Source of the DNA: an uncultured Bacilli bacterium
Lineage (GTDB): Bacteria; Bacillota_I; Bacilli_A; RF39; UBA660
NCBI GenBank assembly: GCA_947588975.1
Contig: CANQAF010000001.1
Coordinates: 1 to 47,570, forward strand
DNA length: 47,570 bases
Reading direction: 5' to 3'
The notes beneath the pieces were generated by a model. The model saw nothing but the letters and a program-made list of their open reading frames with translations, searched no databases and was not told where the DNA came from. How positions within the stretch are numbered: the stretch's first letter is position 1; every line of letters begins with the position of its first letter. Of this stretch, positions 1 through 47,570 are shown piece after piece. The position numbers and the translations under genes are program-made.

Positions 1-698
1 GTTTCTGGATTATCAGGATTTGTTGGATCTGTTGGATTATTTTCTCCCTCTTTTGGAGGACAAGTATTTAAATTCAAACTAGATATGAATCTTTGATATG
101 TTCCAGATGAAGTCAATGATTCATATGTATATAGTTGGCCAGAGTATGGTTGGGTATTATTCCATGCATCCCTTAATTGTTGTAGTATTTTATTACGTAT
201 TTCATCTGGAATTGTTGAATTGGCATAATAACTACCTACAATAGCACCTGTAATATTTCCTATGTTATCATTGCTAGGTGCAATACCTTCTTGAGATAAC
301 CAAACGACTACTTGAGCTAAGAAGTATTTTAACATTCTTAAATCATCATTAAAATTAGATAAATTTCCTCCATATGCAGAATTCGCAAGAGCATATGCTT
401 TTCTAATAGCAGGCGTCGCATTTTCTACTCTTGTTGTCGAGCGAATATAAGTAGTTCCCGCTCTAAGTCCTCTATCTAAGCATAATGCCACCCTTGAAAC
501 ACCATTCCCACTTAATTGTGCCACATAAATGGTACCTGTACGGTTCAAGATAGGCACTGTTATTTGATAGCCACGGCTTCCACTAAAGCTTTTTTCCGTC
601 AAAGTAGCCTCACAACTATTCGCACCTTTAATATTTGTCATTGGAATTACTAATCCAATACATAAAATTGTAATAAATGTTAAAACTTTCTTCATCAT
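1..698 (-). CDS. Secreted protein, N-terminal 232 codons only (3' end lies beyond the window start); candidate internal-thioester (TED-like) adhesin domain
   Basis: Absent from the ORF track because no stop lies in the window. My own reverse-complement translation starts at ATG 698-696 (second ATG 695-693), with SD GGGGGG at 702-707. It reads MMKKVLTFITILCIGLVIPMTNIKGANSCEATLTEKSF...RVALCLDRGLRAG...LKYFLAQVVVWLSQEG...GTYQRFISSLNLNTCPPKEGENNPTDPTNPDNPE and stays open to position 3. Signal peptide at the N-terminus; Pro/Asn/Thr-rich linker at the truncated end. Confidence 0.7.
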   Translation of the reverse strand, partial: MMKKVLTFITILCIGLVIPMTNIKGANSCEATLTEKSFSGSRGYQITVPILNRTGTIYVAQLSGNGVSRVALCLDRGLRAGTTYIRSTTRVENATPAIRKAYALANSAYGGNLSNFNDDLRMLKYFLAQVVVWLSQEGIAPSNDNIGNITGAIVGSYYANSTIPDEIRNKILQQLRDAWNNTQPYSGQLYTYESLTSSGTYQRFISSLNLNTCPPKEGENNPTDPTNPDNPE

Positions 699-706
699 AT
701 ACCCCC

Positions 707-1351
707 CTAAAATAGGTCGTTTTTCTTATTATAACGGTAAATAATAGTAATACCTACAATAATAAATAGTGGCAATACAATATAATAATATTTTAAATAA
801 AGTTCAATTGCATAATCGTAAAAGCTTTTGGTTGTTGTTTTTGTATTTATGGTAGGTTCTTCTACCGCTGGTTTTTTTAATTGTTCTACTTTTTGTTTAA
901 ACTCTTCATAAGGCATCGTAATTTGTGTCCATTTCTGACACAAAGCAAATTTTTCCGCACCTACACAAACTTCATCTTGATAATATGGATTATAAGGTGG
1001 CGTATTTACGTAATGTGAATATAAAACTTCTTGTCGACAATAAACATCACTTGTATAAATATCAAAACGGTAGCTTGTATTAGGATTCAAGTTTGTAATC
1101 GTTAACTCATTTCCTTGATAAGGATATGTTGTACCATTTTTGATATCATTTACAATTAGTCCTTCATATATATTAGATAGTGTAATTTGAAATGTAACTG
1201 TTCCATTTTGCTCTGTATATGTATAATTGGTCGTTATATTACTTGCAAGTGTTTGATAATTGACTCTTTGCTCATTTGAACAAACTAGAGCACTTGCTCG
1301 TAACGGAAACAACACATATAACAACATGAAAAAGACTAAATGACGTTTCAT
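707..1351 (-). CDS. Exported, C-terminally membrane-anchored protein with an FN3-like beta-sandwich segment; function unknown
   Basis: 214-aa ORF. N-terminal signal peptide (MKRHLVFFMLLYVLFPLRASA). FN3-like stretch NELTITNLNPNTSYRFDIYTS. Cys pair CVGAEKFALC. Thr/Pro linker, then a C-terminal TM helix (YYYIVLPLFIIVGITIIY) and a basic tail. Lies 8 nt upstream of the next gene in the same orientation. Confidence 0.7.
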   Translation of the reverse strand: MKRHLVFFMLLYVLFPLRASALVCSNEQRVNYQTLASNITTNYTYTEQNGTVTFQITLSNIYEGLIVNDIKNGTTYPYQGNELTITNLNPNTSYRFDIYTSDVYCRQEVLYSHYVNTPPYNPYYQDEVCVGAEKFALCQKWTQITMPYEEFKQKVEQLKKPAVEEPTINTKTTTKSFYDYAIELYLKYYYIVLPLFIIVGITIIYRYNKKNDLF

Positions 1352-1422
1352 CTTATCTATCCTTTCTTTCTTATTATACCATGAAAACCCTATTCTACAA
1401 GTTATTTTCTACTTTTTTGACA

Positions 1423-3018
1423 TTATTTTACAATAAACTCATATACAAACTCCCTAAATGTGAAGCGAATTTTAATCTTCGTAGCAATTTCTAATTCTTT
1501 AGGTACTTCAATATAATATACATTGTCTGTGCTTGGTTTTGTTGGTTTTACTAATTTAAAGTTGGAAGAAATGACTTTTTCTTCTCCATTTATTTCGTAA
1601 ATAATAGAGCCAAAATCTCTCAATATACTATATAAATCTGATAATGGGAGAAGTGATGCTTCATCTAACATGAATTTCCCTGTTAACTTTAACAGTGTTT
1701 TATCAAAATTTCCACTAATACTAGGTTGAATATATTCCATTCCAGTAAAGCAATTATCTCCGGAAATACAATATGTATAAAAATTTGTAAATGTATTTTG
1801 AATCTCGTACAAATCAATTTTTAATCTACTGTTTTTTAAAACTGTTTTATCAAAGGATAATTCATTCATCATATTTGTAGAAGCAATTAATGTTTTTTTG
1901 GTATCATCAACTGGTGTGATTTGAATACCAATAGTCTGATCATTTGTATCATAGTAATTTAAAACAATTTTGTCAAGTTTCACGTCTTTTGATATCTCAT
2001 AAGTTAATGTATATAATTGAAAATTAGTTGTTAGATATTGATAATGATAAGGAGCGCCTAAATCATATAATTCATCTTTATAAGTATCTACAGCATGCAA
2101 CGTTTTTCCATTTATAGTTAATGTAAAACGTTCTGGTTTAAATTGCTTTTTATTAACAGCAGTTATGTTTCTTACTTCATATTGAATGACTAATAATTTT
2201 TTATCTTCAGTTATGGTATTATTATGATAATCTGTATTGGTAATATAACTTTTTTTAATATTTAACATAAATTCTGTGGTTTTAAATGGTTCATTTTCGC
2301 TATGCAATTTATGATATACACCAACATTCAAATATATGACTCCACAAACCAATGCAATACACAATAAGACGATTATATTAATGATAAATTTATTTTCTAT
2401 ATATATATATTTGATATGACGTAATTTTTTACGGATAGTTCGTTTTAATTGATCTGTATCTAATTCCACATCAACCTCAAATTCTTCACTATCCTCAGCT
2501 GTAATTTTTAAATCAGCCACATCTTGGTCAAAATCAAATTTTTTGATATCAAATCCAGTTGCACGAATAGCTACTGCAATTAAGCTTAATGACTGAAGGA
2601 TTAACGCAAATAAACTGAAATCCTGAATCAATTTCAATGTTCGAATATCAAGTAGCCCAATTTCCAATGTTTTAATATTACTATAAGCGAAGACAAATAC
2701 AAATGTTACGAACCCATATACTAAAACATTGAATATATAAAATTGAATTGGTTTTTTCTTATAGCTCATTAAACATAATATAATAAATGTAAGTACTAAT
2801 ATAGCTACTATTATCACTAACATCATAGGTGTAAACAAAGAAGAAATGGTATCTGCACCAATCGTTGACATATTAGAATTCATATATTCACCAATGAAGC
2901 GAAATATACTATTTGTTTTTAGTAACAAATAGACGATCATCACTGTTAATGTGAGATGAATCATTTTAAAATATTTAATCAAAAATGCAAATGGTCTTCT
3001 AAATAACATAGCCCACAC
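1423..3018 (-). CDS. Polytopic membrane protein with a large beta-rich extracytoplasmic C-terminal region; function unknown
   Basis: 531-aa ORF. About five N-terminal TM helices, an acidic linker (DLKITAEDSEEFEVDVELDTD), one further TM (FIINIIVLLCIALVCGVIYL), then about 300 aa rich in beta-strand-like alternation. First gene of the apparent 3018-to-1 operon. Confidence 0.7.
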   Translation of the reverse strand: MWAMLFRRPFAFLIKYFKMIHLTLTVMIVYLLLKTNSIFRFIGEYMNSNMSTIGADTISSLFTPMMLVIIVAILVLTFIILCLMSYKKKPIQFYIFNVLVYGFVTFVFVFAYSNIKTLEIGLLDIRTLKLIQDFSLFALILQSLSLIAVAIRATGFDIKKFDFDQDVADLKITAEDSEEFEVDVELDTDQLKRTIRKKLRHIKYIYIENKFIINIIVLLCIALVCGVIYLNVGVYHKLHSENEPFKTTEFMLNIKKSYITNTDYHNNTITEDKKLLVIQYEVRNITAVNKKQFKPERFTLTINGKTLHAVDTYKDELYDLGAPYHYQYLTTNFQLYTLTYEISKDVKLDKIVLNYYDTNDQTIGIQITPVDDTKKTLIASTNMMNELSFDKTVLKNSRLKIDLYEIQNTFTNFYTYCISGDNCFTGMEYIQPSISGNFDKTLLKLTGKFMLDEASLLPLSDLYSILRDFGSIIYEINGEEKVISSNFKLVKPTKPSTDNVYYIEVPKELEIATKIKIRFTFREFVYEFIVK

Positions 3019-3181
3019 CCTATTCTAATATTTATAGTATATCGCAAAATATACAAAAAAAAAAGACATCTTTTATAGGAAAATGAAAAAATTAGAATTC
3101 AATACCTAATTTTATTGTGATCTGTATCTATAAAATAATACCTAAAATCTTTATAATAGATATAGCAATTCAATAAACATG

Positions 3182-3207
3182 AAAAAAGCATCTTTCTTGA
3201 TGCTTTT
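3182..3207 (-). terminator. Intrinsic terminator after the CapA-family gene
   Basis: Minus-sense AAAAGCATC-aagaaa-GATGCTTTT followed by a U-run; overlaps the stop codon at 3207-3209. Confidence 0.6.
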
Positions 3208-4322
3208 CATGGTATATAATTAAAATTGGTACTTGCGTCTAATACCTTCTTAAGAATTTTTTCTTTCTCTTCTCCTTCTAAAACCGTTGGCTGGTAATCA
3301 TTACGATTGGTTACAGAAGAAAGTGATACTGGTATAATATTCACGGTTGTATCTATGATTGTATCATCTTTATAACAGAATGTAATTTGAAAAATCATAG
3401 TATCTTTATCACTTGGATTTTTATTTCCTCCAAATACGAAATTACCAAGCGAATATACAATATATTTACCATTATATTCTTCAATTCCCTGCAGTACATG
3501 AGGATGATGTCCTAACACTAAATCAGCGCCACAATCAATCGCATATCTTGCAATATTTTCTTGTGTACTATTTTGATTATATACTCTTTCTTGCCCCCAG
3601 TGAAAACTGAAAATTTCCAAATCCGTTCCTTGTTCATTAAAATATGACATAGCATCATCAATATTTTGGCAAGCTGTCTTTTCATTCCAACCTTGAATTC
3701 CACATAATCCAATTTTGATTCCTTTAAGTTCTATAACACTATAAATACCGTTTCCAAAATAAGATAAAGATGTTGTTTCTAACGCATCTAAAGTATCCTG
3801 GTATCCTTCTTGTAAATAATCCATCGTATGGTTATTGGCAAGATTAACAGCTTCCACACTACCACTGGTTAAAATATTTGTATAATCACTAGGCCCTTTG
3901 AATGTAAATTTTTTATCTGCACGTGTAGTACAATCTGTAAATGTTGTCTCTAAATTAGCGATTGTTAAATCATCATTACTTAATATGTCATAAACTCCTC
4001 TAAAAAAATAACTATAGTCATTGTTTTGCGCATTTAATTCATATGGTAATGAATTGGTATAGCTGCTTCGATCATCCCAACCCAATGTACAATCTCCAAC
4101 TGCACTAATAGTTAACGTTGTTTCCTGTTTCATCGGTGGTATTTCAATATGAACATTATTTTTCCAAGATAATATGTTGTTTAAGATATCTTGAATTAAA
4201 TTTTCTTGTAATACATGACAACTTGTATTTTGTGATGTTTCCTGTTGTGTTGCTGTAGAAGCGGCAGTATTTGAAATAGCTAGTCCCATGCTTACCAAAT
4301 AAGCTAATATACGTTGTTTCAT
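3207..4322 (-). CDS. CapA/PgsA-family (PGA_cap) metallophosphoesterase-like exported protein
   Basis: Motifs GDCTLGWDD, ANLETTFT, NLANNHTMDY, HWGQE, GHHPHVLQG and YSLGNFVFG. Signal peptide MKQRILAYLVSMGLAIS. Start moved to ATG 4322 (MKQRIL), which follows SD GGGGGA; the ORF-track start at 4346 has no SD. Confidence 0.8.
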   Translation of the reverse strand: MKQRILAYLVSMGLAISNTAASTATQQETSQNTSCHVLQENLIQDILNNILSWKNNVHIEIPPMKQETTLTISAVGDCTLGWDDRSSYTNSLPYELNAQNNDYSYFFRGVYDILSNDDLTIANLETTFTDCTTRADKKFTFKGPSDYTNILTSGSVEAVNLANNHTMDYLQEGYQDTLDALETTSLSYFGNGIYSVIELKGIKIGLCGIQGWNEKTACQNIDDAMSYFNEQGTDLEIFSFHWGQERVYNQNSTQENIARYAIDCGADLVLGHHPHVLQGIEEYNGKYIVYSLGNFVFGGNKNPSDKDTMIFQITFCYKDDTIIDTTVNIIPVSLSSVTNRNDYQPTVLEGEEKEKILKKVLDASTNFNYIP

Positions 4323-4391
4323 TATAATTCCCCCTAATTGGCTCACTATTATAACACTAATTTTTTCAATTGTAAAATCAAAACAATACCA

Positions 4392-5231
4392 TTATTTGGT
4401 ATTGTTTTGATCATAATCTTCTAAAAAGTTTTTATAGACCCCATTTTTCTTTCTTCCCAGAATACAATTTAAATTTACATTATCAAGTGCTTTAAAAATA
4501 TTATAATCAACCGATGGATTTACCTTTTTTAAATTTTGAATGAGTTGTTTTATTTCTTGACGTTTACTTATCTCTCCGTGACCACTAGAAGTATTTTCGG
4601 TAAATCGACATGCACAATTTAAGAATGTTAATTCATTTGCTTTTTGCCAAGCAATAATATCTGATTCTTTCACTAAATATAAAGGGCGAATTAATTCTAA
4701 ACCTTCAAAATGTTCACTATGCAATTTAGGCATCATAGTCTTAATTTCTGAACCATAAAACATAGATAATAAAGTAGTTTCAATCACATCATCAAAATGA
4801 TGTCCTAAAGCTATTTTATTACACCCTAATTCTTTTGCCTTATGGTATAAATATCCTCTACGCATTTTCGCACATAAATAACATGCACTTTTCAAATCAA
4901 TGTTTGAAACTGATTCAAAAATACTACTTTCAAACATTTGAATTGGTATATTTAATATTGTTGCATTTTCGAGTATCAAGTTTTTATTTTTTTCATTGTA
5001 TCCTGGATTCATGACCACATAACATGCTTCGAAAGGAACTTTTCCATGTTTCACTAATTCTTGAATACATTTTGCAAGCAAAAAGGAGTCTTTCCCACCA
5101 CTAATGCAGACCATAACTTTGTCATTTTCTTGAATGAGTTCATATTCTTGTACTGCATGTACGAATTTACTCCAAATTTCTTTTCGATACTTTTTAATAA
5201 TGCTTCTTTCAATTTCTTGATACTTTTCCAT
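4392..5231 (-). CDS. TtcA-family PP-loop ATPase (tRNA 2-thiocytidine synthase-like)
   Basis: PP-loop SGGKDS. Cys clusters CYLCAKMRRG and CACRF. Size 279 aa. Confidence 0.75.
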   Translation of the reverse strand: MEKYQEIERSIIKKYRKEIWSKFVHAVQEYELIQENDKVMVCISGGKDSFLLAKCIQELVKHGKVPFEACYVVMNPGYNEKNKNLILENATILNIPIQMFESSIFESVSNIDLKSACYLCAKMRRGYLYHKAKELGCNKIALGHHFDDVIETTLLSMFYGSEIKTMMPKLHSEHFEGLELIRPLYLVKESDIIAWQKANELTFLNCACRFTENTSSGHGEISKRQEIKQLIQNLKKVNPSVDYNIFKALDNVNLNCILGRKKNGVYKNFLEDYDQNNTK

Positions 5232-5246
5232 ATAGGCTCCTTTACA

Positions 5247-5468
5247 TCATTTCATTTCTAATATTTGATAATCTAATGATTCAATTATTTCTCGCAATTT
5301 TTCATCAGCAATTGTTTCCTTTGATATTATCACAACTTCTTTGGAATTTAAATTGACTTTCACTTTTAGAACACCTTCTAATGTTTTTAATGCATTTTCT
5401 ACTTTTTTAGCGCAATGTTCACAATGCATTCCTTCTACATAAATCACTTTCTTTTCACGATGAAACAT
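5247..5468 (-). CDS. copZ: Copper chaperone CopZ (HMA domain)
   Basis: 73 aa with metal-binding GMHCEHC; sits directly downstream of copA. Confidence 0.9.
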   Translation of the reverse strand: MFHREKKVIYVEGMHCEHCAKKVENALKTLEGVLKVKVNLNSKEVVIISKETIADEKLREIIESLDYQILEMK

Positions 5469-5478
5469 AACATTCTCC

Positions 5479-7650
5479 TCACTTTCTTAAACGTAGAGCA
5501 TTCCATACCACTGTTAAGCTACTTAATGTCATTGCAAATCCCGCTAACATAGGATTCATTACAATACCATATGGTTTTAAAAATCCAATTGCCAGTGGTA
5601 GCATACATATATTATAAAAGAATGCCCAAAATAAATTTTGTTTAATATTACGAATTGTTTTTTTACTAATTAACATCAATAAAGGGATTCGATCTAAATG
5701 ATTCTGCATCAAAATAACATCTGCAGAATCAGATGCAATATCCGTTCCACTTTTCATACTGACACCAATACTAGCTACCGCTAAACTAGGAGCGTCATTG
5801 ATTCCATCTCCTATCATCATAACATGTTTCCCTTGCTTTAACAATTCTTGTATTACTTTTGTTTTCTCACTTGGAATCACATTTGCGATCACTTTAGAAA
5901 TTCCTAAAGCAGAGGCAATTCTACTAGCAGTTATTTCATGGTCTCCTGTTAACATAATCACTTCTTTATTCATTTGTATTAATTCTTTGATTGTTTGTTT
6001 TGCATCTTTTCTGACCTCATCTTTCACTCCAATCAACCCAATTACTTTGTCATTTTCAATGACATAGACAATACTATCTCCATCTTGTGCCAGTGCCTGC
6101 TCTTCCTTCAAATATAAATTCTCTAATTGCAGATAGTGAAATAGTTTCCCATTTCCAATATAGTATTCCTTTTGTTGTATGGTTCCTTTAACACCAATAC
6201 CTGCGATATTTTCAAAATGCATACATTCTAATAATTGTAAATGATGTTGTTTGGCATAAGATGTAAACGCCGAATGAATTGGATGTGTAGAATTCACTTC
6301 AATGCTACTAACTAGCTTTATCAGTTCATCATCTTTATATGCATTATAATGGTGTATTTTAGCAATCTGCAATGTTCCATAAGTAAGTGTTCCTGTTTTA
6401 TCAAAAACAATGGTGTCTACTTTATGGGCGTTTTCTAAAGTTTCACTATTTTTCACTAAAATACCTAATTTTGCACATTTACCTTCACTGATCACAATAG
6501 CTAAAGGGGTCGCTAAGCCTAAAGCACATGGGCAAGCAACGACAAGAACCGTTACAAAAGAAACAATGGCTTCTTCAAATCTTCCAAGACATATATAAGC
6601 AAGTAAAGTAAAAATGGCAATGAGCATAATACCTGGCACAAAGTATCCACTTACCTGATCGGCCACTCTTGCAATTGGTGCCTTTGTATTTGTAGCCTCA
6701 ACTACAAGTCTAACAATTTCTGATATTGTAGAATCTTTCCCAATCTTTTCTGCCTGATATTCAATCATACCATCTAAATTAATACTCCCTGCTACTACTT
6801 TATCATTTTTATGTTTTTTACTTGGCATAGATTCTCCGGTAATAAAGGCTTCTTCAAAATGACCAGAGCCCTTTGTAATCACTCCATCTACAGCAATTTT
6901 CATACCTGGCTTTGCAATTAAAATATCTCCACACTTTACTTCATCAATAGATGTTTCTCGTATTTTTTTACCCATTTTAATGTATGCTTTTTCCGGTGTA
7001 ATTTGTACTAACTCTTGAATAGCTTTTTTCGTTTTTTCCTTATTTTTCAAATCAACTGTTCGACCTAACTGAATTAAATAAAGAATCACAACACAACTTT
7101 CAAAATATAAATTTTCGACATACTCATGATGTCCTAATACAATTTGAATAAAATTCCATGTACTATATAAAAAACTAGAAAAGACACCAATTGTTACTAA
7201 AGTATCCATATTCGAATTTTTATGAATAAAATTTTTGATCCCATTTTTTAATATGCCTCTTCCATACCATAAAAATATACAAGCAAGTAAACATAACAGA
7301 GTTGTATAGAATACTGGATATCTCATCTGATCAATAGAAGGTAAGCCAATCATATGACCCATAGAAAGATATAAAGTAATTATGACAAGTATTCCATAAA
7401 GTAGTAAATGATGGTTTGTTTTTTTTACTTCTTCTTTTCCAGTATATATACCTAAGCTTTCATATCCCGCTTCTTTGACTAAATGTTCTAAATCAGAAAT
7501 CGAATATGATTCTTCATATATAATCATAGCCTGTGCAAGTACTAAATTGACGCTAGCTTCAATCCCTGGTTGTTTGTTTAAATATTTTTCTAATCCTGCT
7601 GAACAGGCACTACAACTCATTCCACCAATTTTCAATATGACTTTTTTCAT
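5479..7650 (-). CDS. copA: Copper-translocating P1B-type ATPase
   Basis: N-terminal HMA motif GMSCSACS. Transmembrane CPC (ACPCALGLATP). Phosphorylation site DKTGTLT. Also STHPI and GDGINDAP. Confidence 0.95.
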   Translation of the reverse strand: MKKVILKIGGMSCSACSAGLEKYLNKQPGIEASVNLVLAQAMIIYEESYSISDLEHLVKEAGYESLGIYTGKEEVKKTNHHLLLYGILVIITLYLSMGHMIGLPSIDQMRYPVFYTTLLCLLACIFLWYGRGILKNGIKNFIHKNSNMDTLVTIGVFSSFLYSTWNFIQIVLGHHEYVENLYFESCVVILYLIQLGRTVDLKNKEKTKKAIQELVQITPEKAYIKMGKKIRETSIDEVKCGDILIAKPGMKIAVDGVITKGSGHFEEAFITGESMPSKKHKNDKVVAGSINLDGMIEYQAEKIGKDSTISEIVRLVVEATNTKAPIARVADQVSGYFVPGIMLIAIFTLLAYICLGRFEEAIVSFVTVLVVACPCALGLATPLAIVISEGKCAKLGILVKNSETLENAHKVDTIVFDKTGTLTYGTLQIAKIHHYNAYKDDELIKLVSSIEVNSTHPIHSAFTSYAKQHHLQLLECMHFENIAGIGVKGTIQQKEYYIGNGKLFHYLQLENLYLKEEQALAQDGDSIVYVIENDKVIGLIGVKDEVRKDAKQTIKELIQMNKEVIMLTGDHEITASRIASALGISKVIANVIPSEKTKVIQELLKQGKHVMMIGDGINDAPSLAVASIGVSMKSGTDIASDSADVILMQNHLDRIPLLMLISKKTIRNIKQNLFWAFFYNICMLPLAIGFLKPYGIVMNPMLAGFAMTLSSLTVVWNALRLRK

Positions 7651-7665
7651 TGTAGTCTTCTCCTT

Positions 7666-7950
7666 TTAAACATTGATTTTTCTAATTAAATCCATTGTTT
7701 CATCAATAATATTTGGATCGTTTTTCATAATATGATCTGCTACACAAGTAGACATATGATTTTCTAATATTTCATATGCAATTGTTTTTAAAGATTTCGT
7801 AATTGCAGAAATTTGAATTAAAATATCCCCGCAATAGCGATCATCTTCTATCATTTGCTCAACTCCTCTCACTTGCCCTTCCACGACATGTAATCTAGTT
7901 GTTAAATATTTCTTTGAGGCATCAGATCGATGTGTAAGTTTTGCTTCCAT
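7666..7950 (-). CDS. csoR: CsoR-family copper-sensing transcriptional repressor
   Basis: 94 aa with core DRYCGDILIQISAITKSL and a C-terminal H...C; first gene of csoR-copA-copZ. Confidence 0.9.
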   Translation of the reverse strand: MEAKLTHRSDASKKYLTTRLHVVEGQVRGVEQMIEDDRYCGDILIQISAITKSLKTIAYEILENHMSTCVADHIMKNDPNIIDETMDLIRKINV

Positions 7951-7968
7951 TGTATCATCTCCAATTAC

Positions 7969-7997
7969 ATTATACTACCCTACAGGGGTATAGTCAA
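7969..7997 (-). promoter_or_regulatory. Sigma-A promoter of csoR-copAZ with a CsoR-type operator in the spacer
   Basis: Minus sense: TTGACT (7997-7992), 17-nt spacer ATACCCCTGTAGGGTAG, TATAAT (7974-7969). The spacer contains the GC-rich inverted repeat TACCC-N5-GGGTA typical of CsoR operators. SD GGAGAT follows. Confidence 0.75.
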
Positions 7998-8004
7998 ATA
8001 TATT

Positions 8005-8033
8005 AAAAAATGCTTATTCAGTAAGCATTTTTA
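8005..8033. terminator. Bidirectional intrinsic terminator (serves gene 8031-8879)
   Basis: AAAAATGCTTA-ttcag-TAAGCATTTTT, flanked by an A-run and a T-run. Confidence 0.7.
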
Positions 8034-8879
8034 TTTTTTTATATATTGTTTTTCCTCGTTTAAATGATCCTTTATTGTTGAAAAATCAGATAAAAATAAT
8101 TGATATTCTGGTTCTACAATAGGTCGATCTTGTAATAACTCTGTAATAGTATCTTCTTTCAATAACACGGCTTGATTGATTATGTAGCAGAAGTGATGAA
8201 ATGCCTCTAATCCCATTTGATGCTTTTGAATGGCTTCCAAAAGAGTCCCTTCAACGTGAGACGTTACTGTATATTTCAATTGATTTCCAATCCATCTCAT
8301 ATCGTTTACTTCAATCAAATTATCTATTTCTTTATCCGTCACTTGGATACTAAATGTTTGTGTTCCCTCTGACTCGAGAATATTTTTATCTTTATCACAA
8401 AATGTTAAAGTATATGAATATTGTTTATTATAATGTTTTACTATTATCGTTTCGTTGGTATTGTAGTGCTCTGTTTTACTATAAAACTCACAATATAATT
8501 TTTTATCGTCTAAACTAAATGCTATATATCCATAATCTTGACTCCAAATACGGATAAATGGAGACATGCCAAAATTCATTTCTACATGATCTATCTTTCC
8601 ATTCTCTTTTTTGAGATCAAATTTATAATCTAAAGTTTCATCTCCCAAATTTCTTTGATCTGCATAATGAATTATGTCACTTTCAATTTGTGTCACGTAG
8701 CCATAAATATTAGGTGTTCCTTTCTTTTTATGTGCTTTTTTAACTCTTTTATATTGAATATATCCTACTTGTTGCTCTTGATCATCAACAATCATCCAAC
8801 AATTAGAAATATCTGGACCAACGGCATGGTATCCAAACAACTGCATTAGCTTTTCTTCTTTTTCAATATGATATTCCAT
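8031..8879 (-). CDS. Hypothetical cytoplasmic protein (282 aa), monocistronic
   Basis: Long ORF with SD AAGGAGG, its own promoter and its own terminator. I recognise no motif. Confidence 0.7.
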   Translation of the reverse strand: MEYHIEKEEKLMQLFGYHAVGPDISNCWMIVDDQEQQVGYIQYKRVKKAHKKKGTPNIYGYVTQIESDIIHYADQRNLGDETLDYKFDLKKENGKIDHVEMNFGMSPFIRIWSQDYGYIAFSLDDKKLYCEFYSKTEHYNTNETIIVKHYNKQYSYTLTFCDKDKNILESEGTQTFSIQVTDKEIDNLIEVNDMRWIGNQLKYTVTSHVEGTLLEAIQKHQMGLEAFHHFCYIINQAVLLKEDTITELLQDRPIVEPEYQLFLSDFSTIKDHLNEEKQYIKK

Positions 8880-8901
8880 GAAAATCCTCCTTAAGTCATA
8901 T

Positions 8902-8930
8902 ATTATACTGTAACAAAAAGCTAATTACAA
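8902..8930 (-). promoter_or_regulatory. Sigma-A promoter for gene 8031-8879
   Basis: Minus sense: TTGTAA (8930-8925), 17 nt, TATAAT (8907-8902), then AAGGAGG and ATG. Confidence 0.6.
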
Positions 8931-8934
8931 GAAT

Positions 8935-9264
8935 TCATCCTAGTTTATCACCATTTTTTACCATAAAATCTGGCGTGATTAAAACAACTCCACCTTCGCT
9001 ATAAGTACCCAATACCAAAACTTCAGACATAAAGTTTGCAATTTGTCTTGGAGGAAAATTAACAACTGCAAGAATTTGTTTCCCAATTAAATCTTCTATT
9101 TGATAATAATCTTTAATTTGAGCGGACGACTTTTTAATTCCAATGCCATTACCAAAATCAATTTCTAATTGATATGCCGGTTTTTTTGCACCTTCAAATA
9201 CTCTTGCGTGAATAATAGTACCAACACGAATATCTAATTTCATAAAATCTTCTATATCTGCCAT
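8935..9264 (-). CDS. csaA: CsaA/YgjH-like tRNA-binding (EMAP/OB-fold) domain protein
   Basis: 109 aa with FMKLDIRVGTI...AYQLEIDFG...SSAQI...VVNFPPRQIANFMSEVLVLG, typical of the stand-alone tRNA-binding domain family. Confidence 0.75.
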   Translation of the reverse strand: MADIEDFMKLDIRVGTIIHARVFEGAKKPAYQLEIDFGNGIGIKKSSAQIKDYYQIEDLIGKQILAVVNFPPRQIANFMSEVLVLGTYSEGGVVLITPDFMVKNGDKLG

Positions 9265-9282
9265 AACATACTCCTATCTATA

Positions 9283-10512
9283 TTATTTTCGAACTAATTT
9301 TACAACACATTCAATATGATAAGTTTCAGGAAACATATCAACTGGTGTTAATTCTTTGATTTCATATACTTCTTCTAATTCTTTTAAATCCCTTGCTAAT
9401 GTAACCGGATCACAAGATACATAAATAAGACGTTTTACTTTCCATTCTTTTAAATAAGAAACAGTCTTGGGATCCAACCCACTACGTGGTGGATCTACAA
9501 CCACTACAGAATATTGATTTTCTATTTTACCAATTACCTTCGCTACATCATCACAAATAAACTCTATATTATTTACTTGATTACGTAGTTGATTCTGTTG
9601 TGCATCCTCTACTGCTTGTTGATTAATTTCAATTCCAAAAACTTTTTTACACTGTGGGCTTAAAAATAATCCAATTGTACCTGTTCCACAATATAAATCT
9701 AATACAATATCTTCCTTGTCCAAATCAGCATACGTTCTTACTAATTCATATAATTTTTCTGCTTGCTTAGTATTGACTTGAAAAAAAGAATCAGGCGAAA
9801 TGCGATAAATAAAATTTCCTATTTTCTCTTCAATATATGGATTACCGTAAATACATTCATATGTTTTATTTTTAATATATATTGTATTTACAAATGGGCG
9901 TAAAGTTTCAAGTATCTTTTTATTGTAATTGTCGGTACTTATATCAAAAATAACCATTATTTCATTAGAATATTCGCTATAGCGAATGATTACTTGAGAG
10001 CATTTGTCTAATTTTATGTTTGCAATTATATTTACCACTTGATTCATTTTTTCATTGATTAAATCACAGTGATTAATTGGCACAATATGGTTACTTCTTT
10101 TTTCATAGTAACCAATTTTATTTTCCACTTGTAAGGTAACTTTATTACGATATGAAAATGGTTGAGAAGCCACAATTGGTTTTATTAAAAATGAAATATC
10201 ATGATTCATAAATTTTTTTAAAATTTCTTTTACCTTGTCTTCCTTCCACTGTAAACTACTGTCATAATTCATATGCATAATATGACAACCACCACATAAT
10301 GTGTAATATGGGCATATAGGTCGCACACGATTACTACTTGTATGATGATAATGGCTAACTTTTGCTTCTTGTAAATTTTTCTTTTCCTTTAAAATTTGAA
10401 TTTCTACTTCTTCACCAGGTAAGGCATTTTCCACAAAAATTACTTTTCCGTTCGCTCTTATAATACCTCTTCCTTGGTGATCCAATTTTTCTATTGTAAA
10501 AATTTGCGACAT
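9283..10512 (-). CDS. rlmD: 23S rRNA (uracil-C5)-methyltransferase, RumA/RlmD (TrmA) family
   Basis: TRAM-like N-terminus. Fe-S Cys cluster CPYYTLCGGC. SAM motif VLDLYCGTGTIGL. DPPRSG. Catalytic YVSCDP. Start set to ATG 10512 (MSQIFTIEK), preceded by SD GGTGA. An extended -10 (TGtTATAAT, 10529-10534) lies downstream of the ORF-track TTG start at 10545. Confidence 0.85.
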   Translation of the reverse strand: MSQIFTIEKLDHQGRGIIRANGKVIFVENALPGEEVEIQILKEKKNLQEAKVSHYHHTSSNRVRPICPYYTLCGGCHIMHMNYDSSLQWKEDKVKEILKKFMNHDISFLIKPIVASQPFSYRNKVTLQVENKIGYYEKRSNHIVPINHCDLINEKMNQVVNIIANIKLDKCSQVIIRYSEYSNEIMVIFDISTDNYNKKILETLRPFVNTIYIKNKTYECIYGNPYIEEKIGNFIYRISPDSFFQVNTKQAEKLYELVRTYADLDKEDIVLDLYCGTGTIGLFLSPQCKKVFGIEINQQAVEDAQQNQLRNQVNNIEFICDDVAKVIGKIENQYSVVVVDPPRSGLDPKTVSYLKEWKVKRLIYVSCDPVTLARDLKELEEVYEIKELTPVDMFPETYHIECVVKLVRK

Positions 10513-10579
10513 AATATTCACCAAATTCATTATAACATTTGACAAAATGAAATGAAATAAATAAAATAGAAAAAGTGAG

Positions 10580-10816
10580 ATGAAATATATGAATATAAAT
10601 TTATTATTACAAAAATTTTATAATACGTTATTACGCAAAACACAAACATATCAGTATTACTATGATCAATTAAATACATGTACTGATAAATTACAATTAC
10701 TTCGCATTAAAAAAAAGTTATATTTAGAAATGATTTCTGAATTTCACTTCTTTAACTCTTTTACCAATGATTGTTTAAATTTGTCATTTTCAGATCAACA
10801 AAAAAAAATAAAATAA
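10580..10816 (+). CDS. Small hypothetical protein (78 aa)
   Basis: ORF with a weak SD (GTGAGA), followed by a clean terminator. No recognisable motif; coding status uncertain. Confidence 0.35.
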   Translation: MKYMNINLLLQKFYNTLLRKTQTYQYYYDQLNTCTDKLQLLRIKKKLYLEMISEFHFFNSFTNDCLNLSFSDQQKKIK

Positions 10817-10824
10817 ATGTATTG

Positions 10825-10846
10825 AGAGCTTTCGCTCTTTTTTCTT
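10825..10846 (+). terminator. Intrinsic terminator
   Basis: AGAGC-tttc-GCTCT followed by TTTTT. Confidence 0.55.
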
Positions 10847-10895
10847 ATATTTTTGAAAATATGAATCATACTATCACTAGAAATATGGTGATTGC

Positions 10896-12350
10896 ATGTT
10901 AGAGAATATAGAACAAATAGTTCAAAGAATAAAACAAGAGACCAATGAGTTAGATGATATTATCTATAGAGAAAAAGTCATTAAAAAGAAAAAGGTCTAC
11001 ATTATATATAACGAACCACTGACTTCTAGTGATAAAATCAGTGATTTTATTGTGCGTAGTTTAAATCACATTGAACAAGAAAAATTCTCGGTAAATACTT
11101 TATTTCATATCATTGAAAATGATATTAGTAACTTTAAAGTGAAAAAAGTTAATACTTATAAAGATATTTGCTTTTATCTACACAAAGGATTTACCATAAT
11201 ACTTGTTGAAGGATGTAGTGAAGCGCTTGCTTTAGAAACTAGAGCTAATATTTCACGAGGCATTACTGCACCAGATACAGAAAGTACAGTTCGCGGTGCA
11301 AAAGATTCTTTCGTAGAAGATTACCAAATTAATATAGGACTTATCAAAAAAAGAATAAAAACAAATAATTTGTGGATAAAAAATTTATCCATAGGTAAAT
11401 ATACTGCAACCCAAATTGGAGTATTATCTATTCATGGTATTGTCAAAGAAGAACTTATCAATCAAGTAATGGAGCAATTAAACAAAATTGATATTTATGG
11501 AATCATTGATAGTGGAATGATTAAAAATCTCATCGAAAAAGAAACAAAATCCTTATTTCCTACTGTTGTTACTACAGAAAGACCTGATGTAGTATCAAAA
11601 GCACTACTAGAAGGTAAGGTTGCAATTGTAGTTGATAATAGTCCTTATGTTTTAATAATACCAGCTGTGCTGAATGATTTTTTTAAAACAATGGAAGATA
11701 TTTATGGAAAAGGCTCCAATGTTACATTTACACGTATTGTAAAATTTTTAGCATTCATCATTGCATTATTTACTCCTGCAGTATATATTGCACTTATTAC
11801 TTATAATCAGGAAATGATTCCAACAGATTTACTCGCTAATTTTGCAACGCAAAGAGATGGGGTACCTTTCCCTGCCTTTTTTGAAGGATTTATGATGATT
11901 TTATCTTTTGAAATTTTAAGAGAAAGTGATTTACGTGTTCCAAGCTTCAGCGGAAGTGCTTTATCCATTGTAGGTGCCCTGATTTTAGGAGAAGCAGCAG
12001 TCAATGCTGGAATTGTATCTCCTATTATGATTATTGTCATTGCTATTACTGCCATCAGTTCACTGCCATTTACAGAATATGAACTGATAAATGCCTTAAG
12101 GTGGTATCGAATTATATTTATGCTAGGAGCTGCTTTTTTAGGGATTGTTGGTGTTTTTGCAGTTACAATTTTCTTTATCATTCGAATGTGTGCATTAGAG
12201 TCTTTTGGAAAACCGTACTTAATGCCTTTTGCACCGACGATTGTTTCATCCTTAAAAAATAGTGTTGTTAAATTCCCATTAAAAGATTTATATAAACGTC
12301 AACCTTATCTATCAAATAATCGCATAAAAGAAAGGAGTAAACAAAAATGA
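10896..12350 (+). CDS. Spore germination protein, GerA/GerKA (A subunit) family
   Basis: 484 aa with TTERPDVVSKALLEGKVAIVVDNSPYVLIIPAVLNDFF and C-terminal TM helices. SD GGTGAT. A possible forespore-type -10 (CATACTA, 10867-10873) lies upstream; this is low confidence. Confidence 0.9.
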   Translation: MLENIEQIVQRIKQETNELDDIIYREKVIKKKKVYIIYNEPLTSSDKISDFIVRSLNHIEQEKFSVNTLFHIIENDISNFKVKKVNTYKDICFYLHKGFTIILVEGCSEALALETRANISRGITAPDTESTVRGAKDSFVEDYQINIGLIKKRIKTNNLWIKNLSIGKYTATQIGVLSIHGIVKEELINQVMEQLNKIDIYGIIDSGMIKNLIEKETKSLFPTVVTTERPDVVSKALLEGKVAIVVDNSPYVLIIPAVLNDFFKTMEDIYGKGSNVTFTRIVKFLAFIIALFTPAVYIALITYNQEMIPTDLLANFATQRDGVPFPAFFEGFMMILSFEILRESDLRVPSFSGSALSIVGALILGEAAVNAGIVSPIMIIVIAITAISSLPFTEYELINALRWYRIIFMLGAAFLGIVGVFAVTIFFIIRMCALESFGKPYLMPFAPTIVSSLKNSVVKFPLKDLYKRQPYLSNNRIKERSKQK

Positions 12351-13531
12351 AACGATTGCGAATACTGATACCCCTATGTATGCTTTTCCTTTTAACAGGT
12401 TGCTATAACTATAGAGAATTAACACAAATCGCTTTAACCAGCGCAATTGGGATCGACAAAAATCAAAATGGTGAATATGTAGTTACCATTCAAGTTTTAA
12501 ATACGCAAAAACAAGGTGGAGATAGTAGTTCTAGCAATGATGTTACCAAATTTATTCTTTACACCAGTCATGGAAAAACACTACAAGAGGCTCTTAGAAC
12601 AACAATTTTTAACTCACCTAGAAGACTGTATTTAAATCATATGAGTTTGTTATTAATTAGCGAAAATATTGCAAAAGAGGGAATTGGAGATTTACTTGAT
12701 TTTTTTGCCAGAAATACAGAATTTCGAAAACAATTTTTAGTTGTAGTAAGTCGAGATCCCGATCCTAGTGATGTTATGCAAGTCGTAACCCCACTCGAAG
12801 CACTTAATGCTCAAAATATCGTAGATAGTATCTTATCTGATGCAAAATACTACGGCATGACTAGTAAAACAACCTATGAGGATTTACTGAAAAGTTATAT
12901 TAATCCAAGAACCAATATTGTTCTACCATCTGTTGAATATATTGGAAATACTGAAAAAGGGGAAGGCGAAAATAACGTAAAACAATCGAAACCAGATGCT
13001 ACAATTGAATTACGTCCAATGGCTATTTTTAAAGATGATAAAATGATTGGTTATTTAACAGAGCAAGAAAGTAGAAGTTTAAATTACATAAAAGATAAAA
13101 TTAATAATTCTATTTTAACATGTAACTGTAATAATGATGGTATTTTTACAGCAGAAATTATATCTAGTAAAACAAAATTAAAAGCTGATTTTGAAAAGAA
13201 AAAAATTACGATTGCTGTTGAAGCAAAAAGTAATATTAAAGAAATTAATTGTAATATTGATTTGTTAAATTCCAATACCATCACAGAAATTGAAGCAATC
13301 ATCAATCAACATTTAGAAGAAATGATTCGAGATTTAATCCAAAACACTTTACAAAAGTATCAAACAGATATTTTCGGATTTGAAGAATTATTATACAAAT
13401 CCAAACCAAATGAATATAAAGTTTTAAAAAAGCAATATGGTGAGGAATTATTAGATCATTTTGATTTTGAAGTAGTATCTAAAATTAATGTCCAAACCAA
13501 AGGCAATATTATAAAGGAGATTACACGATGA
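12347..13531 (+). CDS. Spore germination lipoprotein, Ger(x)C family
   Basis: Lipobox LLTGC, then YNYRELTQIALTSAIGIDK, typical of the family. Overlaps the upstream gene by 4 nt (ATGA). Confidence 0.9.
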   Translation: MKRLRILIPLCMLFLLTGCYNYRELTQIALTSAIGIDKNQNGEYVVTIQVLNTQKQGGDSSSSNDVTKFILYTSHGKTLQEALRTTIFNSPRRLYLNHMSLLLISENIAKEGIGDLLDFFARNTEFRKQFLVVVSRDPDPSDVMQVVTPLEALNAQNIVDSILSDAKYYGMTSKTTYEDLLKSYINPRTNIVLPSVEYIGNTEKGEGENNVKQSKPDATIELRPMAIFKDDKMIGYLTEQESRSLNYIKDKINNSILTCNCNNDGIFTAEIISSKTKLKADFEKKKITIAVEAKSNIKEINCNIDLLNSNTITEIEAIINQHLEEMIRDLIQNTLQKYQTDIFGFEELLYKSKPNEYKVLKKQYGEELLDHFDFEVVSKINVQTKGNIIKEITR

Positions 13532-14610
13532 AAGGAAAAATTAATTGTTTACAGTATAGCACAATGATGATTATTATCATTGTTTCCTCATTTATGGGGA
13601 TTGGTATTTTTTCGCTCGTAAAAGCAGCGGGTGTAGATGCATATTTATCAGTATTATTGACAATTATCATCAGTATCCCTATATTACTTCTATTTTTATA
13701 TATTCATTCTTATGAACCAGAGCTTTCTTTACCTCTTAAATTAGAAAAACTATATGGAAAAAAAATAGGTAAATTTGTTACTTATCTTTGTGCAATTTTT
13801 ATTTTTGTTTTTGCGAATAATTATATGTTTAATTTAACAAATTTTATCGTTTCCCAATTTTTGCCAGAAACACCACTTATGGTAATCGGGATTGTTTTCT
13901 CCCTTTTAGCAGCATATGCAAATATGCAAGGATTAGAAACAATATCTCGTGTTAGCTTAATTCTTTTATTTATTAATTTAATCTTGTTTGCTATTGGTAT
14001 TTTTGGTCTAATTCCAAGTTTTGAATTAAATAACTTAAAACCTTTTTTGGAATCTGGATTGCAAAGACCTTTTGAAGCAACATTCTTTGTTTTTACTCTA
14101 TCCATATTACCTATGTATTCATTACTTATCGTTCCTAAAAATGCAATGGTGGACTCTAAACGTTTTAATTTATCAGTCACTTTATCTTACTTAATAGGAT
14201 TATTTCTAATTTTTATATTTTGCGTTTTAACCTTAGGAATTCTTGGAATACATCTTGCAAGTATATATCAATATCCTGAATATATTATTTTAAAACATGT
14301 CAATTTATTTGGATTTTTGGACCGTATAGAAAATATCATTACAGCAACGTGGATTTTTGGTTTATTTTTTAGTATTACATTCGCCATTTACTATATTTCT
14401 ACTTGTATAGTACCTACCAAAAAGAAGAAAACAATCCCTATTATAATTGTTACAATCATGCTATTATTCAGTGTACAACTTATTCCAAATAATACTACCT
14501 TTAATTCATATATTTATTATGTTGCACCTATTTTGAAAATTATGTATTTTAGTATTTTTATAATCATTGGAATTAGTATCTTTATTAAAAAGAAAAAAAA
14601 GAATACATAA
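13528..14610 (+). CDS. Spore germination permease, Ger(x)B (APC-like) family
   Basis: 360 aa with about 10 TM helices. N-terminus KINCLQYSTMMIIIIVSSFMGIGIF. 4-nt overlap with the gerC-type gene. Confidence 0.9.
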   Translation: MKGKINCLQYSTMMIIIIVSSFMGIGIFSLVKAAGVDAYLSVLLTIIISIPILLLFLYIHSYEPELSLPLKLEKLYGKKIGKFVTYLCAIFIFVFANNYMFNLTNFIVSQFLPETPLMVIGIVFSLLAAYANMQGLETISRVSLILLFINLILFAIGIFGLIPSFELNNLKPFLESGLQRPFEATFFVFTLSILPMYSLLIVPKNAMVDSKRFNLSVTLSYLIGLFLIFIFCVLTLGILGIHLASIYQYPEYIILKHVNLFGFLDRIENIITATWIFGLFFSITFAIYYISTCIVPTKKKKTIPIIIVTIMLLFSVQLIPNNTTFNSYIYYVAPILKIMYFSIFIIIGISIFIKKKKKNT

Positions 14611-14616
14611 TAAAAG

Positions 14617-14638
14617 AACAACATTTTCAAATGTTGTT
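14617..14638. terminator. Bidirectional terminator between convergent genes
   Basis: AACAACAT-tttcaa-ATGTTGTT, 8-bp stem, flanked by A/T runs. Confidence 0.6.
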
Positions 14639-15453
14639 TATTTTAATAATGTATAAATTAAAAATATAATGCCCCCTGCAATCGCAACTAAAAGAATAGT
14701 AACCAATATTTTAATTAAAATATTGTTTCTTTTCAAATTGTGATTCAAGTTTGATAGTTGTTCAAAATCATTTTCACCAAAATTTAAACTAGATGTATAA
14801 AATGATTTATCCATTTCCTCTTTTTCTAAATTACGTCTTATTTCTTCTTGTTTGGCATCCTCTAATAAGGCTTTTACAGAATCTTTATTTTCAATGACAG
14901 TATTTTCATCTGATTTTAAATCATTTAACACATCTAAACTAAGATCTTCAGTAGCTAATTGATTTAACTCACTATTATTCGTAATTGTATCAATCAGTTC
15001 ACGTAATTCATCTTTTGATTCATTTGTTTGCAAACTTTTTTCTTTTAACTTTTTTAAAATATTATAGCCTGTATCATCCAAACGGTGATATTTTTCCTCA
15101 GTTGTTTTATTACTTTTTGCCTTATCTAAAATATCACGGATATCATAATTTCTTTCGTTTCCTAGTTCAGAATTGTTTGGTTTTTCTACTACTTCAGGTT
15201 TTACTACCATCTGACGAAATTTTCTCTGTTTTTGATACGCTTCGCGATTTTTTAACATATTTTTAATTTTGGTAATATCTACTTCATTTGATTTTTCAAT
15301 GGTAGCAATACCTTCAATATTGCTATATTCTCCACCTTCATAAATTTCGTGATACAAGTGTTGATTTCGATCACTACGTTTCGAAGTATGGTTATTCGAC
15401 TTATAATAACGTTCCATTCTTGTCGCCAATTGTATCACCTCTATTATTATCAT
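14638..15453 (-). CDS. Tail-anchored, highly charged (Glu/Lys/Asn-rich) protein; function unknown
   Basis: 271-aa ORF with a single C-terminal TM helix (ILIKILVTILLVAIAGGIIFLIYTLL). The true start is more likely TTG 15429 (SD GAGGTGAT at 15434-15441) or ATG 15417 (MERYYK) than ATG 15453, which has no SD. Confidence 0.6.
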   Translation of the reverse strand: MIIIEVIQLATRMERYYKSNNHTSKRSDRNQHLYHEIYEGGEYSNIEGIATIEKSNEVDITKIKNMLKNREAYQKQRKFRQMVVKPEVVEKPNNSELGNERNYDIRDILDKAKSNKTTEEKYHRLDDTGYNILKKLKEKSLQTNESKDELRELIDTITNNSELNQLATEDLSLDVLNDLKSDENTVIENKDSVKALLEDAKQEEIRRNLEKEEMDKSFYTSSLNFGENDFEQLSNLNHNLKRNNILIKILVTILLVAIAGGIIFLIYTLLK

Positions 15454-15529
15454 AACATATTTTTTTGAATTTTTAAACAGATACTTGCATTTCTGCTTGT
15501 TTTTTTTATATAATAAAATTGGTGATGTT

Positions 15530-15751
15530 ATGAAAAAAGTAAAAGTAAATCAAAATGTATGTATTGGCTGTGGCGCATGCCAAGCAATTATTGATTCTGT
15601 GTTTCAACTTCAAGATAATGGTTTAGCAGAAACAAAAAGTGAAAATAATACCATTGATACAATGGATGAAGATGTAAAACAAGAAGTAATGGATGCCTTA
15701 GAAGGTTGTCCTACATCTGCAATTTATATAGAAGAAAAGGAAGAACAGTAG
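15530..15751 (+). CDS. Small ferredoxin (single Fe-S cluster type)
   Basis: CIGCGACQAI ... CPTSAI. Start moved to ATG 15530 (MKKVKV) after SD GGTGA. A hairpin GGAAGA-N7-TCTTCC plus T-run at 15739-15763 acts as terminator. Confidence 0.85.
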   Translation: MKKVKVNQNVCIGCGACQAIIDSVFQLQDNGLAETKSENNTIDTMDEDVKQEVMDALEGCPTSAIYIEEKEEQ

Positions 15752-15760
15752 TCTTCCTTT

Positions 15761-16231
15761 TTATATGTAATATCGATAATGTTTCACATCATCTAAGTGT
15801 TTATAAAATTCAAAATTAGCTGCAAGAGCCGTCTTTACTCCTGCAATATTATATCGGTCAATTGCCAAATCAATATTGTTTATTGAAGCTACATTCTGAA
15901 TCAAAAATTCACTTACTTGTTTTAACATTTTACTTCCAATATGTTGTTTTCTAAAATATTTATGTAAGGCATATGTCAGGGAAATTACACCATTTAAATC
16001 ACAATTTCCTAAATATAAATAGCCAATAAGTAATGATTGACTTTCCACCAAATATGCCTTCGGAAATATAGAATCTAAAAACATATTTGTTTCTTGTAGT
16101 GTACGTTTTATTTCATTACTCATATGACGAGAAATACTTGAATCATCTATCAATTCTTTTCCAAATTGATAATGTTCTTTATAATCTGCATTATAACAAA
16201 CTATGTTAAAATCTCCCACATTCCATTGCAT
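15761..16231 (-). CDS. GNAT-family N-acetyltransferase
   Basis: 156 aa with an acetyl-CoA-binding-like segment FRKQHIGSKMLKQVSEFL. Confidence 0.6.
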   Translation of the reverse strand: MQWNVGDFNIVCYNADYKEHYQFGKELIDDSSISRHMSNEIKRTLQETNMFLDSIFPKAYLVESQSLLIGYLYLGNCDLNGVISLTYALHKYFRKQHIGSKMLKQVSEFLIQNVASINNIDLAIDRYNIAGVKTALAANFEFYKHLDDVKHYRYYI

Positions 16232-16281
16232 AAAATCACCCCAATACTAGCTATCATATCATAAATTATTAAAAAAGCAAA

Positions 16282-17001
16282 CTATAAATTTGCTTCATTA
16301 TACAATTTCTTGATTTCTTTTGGATTCAACATCCTGTATTCCCCTGATTTTAATCCAGATAAATTAAGGAAAGAAATTTGTTCTCTTTTTAATTTCAATA
16401 CGGTAAGCCCAATTGTTTCAAACATTTTTTTTACTTGATGATTTCTACCTTCATGTATGACAAGTTCTACAATAGAAGTGTTTGTTTTTTTATCATATCT
16501 TTTGATTCTCACTTGCGACTTTGCAGTCATTTTACCATCTATTAGAACACCCTGTTGTAACTTTAAAAGTTGATCTTTTGAAATAAAACCATTGACTTTT
16601 GCAATATAACGTTTATCAATTTTATTTTTTGGATGCATCATTGCATTCGCAAATATTCCATCATTCGTTAATAACAAAATTCCAGTTGTATCATAATCTA
16701 ATCTTCCAACAGGATAAATACGAATATTAGTATCAATCAAATCAACTACAGTTTTTCTATGTTTATCGTCACTTGTCGTAGTAACTACACCACGGGGTTT
16801 ATATAATAAATAATATACTTTTTGTTCCTCTTTTGTTAATATCTCGCCATCAATTTCGATCATATCGTTTACACTTACTTTAGTGCCTAATTCCGATACG
16901 GTAACTCCGTTCACTTTTACATGACCCGTACGAATTAATTCTTCTGCTTTACGACGAGAGGTATATCCACTTTCAGCAATAATTTTTTGTAATCTTTCCA
17001 T
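16282..17001 (-). CDS. rluB: Pseudouridine synthase, RsuA/RluB family (S4 domain plus catalytic domain)
   Basis: N-terminal S4 domain (MERLQKIIAESGYTSRRKAEELI). Catalytic motif GRLDYDTTGILLLTNDG. Confidence 0.85.
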   Translation of the reverse strand: MERLQKIIAESGYTSRRKAEELIRTGHVKVNGVTVSELGTKVSVNDMIEIDGEILTKEEQKVYYLLYKPRGVVTTTSDDKHRKTVVDLIDTNIRIYPVGRLDYDTTGILLLTNDGIFANAMMHPKNKIDKRYIAKVNGFISKDQLLKLQQGVLIDGKMTAKSQVRIKRYDKKTNTSIVELVIHEGRNHQVKKMFETIGLTVLKLKREQISFLNLSGLKSGEYRMLNPKEIKKLYNEANL

Positions 17002-17094
17002 ACAAATTCACCTGAATTTATTATACAAAATTCATATCATAAATGCAATGAATGATTGCATTATTATACACTGATCGTTTTTCTATATTTTTAT

Positions 17095-17934
17095 TTACGC
17101 AACCATAAATTTTTCCATTGTTGCCGTAATATTTTCTGCTCCGTATCCTCTTAATCGAATTCTAAAATATACTTCTTTCCCCGCATAACCTGATAAGTCA
17201 ATCTCAGTATTAAAGTTACTAGAACCTGTATAAAATTGGTATAGTTGTGTCCATGTTGTTCCATCATTATCAGATATATCTACATATACTCCGTATGTTT
17301 TATTCGTTACATTTGCGTATGGTGTTCCCCAAAATAAGTATCCCTCAAAATATAATTTCATACCATTACGAATTGCCTGTGATTTATTATATTTAAATTC
17401 ACTGAAAGCGCCATCGCTTTTTCCAGTATTTGTAAATTGAAAAGTGCCATTTTCAGTCAAAATAGAACCATTTGCATTTTTCCCACTATTACCTGCGGTA
17501 TTTTTAATTTCCCAATCGGAAGGAGATGTCGATAACAAATCTAAACCTTTTAAACCTACTTTTGTCCAACAAACCCATGCTTGATTTTCACTATCATATA
17601 TCTCAATACAATCTGTTTCTGCATTATAGCGAATATTCCCTCCATCAGTTCCTCCTGCTCCTCCTTGATAAAATTGTGCAATCGTTCCTGTAATCGTTCC
17701 ATCTGCTATTTGGCTGATATCTGTTCCTCCAAGAAGTTGCTCTATATTATTTACTTTTTTCAGTAATTCTTCCACTACTGTATTTAGTTGTAGAGCTGAT
17801 ACAGTTTCTTGTTTCATGGTATCTAATATCGTTTTTTTATTCTGCAAATTATTTAAAATTCCTACCATCAGTGCTAAAAACAATAATAACAACGTATATA
17901 ATATTGTGCTAGTAGCAAACCCTTTTTTCTTCAT
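17095..17934 (-). CDS. Pilin-like (class III signal-like N-terminus, no Glu5) surface protein with a C-terminal beta-sandwich, lectin-like domain
   Basis: Start set to ATG 17934 (MKKKGFATSTILYTLLLLFLALMVGIL), 7 nt after SD AAAGGAG. The C-terminus (...IDLSGYAGKEVYFRIRLRGYG...) resembles carbohydrate-binding or choice-of-anchor-type jelly-roll domains. The ORF-track extension to 17997 reads through the leader. Confidence 0.7.
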   Translation of the reverse strand: MKKKGFATSTILYTLLLLFLALMVGILNNLQNKKTILDTMKQETVSALQLNTVVEELLKKVNNIEQLLGGTDISQIADGTITGTIAQFYQGGAGGTDGGNIRYNAETDCIEIYDSENQAWVCWTKVGLKGLDLLSTSPSDWEIKNTAGNSGKNANGSILTENGTFQFTNTGKSDGAFSEFKYNKSQAIRNGMKLYFEGYLFWGTPYANVTNKTYGVYVDISDNDGTTWTQLYQFYTGSSNFNTEIDLSGYAGKEVYFRIRLRGYGAENITATMEKFMVA

Positions 17935-17951
17935 ATTCTTCACTCCTTTAG

Positions 17952-18053
17952 ACAATAAAAAAGAGGGTATTACCCCCCCCCCGTTTGCAAAAAGCATACT
18001 TAATATTTTCTGCTCATCACAAACTATTCTATGATTTATTTGACAATATTATA
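17952..18053 (-). promoter_or_regulatory. Conserved promoter-leader element, copy 1 (TATAAT, stem-loop, G10 terminator-like hairpin)
   Basis: Minus sense: TATAAT (18053-18048). Stem GUUUGUGA...UUGCAAAC encloses AGCA-N14-UGCU. Then G10 (17982-17973), UAAUA, CCCUC (17967-17963) and U6 (17962-17957). 80 of 93 aligned positions match 30731-30822. Confidence 0.6.
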
Positions 18054-18090
18054 GTATCATATTTCATCTATAATGTCCATATAAAATATA

Positions 18091-18531
18091 TTACTGACAT
18101 GTATAGCCTTCTTGTTCTAATTCTTTTTTTGCATCTTCCAAAGATTGATATATACTACCTATACTTAATGCTTGTTTTGCTTCATCATCCATCTTCTTGA
18201 TATCCGCAGTAATTGTAACGGATAAAATATTATCTGTTTGATTGGTACTAAATTCAATACCTTTTTTCCCCTCTAAATTTGCATATGATTCTTTTATTGA
18301 GGTTTCAAAGTCACTTACAAAATTCATATAAGTTCCCAAAATTTCAATTTCTGCATAAATAGATAAATTTGTTACTTTTTTACCTTGAAACGTAACATTT
18401 AAAGCTTCTTTCCATTGTAAATTTTCAACTGAAGAATCTGTTTTTGTACAATTTAACTTTTGAGATTTATTGCAACCAGTTGATCCTAAAATGAAACATA
18501 TAATGGCTACATAACCTAACAATTTTTTCAT
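18091..18531 (-). CDS. Lipoprotein (possibly DUF1307/YehR-like)
   Basis: Start at ATG 18531 (MKKLLGYVAIICFILGSTGC, lipobox) after SD GGAGG. Mature part about 125 aa. Confidence 0.7.
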   Translation of the reverse strand: MKKLLGYVAIICFILGSTGCNKSQKLNCTKTDSSVENLQWKEALNVTFQGKKVTNLSIYAEIEILGTYMNFVSDFETSIKESYANLEGKKGIEFSTNQTDNILSVTITADIKKMDDEAKQALSIGSIYQSLEDAKKELEQEGYTCQ

Positions 18532-18582
18532 ACAAATTCCTCCGTACAACAAATTATACCGCAAATATAAATATCCGTCAAT

Positions 18583-19110
18583 TTAATTGCCAAAGAAGAA
18601 ATTTACAATGAGTATTGCGGAAATAATTCCAATGATATCTGCTGCAAGTCCTGCCCATAATGCATATCGAATTTTTTTAACTCCAATACTCCCAAAATAT
18701 AAGGTAAGAATATAGAATGTAGTATCAGTAGAACCTTGAATCACAGAAGCTAGTCTGCCAATAAAACTATCTGGCCCATAAGAAGCAAATAAATTATTTA
18801 AAATCGCTAATGAAGAACTTCCTGAAATTGGTCTTAATACCATCATTGGAAAGATTTCTATTGGAACATTTAGTTGTGCAAATGCTGGTTTTAAAATAGT
18901 AAATATATAATTTAAAACATTACTTTTTAAAAATATATTGATACCAAAAATCATCCCTAATAAGCATGGAAACATATTAAATACCATGTCAAAACTTTCT
19001 GTTGCACCTTCTACAAAAGTATCATAAATATTCACTTTTTTATAAATTCCATACACAATTACAATCAACACCAGTAATGGAATTATGTAGTTTGAAATTT
19101 GCTCTATCAT
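18583..19110 (-). CDS. spmB: Spore maturation protein B (nucleoside-recognition/Gate domain)
   Basis: Polytopic membrane protein downstream of spmA and dacB, the same synteny as the B. subtilis dacB-spmA-spmB operon. Start at ATG 19110 (MIEQISNYIIPLL), 4 nt after the spmA stop. Confidence 0.8.
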   Translation of the reverse strand: MIEQISNYIIPLLVLIVIVYGIYKKVNIYDTFVEGATESFDMVFNMFPCLLGMIFGINIFLKSNVLNYIFTILKPAFAQLNVPIEIFPMMVLRPISGSSSLAILNNLFASYGPDSFIGRLASVIQGSTDTTFYILTLYFGSIGVKKIRYALWAGLAADIIGIISAILIVNFFFGN

Positions 19111-19114
19111 TCGT

Positions 19115-19690
19115 TTACCTTCTTTTCGCCAACAATCTATCAATTATTAATCCACCAATCGTGGATGCTAACGTCGCAAGTATACATGCGAATACGATTT
19201 CTGTAGGATTAGTACTACCATACATCATACGAAGAGAAATAATGGTTGTTGGTATAATGGTGACTCCGCTTGTATTTAGTACTAAAAATGTAATCATGCT
19301 TCTAGAAGCTGTTTCCTTTTGACGATTGATAGACTGTAATGATTTCATTGCTTTTAGCCCAAATGGAGTTGCCGCATTGCCAAGTCCAAACATATTTGCA
19401 GTAATATTAGATGCAATTAAACTCAATGATTCATGCCCTGGAGGGATTTCTGGAAATATTTTTTTTAAAAATGGAGATAACACATTAGACAATTTATTTA
19501 ATAAGCCTGATTCAGTTGCAATATTCATAATTCCTAACCAAAGTGCCATTACCGGAAATATTTTTACAATCATATCCAAACTGCTCTTTGTGCTTTCTAG
19601 TATTTCATTATTTAATACATCTACCTTCCCAGTCAAAATACAAACAACGATTCCTATTACAATGAAAAATCCCCAAATTTTATTTACCAT
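19115..19690 (-). CDS. spmA: Spore maturation protein A
   Basis: 191-aa membrane protein (MVNKIWGFFIVIGIVV...GNAATPFGLKAM). Overlaps the dacB stop by 7 nt. Confidence 0.8.
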   Translation of the reverse strand: MVNKIWGFFIVIGIVVCILTGKVDVLNNEILESTKSSLDMIVKIFPVMALWLGIMNIATESGLLNKLSNVLSPFLKKIFPEIPPGHESLSLIASNITANMFGLGNAATPFGLKAMKSLQSINRQKETASRSMITFLVLNTSGVTIIPTTIISLRMMYGSTNPTEIVFACILATLASTIGGLIIDRLLAKRR

Positions 19691-20769
19691 AAATGTTGAA
19701 ACCAGTCCTTTATTTTTTCAAAAAAACTTTTTTTATTTTTTGGCTTTTCAATAGGTGATGCATAAATAATTTCCTGTTTCACATCTTTATCTCCTAAATA
19801 TAAATGAATTGTTCCTACTTTAGTTTCTTTTTTTATGATTTGATTTTTTATCATTTCATATTTGATATGAAGAGATTCTTTTTCACCAACTTGTAATGGA
19901 TATGTAATATCATTTTTTATATATAGATTGTAATTCTTGTAATATTTATCGTCTATTTTTAAATTACCCTTTTTCAATACTTGATAATTTTGGTAATTTG
20001 CAAATCCATATTCAAAAAGATTGATATGATCTTGAAAATCGTTACCATCATTTAATGTAACAGCAACTAAATTTAATCCATCTTTAGATGCAGACGTGAC
20101 TAAAGTTCGCCTTGCCTTTTTTGTAAATCCAGTTTTCCCACCTGTTGTATATGAATACTGACTTAATAACTTGTTTTTGTTGTACCAAATGTATGTATTC
20201 ATATTTGTTTTTAATTTATATTTACTAGTACCTACAATTTTCGCAAAATCAGTATTTTTCATTGCATAACTCATTAAAATAGCCATATCATAAGCTGTTG
20301 AATAATTTCCTTTATCGTCATCATCTAGGCCATTTGGATTATAGTAAGTCGTATTTTTCATACCTAATTGAATTGCCTTTTCATTCATTTGTTTCACAAA
20401 TTGATCGATACTTCCTCCTACATAATTTGCTATAGCTAACGATGCATCATTTCCACTACGTAACATTAGTCCGTATACTAAATCTTCTAAAGTAAGGATT
20501 TCTCCCTTTTTAATATAAATTCCAGAGCCATGCGCTCCTGCAATTTCATCCCCAATTACAATTTTATTTTTCAATTTTCCACTTTCTATAGCTAAAACCG
20601 CTGTCATCACTTTTGATATACTTGCTACACTTCTGACTTCATTCATATTAGATGCATATAAAATGCGCCCACTATCCTGGTCCATTAATATAGCAGCATT
20701 GGCACTGGTCCCGATTGCTTTTATGTAAAATGGAAAACATAATATGATAATTAAAATGATTTTTTTCAT
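19684..20769 (-). CDS. dacB: D-alanyl-D-alanine carboxypeptidase (low-MW PBP, sporulation-type DacB)
   Basis: Signal peptide. SxxK (SISKVMT), SGN (RSGNDAS) and KTG (GKTGFT). Upstream there is a weakly sigma-E-like CATAAT-13 nt-CATATACT (20812-20786), read by eye only. Confidence 0.85.
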   Translation of the reverse strand: MKKIILIIILCFPFYIKAIGTSANAAILMDQDSGRILYASNMNEVRSVASISKVMTAVLAIESGKLKNKIVIGDEIAGAHGSGIYIKKGEILTLEDLVYGLMLRSGNDASLAIANYVGGSIDQFVKQMNEKAIQLGMKNTTYYNPNGLDDDDKGNYSTAYDMAILMSYAMKNTDFAKIVGTSKYKLKTNMNTYIWYNKNKLLSQYSYTTGGKTGFTKKARRTLVTSASKDGLNLVAVTLNDGNDFQDHINLFEYGFANYQNYQVLKKGNLKIDDKYYKNYNLYIKNDITYPLQVGEKESLHIKYEMIKNQIIKKETKVGTIHLYLGDKDVKQEIIYASPIEKPKNKKSFFEKIKDWFQHLW

Positions 20770-20817
20770 TTATTTCACCTAAAAAAGTATATGAAAATGA
20801 GGACAAATTATGTTTGC

Positions 20818-20843
20818 AATAAAAAAGAATCCTAAGATTCTTT
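20818..20843 (-). terminator. Intrinsic terminator after lipoprotein gene 20895-21443
   Basis: Minus sense AAAGAATC-ttag-GATTCTTT followed by a T-run. Confidence 0.6.
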
Positions 20844-20894
20844 CGTATTTTTAAAGCTTTATATCATTTATTTTATCGTGACTTATCTAATTAC

Positions 20895-21443
20895 TTAATG
20901 TATATACATTCCATGTATTTTTTGTTCATTTTCATCACTCAAATGATCCAGCTTCCATTCATCGTCTACTTTTGTTAAAGTTAAGTTTAAAGTATATTTT
21001 ACTTTATCTTTCACTTCTTTTAATTGGTCTAATCTGTATGTTACAAATTTGAATTTATTATATTCACCATTTTCATCCTGAAATTCTTCTGGATGTTCTG
21101 CTAAATAGTTTTCAGCATCACTCATAGCTTTAGAGTAATCATAAACTTCAATTTCAACCGTTACTGTTGCAGTATCACCATCAATTATTTCATCTTTTAC
21201 ATCATACGTTAAATCTTTATAATGTTTTTTCATCAATTCCTTATATTCTGCACGTTGCTCTGTGTTAAAGTTTTCTTCTTCATTGATTGTTTTATCCAAT
21301 TGTTCAATCACTTCATCATCCAACGATTGATAATTACTAAAGAACATTTCTACTTTTTTAGTTGGTGTATTCATTAATTTTTGATCACAACCACAACCAG
21401 TAAATAACGCAAGTGCTGATAAAACCAGAATTATTTTTTTCAT
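20895..21443 (-). CDS. Lipoprotein, acidic, function unknown
   Basis: Lipobox LALFTGC; 182 aa; SD GGAGG upstream. Confidence 0.7.
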   Translation of the reverse strand: MKKIILVLSALALFTGCGCDQKLMNTPTKKVEMFFSNYQSLDDEVIEQLDKTINEEENFNTEQRAEYKELMKKHYKDLTYDVKDEIIDGDTATVTVEIEVYDYSKAMSDAENYLAEHPEEFQDENGEYNKFKFVTYRLDQLKEVKDKVKYTLNLTLTKVDDEWKLDHLSDENEQKIHGMYIH

Positions 21444-21504
21444 AATTTTTCCTCCTTATTAGTAGTTTGTCTTCGTTTTTGAATAATATACCTAAATACC
21501 ATTA

Positions 21505-22143
21505 TTATTTTGAAAGATATAGCAATTCAAAAAATTTTGATAACCTTTCCACCACAACATCATTGTTTTCATCTAAGGATTTATTAAAATCCAAAATAAT
21601 TTTTTCTATATCTTCTTCTTTTTTATCAAAACATTCATAATATAAATATTTCAATTGCAAAATTGCACCATTCTCTTTTAATTCTTTTATGCGATGACGA
21701 ATACGTTTTTCTGTCTCTTTTTCTTTTCTCGTTTTAAATTCAGATTTATTTTCTTTTTTAACAATTTGAAAATCAATTTTTTCTTCATTTAAACGTTCAG
21801 CAACTTCAATTACCTCCAATTCTTCATCAACAAGTAAATGACTTTTTTTTAACATATTATTCTTTATTAATACAGCAAGAGCCTGTGATCCGTCACTTAG
21901 TAAAAAACAATATTTCACATATTGAATATCTTTTCCTATAAATAATTCTGTTCGATTTTCTATACGATTTAATATTTTATGATCAAATTGAACGGTATTA
22001 TCCATAATTTGCTTTAGTTGAAGACTAGAAATTTTGATTAAAGGCATTTTTCTTATATTAATAATATTATCATTGGGATTCCAGTCATAAAAATCATATA
22101 ATGTATCATGAAAATTTAGTAAAATATCATATATGTAATTCAT
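21505..22143 (-). CDS. Hypothetical cytoplasmic protein (212 aa)
   Basis: Long ORF with N-terminus MNYIYDILLNFHDTLYDFYDWNPND and a charged helical C-terminal half. No motif recognised. Confidence 0.65.
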   Translation of the reverse strand: MNYIYDILLNFHDTLYDFYDWNPNDNIINIRKMPLIKISSLQLKQIMDNTVQFDHKILNRIENRTELFIGKDIQYVKYCFLLSDGSQALAVLIKNNMLKKSHLLVDEELEVIEVAERLNEEKIDFQIVKKENKSEFKTRKEKETEKRIRHRIKELKENGAILQLKYLYYECFDKKEEDIEKIILDFNKSLDENNDVVVERLSKFFELLYLSK

Positions 22144-22384
22144 ATTTATTCCCTCCCGGTATAAAAATAGCGCAACTGATCAACAACATGCCAAAGATAA
22201 AAGATAGGCATTCTATTCGCCTAATTATAAAATTAACATATTCCAAAAAATTATACCCGATTGTAAGTAAATTCAAATAACTGATGATATAAATTCCTCC
22301 AATAATCATAAGTCCAAATCCTAAAAGGAAAGTAAAAATTCGACATAACACACTATCACCTATTTCAATACTTAGTGTATGCAA
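22127..22384 (-). CDS. Possible small membrane protein (two or three TM helices)
   Basis: The 85-aa ORF begins at a TTG with no SD, and the first in-frame ATG is codon 26. It overlaps the next gene by 17 nt. Hydrophobic throughout. Start and reality uncertain. Confidence 0.4.
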   Translation of the reverse strand: MHTLSIEIGDSVLCRIFTFLLGFGLMIIGGIYIISYLNLLTIGYNFLEYVNFIIRRIECLSFIFGMLLISCAIFIPGGNKYELHI

Positions 22385-22400
22385 TTAAAATATACAATAT

Positions 22401-22426
22401 AAAAAAGAAGTAATATTACTTCTTTT

Positions 22427-22428
<2 letters not shown>
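22401..22428 (-). terminator. Intrinsic terminator after ligA
   Basis: Palindrome GAAGTAAT/ATTACTTC flanked by A6 and T6, immediately after the ligA stop (22427-22429). Confidence 0.7.
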
Positions 22429-24454
<2,026 letters not shown>

Positions 24455-24481
24455 TTACTAGGAAAAAGTTAGCTTATTGTA

Positions 24482-24512
24482 GAAAAAAACGATCTATTAA
24501 ATAAAGATCGTT
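24482..24512 (-). terminator. Intrinsic terminator after the repeat-protein gene
   Basis: Minus sense AACGATCT-N9-AGATCGTT followed by T7; overlaps the stop at 24511-24513. Confidence 0.65.
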
Positions 24513-25638
24513 ATTTATTTTCTTTACAATTTGCTTGATATTTATATACTAAAGTATTTCCTTTAATATCTGCATCTATTCCCTTTTGTTCAATTAGATA
24601 ATCAATATAATTTTTCATTTCCTCTAAAGTTTTGATATTTTTTATATTTTCACGATGTGAAACTTCTAACTGTTTTCTTTGCTGTGTTTTAGATTGTTCA
24701 TAAGCTTGTTGCATACATTCTATTTGTTCTGTAATAGATTTCGTAGTCAATACTGTTAAATCTACTGCTATATGATATGCATTTTCATTATAATCGCAAT
24801 TCTTTAGTTCTTCCATTAACTGGATTTGGTCTTCGGTGGTTCTGGACTTTAATACATTTGAATTGATAGCAATTTTAAATGCATATTCATCATAACCGCA
24901 ATTTTTGAGCTCTTCCATCAATCTAATTTGTTCCTTGGTAGTTCTTTCTAATACATCTGAATCGATAGCTATACAACTTGCACATACATCATAATCGCAA
25001 TTCTTGAGTTCTTCCATTAACTGGATTTGATCTGCAGTGGTTCTTTGTCTTAATGCATCTGAGTCGATAACAATGTAATATGCATTTTCATTATAATCGC
25101 ATTTCTTTAGTTCTTCCATCAATCTAATTTGTTCTTCGGTTGTTCTTGCTTTCAATACGTTTGTAGCAACAACGATGTTATATGCATAGTAATTATAGTC
25201 GCATTTCTTGAGAACTTCTATTAATCTAACTTGCTCTTCAGTTGTTCTTTTTTCTAATACATTATCATTGACAGCAATTTTATATGCATATTCGTTATAC
25301 TCGCAATTCTTGAGCTCTTCCATTAATTTAATTTGGTCTGCAGTTGTTCTTTTTTCTAATACATCTGAATCGGCAGCTATATAATATGCATATTTATTAT
25401 AATCATAATTTTTGAAAGCCTCCATTAACTGAATTTGTTCTGTAGTAGTTCTTTCTGTTAATACATCTGAATCGACAACAATGTAATATGCATATTCATT
25501 ATAGTTACAATTCTTGAGTTCCTGTAATAATAATTTTATATCATTATCAGATAAATGATTTAAACCTTTCATTATTTTTTTAATCATATCTAAATTTGGA
25601 ACTTCATTCACAATCATTTGTATTGTTTCTACTTTCAT
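24511..25638 (-). CDS. Acidic tandem-repeat protein: eight 33-35-aa repeats plus a 68-aa C-terminal tail; function unknown
   Basis: 375-aa ORF with SD GAGGTGG. Repeat consensus is LMEELKNCDYNEyAYyIaiDSDVLekRTTeEQIq. Confidence 0.85.
   Translation of the reverse strand: MKVETIQMIVNEVPNLDMIKKIMKGLNHLSDNDIKLLLQELKNCNYNEYAYYIVVDSDVLTERTTTEQIQLMEAFKNYDYNKYAYYIAADSDVLEKRTTADQIKLMEELKNCEYNEYAYKIAVNDNVLEKRTTEEQVRLIEVLKKCDYNYYAYNIVVATNVLKARTTEEQIRLMEELKKCDYNENAYYIVIDSDALRQRTTADQIQLMEELKNCDYDVCASCIAIDSDVLERTTKEQIRLMEELKNCGYDEYAFKIAINSNVLKSRTTEDQIQLMEELKNCDYNENAYHIAVDLTVLTTKSITEQIECMQQAYEQSKTQQRKQLEVSHRENIKNIKTLEEMKNYIDYLIEQKGIDADIKGNTLVYKYQANCKENK
24718..25533 (-). repeat. Coding tandem repeat, eight units of about 102 nt (one of 105, one of 99)
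   Basis: Codons 36-307 of the ORF. Long stretches recur at the nucleotide level, for example ataatcgcaattcttgagttcttccattaactggatttg. Confidence 0.9.
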
Positions 25639-25663
25639 CTTTCCACCTCACTATTGATTATTT

Positions 25664-25692
25664 ATTCTAACATTTTTTATTTTATAATGCAA
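25664..25692 (-). promoter_or_regulatory. Sigma-A promoter of the repeat-protein gene
   Basis: Minus sense: TTGCAT (25692-25687), 17 nt, TAGAAT (25669-25664). Confidence 0.6.
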
Positions 25693-25701
25693 GACATGTA
25701 T

Positions 25702-25728
25702 AAGAAAAAGAAGTATATTGCTATACTT
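25702..25728 (-). terminator. Intrinsic terminator after pcrA and the small ORF
   Basis: Minus sense AAGTATA-gcaa-TATACTT followed by CTTTTTCTT. Confidence 0.55.
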
Positions 25729-25760
25729 AATTAGTCTACAGAATCTTCTGTTTAAAATTA

Positions 25761-25916
25761 TTAATCTTTATGTAATGCATTGTAGGTAATGTAAAAAATC
25801 AAAAGACCTAGGAAAAATAATCCTACCCATAATACCGGATTATTTCCATTTTCAATAATCCATCCTTGAAAATCTTTTGCTACTTTACTGATACTATCAA
25901 TAATACTTAATACCAT
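25761..25916 (-). CDS. Small single-TM protein (51 aa), translationally coupled to pcrA
   Basis: Below the ORF-track size cutoff; hand translation gives MVLSIIDSISKVAKDFQGWIIENGNNPVLWVGLFFLGLLIFYITYNALHKD. The ATG lies 1 nt after the pcrA stop, and SD AGGTGA sits inside the pcrA 3' end. Confidence 0.5.
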   Translation of the reverse strand: MVLSIIDSISKVAKDFQGWIIENGNNPVLWVGLFFLGLLIFYITYNALHKD

Positions 25917-25917
25917 A

Positions 25918-28011
25918 CTAATCACCTATTACCTTTCTAAAAGTCTTATGACCTTTTAACAATTTTTTTATTCCATGTGGATAAGGAAACGCAACTGTAA
26001 TAATACTTGCTTCCACACCAACAATCATACCAATACCAAAGTTATCATGTTCTACTTTTTCGCCTACACAATATTCAATAGAAGAATCTATTATATCTTC
26101 TTTTTTAAACTGTGACTTGGTACTCATCATGATATCAGAATCTACTTCTAGATATTCATCACTAATTTCATCTAAGAAACGGCTTGGTAAATTATAACTT
26201 ACATCACCAAATATTGTTCTTTTTCTCGCATTGACCAAATGCAGTGTCTTTTTTGCTCTAGTTACTGCTACATAACAAAGACGCCTTTCTTCTTCTATTT
26301 GTTCTAAATCCATCAAAGAATTGCTATGTGGAAAAAGTCCCTCTTCCATTCCAATTAAGAATACATGATTAAATTCAAGTCCCTTTGCAGAATGGATCGT
26401 CATCAGTGTGACAACATCATGATTATTTTTATGTTCTTCGATATCGGACACAAGACTAATTTCATTCAAAAAGTCTTCTAAAGATATAATACCATTTTTT
26501 TCTTCAAATGTCTTGGTAATTGTTTTAAATTCTTCCAAATTTTCCAAACGGATATCTGCTTCTAACGTTTTTTCTTGTTCTAACTCATGCTTTATACCCG
26601 TTTTTTCTAAGACAAGGTCTACTAATTCCGTTAAAGAACAATCTGTTTTTTGAATCGATTCAATCATAGTCTTAAATTCTAATTCTTTTCCAGATGTAAT
26701 TGCATCAAATAAACTACTATGTTCATTCATTGCTTTGATACTTAAATTTTCAATTGATTTATCCCCAATCCCTCTTTTTGGAACATTGACGACTCTCATA
26801 AAAGAAACGTCGTCATTTGAATTATAAATCAATTTTAAGTAACAAATTAAATCTTTAATTTCTTTTCGATTATAGAAATAAAAGCTACCTACTACTTTAT
26901 ATGGAATATTTTCTTGTAATAATGCTTCTTCTATATTACGTGATTGTGCATTCGTACGATATAAAACAGCAATTTCATTAGGCTTTTCACCTTTATTTAA
27001 TAATGTTTGAATTTCTTTCACGACATAATGCGCTTCATCCGTTTCATTATCCGCTTTATGATATCTAATTTTTAAACCTTCTTCATTTGCTGTCCATAAT
27101 TTTTTTTCTTTCCTTTGTTTATTGTTTTTAATAATGTCATTTGCTGCATTCAATATTGTTTTAGTTGACCGATAATTTTCCTCTAATAAAATCACCTTTG
27201 TATTTTCAAAATCTTTTTCAAAATTTAAAATATTTTTGTAATTGGCACCTCTCCATGCATAAATTGCTTGTGAATCATCTCCAACTACACATATATTTTT
27301 ATATTTTGCACTCATCATTTTGGATAAAATATATTGTGCTTCATTCGTATCCTGATATTCATCTATTAATACATATTCAAACTTATCTTGATATTTTTTT
27401 AAAATTTCTGGATGACTATGAAATAATTCAATTGGTTTTATCAATAAATCATCAAAATCAAAAGAGTTGTTTGTTTTCAACTTTTGTTCATATCGTTCAT
27501 ATACTTTCACAACCACCTCTTCATAAGCAGTGACAGCATATTTTTCATATTCTTTTGGAGTCATTAGTTCATTTTTAGCACCACTAATTTTACTACGAAT
27601 TGCTTTTGGGTTATATTCTTTTGGATCATATCCTAATTCTTTAATTATTTTCTTAATAATCGTAATCGTATCATCACTATCCATAATCGTAAAATTAGAG
27701 TGATATCCTAATACATCATAATTTTCCTTGATCAATTGTAAACCAAATGAATGAAATGTTGATATTTGAATTTGATACGCAACAGGCCCGAGCATCTCTA
27801 ATACTCTATCTTTCATTTCCCCCGCAGCCTTATTGGTAAATGTAATGGCAAGAATATGCGTTGGATTTATATGTTTTTCTTCTACTAAATACGCAATACG
27901 AGTAGTTAAAACTCTAGTTTTTCCACTTCCTGCACCGGCAATAACTAACACAGGCCCTTCTGTGGTCATAACAGCTTCTTTTTGTTCTTTGTTTAAAAAA
28001 TCTAAGTTCAT
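25918..28011 (-). CDS. pcrA: ATP-dependent DNA helicase PcrA (UvrD/Rep superfamily 1)
   Basis: Walker A AGAGSGKT. DEYQDT. VGDDSQAIYAWRGA. YRS. TIHSAKGLEF. VAVTRAK. Confidence 0.95.
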   Translation of the reverse strand: MNLDFLNKEQKEAVMTTEGPVLVIAGAGSGKTRVLTTRIAYLVEEKHINPTHILAITFTNKAAGEMKDRVLEMLGPVAYQIQISTFHSFGLQLIKENYDVLGYHSNFTIMDSDDTITIIKKIIKELGYDPKEYNPKAIRSKISGAKNELMTPKEYEKYAVTAYEEVVVKVYERYEQKLKTNNSFDFDDLLIKPIELFHSHPEILKKYQDKFEYVLIDEYQDTNEAQYILSKMMSAKYKNICVVGDDSQAIYAWRGANYKNILNFEKDFENTKVILLEENYRSTKTILNAANDIIKNNKQRKEKKLWTANEEGLKIRYHKADNETDEAHYVVKEIQTLLNKGEKPNEIAVLYRTNAQSRNIEEALLQENIPYKVVGSFYFYNRKEIKDLICYLKLIYNSNDDVSFMRVVNVPKRGIGDKSIENLSIKAMNEHSSLFDAITSGKELEFKTMIESIQKTDCSLTELVDLVLEKTGIKHELEQEKTLEADIRLENLEEFKTITKTFEEKNGIISLEDFLNEISLVSDIEEHKNNHDVVTLMTIHSAKGLEFNHVFLIGMEEGLFPHSNSLMDLEQIEEERRLCYVAVTRAKKTLHLVNARKRTIFGDVSYNLPSRFLDEISDEYLEVDSDIMMSTKSQFKKEDIIDSSIEYCVGEKVEHDNFGIGMIVGVEASIITVAFPYPHGIKKLLKGHKTFRKVIGD

Positions 28012-28112
28012 ATCATCACTGCTTTCCTACCTCTTCTATTGTACCACATTGTAAAGTAATCTGATACATAAGAAGATAAGATTTTCATATAATGTATGAA
28101 AAGGAGAATTTT

Positions 28113-29441
28113 ATGACAATTCATACATTAGCTGAAATTATCCATGGAAAGATGGAAAAAGTATATCCGGATAAAGAAACGGGTAAAATTCAAATTGATA
28201 CTAGAGTATTAGAAGAAAATGATGTTTATATTGCGCTCGTTGGAAAAACATTAAATGGGCATGATTTTATTATGGAAGCCATTCAAAAAGGAGCATCTGT
28301 CATAGTTGCTTCTAAACATATTGATATAGATACTGATACTCCTATTATATATGTAGATGATACAATGAAAAGTTTAGAAGACTTGGCAAAATATTATCGT
28401 CAAACTTATTCTACATATATGATTGCAATCACTGGTAGTGTTGGGAAAACCACAACACGAGAACTACTCTATACCATTTTATCTACCACATATTCTGTAT
28501 TAAAAAGTGAAAAAAATTACAATAATCATATAGGAATTCCTCTTACCCTTTTCCAACTAAATCCAGATTATAATATTGTGTTATTAGAAATGGGAATGAA
28601 TCATACAGGCGAAATTGAATATTTATCTAAAATGGTTCATCCAGATTTAGGAGTTATCACTAATATTGGCACTTCTCATATTGGAAATCTAGGATCTCAA
28701 GAAAAAATATATAAAGCAAAAATGGAAATTACACAGGGTATGGATGATGGTACTCTATTTGTGAATGGTGACGATCCATATCTAAAAAAAGTAAAAGGTA
28801 ACAAAAATTATCGTACCATTCATGTAGGTGTAAAACATTACTATCATTTAAAACCTTTTGCAATTCATGAAGAATTAGGAACCTTATTCTTTAAAGTGAA
28901 CTATCAAAAAGAAACATACGATGTATCTGTTCCAGTTACAGGCAAGCACTTTTTAAGTAATATTTTATTAGCTATGGAAATAGGTTTATACTTACATATT
29001 GATATCCAAACTATTATCGAATCACTGAAGCATTTTAAACCTATTCATGAACGTATGAATGTGATATCAGAACATGATTTTACCGTAATTGATGACTGTT
29101 ATAATGCAAGCTATGAATCTTATCGTAGTCTATTTGACTTTTTAAATACAAGAAAAGAAGAAAAAATTATTATTTTAGGAGACATCTTAGAACTTGGTAA
29201 ATTCAGCCATAAAATTCATAAAAAGTTGAAAAAGCTTTTAAAAAAATTGAAGCATACTACTGTATTATCCATTGGTACTGCAACCCAATCTTATATTGGA
29301 AAAAATATGTTCCATTTTGATAATATTGAATCTCTAATTGTTTATTTATCAAGAATAAATTATAAAAATAAATTAATTATCATTAAAGGTTCAAGAGGCA
29401 TGCACCTAGAAAAAATTAAAGATTTTTTATGCAAAAAGTAA
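28113..29441 (+). CDS. murF: UDP-N-acetylmuramoyl-tripeptide--D-alanyl-D-alanine ligase
   Basis: Mur ligase P-loop GSVGKTTT. NNHIGIPLT. DDCYNAS. Start set to ATG 28113 (MTIHTL) after SD AAAGGAG. Confidence 0.9.
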   Translation: MTIHTLAEIIHGKMEKVYPDKETGKIQIDTRVLEENDVYIALVGKTLNGHDFIMEAIQKGASVIVASKHIDIDTDTPIIYVDDTMKSLEDLAKYYRQTYSTYMIAITGSVGKTTTRELLYTILSTTYSVLKSEKNYNNHIGIPLTLFQLNPDYNIVLLEMGMNHTGEIEYLSKMVHPDLGVITNIGTSHIGNLGSQEKIYKAKMEITQGMDDGTLFVNGDDPYLKKVKGNKNYRTIHVGVKHYYHLKPFAIHEELGTLFFKVNYQKETYDVSVPVTGKHFLSNILLAMEIGLYLHIDIQTIIESLKHFKPIHERMNVISEHDFTVIDDCYNASYESYRSLFDFLNTRKEEKIIILGDILELGKFSHKIHKKLKKLLKKLKHTTVLSIGTATQSYIGKNMFHFDNIESLIVYLSRINYKNKLIIIKGSRGMHLEKIKDFLCKK

Positions 29442-29459
29442 GCAAATGCTTACTTTTTT
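29433..29459. terminator. Bidirectional terminator between murF and pilin-like gene 2
   Basis: A5-GTAAGC-aaat-GCTTAC-T6. Confidence 0.7.
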
Positions 29460-29465
29460 GCAATA

Positions 29466-30638
29466 TCAATATTGTAACTCAAGACTTTTGATAAGAAAAT
29501 ATGTACTATAATTATAATATCCTTGGTATTCTATATAAATATAATACTTGTCTTGTCTAGAGGATAAATCTAATTCCAAAGTTTGTTCTTTTTCGTTAAA
29601 ACCTTCATAACGGTCTCCATATACTTCGTTATTTTGATTTGCACTTGATCCTAATTGTGCACCATTATTATTTTCGTAAAACCCGCAAGAACCACAAGCT
29701 GAATTCCATTGATTTGATCCATTACTAGTCGACTTAGATATTTTTAGAGAAACAGCCAGACTATTTAGACTTGTTTGATATGTGAGTATTAATTTACTAT
29801 ATCCAGTTGTATCAATCATTGCATTGGTTCGAATAATACCCATATGATTTGGTGTAGCTGAATGTATAGCACAATTCATTCGATAGCCACTTTCACTAGA
29901 AGAAAATGAAATTCCACCACCTTTATAATGTGTTGTAAAATTTGAAAAAAGGTTATATTGATTATTTTTGTACAAATAAGTGGAGAATGCACTCTTTTCT
30001 ATTGTAAAATCTTGAGAACTTACTTTTCCATATTTATCTTTTACCCATGCTGTATAGTCTCCCGCTTCTGTTGCTTCTTTAGCTTCCCATTCTGCTGTCG
30101 TTTCTTTCAACCCATCTACCGGAGTCCATTCCTTAACTTCTTCTTCCTTTTTTGTAACTGCATATCCAATTACACCAACCTCACTTTTTAATGTGATAGA
30201 AGCTTTTTTCCCTTCTACATTTACTGATACTTCAGGTAACTCTACAGTACTTTCACATGTAACTGCTTGTGGATCTACTAATGAATATTCTCCTTCTTCA
30301 TATTCATTAACAAGTACTTTCACGACTTTGTTAAGAGGAATATTTTTTCCTGTTGACAAATCTTGAAGAGGATTTTTTAGTTTTCCAACATTTACTAATG
30401 ATTCAAGAGAAATACAATAAGTTTCCCCTGCAACCATTGGGTACATACTTTGTCTTTCCTTAATATATAATTCAGTTGCGTCATATATTAATTGCATTGA
30501 TGCTTCGCTAATATTATCCTTTTGTGACTGAAGTTGATTTAAAATGGATGGTAAAATAATAATTGTTAATAATGCAATAATCAGTACTACCGCAATCATT
30601 TCTGTTAATGTAAAACCTTTTTGTTTCATTTGGTTCAT
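29466..30638 (-). CDS. Type IV pilin/pseudopilin-like protein with Ig-like and C-terminal beta-sandwich extension
   Basis: Canonical class III signal MNQMKQKG/FTLTEMIAVVLIIALLTIIILPS (Gly-1, Phe+1, Glu+5). Start at ATG 30638, 7 nt after SD GGAGTG. About 390 aa, far larger than a structural pilin. Confidence 0.8.
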   Translation of the reverse strand: MNQMKQKGFTLTEMIAVVLIIALLTIIILPSILNQLQSQKDNISEASMQLIYDATELYIKERQSMYPMVAGETYCISLESLVNVGKLKNPLQDLSTGKNIPLNKVVKVLVNEYEEGEYSLVDPQAVTCESTVELPEVSVNVEGKKASITLKSEVGVIGYAVTKKEEEVKEWTPVDGLKETTAEWEAKEATEAGDYTAWVKDKYGKVSSQDFTIEKSAFSTYLYKNNQYNLFSNFTTHYKGGGISFSSSESGYRMNCAIHSATPNHMGIIRTNAMIDTTGYSKLILTYQTSLNSLAVSLKISKSTSNGSNQWNSACGSCGFYENNNGAQLGSSANQNNEVYGDRYEGFNEKEQTLELDLSSRQDKYYIYIEYQGYYNYSTYFLIKSLELQY

Positions 30639-30730
30639 CAAGATCACTCCTACTTCTATTTTGACATTTTTATTCTTATTTTATTCTTATATACACCATT
30701 AGTGTACTATACTTTATTTCTTTTTTCAAT

Positions 30731-30857
30731 ACAATAAAAAGAGGGGATTACCCCCCCCCCGTTTGCATATAGCATGCTTGATATTTTCTGCCACTTACAA
30801 ACTATTTTATGATTTTATTGACATATTGATTATAACAAAAAGAAATCTTGAATTCAA
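30731..30857 (-). promoter_or_regulatory. Conserved promoter-leader element, copy 2
   Basis: Minus sense: TTGAAT (30857-30852), 17 nt, TATAAT (30834-30829). Stem GUUUGUA...UAUGCAAAC encloses GGCA-N14-UGCU. Then G10 (30760-30751), UAAU, CCCCUC (30746-30741) and U5 (30740-30736). A further approximately 85 nt separates it from the SD. Confidence 0.65.
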
Positions 30858-31792
30858 GATTCTTCTGTTTCTTTTATGATATAAATTGGTCTATGCTTTG
30901 TTTCCAAATATGCTTTTGATAAATATTGGCCCATAATTCCAATACAAAATAATTGAACCCCACTGACAAAGAAAATAATGCATACCAGTGATGGCCAACC
31001 TACCGTTGGATCTCCAACGGTAAGAGTTTTAATAATAATTGCAATAATTGCGACAAATGATATTAAACAAAATACAATACCAATTATTCCTGCAAGTATC
31101 AAAGGTACTGTAGAAAAAGCCGTAATACCATCTAAAGCGTAAAGAAATAATTTCCAAAAGGACCACTTTGTTTCTCCAGCTACTCTTTTGACATTTTCAT
31201 ATTCAATCCATTTGGTATCAAAACCAACAAAGCTAAATAAACCTTTTGAATAACGATTATATTCTTTTAAAGATAAAATAGCATCCACTACTTGGCGTTT
31301 CATTAAGCGATAATCCCTTGCACCATCTACCATTTCCACTTTAGACATACGGTTAATTAATTTATAAAAGCATCTAGCAAAAAAACTACGAATCGGAGGT
31401 TCTCCTTTACGTGTCACACGTCTTGTGCCTACCATATCATATCCCTCATTGATAATGGTATTATACATTTCTATTAATAATGCAGGAGGGTCTTGTAAAT
31501 CTGCATCCATTATTGTTACATAATCGCCTTTTGCATATTCTAATCCTGCATACATAGCAGCTTCTTTTCCAAAATTTCTAGAAAAAGAAATATAACGAAC
31601 TCTCTTATCTTTTTGACTGAAGTCTTTTATCATTTTCAATGTTTGATCTTTTGAACCATCATTTACAAATAAAAATTCAAAATTCACATTTTTCATTTGC
31701 TCAGCAATTTTTATAATCTCTTCATAAAAATAAGAAATTGATTCTTGTTCATTATAGCAAGGGACCACTACTGTCAATAAATCTTTTTTCAT
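30854..31792 (-). CDS. GT2 polyprenyl-phosphate glycosyltransferase (GtrB/CsbB/ArnC-like)
   Basis: VVPCYNE, NDGSKD, DADLQDPP, plus two C-terminal TM helices. ATGA overlap with the upstream gene. Confidence 0.85.
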   Translation of the reverse strand: MKKDLLTVVVPCYNEQESISYFYEEIIKIAEQMKNVNFEFLFVNDGSKDQTLKMIKDFSQKDKRVRYISFSRNFGKEAAMYAGLEYAKGDYVTIMDADLQDPPALLIEMYNTIINEGYDMVGTRRVTRKGEPPIRSFFARCFYKLINRMSKVEMVDGARDYRLMKRQVVDAILSLKEYNRYSKGLFSFVGFDTKWIEYENVKRVAGETKWSFWKLFLYALDGITAFSTVPLILAGIIGIVFCLISFVAIIAIIIKTLTVGDPTVGWPSLVCIIFFVSGVQLFCIGIMGQYLSKAYLETKHRPIYIIKETEES

Positions 31793-32586
31793 TTTAACCT
31801 CCCTGTATAGAACATTTTATGTCCTATATATGTAATCATATCTGCAACCAATGTAATCATTATCATAGCACAAGTTTGTTCAAAATATATAAACCAAAAC
31901 CATTGTGCGAAAGCAAGAAAAACTCCCCACACAATTTCAAAACTATAACTCTTTTTTTGGTATGTAAAACCAATTAATACTATATAAGAAATAAGCCAAC
32001 TTAGCCACATATTATTTGAAGCTATAGGTACTTGATTAATTCCAATTTGTAATAATAATGCACAAATTGCATAAAATAGGAAAATCATGAAATCTTTTCT
32101 TTTTGTACTAGTAGTATCTATATAATTGGAAACCATTGAAACCATCTGTTCATTATTTAGTTGATATGGTCTAGGTTGAAAAGTATGTATTTTCCTAATT
32201 GCTTTTTTTAAATCAGATACTTGATTACAACCTATAATATAATGTTCTTGATTAAATTTTTGAATAATCTGTAATTGATGATCATTTTCATGTTCTTTGT
32301 ATTCTTTTAATCTTGGAACAGCTATTACTTTTTTATTTTTCTTTAAAGCATCTAAGATCGTCCCAACTCCACCATGTGTAATAATATAATCACTTTGTTC
32401 TACATAATCTAAAAATTGTTTAGGTCGTAAATTAGCATGAATTTCCATTACTTTAGATTTATATTTTGTCGTTCCTGCTTGTACAATTACTTTTTCTTGA
32501 ATCGTACCATCCAATATCAATGCTTCCACTTCTGCAAGCAATCTTGGAAATTTTTTATCTTGTGTTCCTAATATCACAAATATCAT
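31789..32586 (-). CDS. Alg13-like (GT28 C-terminal domain, PssE/Cps14G-type) glycosyltransferase subunit fused to a C-terminal membrane domain
   Basis: N-terminal approximately 160 aa: MIFVILGTQ...ITHGGVGTILDAL...VPRL...HENDHQLQI. C-terminal approximately 100 aa with 3-4 TM helices. ATGA overlaps on both sides. Confidence 0.75.
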   Translation of the reverse strand: MIFVILGTQDKKFPRLLAEVEALILDGTIQEKVIVQAGTTKYKSKVMEIHANLRPKQFLDYVEQSDYIITHGGVGTILDALKKNKKVIAVPRLKEYKEHENDHQLQIIQKFNQEHYIIGCNQVSDLKKAIRKIHTFQPRPYQLNNEQMVSMVSNYIDTTSTKRKDFMIFLFYAICALLLQIGINQVPIASNNMWLSWLISYIVLIGFTYQKKSYSFEIVWGVFLAFAQWFWFIYFEQTCAMIMITLVADMITYIGHKMFYTGRLK

Positions 32587-33053
32587 TTAAAAATACACCC
32601 CCCAAACTTAGCTTTTGGGTATATATTTAGCATGCTTTCCCATTGAACTATAAATAAATCTGCAAAAGGGTAAATAACTTTACCAGTTGCGGTTTTATTT
32701 TCTATATTTGCAAATGTTTCAATATAAATTACTTTACTACCCATAATTTTAGCAATCATACACATAGGTCCAGCTGTATGTGTACCTGTAGTTACTACAT
32801 AGTCTGGTCTTATTTTTAAATATTGATAAAGACTCATAACACAATTTACTAGTAATATAAACGGATAACACCATATATGATGCCTAGTCCCATATAATAA
32901 ATAAGATGTATTTTTATATTTTTCTTTTAAAAATGTAGTTGTTTTTGTCTTTTCTGTCATAAAATAAGAATCATAATTTGCAAATAGAGTATCTAATTGC
33001 AATAATTCATTTAAATGACCTCCTTGACTTGAAATCCAAAGTACCTTTTTCAT
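32583..33053 (-). CDS. Alg14-like (PssD/Cps14F-type) glycosyltransferase subunit, without TM anchor
   Basis: Start at ATG 33053 (MKKVLWISSQGGHLNELLQL), in an ATGA overlap with the GT4 gene. Contains TTGTHTAGP. Confidence 0.75.
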   Translation of the reverse strand: MKKVLWISSQGGHLNELLQLDTLFANYDSYFMTEKTKTTTFLKEKYKNTSYLLYGTRHHIWCYPFILLVNCVMSLYQYLKIRPDYVVTTGTHTAGPMCMIAKIMGSKVIYIETFANIENKTATGKVIYPFADLFIVQWESMLNIYPKAKFGGCIFK

Positions 33054-34183
33054 ATTGTTTCCTTTTCTAATAATGCTAACCATTGTTTTATCACTTCACT
33101 CATTTGATATGATATTGCTTTTTTCATACCATTATCTCCCATTATAATTCTTCTATTTTGATTTTGAATCAATTCACAAATTCTTTTTGTCATTTGCTCT
33201 TTATTACGATCTTTCACTAAATACCCATCCCAATTATTACTAATCAAGAAATTTGCGCCTTCTGCACTATCAAAAGCAACACATGGTAGCCCAAAAGAAA
33301 AAGCTTCTAATATTACAATTCCAAATGATTCGGTAAAAGATGTCATCACATAAATAGATGAATGTTCTAATAAATGATTGATATATTCTTTTCCCTGATA
33401 ACCATGTAATGTAATATTATTTTGTAATTGAAATTGATTGATTTTTTTTGTAAGAGAGTTCCGTTCTGCCCCATCTCCAATAATGTCTAAGTTCCAATCT
33501 GGGTATAGTTTATGTACCATATAGAATACATCTATTAAATCAGAATAACCTTTTTCTTTAGACAATCTTCCAACCGAAATAATTCGTTTTTCTGTTTGTT
33601 TAGATATTTCATTTTGAAAATCTTCAATTGCATTTGGTATATAGATACAAGGACAGTTTACTTTTGATTCATATATTTTTTTAATTTCCGGTGAAACAAG
33701 TACAAAAGCATCTAAATTCCTTACTGAGTGAATTACCTTTTTCATATAATTTTGATTCCCATGTGGATGATTATGCTCCCAACCAATTTTATATACACTT
33801 TTTTTACCATATTTTCCTAGCCATTTATTATGAATATCTCTTGTTGAAATTATAATATCACTATTACAATTTTTAATTGCCTCAATCATCTTTGACTTTT
33901 TTAATGCTAATGTATGGATCGCTTTCAAGCCTTCTTTCCACGCTTGAAAAAGTTGAAAATGTTTCAATGCAGATAAAAATTCTTGGCGATTAGGGCTTGT
34001 GTCCTTAAGTAAATATTTTATCTGAATTCGCTTATCTAAAAAAAAGGCAGGATGTTCATTTAATTCATACGTAGAGATAATTTCTACTTTGTAATTATTG
34101 CATAATGCGTTTGCAAGCATAGAAATACATTTTTCTATTCCTCCATATCCTAAATGGAGCGCTAAAATGGTTACCTTTTTCAT
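33050..34183 (-). CDS. GT4-family (GT-B fold) glycosyltransferase
   Basis: Start at ATG 34183 (MKKVTILALHLGYGGIEK) after SD GGTGAT. EX7E region ESFGIVILEAFSFGLP. Confidence 0.85.
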   Translation of the reverse strand: MKKVTILALHLGYGGIEKCISMLANALCNNYKVEIISTYELNEHPAFFLDKRIQIKYLLKDTSPNRQEFLSALKHFQLFQAWKEGLKAIHTLALKKSKMIEAIKNCNSDIIISTRDIHNKWLGKYGKKSVYKIGWEHNHPHGNQNYMKKVIHSVRNLDAFVLVSPEIKKIYESKVNCPCIYIPNAIEDFQNEISKQTEKRIISVGRLSKEKGYSDLIDVFYMVHKLYPDWNLDIIGDGAERNSLTKKINQFQLQNNITLHGYQGKEYINHLLEHSSIYVMTSFTESFGIVILEAFSFGLPCVAFDSAEGANFLISNNWDGYLVKDRNKEQMTKRICELIQNQNRRIIMGDNGMKKAISYQMSEVIKQWLALLEKETI

Positions 34184-34269
34184 AGAATCACCACTTTTAT
34201 TATACGACAAAAATATGTTAGAGTAAAGTTTCTATCCATAATAAAAAATTATAGATATTTCACTATAAT

Positions 34270-34650
34270 TTAATTTTCTATAAAAATTTTTCTTGTTACA
34301 AAATTCCATACCATAACTATAGCAGTCGCCACTAATTTACTTAACATATAGTATATTTTCCATAAATCAGTCATCACATACATAACAAGTTGGTTAATGC
34401 CTAATCCAATCACACTTAATATGACAAATATCATAATTTCTTTATAAGTTTGTTTCTTTTGTACATCAAATACCCAATAAATACTTGCAATATAATTGAA
34501 AATAAGCGAGATAGTAAACGACATAATGGATGAAATAAGATAATGAATATGTATAAATTCGGTAAATATATATAGTAATGAATAATCAATAAGAAACGCA
34601 ATTACCCCTACAATACCAAATCTTATAATTTGTTTAATTAAATTTTTCAT
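34270..34650 (-). CDS. GtrA-family membrane protein (polyprenyl-P-sugar flippase-like)
   Basis: 126 aa, 4 TM helices, N-terminus IIRFGIVGVIAFLIDYSLLYIF. Confidence 0.8.
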   Translation of the reverse strand: MKNLIKQIIRFGIVGVIAFLIDYSLLYIFTEFIHIHYLISSIMSFTISLIFNYIASIYWVFDVQKKQTYKEIMIFVILSVIGLGINQLVMYVMTDLWKIYYMLSKLVATAIVMVWNFVTRKIFIEN

Positions 34651-34673
34651 TTCATTTTTATTTGCAAAAAAAT

Positions 34674-35438
34674 CTATAATTCTTCTGCAAAACCTTTCTC
34701 TAACTTTTTAAAGACAAATATTCCAAATATCAGTAATAAAATAGATATAACTAAAATTCCAATCAAATTGAACATATTTGGGAATTGTTGGTAATATAAA
34801 ATATGTCTGTAACTTTCAATAATTATTGTCATTGGATTTAATCTTAATATCCATGCAAAATCTCCAAATAATTCACTAGAATATAATACTGGTGTTGCAT
34901 AAAACAGCATTGTTACAAAAAAATTAACAATATATTCAAAATCTCTTATATAGACATTTATAGATCCTGTAATAAAAATAATGCCTAATAATAATAGATA
35001 CTCCGCTATTATTACTAATGGTAATAATAACATGTACCAACTAAACCCAATACCACTACACAATAAAAATACACAGATAATAGGAATACAAATAATAAAA
35101 TTAACTAGTCCACTAGTTGCTACCGATACTGGTAAAATTTCTCGTGGAAAGTATACTTTTTTGATAATTCCTGCATTGGATAAAAATGTAAATGTTCCTT
35201 GTGATATGACGGTTGTAAAAAAATTCCAGGGTAATATTCCTATTACGATATAAGTTACATAATGTGGTTCTCCGCTCTTTAGAATAAATGGAAAAACAAT
35301 TGCATATACAAGTGTCATTAATAAAGGGTTCACAAATGACCATAAAACACCTAAAAATGAGCCTTTATATTTTCCGCGAATTTCTTTTTTTACATTACTT
35401 TTAAATAATTCTCGATATTGATACAAATTTTTTAGCAT
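34674..35438 (-). CDS. ABC-2 type glycopolymer export permease (TagG/Wzm-like)
   Basis: 6-TM ABC-2 pattern. Start at ATG 35438 (MLKNLYQYREL) after GGGTGAT; the ORF-track start at 35450 is a GTG without SD. Confidence 0.85.
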   Translation of the reverse strand: MLKNLYQYRELFKSNVKKEIRGKYKGSFLGVLWSFVNPLLMTLVYAIVFPFILKSGEPHYVTYIVIGILPWNFFTTVISQGTFTFLSNAGIIKKVYFPREILPVSVATSGLVNFIICIPIICVFLLCSGIGFSWYMLLLPLVIIAEYLLLLGIIFITGSINVYIRDFEYIVNFFVTMLFYATPVLYSSELFGDFAWILRLNPMTIIIESYRHILYYQQFPNMFNLIGILVISILLLIFGIFVFKKLEKGFAEEL

Positions 35439-35442
35439 TTTA

Positions 35443-36183
35443 TCACCCACAAACTTTCAAATATTCGTCAATAACTTCTATAGGATCTCCATCCATACGA
35501 ATTTGACCATTATAAATCCAAATAGCACGATTACATAAATTTTTTATAGCATCTAAGTTATGACTTACAATTACAATTGTTTTGTCGCTATTTTTTAACT
35601 CCGTTAATTTTTCAAAGCATTTGTCCTGAAAATGTTGATCGCCAACTGCTAATATTTCATCTATTAATAAAATGTCTGCATCTACATTAATTGCAATCGA
35701 AAAAGCAAGGCGCATATACATACCTGAAGAATAAGTTCTAACAGGGCTATCGATATAATCATGTAATTCTGAGAAATCAATAATATCTTGGATACGTTGA
35801 TCAATTTCTTTTTTTGTTAATCCAAAAATAGAAGCATTGAAATAAATATTTTCACGCCCAGAAAAATCGGGATGAAATCCAGCACCTAATTCTAATAGTG
35901 ATGTTAATTTACCGTTGGTTTGCAGACTTCCATGAGTAGGATAAATAATTTTTGTCATCAACTTTAATAATGTAGACTTCCCACTGCCATTCGTTCCAAT
36001 TAAAGCAACAGTTTCCCCTTTATCAATAGTTAAATTAATATGTTCTAATACTGCTCTAGATTCTACTTTTTTCTTATTCCAAAATACAAATCTTTCTTTT
36101 AATGTACTTGGCTTATCATAAAATAATTTGAAAGATTTTGTTAAATCTTTTACTATGATTGCTTTTTTCCCATTTGTACTCAT
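35443..36183 (-). CDS. Glycopolymer export ABC ATPase (TagH/Wzt-like, short form)
   Basis: Walker A GTNGSGKST, signature YSSGMYMRLAF, Walker B ILLIDE. Start at ATG 36183 after SD GAGGAGG. Confidence 0.9.
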   Translation of the reverse strand: MSTNGKKAIIVKDLTKSFKLFYDKPSTLKERFVFWNKKKVESRAVLEHINLTIDKGETVALIGTNGSGKSTLLKLMTKIIYPTHGSLQTNGKLTSLLELGAGFHPDFSGRENIYFNASIFGLTKKEIDQRIQDIIDFSELHDYIDSPVRTYSSGMYMRLAFSIAINVDADILLIDEILAVGDQHFQDKCFEKLTELKNSDKTIVIVSHNLDAIKNLCNRAIWIYNGQIRMDGDPIEVIDEYLKVCG

Positions 36184-36239
36184 TTGATACCTCCTCATTT
36201 ATATGTAATTAACTACATATAATAGTAAAGTTATTATCA

Positions 36240-38066
36240 TTATAATTTTTTATCTAGTAAAAAACAACCTTTTTTACTAAAATTACAATTATAAAATTTA
36301 TCATTGTCAATATCATGTTTCCAATGACTATACATATAATCAGACTCTTGTAAAAAACGTTTATATTTCTCTGTTGTGGTATCAAGTCCTCTTGATTTTG
36401 ATTCATAATGATATAATTCTACTTGTGGGGCTAGTAAATTATAATAGCCTTGTTTTAATAAACGAATATTAAAATCAACATCATTATACGCTACTTTTAA
36501 CTCTTCGTTTAGTCCCTTTATTTCTAGATATTTTTTCTTTTCTATCATTAAGCAAGCCGCAGTAACCGCACTATAATTATATGGAACATTTAATCTTCCA
36601 AATATACCATTGTCATACTCAGTAGCGCCAATATAAGCATGCGATGCAACTCCCCCTAATCCTAAAATAACACCTGCATGTTGTACTCGATGATCTGGAT
36701 AATATAATTTTGCGCCAACTGCACCAATATGCGGTTGCATCGCATAGCCTACCATACATTCTAGCCAATTTGCAGTAATAATTTCAGTATCATTATTTAA
36801 TAATACAATAAACTCCCCTTTAGCATTTTGAACTCCAATATTATTGATATTAGAATAGTTAAATTCGGTGTTGACGTCAATAACCCTAAAATTCTTATAT
36901 GATTTATATTTTTCAAATAATTCAAAAGTCTCTTTTTCTATACTATTATTATTTAATACAATAATTTCATAATTAGAATAGCTAGTATTTTTATATATAG
37001 AAGCTAAACATGTATCTAAAGTAGAAGCATAATCGCGAGTTGGAATAATAATGGATACTATAGGTTCTTTATCATATAAATATTCTGTAATATAAAATGA
37101 TTTAGTTTTATCTTCTTTTACAATACCCTTGAGTCCTCTACGTAATAATGCTTCTTCCAATATTTTTTTCCCATTTGTGTATGTATAATTTTTAAATTTT
37201 TTTGCCATTGATGTAGAACCTTCTACCATTCTCCAATGATAAAGTATTTTTGGAATATGATATATTTTATTTGTATATTCTGAAAATCTTAAAAATAGAT
37301 CATAATCTTGTGACCCTTCAGTCCCTTCTCTAAAACCGCCAATATCTTCAACGATAGATCTTTTAAGCATAACAAGATGGCAAATATAATTCATACTCAT
37401 CAAAGTATCTGGAGACCAGTCTGGTTTAAAATGTGGCTCGCACCTTTTACCATGAGGATCAAGTTTATCTTCATCACTATAAATCATGTCCACGTCTGGA
37501 TTTTCATTAATTACTTTTACCATCTCATACAAGGCGTCCTTTTCAATAGTATCGTCATCATCTATTAATACAATATACTCTCCCTCTGCAAGAGAAAGCG
37601 CTGTATTACTTGCTTTCACAATATGCCCATTTTCTTCACGGTAAATTATTTTTATATTAGAATACAATTTTTGATACTCTTTTAAAACTTCAATTGTCTC
37701 CTTATTTGTAGAGTGATCATCTGCAATACAAATTTCATAATTGGGATATGACTGTTCTAAAATAGAATTTAAACATTCCCTTAAATAACTAGCTGCTACA
37801 TTGTAAACAGGCATAATTACAGATATAAGTGGTTTTTTTGGTAAATCTTTATATTCATCTAATGCTTCCTGTTCTTCTATCCAACATTGATATTCACTTC
37901 GAATATATGGATTATAAAATAAGTTTTTATCACCATTCTTAAATTTATCTACTGCAATAGTAAAATATCTCTTCCACATAGAGATAGGAATCATAAAATG
38001 ATATTCTTTCCATGCTAAGCGAATTCCTTTATATATTGTTCTACAAATACTTTTTATTTTTTTCAT
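36240..38066 (-). CDS. Two-domain GT2 glycosyltransferase
   Basis: Two GT-A modules: ISVIMPVYNV...ADDHS...DDDD and VSIIIPTRDY...LNNNS...NNDTE. Confidence 0.85.
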   Translation of the reverse strand: MKKIKSICRTIYKGIRLAWKEYHFMIPISMWKRYFTIAVDKFKNGDKNLFYNPYIRSEYQCWIEEQEALDEYKDLPKKPLISVIMPVYNVAASYLRECLNSILEQSYPNYEICIADDHSTNKETIEVLKEYQKLYSNIKIIYREENGHIVKASNTALSLAEGEYIVLIDDDDTIEKDALYEMVKVINENPDVDMIYSDEDKLDPHGKRCEPHFKPDWSPDTLMSMNYICHLVMLKRSIVEDIGGFREGTEGSQDYDLFLRFSEYTNKIYHIPKILYHWRMVEGSTSMAKKFKNYTYTNGKKILEEALLRRGLKGIVKEDKTKSFYITEYLYDKEPIVSIIIPTRDYASTLDTCLASIYKNTSYSNYEIIVLNNNSIEKETFELFEKYKSYKNFRVIDVNTEFNYSNINNIGVQNAKGEFIVLLNNDTEIITANWLECMVGYAMQPHIGAVGAKLYYPDHRVQHAGVILGLGGVASHAYIGATEYDNGIFGRLNVPYNYSAVTAACLMIEKKKYLEIKGLNEELKVAYNDVDFNIRLLKQGYYNLLAPQVELYHYESKSRGLDTTTEKYKRFLQESDYMYSHWKHDIDNDKFYNCNFSKKGCFLLDKKL

Positions 38067-38122
38067 TTTACCACCTAATATTATTATACATGATATTTGT
38101 ATACGAGTAAATTAAAAAGAAT

Positions 38123-39232
38123 TTAAGATTTCTTAAATTCCTGAATAATAATGTCTACAATTCTTTCACTTGCATGTCCATCACCATATGGATTATTGGC
38201 TTCGCTCATTTTCTTATACACACTCTCATTTGTCAACAATTCCTTTGTCATCTCATATATTGTTAATTCATCCGTCCCAGCCAATTTTAGAGTACCTGCC
38301 ATAATACCTTCTGGTCTTTCTGTAGTATCACGTAATACCAAAACAGGTTTTCCTAAAGATGGCGCTTCTTCTTGTACTCCACCACTATCTGTTAAAATGA
38401 GAAACGCTCTGTTTTGAAAATTATGAAAATCAAACACTTCCAATGGTTCTATGAGTTTGATCCTATCACAATCACAGAAAACTTCATTTGCAATTTGTCT
38501 AACTTTCGGATTTAAATGAATTGGGTATACTACTTTTACATCATCAAATTCATCTACAATTCTTTTTACTGCACGAAATATATGATACATAGGTTCTCCT
38601 AAATTTTCACGCCTATGTGCTGTAAGAAGAATCATGCGACTATCTCCTACCCAGTTTAAAACTTCATTATTATATTGTTCATTCACCGTCGTTTTCATTG
38701 CATCAATTACTGTATTACCTGTAATATAAATTTTTTTCTCATCTTTGCCTTCTTTAATCAAATTATCACGGCTCATTTTTGTTGGTGCAAAATAAAAATC
38801 TGTAATACAATCAACCATTTGGCGATTCATTTCTTCGGGATAAGGGGAATATTTATCCCATGTACGTAGTCCTGCTTCTACATGACCAACTGAAATTTGA
38901 TTGTAAAATGCAGCCATAGCTCCTGCAAAAGTTGTTGTAGTATCTCCATGCACCAATACAATATCTGGTTTTTCTTTTTGCATGACATTCTCTAATCCTA
39001 ATAAAGCATTGCAGGTAATTTCACTTAATGTTTGATTTTGTTTCATAATATTTAAATCATAATCAGGTGTAATTTCAAATGTTTCTAACACTTGATCTAA
39101 CATTTGTCTATGTTGCGCTGTTACACACACAATCGATTCAATATTGTTTCTTTTTTCTAATTCCTTTACTAAAGGTGCCATTTTAATTGCTTCTGGACGT
39201 GTGCCAAAAACTGTCATTACTTTTATTTTCAT
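38123..39232 (-). CDS. mnaA: UDP-N-acetylglucosamine 2-epimerase (non-hydrolysing)
   Basis: MKIKVMTVFGTRPEAIKMAPLV, HVEAGLRT, LTDSGGVQEEAP. Confidence 0.9.
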   Translation of the reverse strand: MKIKVMTVFGTRPEAIKMAPLVKELEKRNNIESIVCVTAQHRQMLDQVLETFEITPDYDLNIMKQNQTLSEITCNALLGLENVMQKEKPDIVLVHGDTTTTFAGAMAAFYNQISVGHVEAGLRTWDKYSPYPEEMNRQMVDCITDFYFAPTKMSRDNLIKEGKDEKKIYITGNTVIDAMKTTVNEQYNNEVLNWVGDSRMILLTAHRRENLGEPMYHIFRAVKRIVDEFDDVKVVYPIHLNPKVRQIANEVFCDCDRIKLIEPLEVFDFHNFQNRAFLILTDSGGVQEEAPSLGKPVLVLRDTTERPEGIMAGTLKLAGTDELTIYEMTKELLTNESVYKKMSEANNPYGDGHASERIVDIIIQEFKKS

Positions 39233-39248
39233 TCTGTGCCTCCATTTA

Positions 39249-41354
39249 TTACTGAATCACTCTGATATATTTTTTTAGTCTTTCTTGCCACTTAGATTCT
39301 TTCATCAATTTATCGTATTCTTTGGATTCCTTAAAACCATTTTTTATTGCTTTTTTAATCATAGTATCGAATTCTTTAGGTCCACTATAAAAATACACCA
39401 TGTCTTTAAATTGATTTAGCTCTTCCCAATAAGTTGTAACAACAGGTTTCTTCATATATAGATATTCATACACTTTAACTGGATCCACATATTCAATTAT
39501 TTCATTAATTAAAAATGGCATAATGAGAACATCACTATTCTCAATATATTGTGGAACTAAATCATGTTCAATTGGACCATGAAACTTTATATTGCTACTT
39601 TCCAAATTTACTGTTTCTTCTTTGACTGCATTATTAATTGGACCTATGATATCAATATGGAAATTTGGATTATTCTTTCCAAATGCTGCAATGCTTTCAA
39701 AATCAAACCAATCATCTACTGTACCTATATATACAATGTTTGGATGTTGTAAATTTGTAGTAGTTTTCTTATAATTTTCGAATAAACAATGGTCATATCC
39801 ATTTCGAACTACAGTAATTTTATCTTTACAATCACACATTTTTATTAATTTATTTTTCAATTTGTCCGCTGATACAATTACATGTTCTGAACAACGTATT
39901 AAACTATTTTGCTTATCGCGAAATGCCGCAACATTAGGTTCCCAACCCTCATAATTATCCATACATTCATAATATATTTTTGTACCTTTGATTACCTGTA
40001 ATTTCATGAAAAAGAAATCTGTCTGATTTGGATTTGTTAAAATAATTTTGTCATAATTCCAAAAGGAAGTACGAATTACACTCCAAATTGAATTTACAGT
40101 TGTTCGCCACCTTGAATTGGCAGGAAATATTTTAAATGCTTTAATATGAAAATGTTTTATATTTACTTTATTATTAACTTGATTTATTTTATCGTTTGGC
40201 ATGTATCTTTTATATAATTCTTGATATCGATAGTCCACATCATAATTTCCTTTTGTCGCTAATTCCATTGCAACGAAATGCGGTCTTTGTTTAATCCACT
40301 TCCAAGTAACTAAAGAAAAATATAAAACTTTCTGACGACGCCTTAATTTTTTTATCAACCATGTAATTGGCAATAATATAATGTGAACAAATAATAAAAT
40401 TAATTTTGTAATCTTTAGTAATGTTCCCATAAACACAACTCCTCTTATTTTTCGAAACGCTTTATCAATTTTTAACGCATGAATAATAGGGAGTGATTTT
40501 TCTTCAACGCTACGAAATTTTGTAAAAAAATCTAATAGAAATAAACCTTTTTTCCCTTTTCTAGCCCTATTATAGTGCTCATGATAATAACGTCTACTTT
40601 TTTGTAAATTTTTGTATTTTTTCATATAATTCAAATTTTTATCAATTGTAACAGATTCATAATGTTTAAATTTACAATTGTTAAGAATTACATTATAATA
40701 TCCCATATTTTTTAACTTATTTCCTAAAATATCTTCTTCATAATACAAAAAAGTATTCTCATCAAAATAACCTACTTGTTGAAAAATAGAATGTCTTATG
40801 AGAAAGAAAGACCCAGCTACACAATCAACATAGGTTACTTTTTTATCCCAAACATTTGCTGGATAATACTCTGAATATCTTGTTTGAAATAATTCAGTTA
40901 GTAAAAGTGAACTACTTATGATATCTCCTTTTAATGTCCTAAGTTTCCACCCAGACAATGGATGTGGATTATTATTGATATCATACATTCTAGGAGCTGC
41001 AATTGCTACCTTTGGATGACTATCCAGAAAAGAAATACATTGTTGAAAAGCTTTTTCTGAGACTTCTATGTCAGAATTTGATATCGTAATGTATTTATAT
41101 TCCCCATATGTCTGGTTTAGATATCTAATAGCGTAATTATTCCCATATGCATACCCTTTATTCCCATCTGTTACAATCACATCTACTTTATCGCTTTTCA
41201 ATGGTTTTAATAGTTCATAAGAACCATCAGGGGATAAGTTATCTACAACAATAATTTTATCAATACAATCATAATTTTTAATACAATTTACGTATTTAGT
41301 GGTTGTTTTGGCGTCATTATAATTTAATACAATCACTGCTAATGTTTTTGCCAT
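39249..41354 (-). CDS. Fusion glycosyltransferase: N-terminal GT2 module, central TM segment, C-terminal GT-B-like module
   Basis: N-terminus LAVIVLNYND...VVDNLSPDGS is a paralogue of gene 41430-42275. TM segment ITKLILLFVHIILLPITWLI. The C-terminal half begins VLYFSLVTWKWIKQRPHFVAMELA. Confidence 0.8.
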   Translation of the reverse strand: MAKTLAVIVLNYNDAKTTTKYVNCIKNYDCIDKIIVVDNLSPDGSYELLKPLKSDKVDVIVTDGNKGYAYGNNYAIRYLNQTYGEYKYITISNSDIEVSEKAFQQCISFLDSHPKVAIAAPRMYDINNNPHPLSGWKLRTLKGDIISSSLLLTELFQTRYSEYYPANVWDKKVTYVDCVAGSFFLIRHSIFQQVGYFDENTFLYYEEDILGNKLKNMGYYNVILNNCKFKHYESVTIDKNLNYMKKYKNLQKSRRYYHEHYNRARKGKKGLFLLDFFTKFRSVEEKSLPIIHALKIDKAFRKIRGVVFMGTLLKITKLILLFVHIILLPITWLIKKLRRRQKVLYFSLVTWKWIKQRPHFVAMELATKGNYDVDYRYQELYKRYMPNDKINQVNNKVNIKHFHIKAFKIFPANSRWRTTVNSIWSVIRTSFWNYDKIILTNPNQTDFFFMKLQVIKGTKIYYECMDNYEGWEPNVAAFRDKQNSLIRCSEHVIVSADKLKNKLIKMCDCKDKITVVRNGYDHCLFENYKKTTTNLQHPNIVYIGTVDDWFDFESIAAFGKNNPNFHIDIIGPINNAVKEETVNLESSNIKFHGPIEHDLVPQYIENSDVLIMPFLINEIIEYVDPVKVYEYLYMKKPVVTTYWEELNQFKDMVYFYSGPKEFDTMIKKAIKNGFKESKEYDKLMKESKWQERLKKYIRVIQ

Positions 41355-41429
41355 ACTAACCCTCGTTTCTGTATATAATATACCTTTTATGTATATAATT
41401 ATATCATATATTTTTATATTTTTATATTT

Positions 41430-42275
41430 TTATTTAGAATTACGAATTTTTAAGCCTATTGCTCCTATCCAAAATAATAATCTCATTACCACACGGTTTA
41501 ATAATCCCGCATGATTATATTTTACTTGAAAATAATATTGACTACTTTTCAAATTTTTATATTTTTGAACACTAGTATGCACTTTATCAATTGTAACAGA
41601 ATGATTGTGGAAAATTTCTACCTTACCATTGACTTTTACTTTTTTCCCAATGTTGTTTAATTTCTTAGACAATACATTCTCTTCATAATACAAAAATAAA
41701 TTTTCATCAAAATAATTTACTTGTTTTAATATAGACCCTTGTATAATAAAAAAACTCCCGGAAACTGCTTCTACTTGTACAGTATTCATTCCAATTTGTT
41801 CTCTACTATACTCTAATTTCTTTTTAAATTTTTTATAAATATATGGCATACTGAGTAATATGTCCTGCCAAGGTGTTGGAATTTTCCAGCCACAATTGTA
41901 TCCTTCATGTTCACGGATAACAGGACCTACAACTGCTGTTTCATCATCTAGTGTATTCAATAACTCCTTTAAATCTGATTCCCCATATAAAATAATATCT
42001 GTATTACTAATAATGATATTTGGATTATCATAAAATTCGTTCAAGTACTTTGCACCCATATTAATTCCAAATCCATATCCACCATTATAATCACTCTGTA
42101 ATACTTTTACTCTATCGCTTTCTAATGATTTTATTTGTCCAAATGAATCATCGGTTGAGGCATTATCTACGATCACAATTTTGTCAATTATAGTATAATT
42201 TTCTAACATTTTAATCATTTTTCTTACATTAGCCTCATCATTATAATTAACCATAACCAGTCCTGTTTTTTTCAT
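41430..42275 (-). CDS. GT2 glycosyltransferase (rhamnosyltransferase-like)
   Basis: GLVMVNYNDE...VDNASTDDS...ISNTDI. 4-nt overlap with the upstream gene. Confidence 0.8.
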   Translation of the reverse strand: MKKTGLVMVNYNDEANVRKMIKMLENYTIIDKIVIVDNASTDDSFGQIKSLESDRVKVLQSDYNGGYGFGINMGAKYLNEFYDNPNIIISNTDIILYGESDLKELLNTLDDETAVVGPVIREHEGYNCGWKIPTPWQDILLSMPYIYKKFKKKLEYSREQIGMNTVQVEAVSGSFFIIQGSILKQVNYFDENLFLYYEENVLSKKLNNIGKKVKVNGKVEIFHNHSVTIDKVHTSVQKYKNLKSSQYYFQVKYNHAGLLNRVVMRLLFWIGAIGLKIRNSK

Positions 42276-43540
42276 TCATATTCACCTTCCAAACAACTAA
42301 TCAAAACATATGCCACTAGAATACTCACAGAAGGTGCAGTTATAATATGCCCAGAGAATAAGGCCAACAATAAAATCAATATCACACTAGTAATATGTGG
42401 TATAGAGGTATTTTTTAAAAGAGATTTTACTACCTTTATCAAAATCCAAAGGAAGGGAATAAAGTAAATAATACTACCTACAATACCATGTCTAAAGAAA
42501 ATATCATAATAATCCATTTCCACCATTTTTGTATTAACTTGATCAGTAGCATAATTTTCAATATAACCAATACCCAATAACTTTTCACTTAAGCTTGCAT
42601 TGATATAATTTTGTTCCGTAGTTTTCATAAAACGAATACGTTCACTAAATATAAAATGATCAATATGATCTAGCGTAAATAAATCTGCCATAGAATCAAT
42701 TTTTAAAAAATCTAAATGAATTTGAATGTTTTTATAAAATGAAGTTTTTGGTAACACCAATAATAAAGATAAAACTCCTAATATAATTAAAATTCCAAAC
42801 CTAGAAAGTTGCTTCCATTTTTTCTTTTGAAATAGTTGTATGATATAAGCTATAGAAAAAATAGCAAATGTAATTCCCATGCTTAGTATTGGTACCTTAG
42901 TTCCAATTGCAAAATAGACACTCATGATAATCACTATAGATAGGATGCTCCACCATTTTTTTTGTGCTAAAAGATAATAAAACAAAAATGGAAATAGTAT
43001 TGATAAAATTCCACCAATTTCGTTAGATGAATAGAACCACCCTATCGTCCCAACCTTGCTATAAGCATAACTATCAAATCCTGTATGCGTTAAAATAGGA
43101 ATGAATATACATGTAATATAAGTAACTAAAATAATATATAAATAATTTTGATTCACTTTTAATCTTTTTTCTAAATAGAGATTATATAATGTCAATAAGA
43201 CAATTGGAAAAAAGAAAGTTCTTAACATACTTTGACACTCATATAAAAATACCTCTGGCCCTTTAGTTAATATTATCAAAATCACATACATCATCATGTA
43301 AACTAAAATAGAAAGAATTATCAATGATATTTTCCTTTTATACCGACATTTACTAATAAAAAATAAATCATAAATTAAAATTCCTAAAAATAAAATTTTC
43401 AAAAACATAATTAATGTCAATTGAACATGTAATAGATGTATAGAAAGCGATGTCACACAATCAAAGACAGGTCCTAAAATTAACATCCAAAATATAATAG
43501 TTGTAATATGTGTTTTAATCCACTCATTTACCTTTCGCAT
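42272..43540 (-). CDS. O-antigen polymerase/ligase-like (Wzy/WaaL-type) polytopic membrane protein
   Basis: 422 aa, at least 10 TM helices, with a large late loop (…GIGYIENYATDQVNTKMVEMDYYDIFFRHGIVG) in the position of the Wzy_C loop. Confidence 0.6.
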   Translation of the reverse strand: MRKVNEWIKTHITTIIFWMLILGPVFDCVTSLSIHLLHVQLTLIMFLKILFLGILIYDLFFISKCRYKRKISLIILSILVYMMMYVILIILTKGPEVFLYECQSMLRTFFFPIVLLTLYNLYLEKRLKVNQNYLYIILVTYITCIFIPILTHTGFDSYAYSKVGTIGWFYSSNEIGGILSILFPFLFYYLLAQKKWWSILSIVIIMSVYFAIGTKVPILSMGITFAIFSIAYIIQLFQKKKWKQLSRFGILIILGVLSLLLVLPKTSFYKNIQIHLDFLKIDSMADLFTLDHIDHFIFSERIRFMKTTEQNYINASLSEKLLGIGYIENYATDQVNTKMVEMDYYDIFFRHGIVGSIIYFIPFLWILIKVVKSLLKNTSIPHITSVILILLLALFSGHIITAPSVSILVAYVLISCLEGEYE

Positions 43541-43601
43541 GCAATCATTCCATTCTATTTCGTTCTATTTTATTATAACAAAATATTCCTATAAATGCTA
43601 G

Positions 43602-43627
43602 AAAGAAGTATCTCATGATACTTCTTT
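43602..43627 (-). terminator. Terminator-like hairpin between the GT-C gene and the Wzy-like gene
   Basis: AAAGAAGTATC-tcat-GATACTTCTTT. The U-tract on the minus strand is weak. Confidence 0.4.
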
Positions 43628-43703
43628 TATATTATTAACATATTAATTTTGAAAGAAAAGTGTAATCTATAGTACTTTTTTAGTTATAAAATGTAAATTT
43701 AAT

Positions 43704-45188
43704 TTACAAATTTTTTCGTTGATAAAGAATATAAGTAACTATTTTTGTCTGATACCTCTGCGTATATTGATCCACTCGTTCATAATGTTCTTCAATCACC
43801 TTTTTATTTTTTAATGATAATGTATTTTTGATAATCACAAAATCTGGTAATTCTTCTATAATATACTCTTTTTGTGTATCCATCATTTCCGGATAATTTT
43901 CATATGAAATATTATTTTTCATAAAATAATAATATTTTGGAATAATACCAGAAACAGTATAAAAGCCACCATCCAAAAATCCAAAATTCAATAAAGAAGC
44001 ATTTGGCTTTTGATTAATAACTTCCGAAAAACGATATTGTGCATAATTTGTTTTACTTAATCCTATCATATTTGTATTTGAAGAAAAATGATAAATTAAA
44101 ATCAGCCCCAATATCACACTCAACATATTCGGAATATGAAATTGATTAGGTAAATAAGAACATATTGCAATAAACCCTATTAAAATAAAAGGCGATAATA
44201 TAAAAGGGTAATAATGATAACTTGTACCACCAATATAAATAAAAATACCTGTAGTCATAAGACATATCAATAATATAATATTTGCGCCTTTCTTTCCCCA
44301 AAAATCTTTATTAATAAATAATACTAAAAAACCAATTATAATTCCTAAAAAATATTGAAGATTTCCAAATAAAGTATGGATTAGAAGTTGGAAAGTGTGG
44401 ATAATTTTATTGAAGATAGAAATACTTTCAGGATATATTTGTATATTAATAAGAAAATATACATTCCATAGATCATCGAGTGCATGGTGATAGCCAAAGT
44501 AGATAAGCCAAGGGATAGTTGCACATAGCATCCCTAATAAATAAACAAAACAATTTATAAATGCTTCTTTATATTGCTTATTATAAATCAATATGCAAAA
44601 TACCGAAAACATCCAACCAAACCACAATCCAAGTAATGTATATTTTAGCCATAAAACACAGCCTGCTATAACACCTACTCCAAAAACAATTTTTCTTGCA
44701 ATCAAAATTTCTTCTTGTTTGAGATACCCAACTAATTGGTATAATGAAAACATAAAAAATGGCAATGTAAATTCTTCCACACTTCCACCATGACTAAACG
44801 ACTTTAATGTTAAAATACTGAAAGTAAATAATGGTAATATCATATAAGTCTTTTTTTCATTTAAAAATAATCGTAACATCTTATATGCATAATATAAAAA
44901 TATTGAAAATGATATGATCTCTAAAATAAAAACGCCAAAAAATCCCCTATGGTCAAGCAAATATCCTATTCCATAAATTAAATATAATAATGGTCCTTTT
45001 TGTTCAAACAATTGTTGATATGGAATAACTCCATTCATCATTCCTTTACCCACAGTAAAAAAGGCATTAGCATCTACCCAATCATTCATATAATACAAAA
45101 AGGAATTCTTGCTACATATAGAAAGGAATAAAAACGCAAGCATAAAACAATATAGATAAGATTTTAACCAATTATTTTTTTTCATCAT
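43704..45188 (-). CDS. GT-C fold membrane glycosyltransferase (ArnT/PMT_2-like)
   Basis: Start at ATG 45188 (MMKKNNWLKS) after SD AAGAGG. First-loop motif DWVDANAFFTVGKGMMNGVIPYQQLFEQKGPLLY. About 12 TM helices and a soluble C-terminal domain. Confidence 0.7.
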   Translation of the reverse strand: MMKKNNWLKSYLYCFMLAFLFLSICSKNSFLYYMNDWVDANAFFTVGKGMMNGVIPYQQLFEQKGPLLYLIYGIGYLLDHRGFFGVFILEIISFSIFLYYAYKMLRLFLNEKKTYMILPLFTFSILTLKSFSHGGSVEEFTLPFFMFSLYQLVGYLKQEEILIARKIVFGVGVIAGCVLWLKYTLLGLWFGWMFSVFCILIYNKQYKEAFINCFVYLLGMLCATIPWLIYFGYHHALDDLWNVYFLINIQIYPESISIFNKIIHTFQLLIHTLFGNLQYFLGIIIGFLVLFINKDFWGKKGANIILLICLMTTGIFIYIGGTSYHYYPFILSPFILIGFIAICSYLPNQFHIPNMLSVILGLILIYHFSSNTNMIGLSKTNYAQYRFSEVINQKPNASLLNFGFLDGGFYTVSGIIPKYYYFMKNNISYENYPEMMDTQKEYIIEELPDFVIIKNTLSLKNKKVIEEHYERVDQYTQRYQTKIVTYILYQRKNL

Positions 45189-45297
45189 TTTGCCTCTTTT
45201 TCTTATTCTATCACAATTTCTATTCAATTATTATAAAACTGTGTTATCTTTCCAATCATTTACACGTAGTTTGCAACAAATATCGAATTTTCTATAT

Positions 45298-45326
45298 TTG
45301 TATTATAATCAAACGCTTGCTATAAT
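45298..45326 (+). promoter_or_regulatory. Sigma-A promoter of the nuclease gene
   Basis: TTGTAT (45298-45303), 17 nt, TATAAT (45321-45326), then SD AAAGGTGG. Confidence 0.55.
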
Positions 45327-45349
45327 GCAAACAAAGGTGGTAATCATAT

Positions 45350-46093
45350 ATGAACAAACATTATTTACAATTAACAAATATCTTTACTGATATTAAAAAC
45401 AAAGGTTGGATACAAGTTCCAACACAAAATAAAATTTCACAAGGTGTATTTTTTGAACAATTGATTCAAAAACCAATAGAAAATTTTGAAATTCCAGATT
45501 TTGAAGGAATTGAAATTAAAACACATTTAGAAAAAAGCAAATCTTATATTACACTTTTTAATGCCAGTCCTGAAGGTGATTCCTTTTTTGAAATAGAACG
45601 AATCTGTAATCAATATGGGTATCCTCACTCAATATTTAAACATGTAAAAATTTTACAAGGAGATGTGAAAGCTACTAAAAGAGCCAATATTGGTGTTCAT
45701 TATCAATTTCGGATTACTGTTAACTACAAAAAGAAAAAGATTATTTTATATATTTATGATCGTAATAACAAAGTAGTGGATCAAAAAAGTTTTTGGTCAT
45801 TTTCTTTATTAGAAGAAAAACTGTACCGCAAACTACGTTATCTTGCAGTCATAGACGCTAAAAAGAAAATAATAAATAATCAAACTTACTACCAATATGA
45901 TCATATAACGCTATATCAGTTAAAAAGTTTTGAGCAATTTTTAAAACTGATTGAAGATGGAACAATCATTATTACATTCACAGTTGGTGTATTTTTAAGC
46001 GGAAAAAGAAAGGGGCAAATTCATAATCATGGTACTGCATTTCGGATTTCAAAAGAGCACTTGGAAGATTTATTTAACTCAGTAGAAATATAG
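45350..46093 (+). CDS. MvaI/BcnI-family (MutH-like PD-ExK) restriction-type endonuclease, solitary
   Basis: 247 aa. N-terminus IKNKGWIQVPT. Catalytic block PDFEGIEIK (D50, E55, K57). YITLFNASP. C-terminus IEDGTIIITFTV...GQIHNHGTAFRI. This block order matches what I remember of BcnI/MvaI. Confidence 0.65.
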   Translation: MNKHYLQLTNIFTDIKNKGWIQVPTQNKISQGVFFEQLIQKPIENFEIPDFEGIEIKTHLEKSKSYITLFNASPEGDSFFEIERICNQYGYPHSIFKHVKILQGDVKATKRANIGVHYQFRITVNYKKKKIILYIYDRNNKVVDQKSFWSFSLLEEKLYRKLRYLAVIDAKKKIINNQTYYQYDHITLYQLKSFEQFLKLIEDGTIIITFTVGVFLSGKRKGQIHNHGTAFRISKEHLEDLFNSVEI

Positions 46094-46116
46094 GGAGCAA
46101 GGGGTTGCCAAACTAC

Positions 46117-46144
46117 AAAAAAAGAACTTAATATCAAGTTCTTC
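46117..46144 (-). terminator. Intrinsic terminator of the tRNA operon
   Basis: Minus sense GAAGAACTT-gatatt-AAGTTCTT followed by T7. Confidence 0.7.
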
Positions 46145-46154
46145 ACTTTCTAAA

Positions 46155-46231
46155 TGGTCGGGAAAACAGGATTTGAACCTGCAACCCCTTGGTCCCAAAC
46201 CAAGTGCTCTACCAAGTTGAGCCATTTCCCG
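46155..46231 (-). tRNA. tRNA-Pro (anticodon UGG), CCA encoded
   Basis: Hand-folded 77 nt: CGGGAAA/TTTCCCG acceptor, GCTC/GAGC D-stem, CTTGG-TTTGGGA-CCAAG anticodon arm, GCAGG-TTCAAAT-CCTGT T-arm, ACCA end. Confidence 0.9.
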
Positions 46232-46237
46232 ATATTA

Positions 46238-46314
46238 TGGTGCGCTCGAAGGGATTCGAACCCCTGACCTTTTGGTTCGTAGCCAAACACTCTATCCAGC
46301 TGAGCTACGAGCGC
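46238..46314 (-). tRNA. tRNA-Arg (anticodon ACG), CCA encoded
   Basis: Hand-folded 77 nt: GCGCTCG/CGAGCGC acceptor, TTTGG-CTACGAA-CCAAA anticodon arm, AGGGG-TTCGAAT-CCCTT T-arm, ACCA end. Confidence 0.9.
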
Positions 46315-46322
46315 AGGCACAT

Positions 46323-46351
46323 GTATTATCATTTGAGAGTAAGAATCTCAA
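46323..46351 (-). promoter_or_regulatory. Promoter of the tRNA-Arg/tRNA-Pro operon
   Basis: Minus sense: TTGAGA (46351-46346), 17 nt, TAATAC (46328-46323) with TG at the extended -10 position. It ends about 8 nt before the tRNA-Arg 5' end. Confidence 0.5.
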
Positions 46352-46479
46352 TTCTCCCTCCAAATACAACTAATATGTTATCATATTTCCTGAACTTTCG
46401 CAACCCTATAATTTAAAATTTTTTCAATTTTCAATCTTTTCTACCAAATTATATGAATTTGCATAGTAAATTATTAACA

Positions 46480-47298
46480 CTATCTATAATTAACATATTC
46501 TAGATACTTTGCACTTTCATTTAGATCTAACTTTTCATCTTCCTCTAACTCATTATAATACCAATTGCCACCATCTACATATTGTATTTTGCCTTCTTCC
46601 TCCTGACCATAACAGTTAAATGATAATTGTGTATGTAATGGTTCTTCAGAATATAAAAAATCAATAATAGCTTGGTACCCTTCACCCTCATTTATTCCTA
46701 AATAATTTATATATTTTTCACTTGCAATTGGTGAGAATTGCCCGGGCATAACTACTTGATAATATAAATTCATTCCTGTTCCTTCGCCCATATAATTGTC
46801 AACTTCATTAATCCATTTTTCACTTAAACATCTATTATAAATTGTATTAATGACAGCATATGCATCAATATAACATGTTCCTTCACCCTTTGCTTCTGCA
46901 ATCGTGCATGCAGTCACTACTTCAAACTGTTCATATGTTAATCCATACTTTTCCAATATAATATTTAATTTCTCATCATTACTGATTTCTTTGCTATAAT
47001 CATGTTCAAGTAAACTTGCTATAATATGCATAAGACGATTTGAGATTTTTTCTTGTAATTTTATATCCCCTAATGAATACTGTAACGTGCCAAAATCTAG
47101 TCTATCCATTAACTTATGAACGGCATTATTAGTTACCATACCTATGTCAACCTTATCATCCAAATGATTTTTACTCATCAACACGAGCAAAATAATTGAA
47201 ATATAACATGTCAATTTTAATTTTAATGATTTCATATTCATCTCTATAGTAAAATTCTTTTTATTCATATACATTCTTCTTTCTATCAATATACTCAT
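46480..47298 (-). CDS. SleB/CwlJ-family (Hydrolase_2) cell-wall hydrolase domain protein with an N-terminal membrane anchor
   Basis: VVTACTIAEAKGEGTCYIDAYAVINTIYNR...YYQVVMPGQFSP matches the spore-cortex lytic hydrolase domain. TM/signal anchor LTCYISIILLVLMS. Several possible ATG starts (47298, 47274, 47268, 47232), none with a strong SD. Confidence 0.7.
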   Translation of the reverse strand: MSILIERRMYMNKKNFTIEMNMKSLKLKLTCYISIILLVLMSKNHLDDKVDIGMVTNNAVHKLMDRLDFGTLQYSLGDIKLQEKISNRLMHIIASLLEHDYSKEISNDEKLNIILEKYGLTYEQFEVVTACTIAEAKGEGTCYIDAYAVINTIYNRCLSEKWINEVDNYMGEGTGMNLYYQVVMPGQFSPIASEKYINYLGINEGEGYQAIIDFLYSEEPLHTQLSFNCYGQEEEGKIQYVDGGNWYYNELEEDEKLDLNESAKYLEYVNYR

Positions 47299-47570
47299 AT
47301 CATTTAGATCACATAAAAAAATAGTATTACTACTATATTAAAATATTTGACACACATAAAATTAGCAGACTCTATCAATTTCAAAATATTTGACAACATA
47401 GTCTTTAAACATATCGACTAATTTATGGTATTTTGCACAACAGTAACAAAGTTACCATAATTATTTTCTTTAGTCAATACTTATGAGCATAAAGATGTAG
47501 TAAACTAGATGTGGGAAAATGTAAAATTATATAAAAAAAGAGAAAACACTCAAAAATTTAAAACTGTTAT

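Follow-up and report, generated by a model that had tools for sequence, protein, structure and literature searches.

A conserved leader with a candidate G10 terminator upstream of type IV pilin-like genes in uncultured gut Bacilli: a possible transcription attenuator

The window (the whole stretch of 47 570 nucleotides that was analysed) contains two copies of a leader that spans roughly 100 nt together with its promoter and matches no catalogued RNA family, and a new leader/attenuator family is its best reading. The element is proposed, with a probability of roughly 45 %, to be a transcribed 5′ leader that serves as a transcription attenuator of a dispersed type IV pilin-like gene family and whose read-through is set by a trans-acting factor. 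The leader probably gates transcription of these genes; termination and the control of read-through are predictions.

Results

The two copies in the window

Global alignment of minus-strand positions 18044–17952 (copy A) with 30822–30731 (copy B) gave 82 identical columns out of 94, close to the 80 of 93 positions with one gap that had been counted by hand in the initial annotation. Identity in the flanking 93 nt was 58/101 upstream and 53/100 downstream. Random 93-mer pairs drawn from the window as a control had 52 identities on average and 62 at most; the flanks are thus no better than random pairs, and the similarity stops sharply at the ends of the leader. The 20-mer GCAAACGGGGGGGGGGTAAT and the 26-mer AATAGTTTGTNNNNNGCAGAAAATAT were each found exactly twice in the window with up to three mismatches (expected: 0), and runs of eight or more G occurred solely at copies A and B.

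Folding returned the architecture proposed earlier, in which a small hairpin (14-nt loop) is enclosed by an outer stem and followed by a hairpin of G10, CCC(C)UC and a U-run. The folding z-scores of the two copies were −2.2 and −3.95. The TATAAT −10 element claimed for both copies was located by promoter scanning in A and B; the promoter of copy B reads TTGAAT-17-TATAAT with TG, and that of copy A reads TGGACA-17-TACTAT, is weaker and overlaps TATAAT. Both putative intrinsic terminators were flagged by a terminator scan, against 0.0–0.1 expected in shuffled sequences. The features of copy A are as follows:

18048–18079, minus strand: promoter with −35-like TGGACA (18079–18074) and overlapping −10 TACTAT/TATAAT (18056–18048); promoter scan and sequence
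18021–18037, minus strand: invariant box AAATCATAGAATAGTTT; column conservation and 11-mer scan
17983–18024, minus strand: hairpin P1, GUUUGUGA-U-GAGCA, 14-nt loop, UGCUU-U-UUGCAAAC; folding and pair counts
17973–17982, minus strand: G10 tract, predicted 5′ arm of the terminator hairpin; G-run scan
17957–17972, minus strand: predicted terminator with loop UAAUA, 3′ arm CCCUC and U6 tract; terminator scan and folding
17095–17949, minus strand: Shine–Dalgarno sequence AAAGGAG (17949–17943), 8 nt past the U-tract, and gene A

The −35 element of copy A is weaker than those of the other copies. Its box encloses a −10-like hexamer, TAGAAT, about 12–17 nt past the predicted start, and the final four bases of the box, GTTT, double as the hairpin base. 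P1 was folded at −11.2 kcal mol−1 in the sense and −3.9 kcal mol−1 in the antisense orientation, and the terminator scan returned four registers (0.0 expected). Gene A starts at the ATG at 17934 and encodes 279 aa with the N-terminus MKKKGFATSTILYT and a variable C-terminus. Since its Shine–Dalgarno sequence lies so close to the U-tract that no space is left for a second promoter, gene A would need read-through of the terminator. A 300-aa ORF at 17095–17997 was rejected as an artefact of the gene A frame extended through the G tract. The features of copy B are as follows:

30829–30862, minus strand: upstream terminator hairpin GAATCTTGAATTCAAGATTTC (30862–30842) and promoter; scans
30799–30815, minus strand: invariant box AAATCATAAAATAGTTT; motif scan and column conservation
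30761–30802, minus strand: hairpin P1, GUUUGUA-A-GUGGCA, 14-nt loop, UGCUAU-A-UGCAAAC; folding
30736–30760, minus strand: G10 (30760–30751), loop UAAU, arm CCCCUC and U5; terminator scan
30688–30729, minus strand: spacer present in B-type copies only, with promoter-like TTGAAA-17-TACACT (30729–30701) overlapping the palindrome TATAGTACACTAATGGTGTATATA (30711–30688); promoter scan
29466–30638, minus strand: gene B, a 390-aa prepilin-type protein beginning MNQMKQKGFTLTEMIAV; PF07963 and TIGR02532

The −35 element of copy B, TTGAAT (30857–30852), lies within the loop of the upstream hairpin and is followed by the −10 TATAAT at 30834–30829; the same module of hairpin and promoter recurs at the loci L016b, L026, L027b and L027c. 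P1 of copy B was folded at −12.0 kcal mol−1 (sense) and −3.4 kcal mol−1 (antisense). The B-type spacer is conserved in L005, L008 and L016a.

Homologues and constant layout

About 20 intact copies were collected by pattern scans and with a covariance model from metagenome contigs and MAGs of rabbit and human gut that bear the label "uncultured Bacilli". The covariance-model scan of relatives, which the initial annotation had recommended, recovered further homologues in several species, so the leader is no private duplication. The suggestion that it is under selection is borne out by these homologues, each of which stands ahead of a pilin-like gene. All intact copies precede, in the same orientation, a type IV pilin-like gene or an operon that includes one, and copies that lack a pilin context are degenerate (L024, 10612–10708; L020). 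Seven intact copies with at least five different hairpin sequences are present in MAG GCA_947627435.1; as their hairpins differ, these copies have not been homogenised, yet box and G tract are invariant among them.

The order of elements is the same in all copies: a sigma-A-type promoter, the box AATCATARAATAGTTT, a hairpin of ∼40 nt, AAAC with a G run, a short loop, CCC(C)(UC) and a U-tract. A −35/−10 pair with 17-nt spacing lies just upstream of each intact copy, and the promoter sequences differ. The G run comprises 7–11 G (G10 in 13/19 aligned copies) and the terminator loop 2–9 nt, and the terminator layout, a stem-loop with a U-tract on the transcribed strand, is found in all intact copies. 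A Shine–Dalgarno sequence follows within 10–30 nt of the U-tract in 13 of the 19 complete copies; this leaves no space for a promoter, so that the gene would depend on read-through. The leader regions have a G+C content of 23–36 %.

A scan of both strands of the clade loci (15 sources) found the 11-mer TCATARAATAG 21 times, and each time a pilin-like gene lay downstream. Pilin genes without hairpin and terminator can have box and G run as well, and part of the signal may therefore act on DNA. A scan of GTDB genomes, in which both GCAGAAAAT and CAAACG6 were required, yielded one relevant genome (L008) and nine chance matches; this pattern was too strict, so the taxonomic spread is underestimated by it. 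No match to the leader was found among the viral contigs searched.

Structure and strand

The hairpin was folded in 20/20 copies, with energies from −5.6 to −13.4 kcal mol−1. Owing to G·U pairs it is more stable in the sense orientation (mean −10.5 kcal mol−1) than in the antisense orientation (−4.2 kcal mol−1), and by this comparison and the promoter of each intact copy the leader is in all likelihood a transcribed sense-strand RNA. The earlier claim that pairing is preserved was upheld for the stems themselves, with 97.5 % of cells pairing versus 54–68 % with slid partners. The covariation is weak, however: double changes were seen in only 2/20 pairs, most changes are one-sided wobbles, and the alignment was fitted to the model. 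The internal and apical loops of the hairpin are unconserved and its register varies among variants, with apical loops of 4–14 nt and differing internal loops. According to column conservation, the invariant parts lie outside the hairpin interior and consist of the box and AAAC with the G run.

The G–C part of the terminator is just 3–5 bp long, with a G·U extension into the U-tract, and the upkeep of ten G is not explained by termination alone. Blocking the G tract in silico cost 5.5–14.3 kcal mol−1 in 17 folded copies. An antiterminator was sought in these 17 copies by nascent-RNA folding and by G-tract blocking, and no conserved competitor for the G tract was found. The C/U arm is predicted thermodynamically to be able to pair instead with the Shine–Dalgarno region, a generic pairing. 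Long-range pairing between the 5′ tail, which is rich in A, and the U-tract with the sequence beyond it was strong in L019, L022, L008 and copy B, but absent or weak in copy A, L017 and the L027 class, and was discarded as a family feature.

Downstream genes

Proteins A and B have only ∼37 N-terminal residues in common (BLASTP, E=0.21), as had been remarked when the leader was first described. The designation pilin-like, given to both genes at that time, is well founded for gene B, in which a prepilin methylation domain was identified (PF07963, E=2.6×10−5; TIGR02532, 23.2 bits against a cut-off of 16.3); these models describe the N-terminal class III signal of type IV prepilins (basic leader, Gly-Phe cleavage site, Glu5 and hydrophobic helix). 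Gene A had no match in Pfam or NCBIfam and lacks the type IV prepilin signal; its protein has KKGF and a hydrophobic helix, with Thr/Ala in place of Glu5, so that "pilin-like" is for this gene a description drawn from sequence alone. The 40-residue N-terminus of protein A is invariant in 16 relatives, and the protein resembles minor pilins without Glu5. The genes downstream of L005, L008, L016a, L017, L018, L019, L022, L027a and L027b begin with KKGFTLIELL, and B-type copies have the spacer and the signal-peptide codons in common. The pilin domains are clearly reshuffled (P0002/P0003).

G tracts

Runs of seven or more G were found 22 times in 311 kb of clade DNA, in every case upstream of pilin-like genes. 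Two tracts in L017, at 16355–16363 (G9) and 16961–16970 (G10), fill the spacers of TTGACA-17/18-TATACT promoters of small pilin genes, in which the G tract sets a promoter spacer of 17 versus 18 nt. The G10 of copy A is retained in an independent assembly (L029), as is that of copy B (L030), and nearby SNPs differ. Orthologous tracts measured G10/G10 for copy A and L023, and G10/G9 for copy B and L008; the lengths were identical in the orthologous pairs L024/L025 and L027/L028. A gain or loss of one G leaves the predicted leader terminator unchanged because many registers exist.

Comparison with catalogued elements

The Rfam scan suggested in the initial annotation matched the leader to no family, and at gathering thresholds the whole window yielded two tRNAs only. 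Permissive scans of copy A, copy B and the divergent L027 against Rfam 15 reached at best 12–21 bits, the thresholds being 37–102. In the initial annotation the leader could not be matched to c-di-GMP-I or c-di-GMP-II riboswitches, and neither model was matched even at E≤10. No pilin leader motif of this kind came up in literature searches, which did yield the precedent of Streptococcus gallolyticus pil1. Resemblances to an attC integron site, ops, a ComK box, a cin-box and a sigma-H site were judged by eye and set aside, as these differ from the element at their defining positions; the possibility that TTGCAA-AC-G10-TAATAC conceals a promoter was rejected on inspection, its spacer being just 12 nt long.

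Discussion

Proposed mechanism

In the preferred reading, the sigma-A-type promoter would fire and the nascent transcript would carry the invariant box within its first ∼25 nt. The RNA would then fold into the hairpin of ∼40 nt closed by the invariant pairs GUUU/AAAC, and the abutting G tract would pair with CCC(C)(UC) and, through G·U pairs, with the U-tract to form an intrinsic terminator. Most transcripts would stop as an RNA of ∼85–95 nt, and the pilin-like gene would be transcribed only upon read-through. Because variation is seen in the hairpin interior and the loops but not in the box or in the AAAC-G tract at the base of the hairpin, we infer a trans-acting factor at this junction and not an aptamer; the element has the look of an attenuator that depends on a factor, more than of an aptamer that binds a ligand. 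The factor might be an RNA-binding antiterminator, or one that is loaded onto polymerase paused at the −10-like TARAAT in the box. No candidate regulator gene linked to the copies was found in the neighbourhoods examined. The original interpretation as a cis-regulatory RNA is thus favoured by selection, by the predicted sense-strand RNA, by the stems and by the want of an Rfam match, and it is weakened by the scarce covariation, the variable loops and the failure of folding to reveal an antiterminator pairing.

Alternative explanations

A riboswitch, in which the hairpin with or without the box would form a metabolite or ion aptamer and decide whether the G/C-U terminator forms, would account for a leader and terminator ahead of functionally coherent genes and for many copies with invariant nucleotides and no known family; type IV pilin genes are under riboswitch control in Clostridioides difficile (c-di-GMP-II). 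However, the apical and internal loops vary in size, sequence and register, as the terminator loops do in length, a plain single hairpin is found in place of an aptamer core with a conserved junction or pseudoknot, and folding revealed no mutually exclusive antiterminator. With unconserved loops, no antiterminator pairing revealed by folding and no credible leader peptide, the element does not look like a metabolite riboswitch, and we regard this reading as very improbable. The terminated transcript of ∼90 nt could itself be the product, either a trans-acting sRNA with the box as its seed or a decoy for a factor that binds this box in other pilin 5′ UTRs too, with pilin read-through being secondary. 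The architecture is typical of an sRNA (own promoter, conserved single-stranded 5′ segment, structural hairpin, terminator), B-type copies have a possible separate gene promoter past the terminator, and the identical box directly ahead of the Shine–Dalgarno sequence of a small pilin gene makes a decoy role conceivable. Yet position and orientation are strictly bound to the downstream gene, with the Shine–Dalgarno sequence abutting the terminator in 13/19 copies, and sites complementary to the box (up to two mismatches) number seven in the window against 6.25 expected, the two perfect ones being the leaders themselves; a product of this kind is improbable. It is somewhat less doubtful, though still unlikely, that the box acts in DNA as an operator for a common pilin transcription factor or as a sigma-dependent pause, the hairpin and terminator being a constitutive damper or insulator. 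The 17-nt box is nearly invariant beside a variable RNA structure, has a partial dyad on inspection (AAAYYAT-ARA-ATRRTTT) and is present at leaderless pilin genes, its distance from the −10 element being 4 nt at the L017 small pilin gene and 13–18 nt in the leaders. Its variable position R is position 3 of the −10-like TARAAT, and position 3 is the least constrained of the −10 hexamer. In all leaders, however, the box is fused to the hairpin base without a spacer and the invariant AAAC-G tract stands opposite, which suggests a single RNA-level recognition surface; moreover, to place a terminator that is always active between a gene and its good promoter would be wasteful unless it were regulated.

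The G tract invites readings of its own. As a hypermutable homopolymer it could switch single pilin-like genes through the leader by changes in length, and this phase variation is suggested by the confinement of all 22 runs of at least seven G to sites upstream of pilin-like genes in the 311 kb of clade DNA, by the textbook phase-variable layout of the two L017 promoter spacers, by leader tracts that span G7 to G11, by a multigene surface-protein family as the usual substrate, and by the precedent for slippage and attenuation at a pilus operon (PMC3894217). Against this, the length is strongly modal at G10 and is the same in independent assemblies of both window copies and in the orthologous pairs L024/L025 and L027/L028, bearing in mind that consensus assemblies hide minority lengths; one G more or fewer has no predicted effect on the leader terminator, and the frame-dependent route through a leader peptide is unsupported. 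Phase variation through the leader is rated as rather unlikely. That route would resemble the pil1 system: a short ORF would run from the 3′ arm of the hairpin through the G tract (Gly-Gly-Gly) and the terminator, a ribosome would melt the terminator, and the tract length would set the frame. An ATG or TTG does lie 15 nt ahead of the G tract in 14/17 copies, the frame is open through the terminator and in several A-type copies stops 5–15 nt short of the pilin start, in others it is fused to the pilin frame, one G fewer brings an immediate UAA, and a precedent exists (PMC3894217). The ORF has no Shine–Dalgarno sequence, though (best match 2–4 of 5), its start codon is buried in the hairpin stem, it is missing or broken in L008, L019 and L022, and its substitutions do not follow a codon pattern; the pyrimidine tract in any case leaves two of three frames open, and the share of copies fused in frame to the pilin (5/17) is estimated to be about chance. 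A leader peptide has hardly any likelihood on this evidence. Nor is much to be said for passive conservation, in which the 5′ ends of pilin cassettes would be alike only because they were recently duplicated or subject to gene conversion, and the leader would be functionless. Constant 5′ regions are common in pilin families, the B-type copies also share their spacer and signal-peptide codons, and the domains are reshuffled; but the similarity of A and B stops exactly at the leader borders, hairpin sequences have diverged within a genome with pairing, box and G tract kept, gene-less copies are degenerate, and G10 should decay fast at 23–36 % G+C unless selected, which makes this explanation highly improbable. 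Finally, we entertain, as a speculative though not far-fetched view, that G10 is a dedicated signal of a pilin regulon in two architectures, namely the promoter spacers of small, probably structural pilins and the leader terminator arm before ∼10 genes per genome for large, variable adhesins of the pilin-like kind. Tract and box would jointly make up a new switch, in which the tract would be read by slippage (stochastic for each gene and independent of a leader peptide) or by a factor that binds the G tract or the box, and which would give a cell-specific repertoire at the pilus tip.

Implications

If the leader gates transcription, as the attenuator reading holds, then box, hairpin and G10 terminator would make up a new and easily recognisable regulon marker. 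It would cover type IV pilin-like surface proteins, a large family that evolves fast, in uncultured, spore-forming Bacilli from the guts of rabbits and humans, and would offer a handle on how such bacteria select among many adhesin-like pilins. A protein- or slippage-dependent attenuator would join the short list of pilus controls in Firmicutes (c-di-GMP riboswitch, leader-peptide attenuation), and the compact module of promoter, leader and terminator would lend itself to study in vitro. Long G tracts that occur solely upstream of pilin-like genes in the sampled DNA are a lead on phase variation in a gut commensal.

Comparison with known systems

The type IV pilin gene pilA1 of Clostridioides difficile is preceded by a c-di-GMP-II riboswitch. 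Both there and here, a Firmicute 5′ leader with an intrinsic terminator would gate a type IV pilin gene; in place of a multi-helix aptamer with a pseudoknot, the present leader has one variable hairpin, a linear invariant box and G10. Protein-dependent antitermination leaders of Firmicutes include the RAT of LicT and SacY, the two-hairpin targets of ANTAR proteins and the LoaP leader hairpin. The leader resembles these in having a hairpin that immediately precedes or adjoins a terminator, a hairpin base with conserved nucleotides, and one recognition element in several leaders of a genome; it differs in that its hairpin does not overlap the terminator arm, so that stabilising it alone would not stop termination, and neither a pair of hexaloop hairpins, as in ANTAR targets, nor a cognate regulator gene nearby was seen. 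Antitermination by Q at the lambdoid PR′-tR′ region involves a sigma70-dependent promoter-proximal pause. Common to that system and the leader are a strong promoter, a −10-like element (here TARAAT) in the initial transcript, a terminator within ∼100 nt and a short RNA unless polymerase is modified. In the leader, however, neither a Q-like gene nor a Q-binding element was identified, a pause is suggested by sequence, and the box is much longer than a hexamer.

Homopolymers control fimbrial and pilin promoters in the C-stretch of Bordetella fim, the poly-G/C tracts of Neisseria and the poly-A of Mycoplasma vlp. As in these systems, the surface-filament genes of a multigene family have a long homopolymer to themselves, and at the L017 small pilin genes the tract lies in the −35/−10 spacer; the leader tract, by contrast, is situated downstream of the start site, would be transcribed as a terminator arm, and is conserved as G10 across assemblies. 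In the pyrG leader of Bacillus subtilis, reiterative transcription produces a poly-G that base-pairs with the terminator's pyrimidine arm. The fate of the leader terminator is decided by pairing of poly-G with a C/U-tract in that case and, by prediction, in the present one, but extra G at the 5′ end form an antiterminator in pyrG, whereas the G10 described here is encoded in the template and would serve as the 5′ arm of the terminator itself. In the pil1 leader of S. gallolyticus, the repeat, GCAGA, belongs to a leader peptide that is translated, and the terminator is melted by the ribosome (Danne et al. 2014, PMC3894217). The shared points are a premature stem-loop terminator between promoter and pilus gene in a gut Firmicute, a slippage-prone repeat in the leader and an expected heterogeneous expression; unlike pil1, the leader described here has as its repeat a G homopolymer, which would double as the terminator arm, and an unsupported leader ORF, and it precedes type IV pilin-like genes instead of sortase pilins.

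Leader copies in the window

The minus-strand segments 18044–17952 (copy A) and 30822–30731 (copy B), each located upstream of a pilin-like gene (A and B, respectively), were aligned with 82 identities in 94 columns; window pairs, used as the random baseline for this alignment, gave a mean of 52 and a maximum of 62. The 93 nt flanking the copies reached 58/101 and 53/100 identities, which is the random level, and the two conserved segments proposed in the initial annotation were thus confirmed. Two long sub-patterns of the leader were each found exactly twice in the window with three mismatches allowed (0 expected), and runs of ≥8 G in the 47.6 kb window were found only at copies A and B. Folding of both copies reproduced the architecture described earlier: an outer stem GUUUGU../..GCAAAC surrounds a GCA/UGC hairpin with a 14 nt loop, and is followed directly on its 3′ side by G10, a loop of 4–5 nt, CCC(C)UC and a U-run. 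A simple terminator scan agreed, the G10 hairpin being scored as terminator-like at both copies (∼0 expected). No Rfam 15 family came near threshold for three different copies, in line with the novelty originally proposed. The only gathering-level Rfam hits in the window were two adjacent tRNA genes (46158–46314, minus strand).

Anatomy of the leader

Elements of the leader and its surroundings, in 5′ to 3′ order (L numbers denote other loci fetched for comparison)
30862–30842 (copy B), minus strand: upstream terminator hairpin GAATCTTGnnnCAAGATTC-T6, with the leader −35 hexamer in its loop
Promoter: −35/−10 pair with 17 nt spacing in every intact copy checked; sequences differ
Variable start: ∼6–11 variable nt after the predicted start site
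Invariant box: AATCATARAATAGTTT
Hairpin: 39–42 nt, closed by the invariant pairs GUUU/AAAC
G tract: abuts the hairpin, no spacer
Terminator remainder: loop of 2–9 nt, then CCC(C)(UC), then 5–10 U
A-type downstream region: Shine–Dalgarno sequence 10–30 nt away in most copies; includes window copy A
B-type downstream region: 85 nt conserved spacer in window copy B, L005, L008 and L016a
30688–30729 (B-type spacer), minus strand: second promoter-like TTGAAA-17-TACACT overlapping the near-perfect palindrome TATAGTACACTAnTAGTGTATATA

Conservation of the upstream hairpin together with the module in several copies makes the whole unit look like an insulated expression cassette; the same hairpin was also located at L016 (∼11375–11400), L026 (∼9845–9870) and L027 (∼4975–5000 and ∼9855–9880). 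The palindrome in the B-type spacer is a possible operator or second hairpin.

A search of both strands of the clade loci scanned (15 sources) for the 11-mer TCATARAATAG, part of the box, gave 21 occurrences, every one of them preceding a pilin-like gene. The box holds a −10-like hexamer, TARAAT, about 12–19 nt past the predicted start, and varies only at R, which is position 3 of this hexamer; in −10 elements this is the position under least constraint.

Distribution and genomic setting

A third copy was reached through homologues of protein B on another metagenome contig (L005), and a scan of metagenome contigs added five further loci, including one in an assembly from the human gut. A scan of GTDB species genomes, in which a single pattern was used that misses most hairpin variants, so that the taxonomic range is a lower bound, yielded a copy in syntenic position in "uncultured Bacilli bacterium Lapin-026_bin120", a MAG from rabbit gut (L008). 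A covariance model, as suggested at the outset, was built, here from seven copies, and run on the DNA retrieved near homologues of proteins A and B; it recovered every copy there (19 hits with E<1e-7), and one intact copy that runs into a contig end and degenerate remnants were found in addition. Seven intact copies and one remnant were present in a single MAG (GCA_947627435.1), spread over four contigs (L016, L024, L026 and L027). The leader is a family, not a local duplication. All findings are computational, and the assemblies behind them are metagenomic and represent a narrow, uncultured clade.

All copies were in the sense orientation, and the gene that directly follows starts MKKKGF(T/A), with the exception of an operon on the human-gut contig L021 (745–5492, minus strand). 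There, a leader with G8 heads a three-gene unit in which unknown proteins of ∼404 and 318 aa come first and a 742-aa pilin-like protein, whose domains are repeated, comes last; a 580-aa P-loop protein containing Walker-A is encoded upstream.

Leader-bearing genes were solitary insertions amid housekeeping genes, and no pilus machinery was found in the neighbourhoods examined. The neighbours are ligA, pcrA, dacA, a pseudouridine synthase gene and a glycosyltransferase operon in the window, and include rnf, ftsEX, prfB and ribosomal protein genes at other loci. Around the conserved block yutD-prfB-yitT-ftsE-ftsX, the leader–pilin cassette was located between yutD and prfB in L018 and after ftsX in L024; related genomes thus carry the cassettes at different intergenic sites, by gain and loss or by mobility. 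One remnant (L024:10612–10708, equal to L025:1927–2023) kept the box and the U-tract/ATTGTCTAAA end and lost the G tract and hairpin; another (L020:170–264) kept the hairpin and G7, with a degraded terminator and no recognisable promoter. Neither had a pilin-like gene immediately downstream in the available sequence.

Downstream proteins

Proteins A and B had been said to share little beyond the N-terminus, and indeed only the first ∼37 residues were common to both. Family searches place protein B firmly among the prepilin-type proteins; protein A gave no family hit and carries KKGF and a hydrophobic helix without Glu5. Gene A (17095–17934, minus strand) and the homologous proteins P0010–P0041 form one family, whose 40-residue N-terminus, MKKKGFATSAILYTMLLLFLVLLVGILNNLQNKKTILD, hardly varies and lacks Glu5; unrelated C-terminal domains, some of them glycine-rich (PF12810), are fused to it. 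A 300-aa extension of gene A to an ATG at 17997 (17934–17997, minus strand), running through G10 and the terminator, was not preserved among the other copies; it is probably artefactual.

The paralogue proteins P0002 and P0003 (L001:9930–10948 and L002:10001–10987) were 95% and 86% identical, respectively, to ∼55% of pilin B from the N-terminus and different in the rest, which suggests domain shuffling among pilin-like genes. Their gene follows rpmF; its promoter is a simple one with TATACT, and the hairpin, G tract and terminator are all missing. Sample ERZ27059787 was the source of both L001 and L030, the latter an exact copy-B locus.

RNA structure and conservation

The hairpin folded in all copies (−5.6 to −13.4 kcal mol−1), with at least five sequence versions of its interior that differ in register, bulges and apical loop (4–14 nt). 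Its 3′ arm, UGCUAUUUGUAAAC, was more conserved than the 5′ arm; the commonest changes were G/A opposite U or U/C opposite G, and up to five G·U pairs were counted per copy. Predicted stability was greater for the sense strand than for its complement by 6 kcal mol−1 on average, which argues for an RNA structure rather than a DNA palindrome. The proposed preservation of pairing held in part: in an alignment fitted to the covariance model, 97.5% of pair cells were standard pairs (54–68% with partners slid by 1–3 columns), but covariation proper was weak, since only two pairs had changed on both sides. Column conservation peaked outside the helix interior, with 0.98 for the AAAC–G tract and 0.86 for the box region; the hairpin interior scored 0.71 and the terminator loop 0.39. 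From this pattern we infer that the invariant nucleotides at the hairpin base would be a protein- or RNA-recognition pattern, not an aptamer.

The G tract

Pairing with C is possible for only 3–5 of the ∼10 G, and the remainder could form G·U pairs with the U-tract, according to folding and the terminator scan. Length was held at ∼10 across species: as read from consensus assemblies, the 19 aligned copies had G10 (13), G11 (2), G9 (2), G8 (1) and G7 (1, a degenerate copy). For each window copy, independent assembly gave the same length, despite differing nearby SNPs. Runs of ≥7 G numbered 22 in 311 kb of clade DNA, both strands counted, and each was upstream of a pilin-like gene. The two outside leaders were both on L017, in the promoter spacers of small N_methyl pilin genes that lie side by side (161 and 165 aa), with the layouts TTGACA-17-TATACT (G9) and TTGACA-18-TATACT (G10) (L017:16340–16400 and 16945–17010); the second of these genes has a box, TCATAAAATAG, directly before its Shine–Dalgarno sequence. 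Gap-tolerant alignments, which are suggestive only, gave CAAA..C-G(9–10)-T(T/A)ATAC and the pre-Shine–Dalgarno region as common to both layouts, so the leader may be a simple promoter with a box–hairpin insertion.

Phase-variable fimbrial promoters (Bordetella fim, Neisseria) classically carry a homopolymer in the spacer, and the tract could be a slippage switch. It could also be a signal, shared by the two layouts, to which a factor binds, or a relic that came to serve as a terminator arm.

Proposed mechanism

A good promoter, a folding leader, a terminator signature and, after the latter, the ribosome-binding site of the gene, with no space for another promoter, can be read directly. As an attenuator, a reading to which we assign a probability of roughly 0.45, the leader would halt most transcripts at the U-tract, and expression of the gene would require read-through. 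A trans-acting factor would set the read-through, because the box, GUUU/AAAC and the G tract converge on the hairpin base while the rest drifts. It could be an RNA-binding antiterminator acting on the G tract or the hairpin–terminator junction, or a factor loading on polymerase paused at the TARAAT of the box; sigma-dependent promoter-proximal pauses, such as that at λPR′, have the same geometry.

A riboswitch seems unlikely, as loops and junctions were not conserved and no conserved alternative pairing of the G tract was found, either in folds of the nascent RNA or with the tract blocked. In 14/17 copies an ATG or TTG stands 15 nt ahead of the G tract, which prompted a test for a leader-peptide mechanism. 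This was not supported: the codon has no Shine–Dalgarno sequence, is buried in the stem, and in three copies is either absent or succeeded at once by a stop; substitutions were not codon-like, and the open frame matched chance expectation for a pyrimidine tract. The model for such a mechanism is Streptococcus gallolyticus pil1, in which a premature terminator is melted by the ribosome as a result of slippage at GCAGA repeats within a leader peptide (PMC3894217).

Comparison with known systems

The proposed mechanism is closest to Firmicute leader–terminator attenuators. The c-di-GMP-II riboswitch before Clostridioides difficile pilA1 has the same logic and gene class, but the leader, when tested, did not belong to this riboswitch class. 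The pil1 attenuator shares the logic and a slippery repeat; its leader-peptide feature was not found here. Protein-dependent antitermination leaders (RAT, ANTAR, LoaP) likewise place a hairpin next to a terminator, whereas in the present leader the two do not overlap and no linked regulator was found. The likeness to λPR′/Q is one of geometry, and in pyrG poly-G pairs with a pyrimidine tract as it does here, with the opposite sign. The leader belongs to none of these systems; it is regarded as a new leader or attenuator, with an unusual and perhaps novel use of a G homopolymer.
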